64,000 bases of DNA from an uncultured Verrucomicrobiae bacterium (lineage in GTDB: Bacteria > Verrucomicrobiota > Verrucomicrobiia > Chthoniobacterales > JAATET01), in the NCBI GenBank assembly GCA_963719495.1, contig CAVRCI010000001.1, positions 128,001-192,000 on the forward strand, given 5' to 3'. Within the stretch, counting starts at the first letter, position 1, and each line of letters opens with the position of its first letter. The position numbers and the translations under genes were made by a program. Positions 1 through 64,000 of the stretch are shown in pieces. The notes beneath the pieces are model-generated. The model saw only the letters and a list, made by a program, of their open reading frames with translations. It did not search any database and was not told the origin of the DNA.

Positions 1-1542
1 CCCCACGCTCACTTTTCCAAACGCCAAGCGCGCCTCGGCCAAATCCGACGCCTTGGCCAATTCATCCACCCCCGGAATCTCACCGCCTTCAACCTCCCCA
101 ATCGCCGCTCCAAACCCCCGGGCCGCCCCCGCCACCCCTACCAACGAATCCCCCGCCAACGCCCGCTGGATGACCAGATAATGCTCCAGCGCCTCCCGCA
201 GCGCCACTGTCCCCGCCGGTTCCAGCACGACCAACTCCCCCATCGCAGCCGCCCGCTCGACCACCGGTTCCTGCCCCGCCGCCGGCTCCCCCTTCAACAT
301 TTTCGCCAGCGCCTCCCGCATGTTCGCCTCGCTATCGAGCAGAAACTGCCCCGACGTCACCACCATCTCGCCCGACTCCAGGCCCGATAAAACTTCCACC
401 TCCGCGTCGCCGGTCACCAGCCCCGTCTCGACGTCCCGCGGCTCGAATCGCCCCTCGCCCAGACTCACGAACGCGACCGTCCGCTTGCCCGTATCGATCA
501 CCGCCGACCGCGGGACCAGCGTCGCCTCCGCCGCCATCCGGCTGCTCAGCTCCACGTTCGCAAACATCCCCGGCTTCAGCAGCCCCGTCGGATTGTCGAA
601 TTCCAACCGCACCCGCGCCTCGCGCGTCTTCGTGTCGAGATACGGATACACGTAGGCCACCCGCCCGGCGAAGACCTGACCCGGAACGTAGGGCAGCGAC
701 ATTTCGGCCGCCTGCCCCTCCGACAGAAACGGCAGCTGGTATTCGTAAACCGTCGCGATCACCCAGACCTCCGACAAATCCGCGATCCGGTAGACCTGCA
801 TCCCCGGATCCACCTTCATCCCCTCGTTCGCGTGCTTCTCGGTCACCACGCCCGTGAAAGGACTCGCGATCCGCAACGATTTCTCCGCTTTCCCCCGCTT
901 CGCCAGCGCGTCGATCTGCTCCGCCGACACGTCGAAATACTCCAGCCGTTTCCGCGCCGCATCGACCAGCGACCGATCCCCACCCCGCCGCGCGATGAGA
1001 AAATCCCGCTGCGCCGAATACAATTCCGGCGAGTAGATCGAAAACAACGGAGCCCCCGCCGCGACCCGCGAACCCAACGAATCGACGAAGATCTCCTCGA
1101 TCCAGCCCGAGATCTTCGTGTTCACGTCCCGCACCCGCTCCTCGTCGTATTCCACGATCCCGACCGTCCGGATCGTTTTCGTCAACGGTCCCTCCGTCAC
1201 CTCCGCGATCCGGACCCCCATGTTCTGCACGACCACCGGATTGATCACGATCTCGCCCGAAAACTTATCCGGATCCAGCGGCACCAGATCCATCCCGCAG
1301 ATCGGACACTGCCCCGGCTCGGGCTGCACGATCCAAGGATGCATCCCCGAGATCCAATACTGCGTCTCGCCATCGTCCTCGGCGGTCGGCGCCTCTCCGC
1401 AAGCAACCACCAAAAAACAAAAAACCGCCAGCCACCACCAGCCGAAGGCCCCCAACCCGGAGGGCGAGGCTCCCGCCGAGCCGTGGCTTCCACCCCAACG
1501 CCCCCAAAAACCCAATCCCCCGCAATCCACCATCATCTTCAT
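1..1542 (-). CDS. cusB: CusB-like heavy-metal efflux RND periplasmic adaptor subunit (3' end runs out of the window)
   Basis: Manual minus-strand translation gives YWISGMHPWIVQPEPGQCPICGMDLVP (heavy-metal-binding domain), then YSPELYSAQ, IADLSEVWV, LLKPGMFA and VVTSGQFLLDSE. The ATG at 1542 overlaps the tolC-like stop (ATGA). Absent from the ORF track because no stop lies in the window. Confidence 0.9.
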   Translation of the reverse strand, partial: MKMMVDCGGLGFWGRWGGSHGSAGASPSGLGAFGWWWLAVFCFLVVACGEAPTAEDDGETQYWISGMHPWIVQPEPGQCPICGMDLVPLDPDKFSGEIVINPVVVQNMGVRIAEVTEGPLTKTIRTVGIVEYDEERVRDVNTKISGWIEEIFVDSLGSRVAAGAPLFSIYSPELYSAQRDFLIARRGGDRSLVDAARKRLEYFDVSAEQIDALAKRGKAEKSLRIASPFTGVVTEKHANEGMKVDPGMQVYRIADLSEVWVIATVYEYQLPFLSEGQAAEMSLPYVPGQVFAGRVAYVYPYLDTKTREARVRLEFDNPTGLLKPGMFANVELSSRMAAEATLVPRSAVIDTGKRTVAFVSLGEGRFEPRDVETGLVTGDAEVEVLSGLESGEMVVTSGQFLLDSEANMREALAKMLKGEPAAGQEPVVERAAAMGELVVLEPAGTVALREALEHYLVIQRALAGDSLVGVAGAARGFGAAIGEVEGGEIPGVDELAKASDLAEARLAFGKVSVG

Positions 1543-2804
1543 TTCACACTCCTCCCCGCATCCAGCGGCTCACCAATCGCTCGTTCCAGATCCGCCACCG
1601 CCCGCAGATACCCCGCCGTCCGGTCAACCAAACCCAACTCCGCCGCCAGCGCCGCCCGCTGCACGTCCAACAAATCCGTCAATCCCACCGTCCCCGTCGC
1701 GAACCCCGACGTCACCGACTCCACCGCCAACCGCGCCCCCGGAATGATCTCCGCCGCGTAACGATCCCGCTGATCCCGCATCGCCCGCGCCATCGCGTAG
1801 GCCCCCTGCACGCTCGCGCTCACGTCCGCCGTGAGCTGCGCCTGTCGCGCCGCCGCCGACCCCAGCCGGGCGACCGCCGAGCGTTTCTGCGCGCCCAATT
1901 TGTCCCACCAGATCGGCACGTTCACCGCCACGGTCCCCATCACCGGATCGTTCCCAGTCTGCGGCGTGTTCCGGATCACCGTGCTCGCATCCACCACCGT
2001 GTAATCCAACCCGAACGTCACGTCCGGGTAATACTCCAGCGCCGCCGCCCGCACGCCCAGATCCTCCCGCGCCACCGCCGCCCGAGCCGCCTCCAGATCC
2101 TGATTCGTCCCGATCGACCGCCGCATCACCTCAGTCAGCGAAGGCAATTCCGGCAACTCGGGCTCCGCGTAGCGCCCCACCGCGGCCCCCGCCTCCACCT
2201 CGCCGCGCAACGCCGCCATCCGCGCCACCACCCCGGTCCGCTCCGCCTCGAGCTGCGACACCCGCACCGCCACCTCCTCCGCCGCCACCTGCGACCGAAT
2301 CACGTCCGCCAGCGAACCCCGATTCGTCTCCACCAAGCCCTCCGACGACTCCGCCGTCTGCCGAAACAACGCCTCCTGATCCCGCAACACGAGAATCGCC
2401 GCGTCCGCCCGATAAAGATCCGCCAACAAAGTCCGCCCCAACGCGAAGACGTCGCGCAGCGCCGCCCGATACTTCCAATACGCCACCCGCGCGTCCGCCG
2501 CCGACCCCGCCTTCGCCGTCCCCAATTTCCCCGGAAACGGAAGCTTCTGCGAAACCCCAAAGCGCTGCCGCATCGCCCCCGTCCGCGTTTGCACGCTCGT
2601 GAAATAATACCCGTAACTCACCACCGGATCCGGCAAAGAAGCCACCACCTCCGGCATCTCCGCCATCGCCTCCCAATCCAACCGCGCCGACTCCACACCC
2701 GGATTCGACGCAAGCACCTCCGAAAAAAACCGATCAGCCAACGGTTCGCCCGCTCGGGCCACGGATGCGGCCATCAAACACACAATGAAAAAACGGAAAT
2801 TCAA
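1539..2804 (-). CDS. TolC/CusC-family outer-membrane efflux protein
   Basis: ASLPDP, VSQKLPFPGKL, YYPDVTFGLDY and LTDLLDVQR motifs; directly upstream of cusB. Start is uncertain: TTG at 2804 gives the signal peptide MNFRFFIVCLMAASVARA, while the ORF track extends to 2930. Confidence 0.85.
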   Translation of the reverse strand: MNFRFFIVCLMAASVARAGEPLADRFFSEVLASNPGVESARLDWEAMAEMPEVVASLPDPVVSYGYYFTSVQTRTGAMRQRFGVSQKLPFPGKLGTAKAGSAADARVAYWKYRAALRDVFALGRTLLADLYRADAAILVLRDQEALFRQTAESSEGLVETNRGSLADVIRSQVAAEEVAVRVSQLEAERTGVVARMAALRGEVEAGAAVGRYAEPELPELPSLTEVMRRSIGTNQDLEAARAAVAREDLGVRAAALEYYPDVTFGLDYTVVDASTVIRNTPQTGNDPVMGTVAVNVPIWWDKLGAQKRSAVARLGSAAARQAQLTADVSASVQGAYAMARAMRDQRDRYAAEIIPGARLAVESVTSGFATGTVGLTDLLDVQRAALAAELGLVDRTAGYLRAVADLERAIGEPLDAGRSVK

Positions 2805-2962
2805 ACCACGGACGATGTGAGTGTAACGAACCCAAACCGAAAAACCCTCCGAGAACCCGACGGCCGTCGCCCGGTAACGTCCCGCCGCCCCCCCCACGCG
2901 CCACGATTTCCGCTGGCGAATCCCGACCACCCGGTCGAGACTCCAGACGGCTCTCCTCCCCG

Positions 2963-4417
2963 ATGATCCGCCGTCTCCTCATCCCCGTCCTCGTCTCCGG
3001 CATCGGACTCCACGCCGCGCCGCTGGACGACATCGGTGTGACCGCGCTCCGGTCCGAACACCCGGAGCTCACGGGGGCCGGAGTCACCGTCGGCGTGGCC
3101 GAAGCCGGTCCGTCGTATCAGGTCAATCCCGCCACGACCGGCCATCCCGCCTCGGATTTTCAGTATTACGACACCGACCACCCCTACGGCGGTGCCGGGC
3201 ACGTCTCCACCCCTTCCCTCCACTCGGGTCACGCCAACAGCGTTGCCGCGGCCTTTTTCAAGACCACCACCGGCGCGGCACCCGGCGTCCCAAAGATCGA
3301 GAACTTCGACGCCAGTTACTTCTTCAACCGAGTCGTTGCCCGCACGACGACGACACCGCAAGGCACCTTCTGGACGCCGATCGCCATCGATTCCCGCGTC
3401 GTGAATCAGAGTTTCATTTTCACCGGCACCACCGCCTCCGAAGAAGCGCAGGTCAACCGCTTCTACGACGCCTACGCCCGCCAGTTCAACGTCCTCTTCG
3501 TCAACGGCAGCGGCAACGGCGTCGCCGCCGACACCCCCGCCCCGGCATCCTCCTTTAACGGCATCGCCGTCGGTCGCCTCGACGGCAACCACGCCGGTCG
3601 CGTCCAACTCGTGGCTCCCGGCGGTGCCACCAGCTTCACCACTCCCTACGTCTCCGGGGTCGCCACCCTCCTCCAACAAGCCGCCGACCTCGGCCAGGCC
3701 AACGAAATCGACGCCGACCCGACCGACGCCCGCGTCACGAAGGTCCTGCTCCTCAACGGCGCGACGAAGCCGGAAACCTGGACTCAGACCGAAACCGATC
3801 CGCTCGACGCCACCTTCGGGGCGGGCCTCGTGAATGCCAAAAATTCCCACGACACCCTCGCCGCCGGTCAGCAACTTCCAACCCTCGCCACCAACCCCGC
3901 GCTCGGCACCGTCGACACTTCCACGTCTTTCGCCGGAACCACGCCCCTCGCTTCACTCCAGGGGTGGGACCTCCGCAACCTCACCGCATCCACCACCCAG
4001 GACGCCGCCCAACATTACTTTTTCGATCTCACCGGCGGCGGCCTCGTCGACTTCACCCTCACCGCCACCATCACCTGGTTCAGCCTGCCAAACCTCGCGG
4101 AGGGCACCAACGCGATCAGTAATTTCGACCTCCACCTCGTCGACGTCGACACCCAGACCGTCGCCCTTTCCAGCAGCGGCACGGGCGAAAATATCGAGCA
4201 CCTCTACGGCATCGGCCTCGCCGCCGCTCGCTACGATCTCCAGGTCGTTCTCCGCGGAGGATCCGGCGCCCCCGTTCCCACCGACTCGTATGCCCTCGCC
4301 TATTCCTTCGCTGAAATGGCCGTTACCGCCGTGCCCGAGAGTAAATTTTTCCTAGCGCTTCCCGTCATTCTCGCCGTCGTCATCGTCGGTCGACGGCGCC
4401 GAAAACCGATCGTTTGA
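2963..4417 (+). CDS. Secreted S8 subtilisin-like peptidase with PEP-CTERM-like sorting tail
   Basis: Signal peptide; LTGAGVTVGVAEAG, SGHANSVA, GSGNG (oxyanion Asn), TSFTTPYVSG (catalytic Ser) and FGAGLVN. C-terminus is VPES + hydrophobic helix + RRRRK. Confidence 0.85.
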   Translation: MIRRLLIPVLVSGIGLHAAPLDDIGVTALRSEHPELTGAGVTVGVAEAGPSYQVNPATTGHPASDFQYYDTDHPYGGAGHVSTPSLHSGHANSVAAAFFKTTTGAAPGVPKIENFDASYFFNRVVARTTTTPQGTFWTPIAIDSRVVNQSFIFTGTTASEEAQVNRFYDAYARQFNVLFVNGSGNGVAADTPAPASSFNGIAVGRLDGNHAGRVQLVAPGGATSFTTPYVSGVATLLQQAADLGQANEIDADPTDARVTKVLLLNGATKPETWTQTETDPLDATFGAGLVNAKNSHDTLAAGQQLPTLATNPALGTVDTSTSFAGTTPLASLQGWDLRNLTASTTQDAAQHYFFDLTGGGLVDFTLTATITWFSLPNLAEGTNAISNFDLHLVDVDTQTVALSSSGTGENIEHLYGIGLAAARYDLQVVLRGGSGAPVPTDSYALAYSFAEMAVTAVPESKFFLALPVILAVVIVGRRRRKPIV

Positions 4418-4554
4418 AGCCCGATCTCAGCCGTCGGAACGGCGAAAACTATCCCATCCTCTCCCTTTGCCGCGCCCGCTTCCGGTGCTACCGTCCGCGA
4501 CCCAATGCCGTATCGTTCGTATCTCCAAGTCCCCGCCCCGCGTAAAATCGGCCT

Positions 4555-6036
4555 GTGATAAATTCCGTCTCGATCATCGGCGCGGGGCCCGCCGGACTCA
4601 CCGCCGCCTACGCCCTCGGTAAGGAAAAGGTCCCCGTCACCGTCTTCGAAGCCGACCCCGAGTCCGTCGGAGGCATCTCGCGCACGGCGAAATACAAGGA
4701 CTTCTGCTTCGACATCGGCGGCCACCGGTTTTTCTCAAAAAGCCAGGAAATCGAGGACCTCTGGACCGAGCTTCTCCCGAACGATTTTCTCACCCGCCCG
4801 CGCTCGTCCCGCATCTACTACCGGGGTAAGTTTTTCTCCTACCCCCTCCGCCCGTTCGAAGCCTTCGTGAAGCTTGGCCCGTGGGAGTCGATGCTCTGCG
4901 GACTCTCCTACCTCCGCGCCCGACTTTTCCCGACCAGGAACCCCCGTAGCTTCGAGGAATGGGTCACCAATCAATTCGGCGCCCGCCTCTTCCGGATCTT
5001 CTTCAAGACCTACACCGAGAAGGTCTGGGGCATGAGCTGCTCCGAGATCTCCGCCGACTGGGCCGCCCAACGCATCAAGGGCTTGTCGCTGTCGAAGGCC
5101 GTTCTGAGTTCACTCAAACCCAAACGTCGCGGCGGCCCCGTCATCAAGACGCTCATCAATACCTTCCGCTACCCGCGAAAAGGCCCGGGTATGCTCTGGG
5201 AGGAGACCGCCCGCAAAGTCCAAGCCCAGGGCGGCACCGTCGAGATGGGAGCCAACGTCACTGGCTGCCGCTACGACGCGGACTCCGGCGAATGGGAGAC
5301 GTCCTTCCAACGAAACGGCGAGACCGCGACCGTCCGCTCGAAACACGTCATCTCCTCCACCCCGATCCGCCAGCTCGCTACCCTGCTCGATCCGCCACTC
5401 GCCACCCCCGCCGCCAAGGCCGCCGCCTCGCTCCGCTACCGCGACTTCCTCACCGTCGCCCTCGTCGCCCGCGAGCGCCGCCCCATCGCCGACAACTGGA
5501 TCTACATCCACGAACCCGGCGTCCAGGTCGGTCGCGTGCAGAACTTCAAATCCTGGTCACCCGAGATGGTCCCCAGCCCGGACCTCGCCTGCTACGGCCT
5601 CGAGTATTTCTGCTTCGAAGGAGATGGCCTCTGGACCACCTCCGACGAAGACCTCGTCGCCCTCGGTCGCCGCGAGCTCGTCCAACTCGGCATCGTCGAC
5701 GCCGAGGACATCCTCGACGGCACCGTCGTCCGCCAACCCAAGGCCTACCCGGTCTACGACGACAACTACGCCGCCGCCGTCCTAATCGTCCGCGACGAAC
5801 TCACCGCCCGCTACCCCAATCTCCACCTCGTCGGACGCAACGGCATGCACAAATACAACAACCAGGACCACTCCATGATGACGGCCCTGCTCTGCGCCAA
5901 GAACATCGTCGCCGACGAACCCCGCTTCGACCTCTGGGAAGTCAACGAAGACGCCGAATACCACGAAACCGAATCGACCGAGTCCAACGGAGCATCCGGC
6001 CTCCGCGCCGTCCCCCAAAAGCTCAATCCGGTTTGA
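4555..6036 (+). CDS. FAD-dependent oxidoreductase (HemY/UDP-galactopyranose-mutase-like family typical of glycosylation loci)
   Basis: [12 protein letters not shown]ossmann motif, [19 protein letters not shown] and [15 protein letters not shown]. Confidence 0.85.
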
Positions 6037-6120
6037 ACCGCGGATGACGCGGAGCTCGCAGATGTTGAAATCCAACACGACGCATCTGTGTGATCCGCGC
6101 AATCCGCGTAATCCGCAGTC
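6036..6120. repeat. Imperfect inverted repeat built from ~9-mer units (CGCGGATGA / ATCCGCGTA)
   Basis: aaccgcggatgacgcggagctcgcagatg ... catctgtgtgatccgcgcaatccgcgtaatccgcag lies between two genes. Confidence 0.6.
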
Positions 6121-6138
6121 TCTCCCGTATTCCTCACC

Positions 6139-7728
6139 GTGACCATCCGCCGAACCGAACGAGCCGCGCTCGTCGTCATCGGCGCGCTTCTGCTCCTTCG
6201 TCTCGTCTCCGTGTTCACCCATGGCGTCGACTCCGACGAACCCCAGAACCTGCACGTCATCCACCGCTGGGCCGCCGGAGATCTTCCCTACCGCGACGTT
6301 TTCGACAACCACACCCCGCTGCTCCACTGGCTCTTCCTCCCCTTCGCCTGGATCGTCGGCGAGAACGCCAACGTCGTCGTCCTCGCCCGACTGACCCTCG
6401 TTCCACTCAGCTTCGGTGCCGTCGCGCTCATCTACCTCCTAAACCGCCGACTCTTCGACCGCCCCATCGCGCTCTGGGCGCTGGCCATCACCCTCGCCCT
6501 CGCCGACTGGTCGCTCAAGTCCATCGAACTCCGACCCGATGTCCTCTGGATGTTCCTCTGGTTCGCCGCGCTCCTCGCCCTCGTCCGACCCGACAAAACC
6601 CCACGCTTTTTCCTGGCCGGCCTCTTCCTCGGAGCCTCCGCCGCCGCCTCCGTCAAGACCGCCTTCCTGCTTCCCTCCCTCGCCATCGGGTGGGCCGGGG
6701 CGTGGGCGATCTCGGCGAACTTCCGCGCCGCCTATCCGTGGTCGGCGATTTTCCGCCACACGATCCTCGCCACGCTCGGCTTCGCGATCGTCCCAGCCAT
6801 CGTCGTCGGCTACTTCGCGTTCCAAGGCGCGATCGATGAGATGGTCTACTGCGTCTACGCGATCAACAAAGACCCGTTCATCACCGACCGCACTTGGATT
6901 TTTCTCGTCGGGCTCCCGGTCGCCGTCGGCCTCGCAGCACTCCTCGCCCGCTCCCGCACGCTCCGATCCGCCTATCAGGCCGCCGTTTTCCTCACCGCCG
7001 CCGCCTACACCCTCGCGATCATCGGATTCGGCCCCTACGAATCCCTCGCCAAACAGACCTTCCTCCCCGCCTACCCACTGCTCATCGCCGCCGCCTGCCA
7101 GCTCGCGATCGGCTTTCGTGCGTGGCGCGACTGGCAAGTCACCGCCGTCGCGGGTGCCACCTGCTTCGGCCTCACCGTCGCCCAGATCGCCGGCAGCCCA
7201 CCCTGGCGCGACGGCACCGCCGAGCAGCGTGAACTCCTCGCCACCGTCCTCACCCACACCCAGCCCGAAGACTTCGTCATGGACCTCAAAGGCGAAACCA
7301 TCTTCCGCCGCCGCCCCGTCCGCCTCGCCTACGTCGGCAACACCGTCCGCGAAATGGAAGCCGGCAACCTCACCGCCCCAAACCCGAAGCGGCTCACCGA
7401 AACCCAGACCGGCTACGCCATCGAACGCACGTCCAGCTTCCCACCGGCCATGCAGGATTTCCTCCGCGAGAACACGCTCTCCACCACCGGCGACATCCTC
7501 CGAGCCGCCGGGAAAATCCTCAAGCCATCCTTCGAGGAAGGCAAATGGATCGAACGCACCCCGATCGCCATCCCAGGCCAATACGTGATCGTCGAGAACG
7601 ACCAAATCACATCGACGATCGACATCCCCGCTCCCGGCCCCCAAGTCTTCGAATTCCCCGACCGCACCCAACGCTTCCTCTTCTGGCAACAAGCTTGGGA
7701 GTCCGGTCTCCGCCCCATCGGAGACTGA
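6139..7728 (+). CDS. Polytopic GT-C (ArnT/PMT-like) membrane glycosyltransferase
   Basis: DSDE motif after TM1, LPYRDVFDNHTPL, ELRPD and many hydrophobic segments. Confidence 0.75.
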   Translation: MTIRRTERAALVVIGALLLLRLVSVFTHGVDSDEPQNLHVIHRWAAGDLPYRDVFDNHTPLLHWLFLPFAWIVGENANVVVLARLTLVPLSFGAVALIYLLNRRLFDRPIALWALAITLALADWSLKSIELRPDVLWMFLWFAALLALVRPDKTPRFFLAGLFLGASAAASVKTAFLLPSLAIGWAGAWAISANFRAAYPWSAIFRHTILATLGFAIVPAIVVGYFAFQGAIDEMVYCVYAINKDPFITDRTWIFLVGLPVAVGLAALLARSRTLRSAYQAAVFLTAAAYTLAIIGFGPYESLAKQTFLPAYPLLIAAACQLAIGFRAWRDWQVTAVAGATCFGLTVAQIAGSPPWRDGTAEQRELLATVLTHTQPEDFVMDLKGETIFRRRPVRLAYVGNTVREMEAGNLTAPNPKRLTETQTGYAIERTSSFPPAMQDFLRENTLSTTGDILRAAGKILKPSFEEGKWIERTPIAIPGQYVIVENDQITSTIDIPAPGPQVFEFPDRTQRFLFWQQAWESGLRPIGD

Positions 7729-7748
7729 GCGCCAGCTTCCGAAAACTC

Positions 7749-8013
7749 TGTCATGCTGAGGACCCTGAGCACGCAAGCGAGCCAAGAAGCCGGGGATGAC
7801 AAATCAATGGCAGCAAAGCCCATTCTTTCAAATCTTTGCGACCTTTGCGGCCTTCTGTTCAAAGCCTCATTGGTATCCGTATTCCCCCTCGTTCTCTTCG
7901 TTCCCTTCTGTTCAAAACAGCCCATGTCATTGGCAGCGAAGCGAAGCATCTCTGGCCCGCAAAGCATCCCGCCCCCCCCGCCTGAGAAGCCAGAGATATT
8001 TCGCTTCGCTCAA
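7749..8013. repeat. Composite intergenic repeat, copy 1
   Basis: About 200 bp closely similar to 45515-45735 (cgcaagcgag..ccggggatgac..agcccattct..aaatctttgcgacctttgcggccttctgttcaaagcc..aaaacagcccatgtcat). Ends in the REP-like arm gagatatttcgcttcgctca. Confidence 0.85.
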
Positions 8014-8120
8014 TAAGACAGATCGAGTGGACGCCCCAGCGGAGCTCCGCCACCCGCCACTCCTCTCCCCACCCCATTTCTCATTCCCCATTTCCAATTC
8101 CTCATTTAATTAAAAATGCT

Positions 8121-9872
8121 GTGCTCGAACTCCAGGACGTTTCCCTCTTCGTCGGCCGCGGCGAATCCATCACTCCCATCCTCGCGGACGTCAGCCTCCA
8201 CCTCCCCCGGCAGCACTTCACCGCCGTGATCGGCCCCTCCGGCTGCGGCAAGAGCACCCTCCTGAAAATCGTTGCCGGCATCGCCGACGGCGACGAGGAG
8301 GGCCGCGTCATCTGGAACGACCGCGATCTCTCCGAAGAAGACTTCGCCCCGACCGAGATCGGTTACGTCCCCCAGTTCAGCATTGCCCACGAGGAACTCA
8401 CCGCCGCCGAATCCATCCTCGCCGCCGTCCGCCTCCGCCTCCGACCCACCCATCCCGGCCACCTCGAGGAAATCGCCGACGACACCCTCGCTGAAGTCGG
8501 ACTCACCGAATTCGCCGACCGCCGCGTCGGCGTTCTCTCCGGCGGTCAAAAGCGACGCCTCGCCCTCGCGATGGAGATCGCCTGCGCCCCCGCCATCCTC
8601 CTCTGCGACGAAGTCACCTCCGGCCTCGACGCCCAGGCCGAGGACGAAATCGTCCGCCTTATCCACGACCTCGCCACCCGCGACCGCCTCGTCCTCTCCG
8701 TCACCCACAGCCTCCGCCACCTCCACCTCTACGACTCCGTCATCGTCCTCGCCGAAGGGGCCGTCGCCTACCACGGCCGCCCAGCCGACCTCGCCCACTA
8801 CTTCCAGATCACCGACCCCGAGGAACTCTACGCCCGCCTCACCGTCCGAAAAGGCGAGGAATGGTCCCGCTCCTGGCGCAAACACCACACCCCCTACACC
8901 GAGGACCTCCTGAGCGAATTTGCCGAAGAAAATTCAGGCTCCCCAGAACCCACCGATCCACCGGAAGACGAGACCACCGCCCCCACCACTCACCACTCAC
9001 CAGTCACCAATCACCACCGCCCCAACGCGGCAGCGCAATTCACCACCCTCCTCGCCCGCCGACTCCGCATCTTCGCCCGCAGCCCCGGTCAGATCTTTCT
9101 CCAGCTCGGCCTCATCCTCGGCTTCCCCGTCCTGGTCGCCGTCTTCGCCTGGCACGGCCTCCCGCAAATCCAAAATCTCAGCCTCGGCCTCGAACCCGAC
9201 GCCACCCGCCAACTCCTCGAAGCCAACGCTTTCCTCGCTCAGGCCAGCAAGATCGGCAGCCTCGTCTCCGGCATCGTCATGTTTCAGGTCATCCTCCTCA
9301 CCCTCATGGGAGCCAACAATTCCGGCCGCGAAATCGCCGCCGAGCGCCTCATCTTCGAGAAGGAAAAACTCTCCGGCCTGCGAACCAGCAGCTACGTCGC
9401 CAGCAAAGCCGCCTTTTTGAGCCTCCTCGTCGCCGCGCAATCCCTCTGGATGGGCCTGTTCGTTCACTACGTCTGCGGCTTCCCCGGCGAACTCCTCCCC
9501 CAGCTTGGCTTCCTCCTTCTGGTCAACGCCGCCATGACCTCCATCTGCCTCGGCATCTCCGCCTGGATGCCCAACGCCGAGCAAGCCTCCCTCGTCAGCA
9601 TCTACCTCGTCGGTTTCCAGCTCCCCCTCTCCGGAGCCGTCCTCGCTCTCCCCGACGCCGTCGGCGAAGTCGTCCGCCCCTTCGTCTCCGCCTATTGGAG
9701 TTGGTCCGGCATCCTCCAGACGCTTCGCGGCGAGCGCTACTACGACATCGCCCAGATGGTCGTCCAAACCGCCCTCTCCCCCGCCGCCCTCTGCACCTGG
9801 ATCCTCACCGCCCACCTCGTCGGCGGCCTCTTCCTGGCCTACACTGGAGCCAAAGCCACCCGCATCCAATGA
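8121..9872 (+). CDS. ABCG-type half transporter (ATPase fused to ABC-2 permease)
   Basis: Walker A GPSGCGKS, signature LSGGQKRR, Walker B ILLCDEVTSGLD, H-loop VTH; REIAAERLIFEKE and about six C-terminal TM segments. Confidence 0.9.
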   Translation: MLELQDVSLFVGRGESITPILADVSLHLPRQHFTAVIGPSGCGKSTLLKIVAGIADGDEEGRVIWNDRDLSEEDFAPTEIGYVPQFSIAHEELTAAESILAAVRLRLRPTHPGHLEEIADDTLAEVGLTEFADRRVGVLSGGQKRRLALAMEIACAPAILLCDEVTSGLDAQAEDEIVRLIHDLATRDRLVLSVTHSLRHLHLYDSVIVLAEGAVAYHGRPADLAHYFQITDPEELYARLTVRKGEEWSRSWRKHHTPYTEDLLSEFAEENSGSPEPTDPPEDETTAPTTHHSPVTNHHRPNAAAQFTTLLARRLRIFARSPGQIFLQLGLILGFPVLVAVFAWHGLPQIQNLSLGLEPDATRQLLEANAFLAQASKIGSLVSGIVMFQVILLTLMGANNSGREIAAERLIFEKEKLSGLRTSSYVASKAAFLSLLVAAQSLWMGLFVHYVCGFPGELLPQLGFLLLVNAAMTSICLGISAWMPNAEQASLVSIYLVGFQLPLSGAVLALPDAVGEVVRPFVSAYWSWSGILQTLRGERYYDIAQMVVQTALSPAALCTWILTAHLVGGLFLAYTGAKATRIQ

Positions 9873-9875
9873 CAC

Positions 9876-9908
9876 CAATCCGAAATCCGAAATCCGAAAT
9901 CCGAAATT
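9876..9908 (+). repeat. Heptamer tandem repeat (AATCCGA)x4
   Basis: caatccgaaatccgaaatccgaaatccgaaatt fills the intergenic gap. Confidence 0.9.
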
Positions 9909-9910
9909 AG

Positions 9911-10312
9911 ATGTCCCGCCGGTCCCGCAAATCCATTCACCCCGCCTGGCTCCTCACCGGACTCATCGTCCTTGTCGTCGTCCTCTACCTCGGCACCACC
10001 CTCTTCTCCCGAACCGGCGATCCCTACCGCACCACGGCCCCACTCGCGGCCGCGGCCTACCTCGAAAATTCCAACAGCCTCCGCGGCAACGTCTACAAAC
10101 TCGAGGGCGAGATCCTCAACGTCCTCGGCTACAGCCCCGCCACCCAGGACCGCCTGATCTCCGTCCAGATCCAGGGTGAAGAAGACATCGTCCCGCTCGT
10201 CGTCCCCGGTAATCTCAGCCACGTCAACCTCCAGAAAGGCCAGAAATTCCACTTCGAAGTCCAGGTCGACCCCAAAGGAATCCTAAGAGCCCAAGCCCTA
10301 GCAAAATCATGA
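9911..10312 (+). CDS. Membrane-anchored hypothetical protein, probable OB fold
   Basis: N-terminal TM followed by beta-rich LRGNVYKLEGEI...LQKGQKFHFEVQV; host-like codon usage; stop overlaps the next start (ATGA). Confidence 0.65.
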   Translation: MSRRSRKSIHPAWLLTGLIVLVVVLYLGTTLFSRTGDPYRTTAPLAAAAYLENSNSLRGNVYKLEGEILNVLGYSPATQDRLISVQIQGEEDIVPLVVPGNLSHVNLQKGQKFHFEVQVDPKGILRAQALAKS

Positions 10313-12288
10313 ATGATCATTCAAGGAGCGGCGGCTTCCAGCCGCCGAAGTCCGCCAAATCGAGCGAAGCGAGAGAGCCGAGGTATCTTTCAAGAAGCGG
10401 CGATTTTCAATCGCCGAACCAACCAACCGGCGAAGCCGCAAACCCCGCCAAGCTCTTCCTCATCACCCTCGCCTTAACGCTCACCACCCTCGCCCCCAAC
10501 ACCCGGGCCCAGGTCCTCGACGCCGCCACCGCCGCCTCTCCCCAAGCCGCCCCGGCTCCCGCGTCCCCCGCCGGCGGCTCGAACTTCCTCGGCCGCGACG
10601 CCCCCTCGTTCGATCCCGCGAACGAAATGATCACGTGGGACGGCAAGACGTGGAACGTGAACAACAACCGCCTCTTCGAAGCCCGCTTCGAGAAATACCT
10701 CAACATCGCCGCCGAGACCGACGAAGAGGACGCGAAATACAACGCCATCCTCGCCGAGCTCCTCAACCTCCTCAGCGCCAACAACGTCACCCCCACCTCC
10801 CTCGACCGGGCCTTCGAACTCTTGCCCCAGGCCTCCGAATACCGCCGCGACGCCGGCCTCGGCGACACCATCGCCAACCAAGTCTACTCCGCCTGGCGCG
10901 CCCGCCGCGAGCTCAGCCGCATCCGCCAGGCCGACACCGCCCTGCTTCAGGAACGCCGTCGCGTCGAACGCAATCAGCTCATCACCGCCGACACGCGTCC
11001 GTTGCAACGAGTGACCGGAGCCAATCCCGAAGAAACCGCCGCCAACGCCACCGCCCTCGCCGAGCGCCGCGGCATCGAGATGCAGCCCTTCACCACCCGA
11101 CTCGTCGAGCTCAATACCCTCCTCAAGACGAACCAGACCCGCCGCGAGCTGCAGGAAGCCCAAACGAAAATCGAATTTCAAGCCCTCATCGTCCAACTCT
11201 TCATTCAGCGCCGCTTCGAGCACGTCCTCATCGCCACCCGCTTCTACCGCAACGTCTTCGCCGACGGCGACGACCAGCTGGACATCAAAGGCGAAAGCAA
11301 AAACCTCTTCGCCAAGACGACCGGCCTGCCCCCCACCGTCGGCACCGTCGATTCCCTCGCCAACGAAATCATCCGCGACGTCGCCGAGGGCATCGAGGCC
11401 TACGAATTCCTCCTCGAACGCGACGAACTCGAATCCGCCACCAAGCGACTCGCCGAAACCTTCCTCGTCGGCGAATACCTCCCCGAGGTCCGCACCCTCG
11501 CCCGCGACGACAAACGCCGCGCCCTCGCCTTCGTCCAAGCCTCGAACCAACTCGTCTCCGCCCTCGAGGTGAAGGACTACACCCTCGCCGAGAAGCTCGT
11601 CGCCGAACTCGAGCAAACCGCCCGGGATTTCGACAATTCCAAACCGATGGCCGCGATCCAAACCGCCAAAACCGTTGCCTCCATGCACCTCGCAAAAGCC
11701 CGCAACGCCGCCGTCGCCGGCGAGCGCGACGTCCTCGAATCCGAGCTCGCCGCCGCCACCGAGATCTGGCCCCGCAATCCCGCCCTCGCCGAGATTTCCT
11801 CCACGATCTTCTCCCGCGGCGACGTCCAGGGCAAAGCGCTCGTCGACTTCGATCAGCTCCTCAGCCAAAAGAACTACCGCCAGATCTTCGACGACAAGGA
11901 ACGCCTCATCGCCGCCACCGCCCTCGACCCCGCCCGCCAGCAGCAGCTCCGCGAGGTCCTCGCCGACATGACCGCCATCGAAGGTGCCATCATCCGCGCT
12001 CAGGAAATCGAGAAACGCGGAGACTCCGCCGGAGCCTGGGAATCCGCCGAAAAAGCGTTTCTCGAATTCCCCAACGACAGCAAACTCAACCAGCTCCGGG
12101 CCAACCTCACCACCCAGGCCGCCGAATTCGTCCGCTCCCTCCGCCGGGCCGAAGAACTTGAAGACCGCGACCAACCCGGCTCCAGCCTCGCCTGGTATCT
12201 CCAAGCCCAGCAGCAATACCCCAACAGCGACTTCGCCAAAGAAGGCATCGAACGCCTAACGAAAGAAATCCTCCCCGACGCCAGCTAA
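10309..12288 (+). CDS. Large exported alpha-helical (TPR-like C-terminus) hypothetical protein
   Basis: 659-aa ORF with host codon usage. A signal-like segment (LFLITLALTLTTLAPNTRA) follows a repeat-derived N-terminus. Helical repeats end in ...QQQYPNSDFAKEGIERL. Confidence 0.7.
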   Translation: MNDHSRSGGFQPPKSAKSSEAREPRYLSRSGDFQSPNQPTGEAANPAKLFLITLALTLTTLAPNTRAQVLDAATAASPQAAPAPASPAGGSNFLGRDAPSFDPANEMITWDGKTWNVNNNRLFEARFEKYLNIAAETDEEDAKYNAILAELLNLLSANNVTPTSLDRAFELLPQASEYRRDAGLGDTIANQVYSAWRARRELSRIRQADTALLQERRRVERNQLITADTRPLQRVTGANPEETAANATALAERRGIEMQPFTTRLVELNTLLKTNQTRRELQEAQTKIEFQALIVQLFIQRRFEHVLIATRFYRNVFADGDDQLDIKGESKNLFAKTTGLPPTVGTVDSLANEIIRDVAEGIEAYEFLLERDELESATKRLAETFLVGEYLPEVRTLARDDKRRALAFVQASNQLVSALEVKDYTLAEKLVAELEQTARDFDNSKPMAAIQTAKTVASMHLAKARNAAVAGERDVLESELAAATEIWPRNPALAEISSTIFSRGDVQGKALVDFDQLLSQKNYRQIFDDKERLIAATALDPARQQQLREVLADMTAIEGAIIRAQEIEKRGDSAGAWESAEKAFLEFPNDSKLNQLRANLTTQAAEFVRSLRRAEELEDRDQPGSSLAWYLQAQQQYPNSDFAKEGIERLTKEILPDAS

Positions 12289-12386
12289 ACCGCGCAGCGG
12301 TTCCGTCCAGGAAAAAGGTAGGGAAGGCGCGCCGCGCGTTCCGTGGCAATCTCGCCGGAGCAACGAAGCCAGCAAACCGCCATCCG

Positions 12387-13145
12387 CTACTCGAGAGCCC
12401 CGATCGCCGCCCGGCGATAATGCTCGTCCGGTCGATTCTCGATCCGGTCCGAAATCGTCGACTCCAAAAATTGCGGCCCACCCAGCAGATAATTTCCCGC
12501 CAGGATTTTCGCCCATTTGTCGAGCATCAGCATGATGTTGAGCACGTCGCGATCCGTCGCGCCCAGCGCCACCGGCCCGTGGTTCACCATCAGAATCACC
12601 TTCGGCGCCGCCCCGTGCGTGTCCATGAACTCGCGCAAGGAATCGCGCACCGCCACCGCCAGCCGCAAGCCCGGGTCGATGTAGGGCACGACCGCCAGAT
12701 TCCGACCGCACACCACGATTTCGTCCGGAAAAATGTGATTGAGAAAAGGCTCCGCGCCCAGCTTGCTGCACAGAATCCGGAGCATCGACACCGGGTGCGT
12801 GTGCCCCACCCACTTCGCTCCCGCCTCGCGGATGCACAGCGCGTGTAAAAACGTCTCCACCGAAGGCAGCTTCGCCGACGGATCCACCCGACTCGCCTCG
12901 AGCCGACCCCGCACCTCCGCATCGCTCGAGTCCGGCTCGTCGATCGCGGCCAGCACCGGATCGAGCTTCACCCGCGTGAATCCCGCCTCGTCGATCGTGC
13001 CCAGTTGACTACCCGAAGCCTTCACCAAAAACGTCCCATCGCCCAGATCGGCGCTGGTGTTTCCTTCGCCCAGGATGGCGAGTTCGCGATCTTCGCGCCC
13101 GAGTTCGTGCGAGAGCCGGATGACCCGGTCGAGGATGTCTTTCAT
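12387..13145 (-). CDS. Class II aldolase/adducin family protein
   Basis: [24 protein letters not shown] and MVNHG. Start placed at MKDILDRV because the longer ORF overlaps the tRNA. Confidence 0.88.
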
Positions 13146-13169
13146 AGCGGGGAAGGGACCGGGGAAAAG

Positions 13170-13260
13170 TGGCGGTGGGAGAGGGATTTGAACCCTCGGA
13201 ACCCTTTTGGAGTTCGCATCTTTAGCAAAGATGTGCTTTCGACCACTCAGCCATCCCACC
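13170..13260 (-). tRNA. tRNA-Ser(GCT)
   Basis: Reverse complement reads GGTGGGATGGCTGAGTGGTCGAAAGCA-CATCT-TTGCTAA-AGATG-long variable arm-GAGGGTTCAAATCCCTC-TCCCACC-G-CCA. Confidence 0.96.
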
Positions 13261-13357
13261 AACTTGAAGACCAAAGGTATCCCGCAAATCCCCGCCGGGT
13301 CAAACGAGAATCAACGCAGAAAATCCCGGAGGGATTTTCAGCCCCGCCCGGCCCCCG

Positions 13358-14311
13358 TCACAGCACACCCGCAACGAGCCACCCAAGATACCCGGCATAA
13401 ATCCCCAGAAAGACGCCCCCCTCCCACCGCTTGAGCACGAACCCGGTCCGCATCAGCGGAATCACCAACGCGCACACCCCAATCATCACCATCACGTCCA
13501 CCGCGGTCACGCCCTGCGCATCGAGCGGATGGATGATCGAAGCAATCCCGAGGATGCAAAGCACGTTGTAGATCGTCGACCCGACGATGTTTCCCACCGC
13601 GATGTCCGCCTCGTTCTTCATCGACGCCACGATCGTTGCCGCCAATTCCGGCGTGCTCGTTCCCGCCGCCACGATGGTCAGGCCGATCACCGCCTCGCTC
13701 ACCCCCCACCCCCGCGCCAAACTCGCCGCCCCGTCCACCAAAAATCTCGCCCCGCCGACCAGCACCGCGATCCCGATCACCACCAGCACCGCGTCGATCC
13801 CCACGCTTTTCCCCGGCGATCCGACCGATTCCTCGAACTGCGCGTCGACCGCCTTGTTCCCGTTCTTCTTCGCCACCACGAAGCTCGCCACCCCGTAACC
13901 CACCAGCAACCCGACAAAAACCACACCATCCACCCGCGAAATTCCCCCATCGATGAGAAGCACCCCCGCCAACACGCACACTCCCAGCATGATCGGAAGA
14001 TCGAATCGAATGAGCTGATACTGAGTCCGCAGCGGGCAGATCATCGCCGCCACGCCGAGCACCACCGCGATGTTGAAAATGTTCGACCCCACCACGTTTC
14101 CAATCGCCATCCCGGTCTGCCCGTCGAGCGCCGCCTTGATGCTCACCAGCAACTCCGGCGCGCTCGTGCCGAAGGCCACCACCGTCAGCCCGACCACCAG
14201 GGGCGTCATTCCCAATCTCAACGCCAGCGAAGAACTACCGCGCACGAGCCACTCCGCGCCAAAATAAAGCATCGCGAGGCCAGCGGCGACAAAGAGGAGA
14301 TCGAGCAACAT
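13358..14311 (-). CDS. Ca2+/Na+ antiporter (YrbG family)
   Basis: Two alpha repeats: VAFGTSAPEL...GNVVGSNIFN and AAGTSTPEL...GNIVGSTIYN. Confidence 0.92.
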   Translation of the reverse strand: MLLDLLFVAAGLAMLYFGAEWLVRGSSSLALRLGMTPLVVGLTVVAFGTSAPELLVSIKAALDGQTGMAIGNVVGSNIFNIAVVLGVAAMICPLRTQYQLIRFDLPIMLGVCVLAGVLLIDGGISRVDGVVFVGLLVGYGVASFVVAKKNGNKAVDAQFEESVGSPGKSVGIDAVLVVIGIAVLVGGARFLVDGAASLARGWGVSEAVIGLTIVAAGTSTPELAATIVASMKNEADIAVGNIVGSTIYNVLCILGIASIIHPLDAQGVTAVDVMVMIGVCALVIPLMRTGFVLKRWEGGVFLGIYAGYLGWLVAGVL

Positions 14312-14414
14312 CGGTCGCGCATCATCCGGCATCATTCCGATTCGTCAAATCGCAACCGCCCACCGACCCGACTAATTGCTTCCGACGCCCCGCCCGGACC
14401 GCTATTTTCCCGCG

Positions 14415-15265
14415 ATGCCATCCACCGCCCGCGTTCGCGTCCCCGCCACCACGGCCAATCTCGGCCCCGGCTTCGACGCCCTCGGCATCGCCCTTCGTCT
14501 CTACAATACCATCACCGTCTCCCGCGCCGACGCCTCCGACCCTCACCCGATGATCGCCGCCGCCTCCGCCCGCTTCTTCGAGGCCGCCGCACGCCCAGCC
14601 TTCCCGTTCTCGTGGAAAATCCGAGGGGCCGTCCCGCGCTCCCGCGGCCTCGGCAGCAGCGTCACCGTCCGGCTCGGCGTCCTCCACGGCCTCAACGAGC
14701 TCGCCGACCGCCCCCTCGGCCCCGACGCCGTCTACCGCCTCTGCGCCGAGCTCGAAGGCCACCCCGACAACGCCGCCCCCGCCGCCTTCGGCGGCTTCGT
14801 CGTCGCCCGCGGCAACGGCGATTACCAGCGCTTCCGCGTCGCCTCGCGCCTCCACTTCGCGCTCCTCATCCCCGACTTCGAAGTCGAGACCGATCCCGCC
14901 CGCGACGTCCTCCCGGCCTCGATCCCCTTCGCCAACGCCGTTCGCAACGTCGCGAACACCGCCGCGATCACCGCCGCCTTCGCCTCCGCGAATTACCACG
15001 CCCTCCCCGGCTGCTTCGGCGACACCCTCCACCAACCCCACCGCGCCAGCCTCGTCCCCTGCCTCGATCCCGTGATCGCCGCCGCCGAGGAAGCCGGTGC
15101 CCTCGGTGGCTGGCTCAGCGGCTCCGGATCGACCATCGCCTGCCTCGCCGAAGACCACGCCGAAGCCGTGGCCGCCGCGATGAAGCGGGCCGCCGACTGC
15201 CCCGGTGCCCAGGTCCTCGTCACCACCGCCGACAACCAAGGCGTCCGAATTCTCCCCCCCGCTGA
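14415..15265 (+). CDS. thrB: Homoserine kinase (expected stop is out of frame at the C7 tract)
   Basis: VRVPATTANLGPGFDALG, PRSRGLGSS, EGHPDNAAPA, LHQPHR, LSGSGST and ADNQG. The frame as given does not stop until 16559; the TGA at 15263-15265 would be in frame with one extra C. Confidence 0.9.
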
Positions 15266-15267
15266 TC

Positions 15268-16461
15268 ATGCGCCGCTGGCTGGAAGGGATCGAGACGTTC
15301 GCCATCGACGTCATCCTCGAGCGCCGCTACGGCCGCCGCGCCGAAGCCCTCCGCTTCGTCCTCCTCCACCTCTCGACCCTCTACCGCGGCATCGTGCAGG
15401 CCCGCCTCGCGCTCTACCGCCACCGCTGGCTCCGCGAACGCTCCCCCGGCATCTCCGTCATCTCCGTGGGCAACATCTCCGTCGGTGGCACCGGCAAGAC
15501 GCCCGTCGTCGAAATGCTCGCCCGCGAGCTCACCGCCGGCGGCCGCCGCGTCGCCATCCTCAGCCGGGGTTACAAGAGCGTCTCCAAGCCCCTCGTCGTC
15601 CGCCTCTTCAACAACTTCACCGGAAAAACCCCCACCTTCGTCCCGCGCATCGTCAGCGACGGCAAGTCCCTCCTCCTCGACTCCCGCACCGGTGGCGACG
15701 AACCCTTCATGCTCGCCAACAGCCTCCGCGGCGTTGTCGTCCTCGTCGACAAGGACCGCGTCAAGAGCGCGATCTACGCCGCCGAACACTTCGGCTGCGA
15801 CACCATCCTCCTCGACGACGGCCTGCAATACCTCAAACTCGACCGCCGCATCGAGATCGTCCTCGTCGACCGCCAGGCCCCCTTCGGCAACGGCTTCATG
15901 CTCCCCCGCGGCACCCTCCGCGAACCCCCCGCCAACCTCCACCGCGCCACCCACATCTTCCTCACCAAGTGCAACGGCGACGACAACTCCGACCTCATCG
16001 CCCGCATCCGCGAGCACAACCGCACCGCCGACATCATCGAATGCCGCCACCGCGCCGTTCACCTGCGCAACCTCCTCTCCGGCGAAATCAAACCGCTCAG
16101 CCACCTCGACGGACTCACCGTCGGATCCCTCTGCGGCATCGCCGCCCCCGAGAGTTTCGAAAACGCCCTCCGCAACCTCGGCGCGAACCTCGAACTCACC
16201 AAGACCTACACCGACCACCACCGCTACTCCCACCGCGAGATCGAAAATTTCGTCCGCCGCTGCGCCAAACGCAACCTCGCCGCCATCCTCACCACCGAGA
16301 AGGACGCCGTCCGCATCCCCCGCGTCCTCGACCCCGCCGTCCCGATGTTTTACCTCCGCGTCGAAATCGAAATCCTCGCCGGTCAGGAAAACTGGGCCCG
16401 CTTCCTGACCCGCCTCACCACCCCCCAACCCATCATCCGCCCCACACCCATCTACGCTTGA
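15268..16461 (+). CDS. lpxK: Tetraacyldisaccharide 4'-kinase
   Basis: VISVGNISVGGTGKTP, ILSRGY, GDEP, LLDDGLQ, LPRGTLREP, DHHRY and TTEKDAV. Confidence 0.96.
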   Translation: MRRWLEGIETFAIDVILERRYGRRAEALRFVLLHLSTLYRGIVQARLALYRHRWLRERSPGISVISVGNISVGGTGKTPVVEMLARELTAGGRRVAILSRGYKSVSKPLVVRLFNNFTGKTPTFVPRIVSDGKSLLLDSRTGGDEPFMLANSLRGVVVLVDKDRVKSAIYAAEHFGCDTILLDDGLQYLKLDRRIEIVLVDRQAPFGNGFMLPRGTLREPPANLHRATHIFLTKCNGDDNSDLIARIREHNRTADIIECRHRAVHLRNLLSGEIKPLSHLDGLTVGSLCGIAAPESFENALRNLGANLELTKTYTDHHRYSHREIENFVRRCAKRNLAAILTTEKDAVRIPRVLDPAVPMFYLRVEIEILAGQENWARFLTRLTTPQPIIRPTPIYA

Positions 16462-16469
16462 GCCGCCGC

Positions 16470-16511
16470 CCGAACAAAACTTCGATGCGGCCGCACCAAA
16501 GTTTTGTTCGG
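16470..16511. repeat. NotI-centred palindrome family, copy 1 (two mismatches)
   Basis: ccgaacaaaacttcgatgcggccgcaccaaagttttgttcgg, between convergent genes. Confidence 0.9.
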
Positions 16512-16528
16512 TCGAATGATCGCATTCG

Positions 16529-17227
16529 TCACTCGACCTTCCCCTCCACCTCCAAATAAGCCCGCTCCGTCGGCCTCCGAGTCTCGGGATTGATCGCTTC
16601 CACCCGCATCGACTTCAGCATCCACTGCCCGTCGATCCGCTGCGCCGACTTCACGGTGAACCTCTTCACGATCTTCCCCTCCCCGTTGTAGCCCTCCATC
16701 TGCATGATCGATCCGCTGTCCTTGTCGATCCACACGCGCACGACCCCATACTGACTCCGCCCGCGCGGGGACTGCACCTCGACTTCCCAGCACGACCGGC
16801 CATAGATCTTTTCGTCGCCGTTCAACTTGGCCCGCGGCCAATAAAGAAACGGCACCGCCAGATCCTCGTAAGTGATCGGCGTCCCCCCGATCCGCCGGTC
16901 GTATTTCGCGGACTTCACCGTCTGGTCGGACCCACCCGAGCGCTCCGTCAGAATCGCCTCGTCGTTCGTCAGCCGAAGCCCGATCTCCTGCCCCGATTCA
17001 AACGCGTACCGAATCTCCCCATCGTCGAGCGAAATCACGAACGGGATCTTGTCGCCGTCGGCGGTCCGCAATTCCGCCTCGAGCTTGGCCGACTGGCCAA
17101 TCTGGTTCATCCGCGCGGATCGGAGGATCTGGTCCGCACTCGGTTCATCCGCGGCTTGGCTACAGCCCATGCCTCCAAGGAGAAGGACGAGGAGGAGGTT
17201 CTTGGCTTGAGTGGATCGGGGATTCAT
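16529..17227 (-). CDS. LolA-like outer-membrane lipoprotein-sorting protein
   Basis: Signal/lipoprotein-like N-terminus, GTPITYEDL, GRSCWEVEV, SQYGVVRVWIDK and IDGQWMLKSMRVE. Confidence 0.75.
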   Translation of the reverse strand: MNPRSTQAKNLLLVLLLGGMGCSQAADEPSADQILRSARMNQIGQSAKLEAELRTADGDKIPFVISLDDGEIRYAFESGQEIGLRLTNDEAILTERSGGSDQTVKSAKYDRRIGGTPITYEDLAVPFLYWPRAKLNGDEKIYGRSCWEVEVQSPRGRSQYGVVRVWIDKDSGSIMQMEGYNGEGKIVKRFTVKSAQRIDGQWMLKSMRVEAINPETRRPTERAYLEVEGKVE

Positions 17228-17262
17228 CGGAGTCTGCCGCGCACTATCGACCACCGCCCCGG

Positions 17263-17910
17263 ATGGATCAAAGCCTCTTTCACCTCGTCAATTCCACTTG
17301 GGCCCACCCCGCGCTCGACCTCCCGATGGCCGCCATCTCGAGCTGGGATTTCTGGTGGCCGATCGCCGTCCTTGCCTGCCTTTTCGCGGTCATCTTCGGA
17401 GGATTTCGCGGGCGCGCTTTTGTCGTCTGCATCGGACTCGTGATCGGCTTCACCGACGGCCTCGTCGTCCGCACGCTCAAAAACACCATCGAGCGCCCCC
17501 GCCCCTACCAGGTCCTCGACGGCGTCCGCATCCTCGATCTGCAAAAAGCCAAACCGCGCCTCCTCGCCCTCGCCAAGCCGGTCAAAATCGAGATCTCCGA
17601 ACCGTCGATCCAACCCGTCACCGGCAACGCCTTCCCGTCCGGCCACGCGGCCAACAACTTCGCGCTCGCCACCGTCCTCGCCGTTTTCTACCGCCGCTGG
17701 GGCTGGCTCTACTTCCTCCCCGCGACCCTGGTCGCCTTCTCCCGGGTCTACGTCGGCAGCCACTATCCGTCCGACATCCTGGTCGCCGCGATCATCGGAG
17801 CCGGGTGCGGCTGTCTCGTCCTCGCACTCCTCGAGACGATCTGGCGGCGACTCGCTCCGCGCGTCGCCTCCACCCTCGCCGCCCGCCATCCCAGCTTACT
17901 CGCGCCGTGA
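17263..17910 (+). CDS. PAP2-family phosphatase (LpxE/LpxF/UppP-like)
   Basis: Complete PAP2 motifs KNTIERPRP, FPSGHA and SRVYVGSHYPSD. Confidence 0.92.
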   Translation: MDQSLFHLVNSTWAHPALDLPMAAISSWDFWWPIAVLACLFAVIFGGFRGRAFVVCIGLVIGFTDGLVVRTLKNTIERPRPYQVLDGVRILDLQKAKPRLLALAKPVKIEISEPSIQPVTGNAFPSGHAANNFALATVLAVFYRRWGWLYFLPATLVAFSRVYVGSHYPSDILVAAIIGAGCGCLVLALLETIWRRLAPRVASTLAARHPSLLAP

Positions 17911-19415
17911 AAATCTTCGGCCTCACGCTCCTCGTTCTGCTCACACTCGCCCGCTGTTGGCTCGCCGCCACGCAGGACGTCACGCCGCCCGAGGCCTACC
18001 ACTGGATGGAGAGCAACCAGCTGGAAGCCGCCTTCTTCGACGGCCCCGGCGGGACTGCGGCCCTCGTGAAATACGGGCAGGCCATCTTCGGCCATGGCCC
18101 TCTTGGCCTGCGGATCGCCTTCCCCTTCGCCGCGTTGATCGCCTCCCTCGCGATGTATCTGTTCGCCCGGAACCTGTTCGGCACCGCGGTGGGGGTCATC
18201 TCGGTCGCCTTTCTCAACGCCCTCCCGTTTTTCAACCTCGCCGCCATCCACGCCGACCCGGCGATGCCCGCCCTCGCCGCATCACTCGTGACCGCCTGGG
18301 CGACCTGGCGCGCCTTCGACCGCAAGCGCGACCTTCCCTCGTGGCTCATCGTGGGTGCCGCCATCGCCATCGGGATTCAATTTCGCTACGCAAACATCCT
18401 GGCCTGGATCGCGATTCTTGCCGTCTGCGTCGCGTCGCCACGTTATCGCGTGCAATTCCGCCGATCCGGAATCTACGCCGCCCTTCTCATCACCCTCGCG
18501 GGCTGCCTCCCCGCCATCGGTTGGAACATCCAGCACGATTGGGCCCCGCTCGCCCTCGGGACCTTCCGCACGGCCTTCACCTTCGACCCGGCGAAATGGC
18601 CCTCCGCCCTCGGTGCGCTTCAATCCGGGCTTTCGATCTTCGCCGCCCTCCTCCTCGTCGCGGCCACCATCATCGCGGCCCGGCGGACTCGCCACCACCT
18701 CCGACCGCGCTTCGTCACCGCCTGGGTGCTGCCGTTTTTTGGCGCGTGGCTCTTCTTCGCACTCCACGGCGACCGCGACCCCGCGGACCTGCTCACCGCC
18801 GCCGCCCTCGCCATTCCGATGGCCGCCTGGCTCGGCTCCGGCCAGATCCGGATTTTTCAGACAATCCTTCCCGCCATCGTTCTGATCACCGCCGCCTCGG
18901 CCGCCATCGCAATCACGCTGCCCCGTTGGAATCCCCATCCCTGGGCGCAGGGCGATAACGCCCTCCCGTGGCCCCGCATCGCCGCCGTCGCCGAAACGCT
19001 CCGGGACGAAGGTCAGACGACCCGGCCCGAATCCATCTTCTTCATCGCGAAAAATCCGGCCTACACCTCCGCGCTCAACTACCACCTCCCGAAGATCGCC
19101 CAAGGCCGCCCGCGCGAAGTCTTCCTTCGCGAATCGCAGGATCTTTCGAACCAATTCGGCCTCTGGCCGCGCTACGACGAATTCGTCGAAACCACGGAAG
19201 CCCCGGACGAATTTTTCGAAGAACTTCGCGCCGCCAATCCCTACGCCGGCCGCTCCGCTCTCTACGTCACGGACGAAACCGATCTCCCGCAGACCATCGC
19301 CAGCGCCTTTCGCGCCGTCTCGCTCGCCGCCACTCTCGACGTGACCGACCAGGCCGGACGCCGCCGCACTTTGCGGTTTTATTTCTGCGAGGACTACCAG
19401 ACGATGCCGCTTTGA
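17907..19415 (+). CDS. ArnT/GT39-like membrane glycosyltransferase
   Basis: GTG start overlaps the PAP2 stop; PPEAYHWME, FFDGPGG, LGLR and PAIGWNIQHDW; polytopic. Confidence 0.8.
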   Translation: MKIFGLTLLVLLTLARCWLAATQDVTPPEAYHWMESNQLEAAFFDGPGGTAALVKYGQAIFGHGPLGLRIAFPFAALIASLAMYLFARNLFGTAVGVISVAFLNALPFFNLAAIHADPAMPALAASLVTAWATWRAFDRKRDLPSWLIVGAAIAIGIQFRYANILAWIAILAVCVASPRYRVQFRRSGIYAALLITLAGCLPAIGWNIQHDWAPLALGTFRTAFTFDPAKWPSALGALQSGLSIFAALLLVAATIIAARRTRHHLRPRFVTAWVLPFFGAWLFFALHGDRDPADLLTAAALAIPMAAWLGSGQIRIFQTILPAIVLITAASAAIAITLPRWNPHPWAQGDNALPWPRIAAVAETLRDEGQTTRPESIFFIAKNPAYTSALNYHLPKIAQGRPREVFLRESQDLSNQFGLWPRYDEFVETTEAPDEFFEELRAANPYAGRSALYVTDETDLPQTIASAFRAVSLAATLDVTDQAGRRRTLRFYFCEDYQTMPL

Positions 19416-20113
19416 GCGCCACCACTCCATCCGTTTCCGTCGTCATCCCGCTCTACAACGAGGAGGACAACGTCCCGATTCTTCAGGCCGAACTCGACAC
19501 CGCCCTCGCCGGAATCGACGCCGAGATCGTCTTCGTCGACGACGGCTCGACCGACGCCACCGTCTCCCGCGTCCGACCCGGCGACCGCGTCCGCCTGCTT
19601 CGATTCGAGCGCAACGCCGGCCAAAGCGCCGCCATGATCGCCGGTCTGCGGGCCGCCCGCGGCGCCACGATCGTCATGCTCGACGGCGACCTCCAGAACG
19701 ATCCCGCCGACATCCCGCGGCTCCTCGCCGAGATCGCCAAAGGCGCCGACCTCGTTTGCGGCTACCGCGCCCACCGCGCCGACAAACTGACCAAAAAAAT
19801 CACCAGCCGCGTCGCGAACTACGTCCGCAGCCGCTTCGTCGGCGACGGCATCCGCGACACCGGCTGCACGCTCAAAGCCCTGCGCCGCGAATGCGTCCCC
19901 GCCCTCGTCCCCTTCCACGGCGTCCACCGGTTCATCCCGGCGCTCATCAAAAACGCCGGCCACTCGATCGTCGAGATCCCCGTCAACCACCGCGCCCGCC
20001 AACACGGCGTCAGCAAATACGGCCTCGGCAACCGCGCCCTCCGCGCCACCACCGACATGTTCGGAGTCCGCTGGCTCCAATCGCGAACGCTGGACTACCG
20101 GATCAAGTCGTGA
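19412..20113 (+). CDS. GT2 polyprenyl-phosphate glycosyltransferase (ArnC/RgtE-like)
   Basis: TTG start overlaps the upstream stop; VSVVIPLYNEEDN, VDDGSTD, NAGQSAA, LDGDLQNDP, DTGCTLK, HRFIP and VNHRARQHGVSKY. Confidence 0.9.
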   Translation: MSATTPSVSVVIPLYNEEDNVPILQAELDTALAGIDAEIVFVDDGSTDATVSRVRPGDRVRLLRFERNAGQSAAMIAGLRAARGATIVMLDGDLQNDPADIPRLLAEIAKGADLVCGYRAHRADKLTKKITSRVANYVRSRFVGDGIRDTGCTLKALRRECVPALVPFHGVHRFIPALIKNAGHSIVEIPVNHRARQHGVSKYGLGNRALRATTDMFGVRWLQSRTLDYRIKS

Positions 20114-20129
20114 GCCCGTGTCGGCGGGC

Positions 20130-20212
20130 CGGGGAGCGCGAGCTTCCAGCTCGCCGTGCCGGGCATCCTGCCCGGCAACTCGTCACCAAACCGGCGAAGC
20201 CGCATTTTTCCC
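20130..20212. repeat. REP-like double hairpin with C(A/T)TCC(A/T)G loops
   Basis: gcgag-cttccag-ctcgc and gccggg-catcctg-cccggc, followed by aaccggcgaagccgc. Confidence 0.75.
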
Positions 20213-20363
20213 CGAGTGCCACGCCCGCAGCGAGAGCCACGGCCCGGCAGGAGCCTCGTCCTCCGAATGCCCTATGCGTTCGGCTGCCGACAAGTTGCCA
20301 ACGTCGTCCCAGGCTCCTCAACTTGCTTGCGCGTTCGCTATCGCTCAGAATGACAGCCAGGAC

Positions 20364-20390
20364 AAAACAAGGGGGGCGCAAAGCGCCCCC
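20364..20390 (-). terminator. Intrinsic terminator downstream of ilvC
   Basis: Minus strand GGGGGCGC-TTT-GCGCCCCC followed by CTTGTTTT. Confidence 0.7.
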
Positions 20391-20420
20391 ATCAAAAGTC
20401 TCAAATGTCCGAAGACCAAA

Positions 20421-21446
20421 TCAATAAGCCGCCTGCGCGCCCTTCAGATTCTTTTTCTTGATCCACGGCATCAACCCACGCAAGCGCGCACCGGTCTTCT
20501 CGATCGGATGATTCGCGCCCTCCTTGAGAAGACGGTTGTATTCCGGATACCCGTTCTCGTATTCGGCGACCCATTCCTTGGCGAACTTGCCGTTCTGAAT
20601 CTCCTTGAGCGCCTTCTGCATCCGCTTCTTCACGCTGCCGTCGATGATCTTCGGACCGACCCGCACGTCGCCCCACTTGGCCGTCTCCGAAATCGAGAAC
20701 CGCATCCCGGCGATACCCGACTCGTTCATCAGATCCACGATCAGCTTCAATTCGTGCAAGCATTCGAAATACGCCATCTCCGGCGAGTATCCCGCCTCGA
20801 CCAGCACCTCGAACCCGGCCTGCACCAGCGCACTCGCACCGCCGCAAAGCACGACCTGCTCGCCGAAGAGATCCGTCTCGGTCTCTTCCTTGAAACTCGT
20901 CTCGATCACGCCTCCGCGCGTGCCGCCGACACCCTTGGCCCACGCCAACGCGACCTTCTTGGCCTTCTTGCTCGGATTCTGGTAGATCGCGATCAACGCC
21001 GGGACGCCTTTGCCCTCGGTGAATTGACGCCGAACGATGTGGCCCGGTCCCTTCGGCGCAACCATGATGACGTCGACTTCCTCCGGCACTTCGATCGTCT
21101 TGAAGTGAACCGCGAATCCGTGGCTGAAGAGCAACGTTTTTCCCTTCGTCAGATTCGGAGCGATGTCGGCGTTGAAAACGTTCGGGATCTTCGTGTCCGG
21201 CACCGCGACGAAAATCACGTCCGCCTTCTCGACCGCCTCGGCCGTATCGAACACTTCGAACCCCTGATCGGCCGCAACCGCGCGGCTCTTCGACTTCGCG
21301 TAGAGGCCGATGATGACCTTCACTCCGCTGTCCTTGAGGTTGAGCGCGTGGGCGTGGCCCTGTGAGCCGAAGCCGATGACGGCGCAGGTTTTTCCTTTGA
21401 GCACGCCCAAGTCGGCGTCTTTGTCGGTGTAGATTTTTGCAGGCAT
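20421..21446 (-). CDS. ilvC: Ketol-acid reductoisomerase
   Basis: [42 protein letters not shown] and [15 protein letters not shown]. Confidence 0.98.
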
Positions 21447-21467
21447 GATGGTGGTTTGAGAGATTGA

Positions 21468-21947
21468 TTATTTGTTGGTTCGGGAAAGGGCGACCTTGCC
21501 GGTGCGCGTGAGATCCAGAATCCCAAAGCGCTCCATGAGCACGAGAAATTTGCTGATCTTGCCCTCGGTCCCGGTCACCTCGATCGACAACCGCTCGGGC
21601 TGCACGTCGATGATCTTGGCCCGGAAAATATCGCAGATTTGCATGACCTCGGCCCGCGTCTTCGAAGTCGCTTTCACGCGCAGAAGAAGCAGCTCGCGAT
21701 CAACGTATTCCTCGTCGCGAAAATCCTCGACGTCGATCACCTCGACGAGCTTGTCGAGCTGCTTGGTCACCTGGTCCAGCACGGTGTCGTCGCCTTTGAC
21801 CACGATCGTCATCCGGGACGTCGTCGGGTCGAGCGTCGGGCCGACGTTCAACGAGTCGATGTTGAAACCGCGTCCGCTGAACATTCCGGCAACCCGCGCG
21901 AGCACGCCGAATTTGTTTTCAACGAGAACGGAAAGGGTGTGACGCAT
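21468..21947 (-). CDS. ilvN: Acetolactate synthase small subunit
   Basis: MRHTLSVLVENKFGVLARVAGMFSGRGFNIDSL, QLDKLVEV and RTGKVAL. Confidence 0.96.
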   Translation of the reverse strand: MRHTLSVLVENKFGVLARVAGMFSGRGFNIDSLNVGPTLDPTTSRMTIVVKGDDTVLDQVTKQLDKLVEVIDVEDFRDEEYVDRELLLLRVKATSKTRAEVMQICDIFRAKIIDVQPERLSIEVTGTEGKISKFLVLMERFGILDLTRTGKVALSRTNK

Positions 21948-22026
21948 GACGAGTAAAGAGCCGCGGAGAGTGGGCGCAAAGTTTCCCTTCGTCAAACCGA
22001 TTCTCGGCGGCTAGAACCTCGCCGCG

Positions 22027-22626
22027 ATGAAACTCGACCTGCCCGCGCAACCGTTCCAAGCCTACATTTTTGATTGCGACGGCACGATCGCCGACACCAT
22101 GCCGCTGCACTACCGGGCGTGGCAGCGCGCGATGGCCGAGCTGGGCGGCCAGTTTCCCGAAGACCTCTTCTACTCGTGGGGCGGCACCCCGACCCGCAGG
22201 ATTATCGCGCAGCTCAACGAGAAATTCGGCACCTCGCTGGACCCCGACGAGGCGGCTTCGCTGAAGGAACGATACTACACCGACCTCATCCCGGAGGCGC
22301 TGCCGATCGAGCCGGTCGTCGATCTCGTCAAGCAATTCCACGGCACTGCCCCCATGGCCGTCGCCAGCGGAGGCTTCCGCGAACTCGTCGTCGGGACCCT
22401 CGACGCGCTCGGCCTCACCTCCTACTTCGACGCGATCATCTGTGCCGAAGATACCGAGCACGGCAAACCCTCGCCCGATCCGTTCCTCGCCGCCGCGCGA
22501 GCCCTCGGAGTCCCGCCCGAAACGTGCCTCGTCTTCGAGGACGCGCCCATGGGCATCGAAGCCGCCAAAGCCGCCGGCATGCGCTACGTCCTGGTCCCCT
22601 CCGCGCCGGCCCGGGATGACTCGTAG
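22027..22626 (+). CDS. HAD-family phosphatase (YqaB/CbbY-like)
   Basis: FDCDGTIADTM, GKPSPDPF and LVFEDA. Confidence 0.92.
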   Translation: MKLDLPAQPFQAYIFDCDGTIADTMPLHYRAWQRAMAELGGQFPEDLFYSWGGTPTRRIIAQLNEKFGTSLDPDEAASLKERYYTDLIPEALPIEPVVDLVKQFHGTAPMAVASGGFRELVVGTLDALGLTSYFDAIICAEDTEHGKPSPDPFLAAARALGVPPETCLVFEDAPMGIEAAKAAGMRYVLVPSAPARDDS

Positions 22627-22720
22627 AAACAAAATACTCCCGCCCATCGGACGATTCCCCGATCCTCGAATCGGCGGCTCCCGCGTTGCGTCCCGGCCCA
22701 CTTCTGCAATGATGTCGGCG

Positions 22721-23272
22721 ATGAAAAACACCTTCCAAAAACTAGCCACCGGAACGCTCGCGGCACTCCTCGTCTCCGCGATCCCCACCTCCCTCCAAGC
22801 AGCCGACGCCCCGGCCTCGCTCATCGCCATCCTCACCCCGACCGCGGGCAATGACGTCACCGGCAGCGTGACCTTCGCCCAGGACGGCGACAAGGTGACG
22901 GTCACCGCCAAAGTCATGGGCCTCGAGCCGGATTCCAAGCATGGTTTCCACATCCACGAATTCGGCGACATCTCCAGTGCCGACGGCACGAGCGCCGGCG
23001 GCCACTTCAATCCCGAAGGTCACGATCACGCCCTCCCCACCACGGAAATCCGCCACGCCGGAGACCTCGGCAACCTCGCGACCAACGCCGAAGGCACCGC
23101 CGAGCTGACCGTGACCGTCGACAACGTCTCCCTGATGGAAGGCGCGGACGCCATCGTCGGTCGAAGCGTGATCGTTCACGAAAAAGCCGACGACGGCGGC
23201 CAGCCGACCGGCAACGCCGGCCCCCGCGTCGCAATGGGCGTGATCGGCGTCGCCAATCCCGGCGACAAATAA
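22721..23272 (+). CDS. sodC: Periplasmic Cu/Zn superoxide dismutase
   Basis: Signal peptide, HGFHIHEFGD, SAGGHFNP, RHAGDLGN, GRSVIVHEKADD and GNAGPR. Confidence 0.95.
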   Translation: MKNTFQKLATGTLAALLVSAIPTSLQAADAPASLIAILTPTAGNDVTGSVTFAQDGDKVTVTAKVMGLEPDSKHGFHIHEFGDISSADGTSAGGHFNPEGHDHALPTTEIRHAGDLGNLATNAEGTAELTVTVDNVSLMEGADAIVGRSVIVHEKADDGGQPTGNAGPRVAMGVIGVANPGDK

Positions 23273-23310
23273 GAAAAGACCGGCACCCGACCGGAGACCG
23301 ATCAGATTTC

Positions 23311-23347
23311 AGGCGGGCGGACGCTCCAAGCGTCGCCCGCCTTTTTT
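23311..23347 (+). terminator. Intrinsic terminator after sodC
   Basis: aggcgggcggacgct-cca-agcgtcgcccgcct followed by a T tract. Confidence 0.8.
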
Positions 23348-23348
23348 C

Positions 23349-24386
23349 ATGCCCGATTTTGCCCAATTCCCACTCGCCGCGAACGTCGCGCTTTTTCTCG
23401 TGGCGACTGGCGTCATCGCTCTCGCCGGGTGGAGGCTCGCCGGGCAGGCCGACCGTCTCGCGGACGTCACCGGGCTCGGCGAAGCCCTGGCCGGAGCCCT
23501 GTTTCTTGGAGCCAGCACCTCGCTCCCGGGAATCACGACCTCGGCCGTCACCGCGTGGCGAGGCTTCCCCGAATTCGCCGTCAGCAACGCGGTCGGCGGG
23601 ATCGCCGCCCAAACGGCCTTCCTCGCGGTTGCCGACATTTTCTACCGCAAGGTCAACCTCGAACACGCCGCCGCGTCCGCCTCGAACATCCTCCTAGGCA
23701 CGCTTCTCATCACGCTCCTCTCGGTTCCGCTCCTCGCGGCGTCCGGCCCCAACGTGGCGGTCTTCGGAATCAACCCCGCCTCGATCATTCTCGTCCTGGG
23801 ATACATCTACGGGATGCGATTGGTCTCGCGCGCTCGGGACGAGCCGATGTGGCGACCGCAACACACCCCCGAAACCCGCGCCGACGAACCCGACCCCGAC
23901 CCGCTGCGCGGCAAGAGTGTCTCCAGCCTATGGATCGCATTCGCCGTCACCGCCGCGATCGTCGGAGCCGCCGGATGGATCGTTGCGCAGACCGGGATGG
24001 CCGTCGCGTCGACGACGGGGCTCTCGGAGACAGCCGTCGGCGGATTCTTCACGGCCGTCTCGACGTCGCTGCCGGAATTGGTGACCGCCGTCGCGGCCGT
24101 CCGTCAGGGATCACTCACCCTGGCCGTGGGAGGCATCATCGGGGGTAACAGCTTCGACACGCTTTTCATCGCGGTTGCCGACGTGGCCTACCGGGACGGC
24201 TCGATTTATCACCACATCTCCAATCGGCAGACTTTCCTCATGGCCCTGACCATTCTGTTGACCGGCATTCTGGTGATGGGCCTCGTCCGACGCGAAAAAC
24301 GCGGCATCGCAAATATCGGGTTCGAGAGCTTCTCGATCCTCCTCATCTACGCCGCCGCGATCGCGTTCATGTTCACCGCACGCTGA
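23349..24386 (+). CDS. Sodium:calcium exchanger family antiporter
   Basis: GASTSLPG...SNAVGG and AVSTSLPEL...GGIIGGNSFD alpha repeats. Confidence 0.88.
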   Translation: MPDFAQFPLAANVALFLVATGVIALAGWRLAGQADRLADVTGLGEALAGALFLGASTSLPGITTSAVTAWRGFPEFAVSNAVGGIAAQTAFLAVADIFYRKVNLEHAAASASNILLGTLLITLLSVPLLAASGPNVAVFGINPASIILVLGYIYGMRLVSRARDEPMWRPQHTPETRADEPDPDPLRGKSVSSLWIAFAVTAAIVGAAGWIVAQTGMAVASTTGLSETAVGGFFTAVSTSLPELVTAVAAVRQGSLTLAVGGIIGGNSFDTLFIAVADVAYRDGSIYHHISNRQTFLMALTILLTGILVMGLVRREKRGIANIGFESFSILLIYAAAIAFMFTAR

Positions 24387-24444
24387 CGTCCGACCGGACT
24401 CTGTCGATTCCGATCAGACGATGGAACGCCGCGCGCGGTGAGAC

Positions 24445-24891
24445 TCAGAATTTAAAGTGTTTGCCGAAGTCCTGCTCGCGGACATTCACGAGATTTGCCC
24501 CGAGCGACTCGCGCACGGACTCCTTCCAACGCCGATCCGGGATCGCGTCGAGGATCGCCTGATTGACCGAAGACGGCGCGGCGAACGACCAACGCTCCGC
24601 CTTGTGTTCGGTCAAAATCCGTTCGATGTGCCCGCCCAGGTCGCGGATCGCCCGGGCTTTATCCTCGAGCTGAATTCCTTCGTTTCCCGCGTGGGACATT
24701 GCTCCCGGCGCACCCCCGCTGGGCATCGCGCCCGCTTGGTCGGTGACTTTCTCGTGAAGCTGTTTGTTCGTCGCGATCAAATCGATCGCTTCGATCTCCC
24801 GGGGGAACGGCGACCGCTCCGGCGGATGTTCCAGTTCGAAAGCACGGAGACTGCCGGTATCGGCGACGATGATGATGTGAGTTTGTGACAT
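24445..24891 (-). CDS. Host-attachment (AtsE/baeRF-like) family protein
   Basis: IIVADTGSLRAF, VTDQAG and FAAPS, typical of this family. Confidence 0.75.
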   Translation of the reverse strand: MSQTHIIIVADTGSLRAFELEHPPERSPFPREIEAIDLIATNKQLHEKVTDQAGAMPSGGAPGAMSHAGNEGIQLEDKARAIRDLGGHIERILTEHKAERWSFAAPSSVNQAILDAIPDRRWKESVRESLGANLVNVREQDFGKHFKF

Positions 24892-24926
24892 AACGGGGAC
24901 CTTTGTAATCGAAACGAATCCAGGAG

Positions 24927-25421
24927 TTAAGGACGAAGCGTCCCGTGCTGTTCACCCTCCTCGATGTCGGGCGTCGCGCCCGTCACGTAGGAGCTCGCGA
25001 CTTCCCAGAGGTAATCGAGTTTTTTTGCACCCGTGGTGTCCCAATACTCCGCGTCGATCGGGCTCACCGCGATCAACGCGAGGTTTGGGTCCGTCGGTCC
25101 CTCGGGAAACCAAGGCTTGAACGACTCGTTCCACACCGACTCGATTTTTGCGGTGTCCTCCGACAGGGTCGCGAGTCCGTTGATCGAAAGGTAGAGCGAT
25201 TGGTCGTTCTGACACGCCACGTGAATGAGCGTATCGCTCTCGATCTCGTGAACCTTGGCGGTATCCCGGGCCGTCAGAAAGTAAAAGCGCCCGCTGTCCT
25301 CCACTTCCGCGATGGCCATGGGTCGGGCCCGCAATTTCCCGCCGTCCGCCTTCGTGATGAGCATCGCGTTCGAAAAGTCCCGCAACTGCCCGCAAAATTT
25401 CCGAGTGTCTGATTGATCCAT
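24927..25421 (-). CDS. General stress protein 26 / pyridoxamine-5'-phosphate-oxidase-like FMN-binding protein
   Basis: AMLIT, LRARPMA, YLSING, WFPEGPTDPNL and AEYWD. Confidence 0.88.
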   Translation of the reverse strand: MDQSDTRKFCGQLRDFSNAMLITKADGGKLRARPMAIAEVEDSGRFYFLTARDTAKVHEIESDTLIHVACQNDQSLYLSINGLATLSEDTAKIESVWNESFKPWFPEGPTDPNLALIAVSPIDAEYWDTTGAKKLDYLWEVASSYVTGATPDIEEGEQHGTLRP

Positions 25422-25499
25422 AGACAAAAGAAACGAACGCCACCCCACCCCCGGCGGTGTAAAAATCCGTCCCGCCACCCCCCGGGGACCGCCACCCCC

Positions 25500-25578
25500 G
25501 GGGACCGCGACCATCCTGGTCGCCGTGTCGACCTTCCAGGTCGACACCCGTCCCAACCCGGCGAAGCCGCACTCCCCC
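25500..25578. repeat. REP-like double hairpin, direct-repeat copy downstream of iscS
   Basis: ggggaccgcgac-catcctg-gtcgcc gtgtcgac-cttccag-gtcgacac ... ggcgaagccgcac. Confidence 0.85.
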
Positions 25579-25588
25579 CCACCTGCCG

Positions 25589-26773
25589 CTAACTCACCAA
25601 CACCGGCCCGCCACCCATCGGCACAACCCGCCGCAGCTTCTCGATCACCCGCGGCACGATCTCCAGCGCGGCATCCACGTCCGCCTCCGAATTGAACCGA
25701 CCAAACGAAAACCGCAGACTCGATCGAGCCCGCCGATCCGAAGCCCCCATCGCCTTGAGAACGTGCGACGGAGTGACCGATCCCGTCGTGCAGGCGCTCC
25801 CCGCCGAACAACAAATCCCCGCCTCGTCCAACAGCATCAGAGCCCCCTCGGCCTCGATCCCTTCGAACGCCAGATTCGTCGTGTTCGGCAGCCGATCCTC
25901 AGTCCCACCGTTGATCTCGATCCCGCTGACCGCCGCCAGAATTCCCGACTCGAATCGATCCCGCATCGCCCGCACCCGGGTCTGCTCTTCGGCCAAATGC
26001 CGACCCGCCACCTCCGCCGCGCAGCCCATCGCCACGATCGACGCCACGTTCTGCGTCCCGCCCCGCCGAGCCTCCTCCTGACTTCCCCGCAGCATCGGCG
26101 TGAACCGAACCCGCCGGTTCGCGTAAAGCGCGCCGACTCCCTTCGGACAGTGCAATTTGTGCCCCGAGATCGAAGCGAAATGAATCCCCGTATCGCCCAG
26201 CCGCACCGGCACCTTCCCCGCAGCCTGCACCGCGTCGCAGTGAAAAATCACTTTCTTCGCCCGGCAAATCTCCGCCACCCGCTCGACGGGAAAAAATCTC
26301 CCCGTCTCGTTGTTCGCCCAGAGCAGGCTCACCACCGCCGTATCGGGCCGGATCGACTTCTCGAGTTTTTCCAGGTCCAACGCCCCATCCGCCTCCACCG
26401 GCAACCACGTCACCTCGTAACCCCGCCGCGTCAGGTGCTCGCACAACTTCAGCGTCGCGCTGTGCTCCACCGCCGAGGTCACCACGTGCGTGCAATCCGG
26501 ATCCATCGCCGCCGCCGACAGGATTGCCGCGTTCGTCGACTCCGTCCCGCAGCTCGTGAACAAAATCTCCCGAGCCTCGCACCCCAGCAATTCCGCCACC
26601 TGCCCCCGCGCCCGCTCCACCGCATCCCGCGCCCGCTGACCCAGCCGGTAAGCACTCGAAGGATTCCCGTATTCTTCCCGCAGCCACGGCAGCATCGCCT
26701 CCAGCACCTCGGGATCGACCCGCGTCGTCGCGTTGTTGTCCAGGTAGATCAGGGATTGGTCGGGCGAATCCAT
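25589..26773 (-). CDS. iscS: Cysteine desulfurase (IscS/NifS)
   Basis: IYLDNNATT, YGNPSS, FTSCGTES, ANNETG, HCDAVQ, SGHKLHCPKGVG and CSAGSACT. Confidence 0.93.
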   Translation of the reverse strand: MDSPDQSLIYLDNNATTRVDPEVLEAMLPWLREEYGNPSSAYRLGQRARDAVERARGQVAELLGCEAREILFTSCGTESTNAAILSAAAMDPDCTHVVTSAVEHSATLKLCEHLTRRGYEVTWLPVEADGALDLEKLEKSIRPDTAVVSLLWANNETGRFFPVERVAEICRAKKVIFHCDAVQAAGKVPVRLGDTGIHFASISGHKLHCPKGVGALYANRRVRFTPMLRGSQEEARRGGTQNVASIVAMGCAAEVAGRHLAEEQTRVRAMRDRFESGILAAVSGIEINGGTEDRLPNTTNLAFEGIEAEGALMLLDEAGICCSAGSACTTGSVTPSHVLKAMGASDRRARSSLRFSFGRFNSEADVDAALEIVPRVIEKLRRVVPMGGGPVLVS

Positions 26774-26842
26774 CGAAAGAGCCGCGGAACCTAGTTCCCA
26801 CCGTCCCGCTTGGCAACACCGCGCATCGGCGACGCAGTCGCC

Positions 26843-26920
26843 GGGGACCGCGACCATCCTGGTCGCCGAGCCGACCTTCCAGGTCAGCTCCCGTCCAAAA
26901 AACGCGAAGCGCCACTTCCC
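26843..26920. repeat. REP-like double hairpin, direct-repeat copy upstream of iscS
   Basis: ggggaccgcgaccatcctggtcgccg is identical to the 25500 copy; the second hairpin is gagccgac-cttccag-gtcagctc. Confidence 0.85.
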
Positions 26921-26952
26921 CGCAACCCCCAGCCCACCCGCAACCCCCACCG

Positions 26953-27006
26953 CCGCCCCCCAACAAAACTTCGATGCGGCCGCATCGAAGTTTTGTTGGG
27001 GGGCGG
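26953..27006. repeat. NotI-centred palindrome family, copy 2 (54-bp perfect palindrome)
   Basis: ccgccccccaacaaaacttcgatgcgg|ccgcatcgaagttttgttggggggcgg. Confidence 0.95.
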
Positions 27007-27064
27007 GCAGGTGACTCGCCGCTCGCCACCCGCCAGGGTTGGGATAAGCTCCAACGTCCCTCGA

Positions 27065-28753
27065 ATGAAATTCGTCGCCACCCTCGTCACCTACGCCGTC
27101 CACAATCGCAGCGGCCGCCGCAATCTCCTGCAACTCGGCCGATTCCTCGCGCTCTTTCTCGCTCTCGTCCTCGCCTTCAGCGTCCTCTTCCACTTCATCA
27201 TGGCCTCGGAAGGCCAACGCTACTCCTGGGTCACGGGCCTCTATTGGACCCTCACCGTCATGTCCACGCTCGGATTCGGCGACATCACGTTCACCTCCGA
27301 TCTCGGCCGCTTCTTCTCCATCGTCGTCCTGCTCTCGGGCATGATTTTTCTCCTCGTCCTCCTCCCATTCACCTTCATCGAGTTCTTCTACGCCCCGTGG
27401 ATGAAGCTCCAGGAATCGCAGCGCGCTCCGCGCAAACTTCCCACCTCGCTTTCCGGCCACGTCCTCCTCTGCCACCACGACCCCGTCACCGAAGCGCTCA
27501 TCCCGCGCCTCGAACAATTCCAGTTCCCCTACGCCCTCATCGTCCCGAATCTCGAGGAAGCCCTCCGCCTCCACGACGAACGCGTCCACGTCGTCGTCGG
27601 CGACCTCGACGATCCCGAGACCTACCGCGCCTGCGGCGTCGAGCGCGCCGCCCTTGTCGCCTCCACCGCAACCGACCCGGTCAACGTCAACGTCGCCTTC
27701 ACCGTCCGCGAACTCTCCGCCTCCGTCCCGATCCTCACCACCGCAAACAGCGCCGAAGCCGTCGACATCCTCGAGCTCGCCGGCAGCACCAACGTCCTCC
27801 GCCTCGGCGAAATGATGGGCCAGTCCCTCGCCCGCCGCATCACCGGCGGAGATGCCCTCTCCCACGTCATCGGCACCTTCGACGACCTCCTCATCGCCGA
27901 GGCCACCGTCGCCGGCACCCCGCTCGTCGGCAAATCCATCGCCGACTGCAAACTTCGCGAGACCCTCGGCGTCACCATCGCCGGCGTCTGGGAGCGAGGC
28001 ACCTTCGTCACGCCGAAACCCGAGACCGTCATCGCGGCGAACACCGTCCTCATCCTCGCCGGCTCCCGCGAGCAATTCCAAAAATACGACGAGCTCTTCT
28101 GCATCTATCACAACACCGAAGCCCCCGTCGTCATCATCGGAGGCGGACGCTCCGGCCGCGCCACCGGAGCCGCCCTCGCCCGCCGCGGAGCCGACTACCG
28201 CATCGTCGAATCTCTCGCCGCCCGCATCCGCGACCCCGCCAAATACATCCACGGCGACGCCGCCTCCCTCGACGTCCTCACCCGCGCCGGCATCATGGAC
28301 GCCCCCGCCGTCGTCATTACCCCCCACGAGGACGACATCAACACCTACCTCACCATCTACTGCCGCCGCCTCCGCCCCGACATCCAGATCATCACCCGCG
28401 CCACCTTCGAGCGAAACATCTCGACCATCCACCGCGCCGGAGCCGACTTCGTCATGTCCTACGCCTCCATGGGCGCCAACAGCATTCTCAACGTCCTCAA
28501 AAACGCCGACGTCCTCATGCTCGCCGAAGGCCTCGACGTCTTCCGAGTCCCCGTCCCCCGCGCCCTCGCGGGCAGAAACCTCGCCAACTCCGGCATCCGC
28601 GAACGCACCAACTGCAGCGTCATCGCCCTCACCGACGCCGAAGGCAAACACATCAACCCCTCCCCCGAATCCAACCTCACCGAAGGCGACCAACTCGTCA
28701 TCATCGGCGACGTCGAATCCGAGAGAAAATTCCTAGCCCACTACAGCAGCTAG
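27065..28753 (+). CDS. Potassium channel protein with tandem TrkA-N/TrkA-C (RCK) domains
   Basis: Pore signature TVMSTLGFGDI between two TMs, followed by two RCK pairs (IIGGGRSG in the second). Confidence 0.9.
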   Translation: MKFVATLVTYAVHNRSGRRNLLQLGRFLALFLALVLAFSVLFHFIMASEGQRYSWVTGLYWTLTVMSTLGFGDITFTSDLGRFFSIVVLLSGMIFLLVLLPFTFIEFFYAPWMKLQESQRAPRKLPTSLSGHVLLCHHDPVTEALIPRLEQFQFPYALIVPNLEEALRLHDERVHVVVGDLDDPETYRACGVERAALVASTATDPVNVNVAFTVRELSASVPILTTANSAEAVDILELAGSTNVLRLGEMMGQSLARRITGGDALSHVIGTFDDLLIAEATVAGTPLVGKSIADCKLRETLGVTIAGVWERGTFVTPKPETVIAANTVLILAGSREQFQKYDELFCIYHNTEAPVVIIGGGRSGRATGAALARRGADYRIVESLAARIRDPAKYIHGDAASLDVLTRAGIMDAPAVVITPHEDDINTYLTIYCRRLRPDIQIITRATFERNISTIHRAGADFVMSYASMGANSILNVLKNADVLMLAEGLDVFRVPVPRALAGRNLANSGIRERTNCSVIALTDAEGKHINPSPESNLTEGDQLVIIGDVESERKFLAHYSS

Positions 28754-28810
28754 CCGACCAAGCCAACAAGCGCCCCCCGAACCAGCCCACCTAAACCCAA
28801 TTCCAAAACC

Positions 28811-28860
28811 TGTCATGCTGAGCAAAGCGAAGCATCTCTGGCTTCCACTCTTCAGGACGA
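28811..28860. repeat. REP-like arm TGTCATGCTGAGCAAAGCGAAGCATCTCTGG
   Basis: Same arm as at 7750/7925, 45688 and 60021. Confidence 0.75.
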
Positions 28861-28901
28861 GCCACCAGCCAGCCACCTCCCACCAGCGACCCCACCCCAC
28901 G

Positions 28902-29489
28902 TCACCCCCCACCAGCCCGACGAATCAGCACCAGATTCCGCACGTAGATCCCCCACCCCGTCGCCTGCCCCAACACGCCCACGATGTCCCGCCGCCAGAT
29001 GAAGTAAACCAGCAACATCGTCGCTCCAATCAGACTCATCCACCAGAACGACACCGGCACCACCGAACGCTTCGACTTCTCGCTCGCCGCCCACTGCACC
29101 AGCATCCGCCCGGTGAAAAGCACCTGCCCCAGCAGACCTAGCGACACCCAGATGAACCCCGCCGGACTCGTGATGTTGAACAAGGCATCCGACCATCCCC
29201 GCCGCGTCCGGCTCTCGAACAAAAACCTCGAGAACTCATCCGCCGTCAGCAGCCGATCCGTCCCCGCCCCGACCCGCCGCAGCACGTAACCCACCGACCC
29301 ATCCGGCAGTTCCACCACCTGCACCCGGTCCCGCGCCCCCGGCAACCCCACCTTGATTTCCCCCCGAGGCCCCGCCATCGGCACATCCTCAGCCGATCGC
29401 CCGAGGGTATCCAGCGGCCCAGCCACGTCCCCGCAACCCGCGAGCAGGACCACCAAAACAAAACCAACGGCGTACCGGATCAACTGCAT
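28902..29489 (-). CDS. Lipid-A-disaccharide synthase N-terminal (LAB_N) domain protein
   Basis: GLLGQVLFTGRMLVQWAASEKSKRSVVPVSFWWMSLIG...RDIVGVLGQ...YVRNL; N-terminal LAGC lipobox. Confidence 0.88.
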   Translation of the reverse strand: MQLIRYAVGFVLVVLLAGCGDVAGPLDTLGRSAEDVPMAGPRGEIKVGLPGARDRVQVVELPDGSVGYVLRRVGAGTDRLLTADEFSRFLFESRTRRGWSDALFNITSPAGFIWVSLGLLGQVLFTGRMLVQWAASEKSKRSVVPVSFWWMSLIGATMLLVYFIWRRDIVGVLGQATGWGIYVRNLVLIRRAGGG

Positions 29490-29537
29490 CCGGCAATTAA
29501 CAATCCAAAATCTAAAATCAGAAATCTAAAATCCAGA

Positions 29538-30050
29538 TCACCGCACGCCGCTCAGCGTCTCGCTCGGTTCCGGCGTCGGACTCCGATCCGGCGCGGGCAC
29601 CGGCGCATCCGGCGGCTCCACCGGTCGGTTCCCCCCATTGTCGCCGCCCTCCTTCCGGTGCGGATCGCACAGATGATCGAACGCGATGAAGTAGGACTTC
29701 GAATGCCGCGCGAACAAAATGTTGAACAACATCACCGGAATAAGAACTCCCGCCAATTCCGTCCCCAGCGAGAAGTCGAAATTAAACTCCATCACCAGAT
29801 AAATCACGATCCCCAGGAAGCTCCCCGCCCCGTAATTGATCGCCCAGATCGACATGAGAAAATACCCCGGCTCCCGGTCATACGCGTAGCCGCACCGCGG
29901 ACACCCGTCCAAAGGCGCAAAATAGTCCGAGAGCCGACGGATTTTCAACAACCGTGGGAACATCGGCGTAATCCCGCAGACCGGACACCGAAGCACGGTC
30001 GCCCGCCAGAAATAAGCCGCCGCTTTCGCGAGGAAGTTTCGTTTACTCAC
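29538..30050 (-). CDS. DUF983-like membrane protein (two CxxC plus two TM)
   Basis: RCPVCG...CPRCGYAYDREPGYF followed by two hydrophobic segments. Confidence 0.75.
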   Translation of the reverse strand: MSKRNFLAKAAAYFWRATVLRCPVCGITPMFPRLLKIRRLSDYFAPLDGCPRCGYAYDREPGYFLMSIWAINYGAGSFLGIVIYLVMEFNFDFSLGTELAGVLIPVMLFNILFARHSKSYFIAFDHLCDPHRKEGGDNGGNRPVEPPDAPVPAPDRSPTPEPSETLSGVR

Positions 30051-30192
30051 CAGCCTGAACTATCCACCCACCACCCCGTTCGTCAAACCCCCTAAATTTC
30101 CGCTTGTGCCCACCGCTCGGAGGTTCCAACGTGATCAATTCGCGACACCTCACCCGACCCCACCGTCAATTGCTTAAAAAGTAACAGCCTCA

Positions 30193-30963
30193 ATGGCGCC
30201 CGCCGCTCCCATCGCCCAAGACCTGCCCGCCTCCGGAGACCCCGTTTCTCCGCGACCACCCTTCGCGAACCCACCCCGCCACGTCGCCGTCATCATGGAC
30301 GGCAACGGGCGCTGGGCCCACCAACGCGGCCTCCCCCGCATCAGCGGTCACAACCAAGGCTCGCAAGCCGTCGGCGAGTGCGTCGAAGGCTGCCGCGACG
30401 CCGGCATCGAGTTCCTCACCCTCTACGCCTTCTCGTCGGAAAATTGGAAACGCCCGCGCGCCGAAGTCAGCGCCCTCATGCTCCTCCTCGACCGGTTTCT
30501 CGAAGAAAAAACCACCGAGATGGTCGAAAAAAACGTCCGCCTCGCCGCCATCGGCCGCCTCGACGACCTCCCGCCCTCCTGCCAAAAGCGCCTCCAACGG
30601 GCCATCGAAGTCACCGCCGACAATACCCGCCTCACCCTCACCCTCGCCCTCAGCTACAGCGGCCGGGCCGAGATCGTCGACGCCGTCCGTTCCCTCGTCC
30701 GCGACGCCGCCGCCGGAGAAATCAACGAAGCCGACATCACCCCCGAACTCATCGGCCAGCGTCTCTACACCCACGACCTCCCCGATCCCGACCTCCTCAT
30801 CCGCACCTCCGGCGAACTCCGCCTCTCCAATTTCCTCCTCTGGCAGCTCAGCTACACCGAAATCCACGTCACCAAAAAACTCTGGCCCGACTTCACCAAA
30901 GCCGACCTCTTCGCCGCCATCGCCGACTACTCCCAAAGAAACCGCCGCTACGGCGCAATCTGA
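30193..30963 (+). CDS. uppS: Undecaprenyl diphosphate synthase
   Basis: HVAVIMDGNGRWA, LYAFSSENWKRP and DPDLLIRTSGELRLSNFLLWQ. Confidence 0.97.
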   Translation: MAPAAPIAQDLPASGDPVSPRPPFANPPRHVAVIMDGNGRWAHQRGLPRISGHNQGSQAVGECVEGCRDAGIEFLTLYAFSSENWKRPRAEVSALMLLLDRFLEEKTTEMVEKNVRLAAIGRLDDLPPSCQKRLQRAIEVTADNTRLTLTLALSYSGRAEIVDAVRSLVRDAAAGEINEADITPELIGQRLYTHDLPDPDLLIRTSGELRLSNFLLWQLSYTEIHVTKKLWPDFTKADLFAAIADYSQRNRRYGAI

Positions 30964-31073
30964 CTTTCGGACCTTCCGACTTATGTTGACTCGCTCGCTC
31001 CCGCTCGTCTCGCCCTTCGGGCTGCATCGCAGAGCTAACCCAGTCTGCCCCGAGGCTTCCCAGCCTCCGGTGC

Positions 31074-31119
31074 TCCGACTTTCTGACTTTCTGACTTTCT
31101 GACTTTCTGACTTTCCGAC
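31074..31119 (+). repeat. Octamer tandem repeat (GACTTTCT)x4-5
   Basis: ccgactttctgactttctgactttctgactttctgactttccgac just upstream of the activator start; related units at 30961-30982. Confidence 0.9.
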
Positions 31120-31128
31120 CCCATCCCC

Positions 31129-32640
31129 ATGCCCGCCAAAAGCACCATCCTCATCGCCGACCGCGACTCCGACTTCCTCGCCTGGACCAAGACCCAGCTC
31201 GAGAACGACACCGTCCGCGTCCTCACCGCCACCGCCTCCGACGTCGCCTTCAAGACCGTCCAGATGGAAGCCCCCGATCTTGTCCTCGCCGAGATGCACC
31301 TCCATCCCTCCAGCGGCCTCGAACTCCTCGCCCGCATCCGCAAGGACAACCCCAACGCGATGGTCATCATCACCAGCGCCCTCGGCACCACCCAGGGCGT
31401 CATCGAATCGATGAAACTCGGAGCCTTCGACTTCGTCCGCAAGGAGCAGCTCCCCTTCACCCTCAAGATGGTCGTCGACGCCGCGCTCAAGGAGCAAGCC
31501 GACCTCCAGGCCTCCACCCCCTTCAAGCCCCAGCTCACCGTCGAGGAGCACAAGGAAGACATCGTCGGCCAATCCGACGCCATGCAGCAGGTCTTCAAAA
31601 TGATCGGCCGCGTCGCCGGCTCCGACGCCCCCGTCATGATCACCGGCGAATCCGGCTCCGGCAAAGAACTCGTCGCCCGAGCCATCCACCACTACAGCGC
31701 CCGCAGCAGCCGCGCGTTTCTCGCCATCAACTGCGCCGCCATCCCCGAGAACCTCCTCGAATCCGAGCTCTTCGGCCACGAACGCGGTGCCTTCACCGGA
31801 GCCCATTCCCAGCGCATCGGCCGCTTCGAACAAGCCGACAAGGGCACCCTCTTTCTGGACGAAATCGGCGAAATGCCCCTCACCGTCCAATCCAAGCTCC
31901 TGCGCGTCCTCCAGGAAGGCGAATTCTCCCGCGTCGGCGGCAACGAAACCATCCACACCAACGTCCGCATTGTCTGCGCCACCAACAAAAAGCTCGAGGA
32001 CGAGGTCGCATCCAAGGCCTTCCGCGAAGATCTCTTCTACCGACTCAACGTCGTCCGCATCCACCTCCCGCCCCTCCGCGCCCGCGTCGAGGACATCAAA
32101 CTCCTCGCCGAATACTTCCTCCAAAAAGCCGCCCACCAGCGCCACCGCCCCCTCCTCCAACTCTCCGAGGAAGCCATCCGCGTCCTCGAGGGATACCCCT
32201 GGCCCGGCAACGTTCGCGAACTCGAGAATACCATCCTCCGAGCCACCGTCCTCGCCACCACCGACGTCCTCCTCCCCAAGGACATCCCCCTCGGCCTCGC
32301 CTCCAACAGCGTCGACCCCCTCCAAGTCGAACGCTCCGACGTCCCCAAACCCACCGTCGAGCCACCCCACCCATCACCACCAACCACCCATCACCAACCA
32401 CCACCCGCGACCCCACCAGCGACGATCGACTCCGCCATCGACCTCCTCTTCGAAGCCGCCGCCACCGACGACGCGATCCAACTCCTCCCCTGGCTCGAAC
32501 GCGAATTCACGTTCAAAGCCATGACCCGCACCGCCAACAACCAAGTCCAAGCCGCCAAGCTCCTGGGAATCACCAGAGCCACCCTAAGAAAGCGCCTGGA
32601 AAGAAACGGAGCGCTCGGCCCCCACGAAGAAGACGATTAA
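31129..32640 (+). CDS. Sigma-54-dependent NtrC-family activator with degenerate receiver domain
   Basis: GESGSGKE, ESELFGHERGAFTGA, LFLDEIGE, FREDLFYRLNV, WPGNVRELEN and a Fis-type HTH (AAKLLGITRATLRKRL). Confidence 0.95.
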   Translation: MPAKSTILIADRDSDFLAWTKTQLENDTVRVLTATASDVAFKTVQMEAPDLVLAEMHLHPSSGLELLARIRKDNPNAMVIITSALGTTQGVIESMKLGAFDFVRKEQLPFTLKMVVDAALKEQADLQASTPFKPQLTVEEHKEDIVGQSDAMQQVFKMIGRVAGSDAPVMITGESGSGKELVARAIHHYSARSSRAFLAINCAAIPENLLESELFGHERGAFTGAHSQRIGRFEQADKGTLFLDEIGEMPLTVQSKLLRVLQEGEFSRVGGNETIHTNVRIVCATNKKLEDEVASKAFREDLFYRLNVVRIHLPPLRARVEDIKLLAEYFLQKAAHQRHRPLLQLSEEAIRVLEGYPWPGNVRELENTILRATVLATTDVLLPKDIPLGLASNSVDPLQVERSDVPKPTVEPPHPSPPTTHHQPPPATPPATIDSAIDLLFEAAATDDAIQLLPWLEREFTFKAMTRTANNQVQAAKLLGITRATLRKRLERNGALGPHEEDD

Positions 32641-32939
32641 AAGCAAGCGCATCAAGGAACGGCGCTTTGCAATCGTCGCACCAACCCAATCTGGCAAAGC
32701 CAGATATTCCCCATTCAGGCTACTTCAAGCTGCGGCGGCTTCCAGTCGCCAAGGCTCAACTTAAGAATGAACCGAAAAGGTTCACAACCGGACGATCGAA
32801 CCCATCCGATTCACAAGCTCCAAAGTGAACCACTGCGTCCTCATCGGCACCCTCATCCGCATCCGCTTCGCGACCCTCCTCGCCATCATCCTCTCCTGAG
32901 CCACCGCCTTCACTCTCTTCGCCGTCGTCAACTAAGCCC

Positions 32940-33842
32940 GTGCTCCACGCCACCCTCCGCGCCCGCTACCTCCGGAAAGGAGCCACTCCCGCCCGCGCCA
33001 CCCTCTGGGCCACCCGCGACCGCCTCCGCATCGAGGCCGCCCACCACACCGCCCGCATCGTCCGCACCGAAGGCACCGCCAACTTCCCCACCGACGACCC
33101 CCGCCCCGTCGCCATCTTCTCCCACTTCGAATCCGCCGGCACCGTCGCCGACTCCACCCTCGCCTACCTCGAAGCCCTCCGCACCGTCGCCTCCGCCATC
33201 GTCTTCGTCACCACCTCCGGCGACCTCACCCGCGTCCGCCACCTCGCCGACCTGGCCATTCTCCGCACCAACGTCGGCTACGACTTCGGCTCCTGGAAAG
33301 TCGGCCTCACCGCCGCCCACGAAACCATCACCACCCAAGGCATCATCCTCGCCAACGACAGCGTCTACGGCCCCCGCCGCCCCTTGGCTCCAATCGTCGA
33401 ACGAATGACCCCAAGCCCGTTTTGGGGCATGACCGATTCCCACGAAATCACCCCCCACCTCCAAAGCTACTTCCTAAGCGCCACCCCAACCGTCACCACA
33501 TCCCATTGGTTCCAGCGTTTCTGGAAGCAGGTCCGCCACGTCCCCAACGCCTACAAATTCCTCATCGTCCGCTGCTACGAAATCGGCCTAAGCGAACTCG
33601 CCACGTCCAACCAAATCACCCCCACCGCAGCATACCCCATCGAAACCTTCGCCCTCCCCAACTCCGATCTGACCACCCTCAACCCCACCCAAAATTACTG
33701 GCGAGAACTCGCCACCCACAAGACCTTCCCCTTCCTAAAAAAAGGAATGCGCCGCCCGGAAAACCGAAAAAAATACCAAGCCGGAGACATCGAAGAAGTC
33801 ATATCGCAGGAATTCGGTCCACCTAAAGCAATTTCAAAGTAA
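32940..33842 (+). CDS. Rhamnan synthesis protein F (RgpF)-like protein; 5' end possibly decayed
   Basis: VAIFSHF, RTNVGYDFGSWK, ILANDSVYGP, FWGMTDS, PHLQSYF, YEIGLS and FPFLKK. Confidence 0.8.
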   Translation: MLHATLRARYLRKGATPARATLWATRDRLRIEAAHHTARIVRTEGTANFPTDDPRPVAIFSHFESAGTVADSTLAYLEALRTVASAIVFVTTSGDLTRVRHLADLAILRTNVGYDFGSWKVGLTAAHETITTQGIILANDSVYGPRRPLAPIVERMTPSPFWGMTDSHEITPHLQSYFLSATPTVTTSHWFQRFWKQVRHVPNAYKFLIVRCYEIGLSELATSNQITPTAAYPIETFALPNSDLTTLNPTQNYWRELATHKTFPFLKKGMRRPENRKKYQAGDIEEVISQEFGPPKAISK

Positions 33843-34229
33843 CTGGCGACCTCGATAAGAGCCGACGAAAACGGGGCGAGGACGTCTCGTCCTCGTGTTT
33901 GGATCAGGAAGGCGGGACGCCCTCCCACCGCTTGCCGGATCACATCGTCCAATCAATTTGAAAGTGCTCTAACCAGAAACAACCGACCGAAAACGGAAAA
34001 CCCCTGTATCGGTCTCCGTGCCGGAGACCTCACGCTTGCGTTGAAGCCAATCTTGCGACGGAATTGAGAACCCGTTCTGTAGCGAGCACCGGCAACCCGC
34101 GCCAGCGGGAGCCGACCGCTTTGACTTTCCGTATCCTTTGCTACCTTCGCGACCTTCTGTTCAAACCTGTATTTGTATCCGAGCGTCAGTGTTGACTCGG
34201 ACGCTCCCGCTCGCCACTTGAGTCCCGAC

Positions 34230-35516
34230 CTACCCTTCCCCAAACAAACTAGCAATCCGCCCAGCCAGCTTCCGCCGCGCCACCGAAAACGAAAAAAACC
34301 GCCGCCCCAACTCGAAATTTACGTCCCCCCAATCCTCCCGTAATCTGGCGTTCCCCAAGACCTCCCGAGTCTGCTCCACCACCTCGTTCGTCACCAGCTG
34401 CGACATCTCGATCACCTGAAACCCCAGCGGATCAATGTCCCGTGCGTAAACCGCGTAAGAATTCACCACCACCGGTTTCCGAAAATAAATCGCCTCCAGA
34501 AACGCGTTCCCAAACCCCTCGTAGGAACTCGGATAAGTCACCAGATCCGCGTGCGGATAAACGTCGTTCAGCGTGTAGACCTTCTCCCCCCGCGCGTTCA
34601 CCCCGCGCCGCTCCCCGACCCGGTCCCAGATGTCCACCGCGTCGATCCCTGCATCCACGATCCGCTCCCTAAGAAGCTCGAGGTAATCATTCCCCTCGTC
34701 CCCCGCCGGGTGCGAAAAGATCAGCTTCAGCCCCGGCATCTTCAGCCGCCGCAGCAATTCGATTGCGTGCTCGATCCCCTTCCGCGCCACCAACCGGGTC
34801 GGCTGCAGCACCAGAACGTCCGAATCCTTCACCCCGATCTCCGCCCGGAAGTCCCGCGTGTAATCGTCGATCCCCGGAGCCGGCGTCTCGAAGTCGATCA
34901 CGTTGGGCACCACCGTCGCCGGTTGACCGAATCGCTGCGCCAATTCCCGCTGCTGCATGGAATTGATCACCACGTGCTCCGTCTGCGGCAACCGAGGCGG
35001 AAAGGCCGCCCCGAGATAATCCGCCGCGGAAGTCGTCATGAACCGTTCCCGCTCCCAGGCAAAATCATGGTGGTGCGCAATCGTCGGCATCCCCGTCTCC
35101 GCCATCACCTCCGTCATCGCCAACCCCAGCGGCACGTGCATCGGAATCGCCAGAATGTTCTGCGGAATGAGCAGCTCGAGCTCGTAGCGCTCGATAAACC
35201 GATAGATCGAACTTTTGAGCCGATCCTTCATCCCATGAACCCGGTCCGAGATCTCGCGGGGCCGAGTCGTTTTCCCAAAAAGATGACCCTGCACATCCAC
35301 GACATAAGGATGCCCAAAGAACGCCAGCGGATCCAAGTGACTCACCGCGTCCGGCTTATCCAGCAACCCCGCCATCCAATAGCACGTCGCCCCCTCCGCC
35401 TCCAAAATCTGCGCCCACTTCGCCGCCTCCAGCGTCACCCCATCCGTCCCGTGAAACCGGGTCGAGATGAACCCAATCCGCTTCGGAACCCGAGTCAAAG
35501 AAACCGACAAACTCAT
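34230..35516 (-). CDS. GT4 glycosyltransferase, MggS-like (mannosylglucosylglycerate synthase family)
   Basis: IGFISTRFHGTDGVTLE, IAHHHDFAWER, QPTRLVARKGIE and YPSSYEGFGNAFLE; clustered with gpgS. Confidence 0.75.
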   Translation of the reverse strand: MSLSVSLTRVPKRIGFISTRFHGTDGVTLEAAKWAQILEAEGATCYWMAGLLDKPDAVSHLDPLAFFGHPYVVDVQGHLFGKTTRPREISDRVHGMKDRLKSSIYRFIERYELELLIPQNILAIPMHVPLGLAMTEVMAETGMPTIAHHHDFAWERERFMTTSAADYLGAAFPPRLPQTEHVVINSMQQRELAQRFGQPATVVPNVIDFETPAPGIDDYTRDFRAEIGVKDSDVLVLQPTRLVARKGIEHAIELLRRLKMPGLKLIFSHPAGDEGNDYLELLRERIVDAGIDAVDIWDRVGERRGVNARGEKVYTLNDVYPHADLVTYPSSYEGFGNAFLEAIYFRKPVVVNSYAVYARDIDPLGFQVIEMSQLVTNEVVEQTREVLGNARLREDWGDVNFELGRRFFSFSVARRKLAGRIASLFGEG

Positions 35517-35565
35517 TCGACCCCATCAGAAGCAGGAACCCCGCCAACCCAAACAGATAGCCACG

Positions 35566-35601
35566 TACAAAACTTCGATGCGGCCGCATCGAAGTTTTGT
35601 A
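35566..35601. repeat. NotI-centred palindrome family, copy 3 (36-bp perfect palindrome)
   Basis: tacaaaacttcgatgcggccgcatcgaagttttgta, between divergent genes. Confidence 0.95.
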
Positions 35602-35638
35602 GGTCGCGGTGGGCCGACATCCTGCTTTCGATTGATCC

Positions 35639-37273
35639 GTGCCATTCATCGAAGACCACCTCCGCACCCTGTATCCGGCGAGCCTCGGCCTCCCCCAAGC
35701 CATCGAATCCCTCATCGAGGAATTCCAAAAAAACAACCCTCGACCCGCCAAAACGGACCCCGCCCCCCACCAGGAAGTCATCCTCATCACCTACGCCGAC
35801 CAACTCACCTCCCCGGACAAAAGCCCCGTCGCCACCCTCCACGCCTTCCTCACCCACCATTCACCAGCCAAGCTCACCCTCCACCTCCTCCCCTTCTACC
35901 CCAGCTCCTCCGACGACGGCTTCAGCGTCATGGACTACACCGCCGTCGACCCCGCCAACGGCACGTGGGACGAGGTTCTCGCACTCGGCGAAGACTTCGG
36001 GCTCATGTTCGACGCGGTCTTCAACCACGCTTCCGTCCAAGGAACGTGGTTCCAAAAATTCACCACTCGGGAGCCCGGCTGGGAAACCACGTTCTTCACC
36101 GTCGAAGGCGAACCCGACCTCCGCGAAGTCGTCCGCCCCCGCACCCACCCACTCCTCACGACCTTCCCCACCGCCAGCGGCCCCAAGCGAGTCTGGACCA
36201 CCTTCAGCGCCGATCAAGCCGACCTCAACTTCGCCGACCCCCGCGTCCTCCTCCGCCTCCTCGACGTCCTTCTCCTCTACGTCGCCCGCGGCGCCCGCTT
36301 CATCCGCCTCGATGCCATCGCGTTCCTGTGGAAAGTCCCCGGCACCACTTGCATCCACCTCCCCGAAGCCCACCGCGTCATCCAGCTCATGCGAGCCGTC
36401 CTCGACCAGGCCGCACCCCACGTCCGCCTCATCACCGAAACCAACGTCCCGCACACCGACAACGTCTCCTACTTCGGCGACGGCACCAACGAAGCCCAGC
36501 TCGTCTACAACTTCGCCCTCCCACCCCTCGTCTTCCACACCCTCCTAACCGGCGACGCAACCAAGCTCCAGAGCTGGGCCCGCTCCCTCGACCTCCCCAC
36601 CGATCAGGTCACCTTCTTCAATTTCCTGGCGTCCCACGACGGCATCGGAGTCAACCCAGCCCGAGGCCTTCTAACCGAAGAAGAAATCGAAACCCTGGTC
36701 GAAACCACAAAATTCCACGGAGGCTTCGTCTCCATGAAAACCCTCCCCGACGGCACCCAGATCCCCTACGAACTCAACATCAGTTACTTCGACGCGCTCA
36801 ACGCCCCCACCCATCACCACTCACCCGTCACCAATCACGAAGCGGTCCCCCGCTTCCTCGCCGCCCACGCCATCATGTTCGCCCTCCGCGGCATCCCCGG
36901 CATTTACTTCCACAGCCTCTTCGGCAGCCGCGGCGACCGCCAAGGTGCCATCGCCAGCGGAATCAACCGCCGCATCAATCGTCAAAAACTCACCGCCGCC
37001 GATCTCGCCAACGAGTTAGCCGACCCAAGCTCCCTCCGCTCTCAAATCTTCACCGGCCTCCGCGCCCTCCTAGATCAGCGAACCAACAACCCCGACTTCA
37101 ACCCCTACGGTTCGCAGGAAATCCTCGAATCCCCAAAAGAAGTCATCGCCATTCAACGAGGCCAAACGCTCTGCCTAACCAACATCTCGCCCACCCACGT
37201 CACCGCCCACAACGAGACCCTCGCGCCCTACGAAACCCGTTGGAAAAAGACCCCACCAAATACCATTCACTAA
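35639..37273 (+). CDS. GH13_18 sugar phosphorylase, probably glucosylglycerate phosphorylase
   Basis: LITYAD, HLLPFYPSSSDDGFSV, VWTTFSADQADLNF, RLDAIAFLWK, ITETNVPH, FLASHDGIG, YELNISY and NRRINR. Confidence 0.85.
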   Translation: MPFIEDHLRTLYPASLGLPQAIESLIEEFQKNNPRPAKTDPAPHQEVILITYADQLTSPDKSPVATLHAFLTHHSPAKLTLHLLPFYPSSSDDGFSVMDYTAVDPANGTWDEVLALGEDFGLMFDAVFNHASVQGTWFQKFTTREPGWETTFFTVEGEPDLREVVRPRTHPLLTTFPTASGPKRVWTTFSADQADLNFADPRVLLRLLDVLLLYVARGARFIRLDAIAFLWKVPGTTCIHLPEAHRVIQLMRAVLDQAAPHVRLITETNVPHTDNVSYFGDGTNEAQLVYNFALPPLVFHTLLTGDATKLQSWARSLDLPTDQVTFFNFLASHDGIGVNPARGLLTEEEIETLVETTKFHGGFVSMKTLPDGTQIPYELNISYFDALNAPTHHHSPVTNHEAVPRFLAAHAIMFALRGIPGIYFHSLFGSRGDRQGAIASGINRRINRQKLTAADLANELADPSSLRSQIFTGLRALLDQRTNNPDFNPYGSQEILESPKEVIAIQRGQTLCLTNISPTHVTAHNETLAPYETRWKKTPPNTIH

Positions 37274-37962
37274 TCACCCATCACGCAACTCCTCACCCCC
37301 CCCCACCCCCCGTCCTCGCCGAACCACCAGGTCCGCCACCCGGCAGCCCGCGGCGGCACCACGTCATTATCCTCCCGATCGCCGACCATCATCACCTCGC
37401 CCGGCGCGATCCCGAGATGCGCCAGCCGCGCCGTTAGCATCCGGAAAACGTGCGGATTCGGTTTACTGAACCCACTCTCGAACGACCAAACGCACAGATC
37501 CCGCTCGAACCAATCGACCTCGACCCCGCAAGCCTCCAGCTCGCGCAAAGTGTAAGCCTGCGCGTTCGAAGCGATTCCCAGAAGAATCCCCCGCCCCCGG
37601 CACGCCGCCAGAAACTCCAGCGCCCCGTCCATCACCCGCAACGACCGCCGCAACTGCATGTGCCGATACAAAAATTCCGCCTCCCCCCGTTCCGAGAGCG
37701 TGCCCAGTTCCGGCAAAGCCCGCCGCATCACGTCCCGCCAAACCACCTCGGGAAAGTCCACCCCCAACCGCACAGCCACCGAATGATCCCGCTCCACGAT
37801 CGAGCGGCATCCGGCATCGAACCCCGCCAAACTCAGCACCGGAGCCTCGCCGAAAGCCGCCGAATGAAGTTCAGCCCACCGGGCCTCCGCGTCCACCGGC
37901 CCCGGCCCCACGTCCAGAATCGTCCGATAAACGTCACAAATCACCGCCCGCATCCCCGTCAC
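37270..37962 (-). CDS. HAD-family hydrolase
   Basis: AVICDVYRT, GIASNAQAYT, FSKPNP and MVGDREDNDVVP. Confidence 0.85.
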   Translation of the reverse strand: MTGMRAVICDVYRTILDVGPGPVDAEARWAELHSAAFGEAPVLSLAGFDAGCRSIVERDHSVAVRLGVDFPEVVWRDVMRRALPELGTLSERGEAEFLYRHMQLRRSLRVMDGALEFLAACRGRGILLGIASNAQAYTLRELEACGVEVDWFERDLCVWSFESGFSKPNPHVFRMLTARLAHLGIAPGEVMMVGDREDNDVVPPRAAGWRTWWFGEDGGWGGVRSCVMGD

Positions 37963-39593
37963 TCCATCAAAATCGCAAACAAAAACCCAGCCCCCAAGCG
38001 TTCCCGAATCATCGCACCCTGAATCTCACCCCCTTCGCACCCTCGCGGCTTCGCGTGAGACCCCTCACTCCAAAAGCGCGCCGTATACCGCTCCACCCCC
38101 AACTCCGCTTCCGTCGCCACCGGCCAGGGAGTCACCGCCAACTCACCCCGCCAATCCCCCATCCCCGGATTCAACCCCGCACAAGCCGCCCAGGACTCCT
38201 CCGGAGGAATTGCCAGCACCGCCAACTGCCCAGCCAGCGTCAACCGCCCAAACGCCACAAGAGGGGTCACAAGAGGGGTCAGTCCGTTCATTGGTTCAGA
38301 ATCAAAAGGCACAAAAGGGGTCAGTCCGTTCATTGCAAAAGGGGTCACAAAAGGGGTCAGTCCGTTCATTGGTTCAGCAAAAGGGGTCGCAAAAGGGGTC
38401 AGTCCGTTCATTGGTTCAGAATTGCCGTCAATCAACCATCGCGGCGCTTCCGCCAATTCCCGCACCTCCTCCGGCAGACCCTCCCGCCACCGCGAGAAAA
38501 CCGCCCCCTGGCGCTTCGCCTCCGCCTCCAAATCCACCAACTCCGCCGCGATCCACACCTCATCGTAAGATTGCGGAAACCGAAACCCCCAGCCCTCGAG
38601 ATCCGGCATCACGTTCGGCAAACGCCGAGCCACCAGCGGCTTCCCCGCCGCCGCCGCCTCCAGATACGGCAGCCCAAACCCCTCCTGCACCGAGGTCATC
38701 ACCACCGCCTCGCAACCAGCGATCAGGTCCCCAATCTCCGGCCCATCTCCACTCGCCAACAGAGAAAACCGCACCCGCCACCCCCCCCGCTCCGCCGCAC
38801 CCATCAGCGCCCGAGCGTAACTCTCCTCCTCCCGCGAACTCACCCCCGCCGTCGTCACCAACCACCCCTCCGGCCGCAACCAACGGTGAAGCAGCACCGC
38901 TTCCGCCAAATTCTTCCGCCTCAAAAACCGAGTCGCCGCCACCCAAACCGGCCCATCATCGCCCAGCAACTCCCGCAACCAACCCGCGGAAGAACGGCCG
39001 CCACCTCGTCCTACCGCCATCACCGGATTCGGCAAAAGCAAGCTGCCCTCCACCCCCCGGGCATCCTGCCCATTGATCACCGCATGACGCAAAGCCGGCG
39101 AAAAAATCACCCGCCCCACCTCCGCCAGATCCGTGACCCCGGCCTCCGTCATTTCGGCCCACCGCCCCCACCGATTTTCGAACCAAAAGTCATGGTGATG
39201 CGACACCACCCGCCGCCCCCGCTCCGCCAGAGCCACCACCTCCCGAGCCAGCAGAAGATTCCGCCCCAACCCCAGATTGTGAACCCACACCACGCACCCC
39301 CGCTCGCAGATTCCCTCCAAATCCGGTCGCACCACCTCCCCCTGATCCGCCGAATACCCACACCCCGCAGCCACCACCACCTCCAGCGCCACGTCCCCCA
39401 GAGCCGCCCGCAACCCCGCCACCCACTCGTCCGCTCCGCCCTCGCCAACCAGCAAAGTCACCCGCCGCACCCCACCCGCCCGCGCCAGAGCCGGAAGAGC
39501 CATTTCGATCACCCGCCGCACCCCACCCGGACGCAAATGATAATGCATGACAACGAAATGGCCCGAAAACGGCTTCATTCCACCATTCACCAT
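37959..39593 (-). CDS. GT4-like glycosyltransferase carrying an in-frame repeat expansion
   Basis: HYHLRPGGVRRVIE, HHHDFWFE, RFLRRKNLAE and TSVQEGFGLPYLE; internal (SEP)MNGLTP repeated four times. Confidence 0.8.
   Translation of the reverse strand: MVNGGMKPFSGHFVVMHYHLRPGGVRRVIEMALPALARAGGVRRVTLLVGEGGADEWVAGLRAALGDVALEVVVAAGCGYSADQGEVVRPDLEGICERGCVVWVHNLGLGRNLLLAREVVALAERGRRVVSHHHDFWFENRWGRWAEMTEAGVTDLAEVGRVIFSPALRHAVINGQDARGVEGSLLLPNPVMAVGRGGGRSSAGWLRELLGDDGPVWVAATRFLRRKNLAEAVLLHRWLRPEGWLVTTAGVSSREEESYARALMGAAERGGWRVRFSLLASGDGPEIGDLIAGCEAVVMTSVQEGFGLPYLEAAAAGKPLVARRLPNVMPDLEGWGFRFPQSYDEVWIAAELVDLEAEAKRQGAVFSRWREGLPEEVRELAEAPRWLIDGNSEPMNGLTPFATPFAEPMNGLTPFVTPFAMNGLTPFVPFDSEPMNGLTPLVTPLVAFGRLTLAGQLAVLAIPPEESWAACAGLNPGMGDWRGELAVTPWPVATEAELGVERYTARFWSEGSHAKPRGCEGGEIQGAMIRERLGAGFLFAILME
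38256..38423 (+). repeat. Tandem array of GGGGTCAG-type element ends inside a CDS
   Basis: Four copies of AGGGGTCAGTCCGTTCATTG (three extend to GTTCAG), three preceded by a 12-bp CAA(A/G)AGGGGTC(A/G) stutter. Confidence 0.92.
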
Positions 39594-39629
39594 TCACTCA
39601 TCACCAATCACCAGCCACAATTCACCCAC

Positions 39630-40838
39630 ATGGCAGACTTCTTTCAGACCGGCTCGATGGCCACCCTCCACCGCCTCGGCACGCCCGACCTCGAGCGCCT
39701 CGAGCGCGAACTCGCCGACTTCTCCGCCGAGCGACCCATCGCCCTCGTCCTCCCCTGTCACGTCAAGGAACTCGGCACCCCCGCCCTCCGCGACATCATC
39801 GCCATTCTCAAAGACGCCACCTACATCCACCAGATCGTCGTCGGCATCGACGGAGCCGACGCCAAGGATTGGAAGCGAGCCCGCAAAACCTTCGCCGCCC
39901 TTCCGCAGATCACCACCCTCCTCTGGAACGACGGTCCCCGCATCAAGAGCCTCATCGAGCGCCTCATCGCCTCCGACCTCGAACCCGGCCCCACCGGCAA
40001 AGGCCGAAATCTCTGGCTCTGCTTCGGCTACGTCCTCGCCAGCGACCGCGCCCGCGTCGTCGCCGTCCACGACTGCGACATCCTCACCTACGACCGCGCG
40101 CTTCTCGCCCGCCTCTGCTACCCCGTTGCCAACCCCACCCTCGGCTTCGACTTCTGCAAAGGCTACTCCGCCCGCTTCTCCCACAAGCTCAACGGCCGCG
40201 TCATGCGCCTCCTCGTCACCCCCCTCCTTCGCTCCCTCCAGAGCATCCTCGGCGAGCACCCCTTCCTCGTCTACATGGACACCTTCCGCTACCCCCTCGC
40301 CGGCGAAGTCTCCATGGACATCGACATCCTCCGCCGCACCCGCATTCCCGCCGACTGGGGCGTCGAGATCGGCATGCTCGCCGAAGTCTTCCGCGTCGTT
40401 TCACCGAAAGCCATCTGCCAGGTCGACCTCGCCGACCGCTACGACCACAAACACCAGGAAATCTCCGCCCGCGACGCCAGCAAGGGCCTCAACAAAATGG
40501 CCGTCGACATCGTCAAATGCGTCTTCCGCACCCTCGCCGGCCACGGCATCAAACTCGACCGCGGCCTCTTCGATACCCTCCTCTCCGCCTACGTCCGAAA
40601 AGCCGAGGACACCGTCCGCTTCTACGCCGCCGACGCCGCCATCAACGGCCTCGACTACGACCGCCACCAGGAAGAACTCGCCGTCGCCACCTTCGTCCGC
40701 AGCATCCGCGGAGCCAGCCAGGACTACCAGGACGACCCCCTGGGCGCCCCGTTGATCCCCAACTGGAACCGAGTCATCTCCGCCCTCCCCGACTTCTTCG
40801 AAACCTTCAACGAAGCCGTCAAAACCGACAACGCTTGA
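39630..40838 (+). CDS. gpgS: Glucosyl-3-phosphoglycerate synthase
   Basis: MADFFQ..ATLHRL, LLWNDGPRI, GKGRNLWLCFGY, VHDCDI, FCKGYSAR, RYPLAGE, DWGVEIG, YDHKHQ and IPNWNRV. Confidence 0.85.
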   Translation: MADFFQTGSMATLHRLGTPDLERLERELADFSAERPIALVLPCHVKELGTPALRDIIAILKDATYIHQIVVGIDGADAKDWKRARKTFAALPQITTLLWNDGPRIKSLIERLIASDLEPGPTGKGRNLWLCFGYVLASDRARVVAVHDCDILTYDRALLARLCYPVANPTLGFDFCKGYSARFSHKLNGRVMRLLVTPLLRSLQSILGEHPFLVYMDTFRYPLAGEVSMDIDILRRTRIPADWGVEIGMLAEVFRVVSPKAICQVDLADRYDHKHQEISARDASKGLNKMAVDIVKCVFRTLAGHGIKLDRGLFDTLLSAYVRKAEDTVRFYAADAAINGLDYDRHQEELAVATFVRSIRGASQDYQDDPLGAPLIPNWNRVISALPDFFETFNEAVKTDNA

Positions 40839-40897
40839 GTTCCAAGCCAAGCCAGCGACACTTAAGTCTTAATTCTCAAAACTGCAAACCTCACAAG

Positions 40898-41131
40898 ATG
40901 CTCAAAAGGCACACCCCATCCTTGGAAACCGTCTGGCAGCAATGGGAAAGCCGGAAACGCGCCCGCAAATGGCTAGCGTCCCGCCCCCAGCGCCCCGACC
41001 GCAAACCCACGCCCCCCAACAGCGAGCCGTGGCTGAAAGAACCACCGCAATCCGTGTCCGATCTCGTTCACATCTCCGACCGCGTAGCCGAAATCACCCA
41101 ATGGGTTCACCAACGGCTGAACAAATCCTAG
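40898..41131 (+). CDS. Small hypothetical protein, partner of the downstream nucleotidyltransferase
   Basis: 77-aa ORF overlapping the start of the NTase-like gene. Confidence 0.4.
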   Translation: MLKRHTPSLETVWQQWESRKRARKWLASRPQRPDRKPTPPNSEPWLKEPPQSVSDLVHISDRVAEITQWVHQRLNKS

Positions 41132-41790
41132 AGGGCATCGCCGCCACCCACCGGGTCATCATCCTCGGAGGCCTCGCCGTCATCGCGCACGGACATCCCC
41201 GAACGACCGACGACTCCGGCATCTGGCTCGATCCCAATCCCGGCATCGACGCGTGGTGTCAAACGATCCGCAAAGCCCTCCAGAGCATTCCAAATTATTA
41301 CCTCTTCGACATCGAATTTCAGGATTCAATCGACCCGGCCGACCTCGAATCCACGATCAACCGAATCGGCATGATCCGGATCGCCGGCCTCAACCGCTAC
41401 CTCGACATCTTTTACCAACCAAACCAACTGGAACCTGAGGACTTCGACGAGGCCTAGGAAAGTTCGTCCCTTCGGCTCGGCGAGACCAAGGTCCTCGACG
41501 AACCCTACCTCATCGCGACGAAGATCGGCACCCCGCGCAAACGAGACGTCGACGACATCCACTTCCTCGAAGGCCGCCTCCAAGAAACCCTCGCCCCCCG
41601 CCTCAAAGTCTGCGACCTCCCCGAAGCCGAGCGAGCCTTCACCCGCTACGCCGACCACGTCACCTGCCTGGCCGCCATGGAAAACCCAACCAAATCCATC
41701 CGCTACCTAGGACTTCAAGTCCTCCAAGAGCTAGCCGCCGAAAACAACCCCTTCGCCCAAGAAGCTCTAACCAACCTCAAGACCGAATAA
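41101..41790 (+). pseudogene. Nucleotidyltransferase-like gene interrupted by in-frame TAG
   Basis: ILGGLAVIAHGHPRTTDD NTase signature. TAG at 41455-41457 (DEA*, probably W), after which the frame continues LIATKIGTPRKRDVDDIHFL to TAA at 41790. Confidence 0.8.
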
Positions 41791-41803
41791 GGGCGCAGCC
41801 CCT

Positions 41804-41827
41804 GGAGGGCGAGGCTCCCGCCGAGCC
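41804..41827. repeat. REP-like GGAGGGCGAGGCTCCCGCCGAGCC
   Basis: Identical 24-mer at 1459-1482. Confidence 0.85.
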
Positions 41828-42066
41828 ACCTCGGCACCAAACCCCGCCCAATCCCACCACCCCCCGCCGAATCGGCAAAGGTGGGGAACGCACGCCTCCC
41901 GGCGTGCGAGATGCACCGTCCCGGTGCATCCCATCGGCAAATCGAGCAGAGCGAGAGAGCCGCATCGAACAATTCTCGCCCCCGCCGCGCCGAATTGCCT
42001 ACCCTCCGTCCGCAACAATCCTGAAAATCACGTAAATCCTGTCCAAAAACTCAGGAAAACGCCGCC

Positions 42067-45000
42067 ATGCCTAAAGACACCACCATCCAGAAGATCCTCC
42101 TCATCGGCTCCGGCCCCATCGTCATCGGTCAGGGCTGCGAATTCGACTACTCCGGCGTCCAAGCCTGCAAAGCCCTCAAGGAAGAAGGCTACACCGTCAT
42201 CCTGGTCAACTCGAACCCGGCTACGATCATGACCGATCCCGAGTTCGCCGACCGCACCTACATCGAGCCCATCACCCCCGCCATCGTCGAAAAAATCATG
42301 GAGCGCGAGAAGCCCGACGCCCTCCTCCCCACCCTCGGCGGCCAGACCGCGCTCAACTGCGCCATGGACCTCTTCCACAACGGAGCCCTCGAACGCCACG
42401 GCGTCAAAATGATCGGAGCCAACGCCGAAGCCATCCGTCGCGGCGAAGACCGCCAGCTCTTCAAGGACATCATGGTCGAGATCGGCCTCGACATCCCCGT
42501 CTCCGGGACCGCCCACACCATGGAACGCGCCTGGGTCGTCGCCGAAGAAATCGGCCGCTACCCCCTCATCATCCGCCCCGCCTACACCCTCGGCGGCTCC
42601 GGCGGCGGCATCGCCTACAACCGCGACGAATTCGAATCCATCGTCCGCCACGGCCTCGACCTCTCCCCCACCACCGAGGTCCTCATCGAAGAATCCCTCC
42701 TCGGCTGGAAAGAGTTCGAAATGGAAGTCATCCGCGACCGCGCCGACAACTGCGTCGTCATCTGCTCCATCGAAAACTTTGATCCCATGGGCATCCACAC
42801 CGGCGACTCCATCACCGTCGCCCCCATCCAGACCCTCACCGACAAGGAATACCAGGCCATGCGCGACGCCAGTTTCCTGATCATCCGCGCCATCGGCGTC
42901 GAGACCGGCGGATCCAACATCCAGTTCAGCGTCGACCCGAAAACTGGCCGCATGATCGTCATCGAAATGAACCCCCGCGTCTCGCGCAGTTCCGCCCTCG
43001 CGTCCAAGGCCACCGGATTCCCCATCGCGAAAATCGCCGCCAAGCTCGCCGTCGGCTACACCCTGGACGAACTCCAAAACGACATCACGCGCGAAACCCC
43101 CGCCTGCTTCGAGCCCACCATCGACTACGTCGTCACGAAAATCCCCCGCTTCACCTTCGAGAAATTCCCCCGCGCCGACGCCACCCTCACCACGCAGATG
43201 AAAAGCGTCGGCGAAGCCATGGCCATCGGCCGCACCTTCAAGGAGAGTTTTCAAAAAGCCATCCGCTCCCTCGAGATCGGCCGCTTCGGCTTCGGTGCCG
43301 ACGGCAAAGACAAGCCCATCGACCCCGAAGAGCTCGACCGCCTGCTAAGAGTCCCCACGGTCGACCGAATCTTCGCCATCCAAGCCGCGTTTAGCGCGGG
43401 CTACACGGTCGACCAGGTTCACAACCTGTCCAAGATCGACCCCTGGTTCCTCCACAACCTGAAGGAGATTTCGGATTTCGGATCTCGGATTTCGGATTTG
43501 AATTCTCTCAGCTCACCCAATCCGCAATCCGCAATCCGCAATCCGCAATCGCTTTTGCGTCGCGCCAAGAAGCTCGGCTACTCCGATCGCCAACTAGCCA
43601 CACTCACGGGAGAATCCGAAGCGACCGTTCGTGAGCGACGTAAAAGCCTCGGCGTCATCCCCACCTACCGCTTGGTCGACACCTGCGCCGCCGAGTTCGA
43701 AGCCTACACCCCCTACTTCTACAGCACCTACGGCGACGAAAATGAAATCCGCCCGAGCGAAAAGAAAAAGGTCATGATCCTCGGCGGCGGCCCCAACCGC
43801 ATCGGTCAAGGCATCGAATTCGACTACTGCTGCGTCCACGCCGCCTTCGCGCTCAAGGAAGAAGGTTGGGAAACCATCATGGTCAACAGCAACCCCGAAA
43901 CGGTCTCCACCGACTACGACACCAGCGACAAACTCTTCTTCGAACCCCTCACCCTCGAAGACGTCCTCAACATCTACGAAGCCGAAAAGTGCGACGCCGC
44001 CATCGTCCAATTCGGAGGCCAGACCCCGCTCAACCTCGCCGCCGACCTCCAAGCCAACGGCTGCACCATCATCGGCACCCAACCCGCAAGCATCGAAAAA
44101 GCGGAAGACCGAAAGTTTTTCGCCGCCATGTTGGACAAACTGGGTCTCCAACAAACCCAAGGCGCCACCGCCACCACCGAAGACGAAGCCGTCAAGATCG
44201 CCACCGAAATCGGCTACCCCGTCCTAGTCCGCCCAAGTTTCGTCCTAGGCGGCCGAGCCATGGAAATCGTCTACGGCGAACAGGACCTCCGCCGCTACAT
44301 CGCCAACGCAATAGCGAGCGAAATGAACATCAGGGGGAGCGCGCCCGTCCCGGGTGCGAGTTCCGGCGTCCCCGCCGGAACCACGGCGGAGCCGTCAAAC
44401 GGGGGCGAGGGCGTCCCGCCCTCCACGACAGCCAACCCGGCAAAGCCGGCACTTTCCTCCTCCCGCCCAATCCTCATCGACCGCTTCCTCGAAGACGCCA
44501 CCGAAATCGACGTCGACTGCATAACGGACGGCATCGACTGCGTCATCGGCGGAGTCATGGAGCACATCGAGCAAGCCGGCATTCACTCCGGCGACTCAGC
44601 CTGCGTCATCCCATCATTCTCCCTTTCCTCCAAGATCCTCACCGAGATCAAAGAAGCCACCAAGTCGATGGCCAAAGAACTCCAAGTCCGCGGCCTCATG
44701 AACGTCCAGTTCGCCGTCAAAGACGAGCAACTCTACGTCATCGAAGTCAACCCGAGAGCCAGCCGCACCGCCCCGTTCGTGAGCAAAGCCATCGGCGTCC
44801 CCCTCCCCAAGCTCGCCGCCAAGATCATGGCCGGCAAGACCCTAAAGGAACTCGGCTTCCTCGAAGAAATCATCCCGCCGCACTTCAGTGTAAAGGAAGC
44901 CGTCTTCCCCTTCATCAAATTCCCCGGCACCGACATCACCCTCGGACCGGAAATGCGATCCACCGGCGAAGTCATGGGCATCGACGCCGACTTCGGCCTC

Positions 45001-45441
45001 GCCTACGCGAAAGCCCAGATGTCCGCCCAACCCGCCCTCCCCGAGAGCGGCAACGTCTTCCTCAGCGTCCGCGACAGCGACAAACCCGCCATCGTCCCGG
45101 TGGCCAAGGAATTCATTAGCCTAGGCTTCACCATCTACGCCACCGCCGGCACGGCAACGGCCCTCAACGGGGCCGGAGTGCCGACGAGCCCAATCTACCG
45201 CCTCAGCGAAGGCCGCCCGAACGTGTTGGACATGATCAAAAACGGCGACCTCCAATTCATCATCAATACGCCCAGCGGCCAGCAGCCCCGCCTGGACGAG
45301 ATCAAAATCCGCAGCGCCGCCACCGCTGCCCGCATCGCCACCATGACCACCGTAAGAGGAGCCCAAGCCTCGGTCGCCGCCATCCGTTCGCTCAAAGAGA
45401 AGCAACTCGAAGTGAAGAGCCTCCAGGAATACCACGCGTAG
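42067..45441 (+). CDS. carB: Carbamoyl-phosphate synthase large subunit with two repeat-derived segments
   Basis: [69 protein letters not shown] and a C-terminal MGS domain. Confidence 0.98.
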
Positions 45442-45514
45442 GGAAAAGACAAATGCAGGGCCTCGCGCAAAGCCACCAAGCCGCGAAGAATACAGGAATC
45501 AATCCAAACGCCTC

Positions 45515-45735
45515 ATGTTGAGAACTACGAACGCGCAAGCGAGTCAAAAACCCGGGGATGACTCGATCAACGGCAACGAAGCCCATTCTTCCAAATCTTT
45601 GCGACCTTTGCGGCCTTCTGTTCAAAGCCGCATTTGTATCCGCATTCCTCTTTGTTCTCTTCGTTCCCTTTTGTTCAAAACAGCCCATGTCATCGGAAGC
45701 AAAGCGAAACACCTCCGGCTTTTCAGGACTGACAT
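45515..45735. repeat. Composite intergenic repeat, copy 2
   Basis: Colinear with 7749-7960. Confidence 0.85.
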
Positions 45736-45841
45736 GACCGCTGCCCAAGAACGAGACGTCCACATTCAGAACCGGCCCCGACAAAAACCTCGGAATCACT
45801 CTCTGAATTTCCGCGCCCCTGCGTGAGAAAATCAGGCCACC

Positions 45842-46377
45842 ATGCTCTCTGAACTCGATATCGTCCGCGACGTCTCCACGAAGCTAAGCGCGACCGGTAT
45901 TGAATAAATGCTCACCAGCTCGATGGCGATGAACTACTACGCCGAGCCGCGCATGACCCGGGACATCGACATCGTCGTCGCGCTCGTCCCGTCAAACGCG
46001 ACGACCATCGTCCGCTTGTTCGATCCGGACTACTACGTCTCGCCCGACGCCGTCGCCGAATCCATTCGCGACGAGTGGATGTTCAATCTGATCCACAACG
46101 AGAGCGTCATCAAAGTGGACTGCATCGTCCGGAAATCGACACCCTACCGCCGCGAAGAATTCCAACGACGCCGACAAATCACCGCCACCGACTTCTAAAC
46201 GTGGATCGTCAGCAAAGAGGACCTCAATCCTCTTTAAACTCGCGTGGGCTAAAGATTCGAAATCCGACCGCCGGCTTCAGGATGTCCGAAACCTCATCGC
46301 CAGCGGATACGATGACTCAATCACCAAACGCTGGGCGCAACCGCTCGGTGTCGATAGCCTTTGGCGATCATGCCTGA
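45842..46377 (+). pseudogene. Decayed nucleotidyltransferase-like gene
   Basis: MLSELDIVRDVSTKLSATGIE*MLTSSMAMNYYAEPRMTRDIDIVV; stops at 45905 and 46196, plus an apparent frameshift after SKEDL. Confidence 0.8.
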
Positions 46378-46627
46378 GCTGAGCGACACCCCGCCCGAGA
46401 TCGCCGCCATGGTCCGCGAGCGACTGATGGCCCGCTCCGGAGCCGAGAGGTTCGAAATGGGCTCCCGAATGTTCGACGCCGCCCGTCAGATGGTCCTCGC
46501 GTCGTTTCCGACGGACATATCCGAGGAACGCCGTCGCCAACTCCTCTTCGGGCGCATCCACGGGAAGTCATTGGCCTCGACGCAAGTTCCCGGCAGCCAC
46601 CCATACCAGCCAAATGTGTCAATATGA
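46370..46627 (+). CDS. Small hypothetical partner protein of the NTase module
   Basis: SDTPPEIAAMVRERLMARSGAERFEMGSRMFDAARQMV; the 3' end runs into the repeat at 46612. Confidence 0.6.
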   Translation: MPELSDTPPEIAAMVRERLMARSGAERFEMGSRMFDAARQMVLASFPTDISEERRRQLLFGRIHGKSLASTQVPGSHPYQPNVSI

Positions 46628-46641
46628 ATGACCGACCCCTT
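46612..46641 (-). repeat. GGGGTC-type element end (family B)
   Basis: aaatgtgtcaatatgaatgaccgacccctt; positions 46613-46641 are the exact reverse complement of 52324-52352. Confidence 0.92.
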
Positions 46642-47609
46642 TCCGTGCCGCTGGGCATGTTCAGCGAAAGAGACCGCTTCCAGGACGGGACCGCGTCCTC
46701 GACCGAAGTGAACCGCAGGACGCCGCTCGTGGTAAAGTCGCCCCGTTGCACTTGGCCGCTCAAACCAACGTGAGCAACGCTCCCGGTCTCCCCGGAGAGC
46801 TCGATCACCCTTGCCTCCACCCGGGGGGCAACGAGCGAACCTCCGCCGAGCGCGAAACTGGCAGAGCCGATCACCGTGACGTTCTCGCCGAGCGTGACCT
46901 GCGCCCGGCCGTTTCGACCCAGATCGACGGAGAAGTCCCCGGTCTGGATCGCGCCATCCACCCGGACCTTCGAATCACCATCGGCCCGGATCCCGACCGA
47001 ACCGAGCGAGAACCAGCTAGACTCTGGCTCGTCGACAAAACTCACGAGCGAGCCCGCGAGCTGAACGTTGCTGGGACCGCCGCCCCGGAAGTCGAGGTCG
47101 ATCGTGGGCGACCGGATGTTGCCCGTGACCGCCATCGATGATCGTGCGTTCAGTCGCACGGCGAATGGGGACGAGAGGTCGCCACTCAAGCGGACGGGGC
47201 CGTCGGTCGAGATCTCGAGCCCATCGCCCGAGATGGAGGCCTTGAAGTCGAGGCCTCCTTCGTCTCGGTGGCCCAACTCGACGAATCCCCCCGGGGCAAT
47301 CTGTAGTTCCGTTCCCCGTCGACCGAACTCGAGGACATTCTGCTGACTGTAGACCGCCAGCGAACGAAGCGTCAAAGCGGCGGGGAGATCGATCACGGGC
47401 CGAGGCTCGTGCCGCGACGGAAAAACCCCGACGAAGGCGTCGGCGGTCGGGCCGTTCGGGACGGGGCCAAACCATTTCGCTGGCTCGTTCCACTCTCCCC
47501 CGCCGGAGGGCCGCCACGTCGAGTTCTGGGCGTAGGCGCCGATGGAGCCGACCAGTGCGACGACGAAAAAAACAACGTGACGCAAACTTCGGGAACGGAT
47601 GATCGGCAT
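46642..47609 (-). pseudogene. Secreted beta-rich (autotransporter-passenger-like) protein truncated at an element end
   Basis: Signal peptide, then TWRPSGGGEWNEPAKWFGPVPNG and Gly-rich beta strands. The frame runs into the repeat (ERGRSFILTH) and has no sorting domain. Confidence 0.6.
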
Positions 47610-47769
47610 ATCTTGGAAGCAACCCCGTGGTCTCACACGAGACCCTTCGATGCAACCCAAATCGCGTCCGAAGTCGGAATCGCGACCGAAGATTGGCCCC
47701 GCGCCCGCGCGCGGCTTCACACCGAGGTCAGGCGGCGACCTTGGCTGGAGGTGGTGATCCTACCCAACA

Positions 47770-47997
47770 GGAGGGGTCGAGGAGGGGTCGGTCATTCATA
47801 TGGGCAAGGAGGGGTCGGTCATTCATATGGGCATATCGAGAGGCTATATCTGTGATCCATTGCGAGGCAAATGTGTCAATATGAATGATCGACCCCTTCC
47901 GACGACGTCACACCAATTATCGAAAATGTGTCAATGTGAAGGACCGACCCTTTTGACGCCATTCATGATCGACCCCTTCCCTGACCGACCCCTCCCC
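47770..47997. mobile_element. Non-autonomous MITE-like element cluster with family-B inverted ends
   Basis: Left ends GGGGTCGGTCATTCATAT at 47784 and 47811 (27-bp tandem) plus a stub at 47773; right ends at 47869-47898, 47923-47952 and 47961-47997. Confidence 0.8.
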
Positions 47998-48096
47998 GAG
48001 CCCTTCCCCCTTCACACCGGGGAGAGATGGGAAGTCGTGAGAATCGATGCGCCGATGCCTTGACGGTATGAGAAGACTTCGATCAAATCAGTTTCG

Positions 48097-51000
48097 GTGA
48101 AAATTATCGCTCGAGGACATGAGGCGCTTACAAATCTTTCTTGGAAGCGAAAAAGTTCCCATAAAAATCAGAGCAGTTTGGGAATCCTATCGACTTCTTC
48201 GTGCAGGTGTTGGGTTTTCGCGCTGGTGTTCGCTCTGGTTGGAGTAAGTCCTGAAACCGGACTGGGGGAGGCTAAGACCGTTTCCGCAGGATATGGGCAG
48301 TCGCACTCTCTGTTCATCAAAGCTGATGGGACTCTCTGGGGGATGGGATCTAATGGGCGCGGTCAACTCGGTATCGAATCCGCTGCCGATCAGCATTCTC
48401 CTATTCTGATATCAGAAAATGTTTCGGCAGTTTCTGCCGGACATTATTACACCTGCTTTATCAAAACCGATGGAACGCTTTGGGGATGCGGAGCGAATGA
48501 ATCCGGTCAGCTGGGAGATGGCACTTTGGAGGATAGGTTAGTGCCGGTATTGGTCGCGACCGATGTGGTGTGTGTGGAGACACTTGAATTCAACACATTC
48601 TTCATCAAATCTGATGGCACCCTGTGGGCTCATGGCAGAAATTCCTATGGAGAGTTGGGTGACGGAGCATCGAGTAATCAATCAACTCCAATCCTCATTG
48701 CGTCTGATGTGCTGTCTGTCGCCCAGGGAGGGAATAGCTTTTACGGTCCTTACGTCCTATTTATCAAATCTGACTCCACGCTCTGGATGATGGGAGCCAG
48801 CTTTTTTCCGGGTCAGTTTGGAGACGGTTCAATGCGACAAAGGCCCGAGTTGGTGACAATTGATGTTAAATCTGTTTCGGCAGGGGGCGAGCACTCGGCA
48901 ATTTTGAAGACTGACGGCTCGCTTTGGACGGTGGGTGCAAACTATTATGGTCAGCTCGGGGATGGGACGTTGACTCGCCGGACATCGCCTACGCTCATAG
49001 CGACTGGCGTAGCGTCTGTCTCAGCCGGAGGATTGGTAACGTTTTTTGTTAAGAATGATGGGACGCTCTGGGCGGCAGGACCTTATGACGTAGAAAATAC
49101 GCTGGATTTTTATTATGGCAGTCTGGAACCCAATCCCAACTTGCGGATGGTAGCGTCGGATGTCTTATCCGTCAGCGCAAGAGATCCGTATTTCTTCATC
49201 AAAACCGACGGACGATTGTTCGGTATGGGCCATAACTGGCGTGGCAAACTTGGAGACGGCACGACCACTTTTCGATCGACTCCGGTCCTCATTACCGGAA
49301 GTGTTTTAACTAACTCGCGCCGTGCCACCGTCGCGAGCGTAACGCCCAATCCTGCCCCGCTTCAAAACGCCAAACAACTCGTCACCATCACCGGCAGCGG
49401 CTTCGAGCCGGATTGCGGCGTCACTCTCCGCGACCATCGCGCGGGAATTGTGTATCCGAACCGGACGAAGATTTCGCAGACCGGGGACACGGAGATTGTT
49501 CTGAATCCGAACTTCGGCGCGATCCCCGCGCAGTGGAGTGTCGAGGTGATCAATCCGGACGGGCAATCTTCGGGCGTCCACCGCTTTCAGGTTGGTCAGC
49601 CGGTTGTTCCCGGCGACACCATCCAATCGTTTCAGATTGTTGCGGCTGACGCCGCCTCGTCGGCGGTCGGCACGGGGGATTTCAAGCTGGCGACCACGTC
49701 CGCCTCGGCATCGAGTCTGCCGTCGAGGGTCTTTCGAGCCATCGCGACATTCTTCGATGGGTCCATCGCCGATCTCACCAACAGTTCGAGCTGGAGAGTG
49801 ACGGGGGATAGCCGGGCAAGCGTGGATCATGGGACGGTGAGTCTGGGGCCGGGCGCATATGCGACTTCTCTGAACTTGTCGGCGAGTTTTCAGGGAAGTG
49901 ATGGCGGACTGTATGCGACCCGGGAGGTGACGGTGGTCCCGCCGTTCGTCGTCGGAATCTCCTCGGAGATTGGCGAATTTATTCAGACGAACGTGACGTT
50001 TTACGCCACATCGCCCGGCGTGAGCGGGTCGGCCGTGTCGCATGCTTGGACCCGCGATGGGGTTGTCCAGTTTGGCAGTTCCGACTCCATCAACTTGAAT
50101 CTGACAACCGGTCGGGAATATCTGATTGGAGTCACGGCAGCCGACCGGGATGGGCGTGAGGACAGCGACTACATCTATTTCTCGCTGAACCGCACGGCGT
50201 TGCTCGAGCCGACCACCAGCCTCGCGGTCAACCCGAAAGAGGGATCGCTTTTGGACTCCAACGAGTCTGTTGCGCTATTTAACAGCACCGCGAAGAAGGC
50301 GCGCGGTGTGGCTGTGATCATCCATGGACTGACCGATACGGCGTTCACCCAAATTCCCAATGAGTTGGCTTGGCCGGCGCGGATGGCGAAAGCCATCGAG
50401 GCGCGACTGAGCGGCTCGGTTCCCTACGTCGTGATGTATGACTGGAGCAATATGGCGAATCCGAACCGTTTCCGAGGGGGGGACCGGGGTTTCGGCATAC
50501 TTCCTGATACGGTGGGAGGCTATCTCGACAACATCCTGTCAATCCGAGCCTACGGTCTTGCCCAGGGAAAGGTGCTCGCTGATTTGCTGATCGACGCCGC
50601 CGAGGAGGGTCAACTCGACCGGACAAAGCCGGTGCATTTGATCGGTCACAGCGCGGGCGGCTTCGTAGCAGGCGAATGTGGATTGGGTCTGAAGAGAGCG
50701 GGTTTCAGCAAAGTGCAGGTGACGATGCTGGATACGCCAGCGGCGGACGAAAAGCCGTTTCGGAGTCGAGGGTCCGGGTTTCGTTTGGAACGCTACATCG
50801 CCTGTCAGTTCAGCGGGGCTCCCCCGAATTACCCGCCGACGTTGTATCGCACGATTGGGGCAAACAAACTAGAAGTTTGGAACCGCGATTTTGAGAGCTA
50901 TCGGCGCGATATTTCGAACTCGAGTGGGAATTCGACTCCCGCGTTTGCACAATATTCGCTCGATTTGAAGCTCGCGCCGGATTCCTTCTACCATCGCTAC

Positions 51001-52026
51001 GTGATCGATATCGGATCATCGAACTTTCTGGAGCAGCACAGCTACGCGCACGAGTGGTATACAGCGTCAATCGGAGAGTCGAAGCCCCAAGAGGCTGGGG
51101 GATTTGATTACTCGTTGTTTCTCCGCGATGCCGATTTTCCCGGAGCTGTTGTTGGTCAATCTTTGAAGACGGCGTTTGCTGATGGAGAAGGCTCGGTGTC
51201 GCTGAGTTTGGCTGCACCGCTGACGCCGCTCATGGGCTTCATGACGTTCGGACAGGTGACGGAATCGGGAGAGATTTTTACGCTCACCGAAGAATCGAAC
51301 TCCGGCGTCTTTTTGGATACGACGCTTCCGGCGGAGGTGGAATCCCTGCTTATCACCTACAAGTGGCGGAACATCGGGGATGGCGATTTCCTCAGCGTCC
51401 ATTGGAACGACGAACCGCCGTTGGCGGTCATTCCAGCCGTGAGGGCGGAGGCGCACACGGAGATCGAGTTCGAAGTTCCTCTCGCCTCCTACGCTGGCCA
51501 GACGGGGCGGCTGACGGTCAAGTTAATCTCGCGTAATGAGCGGAACGCGGAGGTTGAGTTGAGCGGGCTGATGTTTCAGACGAGTGACGATGCGGATGGC
51601 GATGGGCTCTCCGCTGCCGAGGAGGAAGCTCACGGGACCGATCCGCAGAAGCCCGACAGCGACGGTGACGAGCTGCCGGACAACGTCGAAATTTTAACCA
51701 CTCTCACGGACCCGCTTTCTCCGGATACCGACGGTGACGGGTCGTCGGACTACGACGAACTGATGGCCGAGACGGATCCGCGATCAGCCGCGTCGGTGCT
51801 GCGCATCACGTCGTTTTCCAGAGTGACTCCTAATCGAACCGAGGTTCGCTGGTCATCGGTCCCCGGCAAGAGCTACCGGGTGCTGCGAGGCGATAGTCCG
51901 CGTGGAGGCACGTATCGGGTGATCGGGCGGGAACTGGCTGCGACGGGCGGTGAGATGATCTTTAGCGATGACACGTCTGACGCTGCAGAACGCGGCTTTT
52001 ATTGGGTCGAATTGGAGCCGTTTTGA
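48097..52026 (+). CDS. Large secreted mosaic protein: RCC1 repeats + Ig/IPT-like + alpha/beta hydrolase + DxDGD repeats + C-terminal domain
   Basis: About seven FIKxDGTLWxxGxNxxGQLGDG repeats; IIHGL and HLIGHSAGG nucleophile elbow; DADGDG/DSDGD/DTDGDG; ends WSSVPGKSYRV...GFYWVELEPF. Start uncertain. Confidence 0.85.
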   Translation: MKIIARGHEALTNLSWKRKSSHKNQSSLGILSTSSCRCWVFALVFALVGVSPETGLGEAKTVSAGYGQSHSLFIKADGTLWGMGSNGRGQLGIESAADQHSPILISENVSAVSAGHYYTCFIKTDGTLWGCGANESGQLGDGTLEDRLVPVLVATDVVCVETLEFNTFFIKSDGTLWAHGRNSYGELGDGASSNQSTPILIASDVLSVAQGGNSFYGPYVLFIKSDSTLWMMGASFFPGQFGDGSMRQRPELVTIDVKSVSAGGEHSAILKTDGSLWTVGANYYGQLGDGTLTRRTSPTLIATGVASVSAGGLVTFFVKNDGTLWAAGPYDVENTLDFYYGSLEPNPNLRMVASDVLSVSARDPYFFIKTDGRLFGMGHNWRGKLGDGTTTFRSTPVLITGSVLTNSRRATVASVTPNPAPLQNAKQLVTITGSGFEPDCGVTLRDHRAGIVYPNRTKISQTGDTEIVLNPNFGAIPAQWSVEVINPDGQSSGVHRFQVGQPVVPGDTIQSFQIVAADAASSAVGTGDFKLATTSASASSLPSRVFRAIATFFDGSIADLTNSSSWRVTGDSRASVDHGTVSLGPGAYATSLNLSASFQGSDGGLYATREVTVVPPFVVGISSEIGEFIQTNVTFYATSPGVSGSAVSHAWTRDGVVQFGSSDSINLNLTTGREYLIGVTAADRDGREDSDYIYFSLNRTALLEPTTSLAVNPKEGSLLDSNESVALFNSTAKKARGVAVIIHGLTDTAFTQIPNELAWPARMAKAIEARLSGSVPYVVMYDWSNMANPNRFRGGDRGFGILPDTVGGYLDNILSIRAYGLAQGKVLADLLIDAAEEGQLDRTKPVHLIGHSAGGFVAGECGLGLKRAGFSKVQVTMLDTPAADEKPFRSRGSGFRLERYIACQFSGAPPNYPPTLYRTIGANKLEVWNRDFESYRRDISNSSGNSTPAFAQYSLDLKLAPDSFYHRYVIDIGSSNFLEQHSYAHEWYTASIGESKPQEAGGFDYSLFLRDADFPGAVVGQSLKTAFADGEGSVSLSLAAPLTPLMGFMTFGQVTESGEIFTLTEESNSGVFLDTTLPAEVESLLITYKWRNIGDGDFLSVHWNDEPPLAVIPAVRAEAHTEIEFEVPLASYAGQTGRLTVKLISRNERNAEVELSGLMFQTSDDADGDGLSAAEEEAHGTDPQKPDSDGDELPDNVEILTTLTDPLSPDTDGDGSSDYDELMAETDPRSAASVLRITSFSRVTPNRTEVRWSSVPGKSYRVLRGDSPRGGTYRVIGRELAATGGEMIFSDDTSDAAERGFYWVELEPF

Positions 52027-52080
52027 AGCGGAACCGGGGCCGGGAGTATTGGCGCTGCCGCACGGTTTCCTGGAAGAGAA

Positions 52081-52137
52081 GGGCCGGGAATGGGGTCAGG
52101 GCCGGGAATGGGGTCAGGGTTCAACTCTTGACAGATT
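52081..52137 (+). repeat. GGGGTC-type element end (family D) with 18-bp tandem duplication
   Basis: gggccgggaatggggtca x2 followed by gggttcaactcttgacagatt. Confidence 0.8.
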
Positions 52138-52149
52138 GCGACGGAATAG

Positions 52150-52290
52150 CCCGATCAAACACCGGGATCTTCCCGACACTCTCACGCGCGAACGCCTTTT
52201 CGCCCTCGAGCCGACGCACCTACTTTCGGCCTGCAACGCTGTCTACCTTGAACTCACCGACCGCTTCCGGTGTCCTCTAATTACGGCAGC
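52150..52290 (+). pseudogene. Remnant of a PIN-domain (VapC-like) toxin C-terminus
   Basis: ERLFALEPTHLLSACNAVYLELTDRFRCPLIT resembles the VapC 'LSAYDAxYLELA..xxPLxT' motif, with the catalytic Asp lost. Confidence 0.5.
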
Positions 52291-52307
52291 CTCAAAACCC
52301 CGGCAAT

Positions 52308-52497
52308 GGGGGTCAGGGCAAGAAAGGGGTCGGTCATTCATATTGACACATTCAAGACTGAGGTCAGGCGTCAATTTCTCCCGGTGGGACGATGGAAGAA
52401 GGATAAGTCATTCATTTTGACGTATTTCCCCTTCGCGGATTGGAGATCGAGCCCGTCGATATGCTCAGATGAATGATCGTCTCTTGCTCGACCCCTT
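52308..52497. mobile_element. Non-autonomous element with family-B ends
   Basis: gggggtcagggcaagaaa then GGGGTCGGTCATTCATATTGACACATT (52326-52352); degenerate copy at about 52400-52427; degenerate right end atgaatgatcg...cgacccc at 52469-52495. Confidence 0.7.
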
Positions 52498-52611
52498 CTC
52501 CGTGACTCTGGTGGCCGGTGCCCGGCTGAAGCAGCGAAATCCCCGCAAGGTCGAGCCGCGTCCGGCCAATCCTCGAGCCTTCGGCGGAGCGAACCCACTT
52601 TTGACCGAACG

Positions 52612-53844
52612 TCAGGCCGTCCGGTCAATGCGCATCGGCACCCACCGTACGTAGGTCCCCATCCTCCAGAACCATTCCATCGGACCGTAGCGGAAAATCC
52701 TCAGCCACCACCCCGACCACATCAATTGCAGGCCCACAATTCCTCCCGCCACGGCCATCGTAGTACCGACCCCCATCGTGCCGTAATACCCCAGCCCGTA
52801 GCTGTAGAACACCCACCCTGCCACGAGGCTTTGGAGCAAGTAATTCGTCAACGCAGTCCGCCCCACTGCCGCCACCGCGTGAACGCCCCGACCGCCGCGA
52901 GTTCCCCAATGCATCAGCCCCACCAGATAGCACCACGCAAGAGCCGTCGCAGCGGGAAACCCGACCAAGCAATAGACCGCCCACCACACCCTTGAATCTG
53001 GTCGGAAGGTCGAACCCCACGCCGCTATCGCGCTTCCAATGATGGCCAGAGCGAGCAGGCGCCCCAGCCCCCACTGCTTCCACTCGCTTCCATCGGGGAA
53101 CCAGCCCGTTCGCACCGCGTCATACCCCAAGACCACCAAGCCCAGAGAGAACGGCCAGAAGACGATCGTCATCCCCTGCATGACGAGCGCTTCAAAAAAC
53201 CGAACGACGACGATCTCGCCAAAGTCGCCAGCCCGATAGGCCTCGTCCAACTTCTCAATCTGTTCACCGATGAACTGATCGAATTCGGGATCTTCCTCAG
53301 AGGGGATTGCCGCCATCGCCGCCAGCCCAAGCACGACGAGCACCAGACACGCCCCCGCCAGAACCCGTCGCCCCCCGGCACCCAGCTTGCGGACCAACAG
53401 CAACGCCAACCCCAACGAAGCGTATGCGCACAAAATGTCTCCCCACCACAAAAACACCATGTGCACGAGACCAATGAGAAACAGCACGACCATCCGCCGA
53501 ACAACCAATCGCCTGATATTCCCGCCCGCCGCCGCCAACCGATCCTCCTGCCACGCCAAGCCCGCACCTAAAAAAAACGCCAAGATCGTCACGCACTTGC
53601 CGACAACCACCACCTCGAGCGCAAAACTCAACCCCAGCACAACTCCCAATGACTGCTTCGGTGGCTCACTCAGAAACGCCAGATAAAAGTCACTCGAAGC
53701 GAATCCCTGGATATTGGCGAAGATCAACCCCAGCACCGCCGCGCCGCGCGCGACGTCCACCCCCACCCGTCGAGTCCCCGCAGGCACCGGCATCACCTCC
53801 GGCAACGGAGGCGGCAACGAATCCGTTCCATCGTTTTCTCTCAT
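52612..53844 (-). CDS. DUF418 (YeiB-like) membrane protein
   Basis: VDVARGAAVLG, WWGDILCAY, VGRTALTNYLLQS and FRYGPMEWFWR. Confidence 0.9.
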   Translation of the reverse strand: MRENDGTDSLPPPLPEVMPVPAGTRRVGVDVARGAAVLGLIFANIQGFASSDFYLAFLSEPPKQSLGVVLGLSFALEVVVVGKCVTILAFFLGAGLAWQEDRLAAAGGNIRRLVVRRMVVLFLIGLVHMVFLWWGDILCAYASLGLALLLVRKLGAGGRRVLAGACLVLVVLGLAAMAAIPSEEDPEFDQFIGEQIEKLDEAYRAGDFGEIVVVRFFEALVMQGMTIVFWPFSLGLVVLGYDAVRTGWFPDGSEWKQWGLGRLLALAIIGSAIAAWGSTFRPDSRVWWAVYCLVGFPAATALAWCYLVGLMHWGTRGGRGVHAVAAVGRTALTNYLLQSLVAGWVFYSYGLGYYGTMGVGTTMAVAGGIVGLQLMWSGWWLRIFRYGPMEWFWRMGTYVRWVPMRIDRTA

Positions 53845-53947
53845 CAGTTTGAACTCCGTGATCGCTTCTCCCGTTCCTTCACCCTACGACGCTCCGCTCT
53901 CAAAACGGTATCCAATTCCGCATTCCGCAACTTATCAGATTGCAATT

Positions 53948-55080
53948 GGGGTCAGTGTGCAAAAACGAATTCTCAGTCCCCGGCATCTATGCGATGCACC
54001 CACTGGACAAATTCTTCCGGCACCTTGCGCAACCCATTCGCTGAATCCGAAATTCGAAGCTGCTGACCTGCGTTGGCCGCGCTTTTCATTTCCAGTCGAT
54101 CCGCGATCCACCCCAACGACGCCGTCGTCCGCTGGCGAATGACTCGCGCCAACTCCACTTTGCGCGGATCACTCCCCATGATCCCACGAAGATCCTCCTC
54201 ACGGAGGCCCGCCGCCCGAAGCCCCCCTTCCGCCAGTTCTTCCGCCTGCTGCAACCCATGAGCCAGCCGCTGGGGAGTGCGCTGGTAGGCTCGCGAGGCT
54301 GGCTTGTCCACCTTGCCCTCCAGCATCTTCCTCAATCTCTCCGCAAACGCTTCACTTCCCCAATACCATCCCCGGCGCAAATGACTCATTCGCGCATCGA
54401 AGTGCTCCGGCACCGCAACCAACCCACTTTCCTTCTTCTCCTGCAAACCCCGCCGGTCCAAGTGCTCCACCATCTCGCGCCGACCGGCCACCGTGTCCGA
54501 ATGCCCCAACCTTCTCAACCCGTCAGCGGCAGCAAGCCACTTTGGGCGATTCATCGGTTCCAAAGCGTACCCTCCAGCCACGCTGCTCCAGCGGTAATCG
54601 AGAACGCTGCCACCCGATTCGATCTTCACAAGACCCGCTCGAATCGGGTTGAGGTGAATGTAATCCAGTACCTTGCCGTAGTATCCAACCTCATCCCCGT
54701 CGATAATCACTGACTTATAGCGATCCCCAAAGACACGACCCCACACGCGATGCCGCAGGTTGAACCTTCGCGTATAAGTATTTTGAACCCACTTCATACC
54801 CTCCACCAGGTTCGGCTCCGGCGTCTCGATCAACAGGTGGTAGTGATTACCCATCAACACCCAACCGTGAATCCCCCATCCGGTCCGCCCACAGACTTCC
54901 GAAATCACCTCGAGGAAGAATCGACGATCATCGTCGTCCTCGAAAATTGCCTCCCGCCGGTTACCACGTGCCATCACGTGATAAAACGCGCCCGCGTATT
55001 CCAATCTCAAACTCCTCGCCACCCGCTAAACAAAGACCGCAAGACGGTATACGGTCAATTGCTTTTTGCACACTGACCCC
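53948..55080. mobile_element. TIR-bounded Y1/HUH transposase element (TIR-associated RAYT type)
   Basis: Left end GGGGTCAGTGTGCAAAAACGAATT (53948-53971) and right end AATTGCTTTTTGCACACTGACCCC (55057-55080): 22/24 inverted match closely enclosing the transposase. Confidence 0.9.
53973..55022 (-). CDS. REP-associated-type tyrosine (Y1, HUH) transposase with C-terminal HTH extension
   Basis: MARSLRLEYAGAFYHVMARGNRREAIF, LMGNHYHLL (HUH), YIHLNPIRAG (catalytic Tyr) and YRWSS; C-terminal SLGWIADRLEM. Confidence 0.93.
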   Translation of the reverse strand: MARSLRLEYAGAFYHVMARGNRREAIFEDDDDRRFFLEVISEVCGRTGWGIHGWVLMGNHYHLLIETPEPNLVEGMKWVQNTYTRRFNLRHRVWGRVFGDRYKSVIIDGDEVGYYGKVLDYIHLNPIRAGLVKIESGGSVLDYRWSSVAGGYALEPMNRPKWLAAADGLRRLGHSDTVAGRREMVEHLDRRGLQEKKESGLVAVPEHFDARMSHLRRGWYWGSEAFAERLRKMLEGKVDKPASRAYQRTPQRLAHGLQQAEELAEGGLRAAGLREEDLRGIMGSDPRKVELARVIRQRTTASLGWIADRLEMKSAANAGQQLRISDSANGLRKVPEEFVQWVHRIDAGD

Positions 55081-57250
55081 CTTTTCCCTGACCCCCTTTT
55101 CCCTCGACCAACCACGCAATATCGTTCGCGTCCAACACCGCCCACCGGTCCGAAGCCAAATGCCAGATGTCTTTTGTCTGGAGGCGATCGTCATTCAGCA
55201 CGCACTTCGCGAATACTCGGCGCATCTCGACGTTCTGAAGCGCCCGACCGACTACCGACCGGTCCGAATCAGTGGCAAAAGGCAGATAGTTCCGACTCTT
55301 CGAAAGCCACACCTCGACCGCGAGAGCCGCAATCTCCGGCACGTCGAGATGATCCAGAGCCTTCGCGAACGCTTGCCCGGCCAATTCCTCCCGGCAATTC
55401 AGCGAATCGAAACAATGCGTCCACTCGATGCACTTCCGGAGCAGAGGGACGAGGTCTTCCGTCCGCACGTGCCGCGGTAGAAGATCAGACAGCACGCGCC
55501 GGTAACTCCCGAAATAGTTGTTTGCTCGCAGAGCGTGGATCGCTGGAAGCGCGTCACTCACGGACCAAATCGTCGGGACCAAACGCGCGAGAGCATCGCC
55601 TCGGATGGAATCTTGCGGATCGTTGCCCACGGTCCCTTCAGCCAGCGGAATCAACTCCGCGAGTCGCTCCTCCGGAACACTTGCGCAAAGAGCATCCGCC
55701 GCAGCTTCGCGAATTTGCTGCGATTCGTCCGAATCGCGCAAAACCTCGAAGTAGTCATCGCAGAGCTCAGGGATCTGACACGCCTCAGCGATGTCGAACG
55801 CGACACGACGCGCGATGATCCCATCCGACCGACTGCGCAAAACCGGATGGATTTGCTCGGCCAATCCAGGATGCGACAACCGTTTGTAAAAAGAGCGATA
55901 CTGCCCGTCGTCGAAAATTTCCTCGCGGCGGGCGCCAGCAAGAATTGCGTCCACCAACTCGCGCTTAAACTCGCCGTTGATTCGCGCGATGTCACTGCGC
56001 AACAGAATCTCTGGTTCGATTTGGAGGAGGTGACGTAAAAAATCCGCGTGGCCTCCCGCAATCCACGCTGCCAACTCGGCCAATTGGGGTGCCACGTGTT
56101 CTCGACCGGCATCCCGTCGACAAAGGAGTCGACGAAGCTGAACGGTGGGAAGCTGAACAAGCCGCAGGGCAGCCAGGCACTCCGCAACCGTTTGATGAAT
56201 AAAGACAAACCGTCCCTCCCCCACGCCGGTGAAAAGGGCTGTTTCGACCACATGGCTCTGAGCAGCCTCAACAACAAGCTCGCGGGAGAACGATTCATCG
56301 TCCAGAAGCCCGTCAAGTCTCACGACTGACCGGCCACTCAGCAGCATCACTGCAGCAAGATTGGCAGCGGACATCAGGCGCTCATCCTCCGTGGGGATGG
56401 CCATCGTCTTACTTCTGCGCCGAGTCAGGCTGGCTCGTTCCAGACTATGCTCGGCATTCAGACGACGCACGGCACTTTCGTAAAGCTCGCGGTGTGACCA
56501 GTCCGTCACCGATCCCGATTGAAATTCTTTCAACAAAAACGACAGCGTCAGCGGTCGTGCCGCCATCGGAGCGACCTGCGCACGATACGCCGCTTCAACG
56601 AACTCATCCGCATTGATCTCAAACGACTCCGCTGCGCTCCTCGCGTCAACCTGCCGAAGAGGGCAGAGCTCCGGGACCAAACGGTCTTGAGGATCTATTT
56701 TCCAAAGATCGAAAAACTCTGATTCCGCCGTGACCGGCCACTCGGCGATTCGGCAGGCCAGCACAACTTTCAGCCGAGCAACCGGGTATCCGCGTAAGTC
56801 GGCAGTAAGCGATTCCACCAACTTGGGTGCTTGGATCATCCCTTCGTCGACGCTGTCGACGAAAAGAGTCGCTGTTTCAGACTCATTGCCAACCCAACGG
56901 TGCCACGAAGGACTTCCAAAGACTTGGTGCCGGAAATCTGCGTAGTCGACGATCTTCAATAGGTTTGCTTCGACGACGATGTCACCACGTTTCTCGTGAG
57001 CCTCGCGAAGTCGCTGCAACTCTGTTGACTTGCCCATCGCCGGCTCGCCGCAGAGAACGATGGGAGCCGTTTCGAACAGCAGCGCGTCCGTGGCACGCAG
57101 GTGTTGGTTAGCTTGAGTCCAAACAGAATCCGACTCCGGATCATCAAGGAAGGCTTCACCGAATCCGCATGAGATGCTTTCCCCACGACGGCACCAGAAC
57201 CGCCGCCAATTTAGAGGTTCTCCGGAAAATAAACGATAATCGGTAGGCAT
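55055..57250 (-). pseudogene. STAND/NACHT-type NTPase with helical repeats, 3'-truncated by the transposase element
   Basis: Walker A GEPAMGKS, Walker B LFVDSVDE, VLACR, RPL and FIHQTVAECLAA. The ORF ends GKGGQGKGGQCAKSN, which is the translated element end. Confidence 0.75.
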
Positions 57251-57319
57251 ATCCGGGAAGCGGGAAATCGTTCGGTGGAGTTACCACTATTCCAATCAAC
57301 TCTGTCCATCCCGTAGAGG

Positions 57320-57645
57320 CCTCGATCTCGGCTACAACCGGAAACCGGTCGCCTTCACCGGCGACCCCACAACCAACACCCGCCTCGTCCCCGAGATCCG
57401 CGTCCTCTGGCAGCACGAATTCTTCAACAACAGCCGCAACATCGGCAGCGCGCTTGACGCCCGGATCCGGTCCCGGCTTCAACACCAGCACCTCCTAGCC
57501 CGGCCGCGACAGCGTCTTCGCGGGAGCCGGCGTCAGCACCCAACTCGGCGACCGCTGGAATGCCAGCGTCTATTACAACGCCGACTTCGGTCGCCAGGAC
57601 CTCACCAGCCACAGCGTCAGCGCCAGCCTCGGCTGGAAGTTTTAG
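57320..57645 (+). pseudogene. Autotransporter beta-barrel C-terminal remnant
   Basis: PEIRVLWQHEFFNNSRNIGSALD, a frameshift, then GFNTSTS*PGRDSVFAGAGVSTQLGDRWNASVYYNADFGRQDLTSHSVSASLGWKF* with terminal Phe. Confidence 0.8.
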
Positions 57646-57708
57646 GGTCGAGCTGGCATCGCTGCCCGGCGCAAACTTGATCGCCCAAACCGACCAAGCT
57701 CATTGCCC

Positions 57709-57758
57709 GGGGAGCGCGCCCGTCCCGGGTGCGAGCGACGGCGTCCCGCCGAAGCTCC
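57709..57758. repeat. REP-like element GGGGAGCGCGCCCGTCCCGGGTGCGAG...
   Basis: The first 27 nt are identical to the segment at 44334-44360 inside carB. Confidence 0.85.
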
Positions 57759-57779
57759 GGGCGGCAGCCGGTCAGCCCG

Positions 57780-58343
57780 CTAAAGCTCGAGAAAATTCCC
57801 CAGCAATCGCTTCCCCTCCGAAGTCAGGATCGACTCCGGATGAAACTGCACGCCATACACCGGCAGATCCTTGTGCCGCAACCCCATGATCTCGCCTTCC
57901 GCCGTCTCGGCGGTGATCTCCAGGCAATCCGGCAGCGTCTCCCGCCGCACGAGCAACGAGTGATACCGCGTCGCCTCGAACGGCTCCGGCAATCCCGCAA
58001 AGACGTCCGTCCCCCGGTGTTGGATCGGCGACGTCTTGCCGTGCATCAACCGCTCCGCCCGCACGACCTCACCGCCGTAAACGTCCCCAATGCACTGGTG
58101 CCCAAGACACACACCGAGCAACGGCACCTTCCCCCCGAACTCCCGAATCACGTCGTTACTGATCCCCGCCTCCTGCGGCGTGCGCGGACCCGGCGACACG
58201 CAGATCCGCTCCGGCCCCATCGCCGCGATCTCGTCGATCGTGATCTCGTCATTCCGCCGCACGACCGGCCCCGCCCCCAACTCGCCGAAATACTGAACCA
58301 AGTTGTAAGTGAACGAGTCGTAATTATCGATAATGAGAATCAT
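57780..58343 (-). CDS. trpG: Anthranilate/aminodeoxychorismate synthase component II
   Basis: [31 protein letters not shown] and GVQFHPES. Confidence 0.93.
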
Positions 58344-59845
58344 TTCGTTTCCTCCGCCAAGGTGCGGGCGAGCTCGATGGCCCGCGCCGCCGCCATCGCC
58401 TTGTTCACGCTTTCCTGATACTCGCCCTCCGCCGTCGAATCCGCAACCAAACCCCCGCCCGCCTGCACGTAGGCTACGCCGTCCTTGAGCACGATCGTCC
58501 GCAGCGCGATGCACGAGTCCAGATTTCCATCGAAGCCAAAATACCCGACCGCCCCCGCGTAGACGCCGCGCTTGCTCTGCTCGAGCTCGTTGATCACCTG
58601 CATCGCCCGCACCTTCGGCGAGCCCGACACCGTGCCCGCCGGAAACGTCGCCCGCATCACGTCGAAACCATTGCGGTCCCCCGCCAGTCGACCCGACACC
58701 TGCGACACGATGTGCATCACGTGGCTGTAGCGCTCGACGGTCATAAAATCCTCCACGACCACGCTCCCAAACTCCGCGATCCGCCCGACGTCGTTGCGCG
58801 CGAGATCGACGAGCATGAGATGCTCCGCCCGCTCCTTGGGATCGGCCAGTAGCTCCTGTTCGAGCGCCACGTCCTCCGCCTCCGTCTCGCCTCGCTTTCG
58901 TGTGCCGGCGAGTGGGCGGATTTCGATCAGCCCGTCCGTCACGCGCACGTGAACCTCCGGGGAACTCCCAACGATCGAGAACCCATCCTCGACCCGCAGA
59001 CAGAAGAGATAGGGCGACGGGTTCACGAACCGAAGCGCGCGATACAATTCCAGCGGCGTCCCCGCGAAGTCCGCCTGAAAACGCTGCGATGGCACCATTT
59101 GGAAAATGTCCCCCGCGCGGATGTATTCCTTGGCCGCCTCGACCATGTCGAAATACTGCTCCCGCGTCGTGTTGCAGGCCATCGGCCCCGCCGACGGCAC
59201 GTCGCCCGTGAACATCGGCTTCACTTCGAGCGGCTCCGACAGTTTCCCGAGCGCCGCCAGGATTCGTGACACCGCGTCGGCGTAATTCGCCTCGAGATCC
59301 GTCCCCTCGACGAACGCGTTCGCCATCACCTTCATCCGGCGCTTCCGGTGATCGAACGCCACCATCGTATCCGTCATCAGGTAAAACAGATCCGGCACCC
59401 CAAGCTCGTCCTTCGGGGCCGCCGCGACCGTTGGCTCGACCCACCGCACCGCGTCGTAGGCGAGGTATCCGACCGCGCCGCCACGGAATTGAGGCAGCCC
59501 CTCCTGCGGCGCGATCCGGTATCCCGCCATCCGGCGCTCGAGCTCATCCAACGGATCCGTCGCGGTCTCGTATTCCGACACCTCGCCCCGCTCGACGACG
59601 CGCATCGAGCGGCCGTGAGCGCTCATCGTCCAGCGCGCCCCGGTGCCCACGAACGAATACCGTCCGACGTGATCACTCTGCTCCGCCGATTCGAACAGGA
59701 AGCTCGGCGCATCCGTCCCCAACTTCTCGTAAGCCGACACCGGCGTCTCGTAATCCGTCACCAATTCGCACCACACCGTCACGACATTGGAATCGGCGGC
59801 GAGCCGAATAAATTCGTGCAGAGATGGCTGGAACGAAGGTCTCAT
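58340..59845 (-). CDS. trpE: Anthranilate synthase component I
   Basis: [43 protein letters not shown] and [11 protein letters not shown]. Confidence 0.95.
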
Positions 59846-60020
59846 CGAGCGGAAGAGACAACCAAGCCCCCGCCCACCACTCAACCAAAATTGGACCGCC
59901 GACCCACCCAGCTCTCTGCAGCCGTCTCGCCGTGTGAGACGCCACGCTGGACGTCCTGACCACGCAAACCACGATCCACCAACCCGGCACCCACAACCAA
60001 CCGCGAAGCGTCCCCGCCGC

Positions 60021-60123
60021 TGTCATGTTGAGCAAAGCGAAACATCTCTGGCCTACACTCCTCCCGTCCCGTCGACCGCAATCCTGAAGAAGCCAGAGAT
60101 CCTTCGCTTCGCTCAGGATGACA
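60021..60123. repeat. Complete REP-like long hairpin
   Basis: tgtcatgttgagcaaagcgaaacatctctggc ... gccagagatccttcgcttcgctcaggatgaca. Confidence 0.85.
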
Positions 60124-60169
60124 CGTGCCACGATGGGCCCCCGCCGGGGCCGCTTCCCCAGTCCCCCAC

Positions 60170-61021
60170 CTACTCCGACTCGAACGACGTCATCTCCCCC
60201 GAAATAAAGCCCACAAACACGCTCACCTTCGCCGCCAACGGCACCCGCAGCTCGTCGTCCGAAAGCCAGAACTGCCCGCCGCGGAATTTATCGTAATCCG
60301 TCAATCGCTTCAGCTTCTTACTCTTCACCTCGATCTTCCGAAGATTCATCGACAGCCGGATCGCCTTCCGCGCCCGCCCCATCACCTCGATCGTCTCCCG
60401 CCCCTCGACTTTCACGCTCGCGTGGAACGGCGAATCCCCCGGATAAGCGAGAAAATTGACCTCATCCCCCTCGTCGAGCGGCTGACTCCGCACGAACAAC
60501 AACCCACCCAGCATGTCGAAAATGTCCCGCACCTCGACCCGCTTCCACTTCCCCACCTTCTTGTCGACGCTGACGACACGCTGACGCCACACTTGATCCG
60601 GCTGAAACCGAACGTTCGTCGTGATCGTGCGGTCGCTGTAACGGTCGTATTCCCAGAAGTAATCCGGTTTGAGTGTCCGGGCGTCGATCCACGCCCGGTG
60701 CTCCGCCTCGAAATTCCAGAGCAACCCCGCCAGCCCCAGCGACTCGCCGGTGACCACCACTCGATACTCCGGCTTCGCCCCGAAACGCCCCCCCGCCCGG
60801 GTCACCTCCACCTCCGCCGACGCGGCCTCCATCACGTTCGACCAGCCGAACGAATAGCTCGCCTTGAACGGCTCGATTGGTGGGAAGTCGCCCGGAGTCG
60901 GCGCCGTCAAATCCGCCAACAGTTTGTCCAATTTTTCTTCCGCCCAACCGTCCGTCGGAGCCGCCGCCGTGATGACTCCGAGCAGCAGGCCCGTCCACGC
61001 GGCCGCGATCCCCCGTCTCAC
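60170..61021 (-). CDS. DUF3108-like exported protein
   Basis: Signal peptide from a GTG overlapping the upstream stop; YSFGW, FDMLGGLLFVRS and WLSDDELRVPL. Confidence 0.7.
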   Translation of the reverse strand: MRRGIAAAWTGLLLGVITAAAPTDGWAEEKLDKLLADLTAPTPGDFPPIEPFKASYSFGWSNVMEAASAEVEVTRAGGRFGAKPEYRVVVTGESLGLAGLLWNFEAEHRAWIDARTLKPDYFWEYDRYSDRTITTNVRFQPDQVWRQRVVSVDKKVGKWKRVEVRDIFDMLGGLLFVRSQPLDEGDEVNFLAYPGDSPFHASVKVEGRETIEVMGRARKAIRLSMNLRKIEVKSKKLKRLTDYDKFRGGQFWLSDDELRVPLAAKVSVFVGFISGEMTSFESE

Positions 61022-61788
61022 AAGGTCTCCCCGGGCACGACCATCGTCAGATCCGCCGTCGGCACCCAGCCGCGTGTCCCGCTCGCGACCTCGACGTAGG
61101 TCCACGCCCCGCGCGGCGACAGCACCCCTACCGCCGCACCGGCGGCCAGTTTGTCGACGGCGGCGGAATTCTTCGCCGGACTCGCGAGCGCCTCCGCTCC
61201 ACCCTCCGACGTCACCATCGCCAGATTCGCATCCGCGATTCGGGGGTCAGCCACCATTCCCATCGCAAAGGCCACGCTACCAATCACCAACGCGGCGATC
61301 GCGCCAGCCAGCCAGACGGAATGCCGCCGATTTCCGATCACGATTGGGACCAGCGCGATGAACCCCGCCCACCCCAACGCCGCACCGAGCCCTTGCAGAA
61401 CCCCCGGGTGGACCACGGTCGTCACGTCGTTCAGCCACGATCTTGGGCGCATCGAAATCGCGTGATCGGCGGCGAGCAACGCAAGGTTGTTGTTGGCCGA
61501 CCGCATCCCCGGGTCCAACAGCAGCGCTCGGCGGTAAGCCAACGCCGCGTCCACGGTCCGCCCCGATTTTTCCCGCGCCACCCCGAGGTTGTAGTAGACC
61601 TCGGCGCTCGAATGCCCGCCCTGGATCAATTCCTCGTAGGCGGCGATCGCCTTCGGATAATCCTCGACCGCCATTTCGAGGTTCGCCTTCGCCAGCGCCC
61701 CGTCGTCCGCCCGGACCACCCCGGTCAGCGCGAGAGCCACGACGAAGACCTTCCCCGCGAATCGCGCGGCTTTCGACCAATCGCTCAT
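61018..61788 (-). CDS. batE: BatE-like TPR + SH3 protein
   Basis: AIAAYEEL..YYNLG..AYRRALLLDP..NNLA, two TMs, C-terminal WTYVEVASGTRGWVP; directly downstream of batD. Confidence 0.75.
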   Translation of the reverse strand: MSDWSKAARFAGKVFVVALALTGVVRADDGALAKANLEMAVEDYPKAIAAYEELIQGGHSSAEVYYNLGVAREKSGRTVDAALAYRRALLLDPGMRSANNNLALLAADHAISMRPRSWLNDVTTVVHPGVLQGLGAALGWAGFIALVPIVIGNRRHSVWLAGAIAALVIGSVAFAMGMVADPRIADANLAMVTSEGGAEALASPAKNSAAVDKLAAGAAVGVLSPRGAWTYVEVASGTRGWVPTADLTMVVPGETL

Positions 61789-63632
61789 CGCCCACCCCCC
61801 AACCGGGTCAATGCGGCCCGGATCGCCTCCCGCTCTTCCGCCGTCACCCGCACGGCGACCCCGCTCGCAAATTTCCGCTCGTCCGATTTCCCCATGAGAT
61901 CACTCAGGACCTCCGCGTCCTCCGCCGGGACTTCAGCCCCGCCCAGCAAGTCCGCCCGGTCGACCGCGCCCCTCGTCTCCACCAGCGCGTCGAGATCCTC
62001 CTCCGCGATCTCGAGGAACGCGTCGTCGTCCAGATCCGGATCCCGAAGTCGCTCGACGAGCGTCAGGTGCCGCCGACGCCATTCCGTCCGCTTCGCCCGC
62101 TCGCCGGAGCGCACCCGTCGCATCACGAACACTGCCGCGACCCCGACGAAGGTGAGGAAAGCCAGCGTATTGGCCACGATGAATCCAGCCTGCCGGATCG
62201 GAGGCGCGAAGGACCGCCGCGTCGCGGATTCGAGCACCCCCGCCCGCCCCGGCAGTTCCGGCGAGGACGCTTCGGCCTTCGCCGTTTGCCCACCCCCCGC
62301 GGCACCGCGCGAAGAATCCGGCGTCGGCTCGGCGACGGAGGCCTCCGCAACCACGGCGACCGGATCCCCTGCCAGCGTCACGTATTCCTCCTTCGTCGGA
62401 TCGAAGTAGGAAAACTCCACGCCCGGCGTCGCGGTCTGCCGCGCTTTCGCGATCATCATGAAGTCATACGTCTTCACACCACCGAACCCGACCGAATCCG
62501 CGGCGTCGAATTGATCCGTCGGCGGATACAGCTTCCACCCCTCCGCACCCACGAGCCGAGGTTCCCCCATCGCGCTGAAATTTCCCCGCCCGTTCACCTT
62601 GACCTCGAGGGTCACCGGATCGCCGGGCGCTGTCGCCTTCGGTGCCGCGTCGACCGTCATCGCGAAATCTCCGATCGCCCCCGTGAATCCCTCCGGCTTC
62701 CCACTCTTGGGCAATGGCCGGACCTCGACCTTCATCGGATCGCTCGTGACCGCGATTTGCTCGGAGTCCGACATCATCGAATTTCCGAAGAACTGACTGA
62801 ATAAATCATCGAAGCCGCGCGGGGCCTGCGAAGGCACCTGAACGACCGCCGCCATGCTCACCGCCGGGATCTCGAGCTCGCCGGACTTCACCGGGGTGAT
62901 CGCGCTCTGGAAGCTGAAAACGTGATACGCCGTCCCACCGACGACCTGCTCGCCCCGCTTCGGAGCGGTCAAATCCTCGACCGTAAACCCCTCGCCGCTG
63001 AACGTCGGCTGCTCCTGCAGGAGGCGGAATCCGTAGTTTTTGTTGAAGTAAAACCGGATCTCCACCGGCACCATCTCGCCGACGAAGACGGATTCGCGTG
63101 GGATCACCATCTCGGCGTAGGCAAGCCGCGCATCGGGGTCGGGCCGGCCCGGGTCCGCCACCGGCGGCTGCGCCCCACCGCCACCCGGCTGCCCGGGAAC
63201 GACCGGGATGGCCCGCCGAGTCTGCGGCGCCCGCCCGCCAGTCACGTCGAGCGTGAGCGCGCTCGTCGACATCGTCCGTCCATCCACGTCCAACTCGATG
63301 GCGGGAATCTCGAACCCACCCTCGCGCTGGGCAACCACTTGGTAGGTGAACACGACCGAAGTCGAGAACTGCAGATTGTTCATCTGCACCTGGGTCGAGC
63401 GCCCCCGCTGGACGATCGACAACCCGTCGACGTCAATGGTGCGGGGAGCCGTCGCGTTCGTCGAACCATCGACCTTGATCTCCAATTGGATCGGCACCCC
63501 CATCATCGCCTGATCCGCCGACAAGGTGGCCGTGACCGAAGTCGCAGCGTGCGAGAACGGAACGGAAGCGCAAGCCACCAAAGCCAGCGCCAATCCCCAT
63601 TTCAAATTTCTCATTCCTAATTTCAAATTCAC
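61785..63632 (-). CDS. batD: BatD family protein
   Basis: Ig-like BatD repeats (GGFEIPAIEL, VFVGEMVPV, FTGAIGDF, VNGRGN, FSYFDP) and a C-terminal TM. Confidence 0.88.
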   Translation of the reverse strand: MNLKLGMRNLKWGLALALVACASVPFSHAATSVTATLSADQAMMGVPIQLEIKVDGSTNATAPRTIDVDGLSIVQRGRSTQVQMNNLQFSTSVVFTYQVVAQREGGFEIPAIELDVDGRTMSTSALTLDVTGGRAPQTRRAIPVVPGQPGGGGAQPPVADPGRPDPDARLAYAEMVIPRESVFVGEMVPVEIRFYFNKNYGFRLLQEQPTFSGEGFTVEDLTAPKRGEQVVGGTAYHVFSFQSAITPVKSGELEIPAVSMAAVVQVPSQAPRGFDDLFSQFFGNSMMSDSEQIAVTSDPMKVEVRPLPKSGKPEGFTGAIGDFAMTVDAAPKATAPGDPVTLEVKVNGRGNFSAMGEPRLVGAEGWKLYPPTDQFDAADSVGFGGVKTYDFMMIAKARQTATPGVEFSYFDPTKEEYVTLAGDPVAVVAEASVAEPTPDSSRGAAGGGQTAKAEASSPELPGRAGVLESATRRSFAPPIRQAGFIVANTLAFLTFVGVAAVFVMRRVRSGERAKRTEWRRRHLTLVERLRDPDLDDDAFLEIAEEDLDALVETRGAVDRADLLGGAEVPAEDAEVLSDLMGKSDERKFASGVAVRVTAEEREAIRAALTRLGGGR

Positions 63633-63638
63633 CTCAAA

Positions 63639-63998
63639 CTACCAATCCTTTCGCACGTCCTGGTAATTCTGCCGCTCCATCATCTGGACGCGCTCCTCGT
63701 CACCCTGCATGGATCGCAGAAGATTGCGCGCCTGCGCTTCCGACATCTCGCCGTCCGGCGTCTCGGGCTCGGCCTCCCCGCCCTGCCCCGTCTCCCCATC
63801 TTCTTCGCCCGGTTTGTCGCCCTGTGATTTCAGATCGCCGTCCTTCGGCTCGCCCGGAGTCGGCGATGGCTCGGCACCGCCCGGCTCCTGGTCGCCGGGG
63901 TTCTCGTCGGGCTCGGGCTGGTCTTGGCTCTCTCCACCCTCGGTTGATGGTTCGGATTCCTCGTCCGACTTCTCATCCCCGGACTCCCCATCCTTCGA
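63639..63998 (-). CDS. C-terminus of a BatC/BatB-type TPR protein (partial)
   Basis: Acidic low-complexity linker followed by MSEAQARNLLRSMQGDEE...VRKDW*, the typical end of the gene upstream of batD. Confidence 0.8.
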   Translation of the reverse strand, partial: SKDGESGDEKSDEESEPSTEGGESQDQPEPDENPGDQEPGGAEPSPTPGEPKDGDLKSQGDKPGEEDGETGQGGEAEPETPDGEMSEAQARNLLRSMQGDEERVQMMERQNYQDVRKDW

Positions 63999-64000
63999 AT

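Follow-up and report, generated by a model that had tools for sequence, protein, structure and literature searches.

Short ends that begin with GGGG punctuate a gene island in the window (the whole stretch of 64,000 nucleotides analysed here). This raises the question of whether such ends stack unrelated genes into an integron-like array, as a first-pass annotation had proposed, or whether the island was patched together in another way.

Gene order and ends of the island

Re-examination bore out the gene order and the coordinates (46612..57250) of the first-pass annotation. On the left side, a nucleotidyltransferase-like gene behind carB (45842..46382, plus strand; weak AbiEii match) is broken; in congeners, it is found intact (179 aa), also after carB. 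The last codons and the stop codon of its small partner gene (46370..46627, plus strand) come from a solo terminal inverted repeat (TIR) of family F4 (46612..46644, minus strand; GGGG at 46639, including a carried leader of about 5 nt). A decayed F4-like end is found behind the partner gene once in G002 and twice in G003. The adjoining secreted-protein ORF (46645..47609, minus strand) reaches the end without a stop codon, which is the sole sign of its claimed truncation; no longer homolog was found among 8000 candidates, in itself weak evidence. This ORF had no DNA-level match in four congeners, and its Atlas matches are unnamed clusters.

Two stretches described as MITEs turned out to be composite. 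Within 47770-47997, there is indeed an 86-bp F4 mini-element in the form of a TIR dimer (47811..47896, unstranded), but the rest consists of two tandem partial copies of the neighbouring F4 end (47773..47810, plus strand) and of decayed, partial extra F4-type ends (47897..47997, minus strand). Likewise, 52308-52497 contains an end pair (52309..52495, unstranded), but the pair is decayed and mixes two families, with an F2 stub joined to an F4 end on the left and a degenerate F4 end on the right. Between these stretches lies an intact RCC1-repeat/IPT/alpha-beta hydrolase/TSP3 gene (48097..52026, plus strand; 1309 aa, GC 56.5%), a close copy of which is absent from 300 searched genomes of the order. 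It is followed by a solo F2 TIR (52092..52135, plus strand; GGGG at 52110, one tandem partial copy) and a VapC (PIN) remnant (52150..52297, plus strand) that matches residues 76-124 of a PIN protein from a congener (137 aa) at 69% identity. In two congeners, vapBC occupies the same post-carB hotspot; here, a chopped remnant of vapBC is all that is left.

Further right, an intact DUF418 (YeiB-like) gene (52612..53844, minus strand) is followed by a complete F1 element (53948..55080, unstranded) with its Y1/HUH transposase gene (53973..55022, minus strand; 349 aa). A tandem partial end copy with a leader of about 7-8 nt (55081..55103, minus strand) forms the junction to the 5' half of a NACHT gene (55104..57250, minus strand), which is EruA/HyoA-like, far under the NCBIfam cut-offs. 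Of the two genes said to be cut at an end, this one is: it stops at residue 716 of the about 1385 aa reached by close homologs, and four full-length homologs used as queries did not reveal its C-terminal half in this genome (G000, 98.6% complete). The NACHT gene was not found in five congeners, and PADLOC made no call for the NACHT or RCC1 protein. The right border is the 3' remnant of an autotransporter-like gene (57320..57645, plus strand) without a TIR end; this gene is complete beside trpG in G001.

As annotated, outer ends lie on both sides of three cargo genes, and two of these genes are intact and within about 65-115 nt of the ends. The ends are not all of one type: three TIR families are present, and the local transposase matches only one. 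No tRNA attachment site was found for the island, the sole tRNA of the window sitting at 13170, and a promoter scan gave 2 sites vs 3.2 expected.

A mobile TIRtron and the ends across the genome

The unit 53948-55080 is a TIRtron/TIRYT of TnpA-Y1 subclass 2.1, an assignment based on motifs, TIRs and fold. Its 24-bp arms, at 53948 and 55080, are 92% complementary, and each begins GGGGTCAG. The transposase scored 44 bits against the Y1_Tnp profile (cut-off 23), and its motifs NHYH and YIHLNP are near-invariant across 117 homologs; Tyr121 is the putative catalytic residue. In an alignment-based model (pLDDT 87), it shares the HUH core with TnpA-REP of E. coli (PDB 4ER8; Z 16.4, rmsd 2.1, 157 residues). 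Residues 258-349 match DnaA domain IV (Z 8.1 and 7.7, rmsd about 3.2, 86-87 residues), where a Z near 8 on a helical domain lends moderate support to a DnaA-IV-like C-terminal tail; Pfam HMMs did not detect it.

In the parts of the literature available to us, TIRtrons (Di Nocera et al. 2013, PMC3733652) are equated with TnpA-Y1 subclass 2.1 (Quentin et al. 2018, PMC6006769) and RAYT group 1 (Bertels et al. 2017, PMC5581495); of the bacterial species that Quentin et al. sampled (PMC6006769), about 15% carry TIRYTs. The same parts describe what is also seen here, namely a Y1 gene between TIRs beginning GGGGWSAS, several paralogs per genome with their own TIR each, solo, dimeric and clustered TIRs without REPs, NH[YF]H and Y[IV]HLNP motifs and a DnaA-C-like tail, and they contain no difference that would set the present unit apart. 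Relative to these accounts, our analysis adds the cut position, the carried leader, the target analysis and evidence for mobility. Our literature searches found neither a biochemical or mobility study of TIRYTs nor comparable junction data in the paper texts, whose supplements may hold flank data.

Two related classes were considered and rejected. A REPtron (RAYT groups 2/3) does not fit flanks that are TIRs and fold weakly (z -1.8 to +0.8 for six single-end stretches; hairpins not significant in four of five single ends tested, best z -1.8), and NF047646 gave 62 bits, below its cut-off of 80. IS200/IS605 elements (short TnpA, Y---Q, subterminal hairpins) are at odds with a 349-aa protein carrying YIHLNP and scoring 19.8 bits with NF033573 (cut-off 55).

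Although single-copy in this genome, the F1 TIRtron has 97% identical copies at two unrelated sites in G001 and a 73% copy in G004. Because carB is only 83-86% identical to that of the same G001 congener, these copies point to mobility of the TIRtron. What recurs at new sites is the inward-facing unit, either a TIRtron or a TIR dimer: the 86-bp F4 mini-element has three more genome copies (91-93%) with the same end-specific leaders. No target-site duplication was found at the TIRtron copies or the four mini-element copies. Every TIRYT has its own TIR family, and the remaining island ends belong to two sister families whose transposases are encoded elsewhere in the genome (for the F2 end, on contig C9). 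Scans of metagenomes and genome collections returned distant relatives only.

A genome-wide scan for GGGG ends gave 145 matches vs one match in the reversed genome, and 115 end-runs were counted; these counts, like the clustering, coding-DNA test, offsets, outer-outer segments, orientations and tandem units given below, still include ends of two putative families ('F6' and 'F7') that were rejected, as they are TIRs split by IS4-family and IS110 elements. The bare 8-mer occurs 27 times in the window vs 14.8 expected, a count reached by none of 100 shuffles. The ends are clustered, with another end within 8 kb of 91 of the 108 well-matched ones (random mean 34, maximum 55), and by a crude test rarely lie inside host-like coding DNA (7/108 vs 108/300 random sites). 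They probably also attract IS4-family and IS110 insertions as well as other ends.

Does this arrangement amount to a cassette platform? In that case, the DNA between outer ends would be cut out and stacked anew, perhaps at a solo end that stays fixed behind the carB-linked pair of genes. Besides the three framed genes, a same-facing F4-like end behind the partner gene at four loci in three genomes, with different outer DNA each time, agrees with this idea, as do the frequent joining of ends into other ends and the series of solo ends on C13 that all face one way and are accompanied by toxin-antitoxin-like genes. However, none of 23 outer-outer segments (compared within this genome and with fetched congener loci, the latter from other species rather than strains) recurred with both ends, and DUF418 homologs lacked family ends at all six loci from six scanned relatives; in G002, the 75% identical homolog sits beside a HAD-like phosphatase gene with no ends around. 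The inner 40-90 nt of the four anchor ends differ and three are decayed, neighbouring ends are mixed in orientation genome-wide (12 outer-outer, 9 inner-inner, 22 same-direction), and the leader moves with the end, not with the cargo. Moreover, many end-framed and resident genes are cut and the right border is end-free, so that we consider an integron-like platform highly unlikely.

The absence of IntI and convincing attC from the region was confirmed by a simple pattern scan. The one attC-like pattern in 45400-57800, inside the transposase gene, folds at -6 kcal/mol vs -26 to -29 for sites on C2, where the genome's only IntI and a true integron reside, without TIR ends within 160-195 kb. The likeness to integrons (a variable locus in which short repeats set genes apart) is superficial, given that IntI and attC mark integrons and the cargo does not recur as units; the best reading is a patchwork island that merely resembles a gene-cassette array. 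In congeners, carB and trpG are not neighbours, being separated by about 450 kb or placed on different contigs, which leaves no common carB-trpG interval to align. A search for junctions or circles in the contigs of three sequencing runs gave no contig that spans the island and no end joint among the rows listed, which exclude 85 further joint rows; one run contained near-identical transposase, NACHT and trpE pieces at low depth, and no RNA dataset was listed as a holder.

Breakpoints at the ends

Junction offsets were measured against uncut reference alleles, mostly from repeated DNA and other species. The earlier claim of junctions at GGGG ends is correct in that joining occurs there, but the physical junction lies a few bases outside, about 5 nt from GGGG and about 7-8 nt in F1. 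A near-identical uncut allele was available for 27 counted junctions; the offset was 3-6 nt before GGGG in 15, 8-24 nt in 10, 2 nt in one and 0 in one, where GGGGTC belongs to the IS sequence itself and the true end is 4 nt off. In the relatives, the match to uncut alleles reached GGGG in 0/36 rows. A common target motif was not evident among the uncut alleles.

Ends often occur as tandem copies. A second copy lies at most 48 nt upstream of 73/143 ends vs 112/3084 other GGGGTC sites, a 14-fold enrichment, but only 64/104 tandem units in this genome and 56/91 in relatives fit a simple duplication rule. The 25 unambiguous units in this genome carry exactly 5 flank bases in 14 cases and 4-6 in 20, with inner breakpoints from 0 to 19, and show neither microhomology nor a shared junction dinucleotide. 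Each end brings about 5 bases (F1 about 7-8) from outside GGGG to its new site without target duplication, and joining requires neither microhomology nor a fixed dinucleotide. Assembly artefacts or slippage at G-runs might be suspected in a draft genome where no sequencing record spans the island, but they are hardly credible given that this anatomy recurs in unrelated metagenome contigs and in the assemblies of five congeners, the single-copy TIRtron, the 14-fold enrichment and the 25 units without microhomology.

The junctions are also one-sided. Among 25 traceable junctions, the continuation of the target was lost within 12 kb in 13 and resumed only as a duplicate or repeat in 12; none was a simple insertion, including those within multi-copy ISs. 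A two-flank empty-site search mapped both flanks in 5/36 two-ended units and found an end-free contiguous site in none, a result that under-samples simple insertions into unique DNA, as 31/36 units lacked both mapped flanks. Truncations at ends affect the NACHT gene, an RHS gene and glpX. The proposal that ends are joining sites is upheld by synteny breaks at ends, by these junctions and by the missing NACHT half; neither breakpoints unrelated to the ends nor simple insertions, the outcomes named as speaking against it, were observed. Compared with congeners, several synteny breakpoints fall at ends, but several island borders in relatives lie elsewhere.

These borders away from ends would also suit ordinary two-ended peel-and-paste transposition, via a single-stranded circle closed just outside the TIRs, with truncations and solo ends left by later host recombination and deletion in a neutral hotspot. 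Whole TIRtrons and the 86-bp dimer recur with both ends, the dimer has a strong fold as a single strand (z -4.9), and simple insertions are under-sampled. Nevertheless, the lack of simple insertions among the traceable junctions, end-anchored tandem copies without microhomology and breakpoints whose short distance from the end is constant, a pattern not expected of random deletion at a later time, make this reading rather unlikely.

Proposed one-ended joining and its implications

We favour the view that the island is probably a variable hotspot reworked by TIRtrons via one-ended joins. The enzyme may use its DnaA-IV-like domain to bind the TIR in double-stranded form and, judging from the scars, would nick the strand that reads inward, at a measured distance on the 5' side of GGGG, holding the 5' end as a phosphotyrosine. 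A free 3'-OH would then release the held 5' end, so that a single end suffices. A tandem copy of about 11 bp to over 1 kb would result where the nick itself, extended by a polymerase, supplies this 3'-OH; where a nascent strand or a break elsewhere does so, the outcome would be an adjacent deletion or translocation. Repeated rounds could trim the DNA to genes worth keeping, leaving intact genes tightly framed and others cut, with IS4-family, IS110 and other-end insertions at the ends feeding the hotspot; trimming under selection is a guess.

Several points speak against parts of this scheme. A fixed opposite-strand 3'-OH attacking variable targets would leave identical scars. Next to DUF418, the congener sequence (75% identical) is similar to that of the window as far as GGGG, which fits a target-derived flank. 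Moreover, 10/27 offsets are as large as 8-24 nt, many tandem units depart from the simple duplication rule, and the inner junctions of solo ends are left unexplained.

Enzymes of the IS91 family are of the larger Y2 type. An IS91-like rolling-circle element was rejected in view of symmetric TIRs and the lack of a common target motif among uncut alleles. In the available part of the IS91 literature (PMC13181058), that family is alike in its HUH enzyme, missing target duplication and one-ended events joining or carrying adjacent DNA, but differs in its ori/ter ends and tetranucleotide target. As far as the accessible text of PMC3333891 and PMC8266576 goes, TnpA-REP provides the HUH polarity, with 5'-phosphotyrosine chemistry, and a nick, extension and rejoining model proposed for tandem amplification of BIMEs. 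REPs, however, are described there as GTAG-footed hairpins with a C|T cut at variable distance, whereas single ends here are not significant hairpins and break at a fixed distance without a shared dinucleotide; E. coli REPtrons also appear immobile as units in these sources, while here the whole unit moves.

A bolder version, which we regard as unlikely, holds that TIRYT ends are sequence-blind DNA ligation points, with a chromosome-anchored solo end, for example that behind the carB-linked genes, repeatedly joining its 5' leader to incoming foreign 3' ends. If true, a hotspot would need no integrase, target site or homology on that side to acquire genes, which would be an HUH-driven capture route parallel to integrons. 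The scars predict a break 5-8 nt outside GGGG, targets that share no motif and are not duplicated, and joining by one end alone. If the one-ended reading is right, published element boundaries would be a few bases short, and TIRtrons would actively delete and duplicate DNA and truncate genes in variable islands.

A known element at a variable locus

Y1 genes framed by terminal inverted repeats (TIRs) that begin with GGGGTC have been described as TIRtrons, with the transposase named TIRYT (Di Nocera 2013); a later study treats them as identical with subclass 2.1 (Quentin 2018), as far as the accessible text of both papers goes. The layout proposed in the first-pass annotation for the island behind carB (window:46612-57250) was found at approximately the expected coordinates: a secreted ORF, a MITE (47770-47997) that contains an 86-bp dimer of F4 ends (47811-47896), an RCC1 gene, a VapC remnant, a DUF418 gene, the TIRtron (53948-55080) and the 5' half of a NACHT gene. 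The transposase, a Y1_Tnp protein of 349 aa flanked by 24-bp inverted repeats, carries the subclass 2.1 motifs, and its C-terminal domain aligns to DnaA domain IV. The window element is of this known kind and not an integron analogue. Available excerpts describe group 1 as the most IS-like of the true RAYT groups (Bertels 2017), and a preprint, as far as its accessible text goes, ties subclass 2.1 to prochlorosin diversification but retracts the claim of causation. Our literature search, which covered main texts and few subscription journals, found no mechanistic study of TIRYTs.

The window occupies C1:128001-192000 of its source genome (G000), and the labels of homologs indicate Verrucomicrobiota. 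G000 encodes six full-length transposase paralogs with five distinct TIR sequences. It showed 145 end matches, compared with one in the reversed genome, and these grouped into 115 strongly clustered runs. The window ends are a mix of families F4, F2 and F1, with an enzyme present in the window for F1 only. Two apparent extra families were rejected as TIRs interrupted by IS4-family and IS110 elements. A motif search of G000 recovered five full IS110 copies (C2:757361-758953, C4:310010-311601, C9:184106-185697, C14:87229-88821 and C14:89216-90808), all of which interrupt a TIRtron end at one and the same position, as do two further single IS110 ends, and this was also seen in congeners; this IS110 element targets TIRYT TIRs. 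An IS4-family element and its mini-copies (C2:753488-757249, C6:139299-143170, C7:41479-43360 and C13:505712-507629) often lie in TIRs, where 11 bp of the TIR start appear to be duplicated, and other copies occupy similar non-TIR sites.

A long tandem run of F3 ends lies upstream of the island (window:38263-38420); neither a partner end nor an enzyme is close to it. In several TIR families, a TTGAC motif in the inner portion of the repeat shortly precedes the transposase start (window:54975-55060, and likewise in left ends of the other TIRtrons). It is possibly a -35 box, although a promoter scan did not call it.

The post-carB stretch is a hotspot in the genus: three congeners (G002, G003, G004) differ there in their TIR ends and ISs as well as in nucleotidyltransferase pairs, vapBC and genes resembling defence genes. 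At four loci an F4-like end with the same facing follows the partner gene, with different outer DNA at each; the inner sequences of these ends differ and three copies are decayed. This hints at an anchor, of which it is the best remaining sign. On its right side the island is bordered by an autotransporter remnant that lacks an end, and no contig from the public sequencing runs examined spanned the island. In G003, two contigs (L005:16415-18001, L006:16963-18245) each have carB-like sequence, then the nucleotidyltransferase pair and then a hotspot, which differs between the two. In the window, carB holds an insertion (window:44274-44464) that is missing from congener alignments and includes a 39-bp repeat also present at 57709. 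Two abundant dispersed repeats are unrelated to the TIRs: one of ~90 bp (window:30984-31077), present in the genus in dozens of copies, and one of ~160-210 bp after carB (window:45513-45725).

Mobile units and the cassette question

Two island genes had been described as cut at an end. This holds for the NACHT gene, which stops at residue 716 while its closest homologs (48-53% identity) span 1371-1387 aa, and whose second half was absent from G000. The secreted ORF has no stop codon ahead of the end at 46639, and no longer homolog confirming a cut was found. For the RCC1 gene, no close copy was detected among the 300 genomes of the order searched.

The F1 unit occurs as 97% identical copies at two unrelated sites in the congener G001, where carB is 83-86% identical, and at 73% in G004; the F4 dimer has three additional copies. 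For G000 and the congener loci retrieved, we treated each stretch of 300 bp to 8 kb from one end to the next as a segment. Inner-inner TIRtrons recur with both ends. None of the 23 outer-outer segments recurred with ends on both sides, and three recurred without ends. In G002, DUF418 is free of ends and adjoins a HAD-like gene that is 30 kb distant in the window. The suggestion that GGGGTC ends stack unrelated DNA into an integron-like array was thus not supported; since the sample was drawn from different species and from loci close to ends, the test limits cassette movement, which may still occur rarely.

The integron of G000 lies on another contig and is free of TIR ends, with an integrase above the TIGR02249 cut-off and two attC-like sites (G000:C2:169995-177349); a second IntI-like gene (C1:371896) falls slightly below this cut-off. 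Near glycosyltransferase genes on C13 (G000:C13:659487-663080 and 679150-698469), runs of solo F4 ends of the same direction alternate with small genes, among them nucleotidyltransferase/HEPN genes, and the pieces are ordered differently in G001.

Junction anatomy of TIR ends

To locate the junctions, outer flanks of the ends were matched against copies of the same DNA that had not been cut, and 27 of 33 rows were counted after leaving out three repeated flanks and three with fewer than 23/25 identities. The match ended 3-6 nt before GGGG in 15 rows, at 2 nt in one, at 8-24 nt in ten and at 0 in one, where the GGGGTC is internal to an IS and the true end lies 4 nt off. In relatives, no match reached GGGG (0/36 rows). 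Orthologous comparisons were concordant, with an RHS gene and glpX broken just outside an end, and the four F4 dimer copies share end-specific leaders (the few bases carried outside GGGG) without target duplication. The DUF418 side is a contrary case, in which the congener sequence resembles the window as far as GGGG.

Orthologous solo ends in G000 (G000:C2:393306) and G001 (L069:4257) share position and leader, yet their TIRs are of different families. In the outward direction, the TIR provides an ATG in frame with the adjacent reading frame; a comparable TIR-started ORF lies at L006:8234.

Simple insertion, named beforehand as one of two outcomes that would refute the array reading, was not seen when 25 junctions (24 counted or near-counted rows plus one) were followed: the target continuation was lost within 12 kb in 13 and met solely as a duplicate or repeat in 12, and none showed a partner end followed by the other target half. 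These references are skewed to repeated DNA, and therefore clean insertions in unique DNA could escape notice. Among the five two-ended units (of 36) with both flanks mapped, no end-free contiguous site was found.

Ends are frequently tandem, with a second GGGGTC within 48 nt upstream at 73/143 ends versus 112/3084 other GGGGTC sites. Exact duplication of flank suffix, GGGGTC and TIR prefix was found in 64/104 units in G000 and 56/91 in relatives. In the 25 G000 units without microhomology, the flank part measured 5 nt in 14 and 4-6 nt in 20, and the inner break varied from 0 to 19. By family, F3 fitted 5 nt (25/28) and F1 in relatives fitted best at 7-8 nt (19/33 each). Tandem units had no common junction dinucleotide, and larger end-anchored duplicates of ~0.3 to 1 kb are also present.

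These scars fit a fixed break 5' of the TIR end that is joined to variable positions. Such a route would be compatible with HUH chemistry and would need no target cut: according to the accessible text of two papers (PMC8266576, PMC3333891), cleavage by HUH enzymes yields a 5'-phosphotyrosine together with a 3'-OH, which can act as a primer for synthesis or attack the adduct, and BIMEs have been proposed to amplify by a nick-extend-rejoin route. A mirror model, in which the opposite strand supplies a fixed 3'-OH, gives the same scars. Single ends form no significant hairpin, and the TIR is therefore probably recognised as duplex DNA by the DnaA-like domain. The useful addition made by this analysis is the junction anatomy, which opens the TIRYT family to direct testing.
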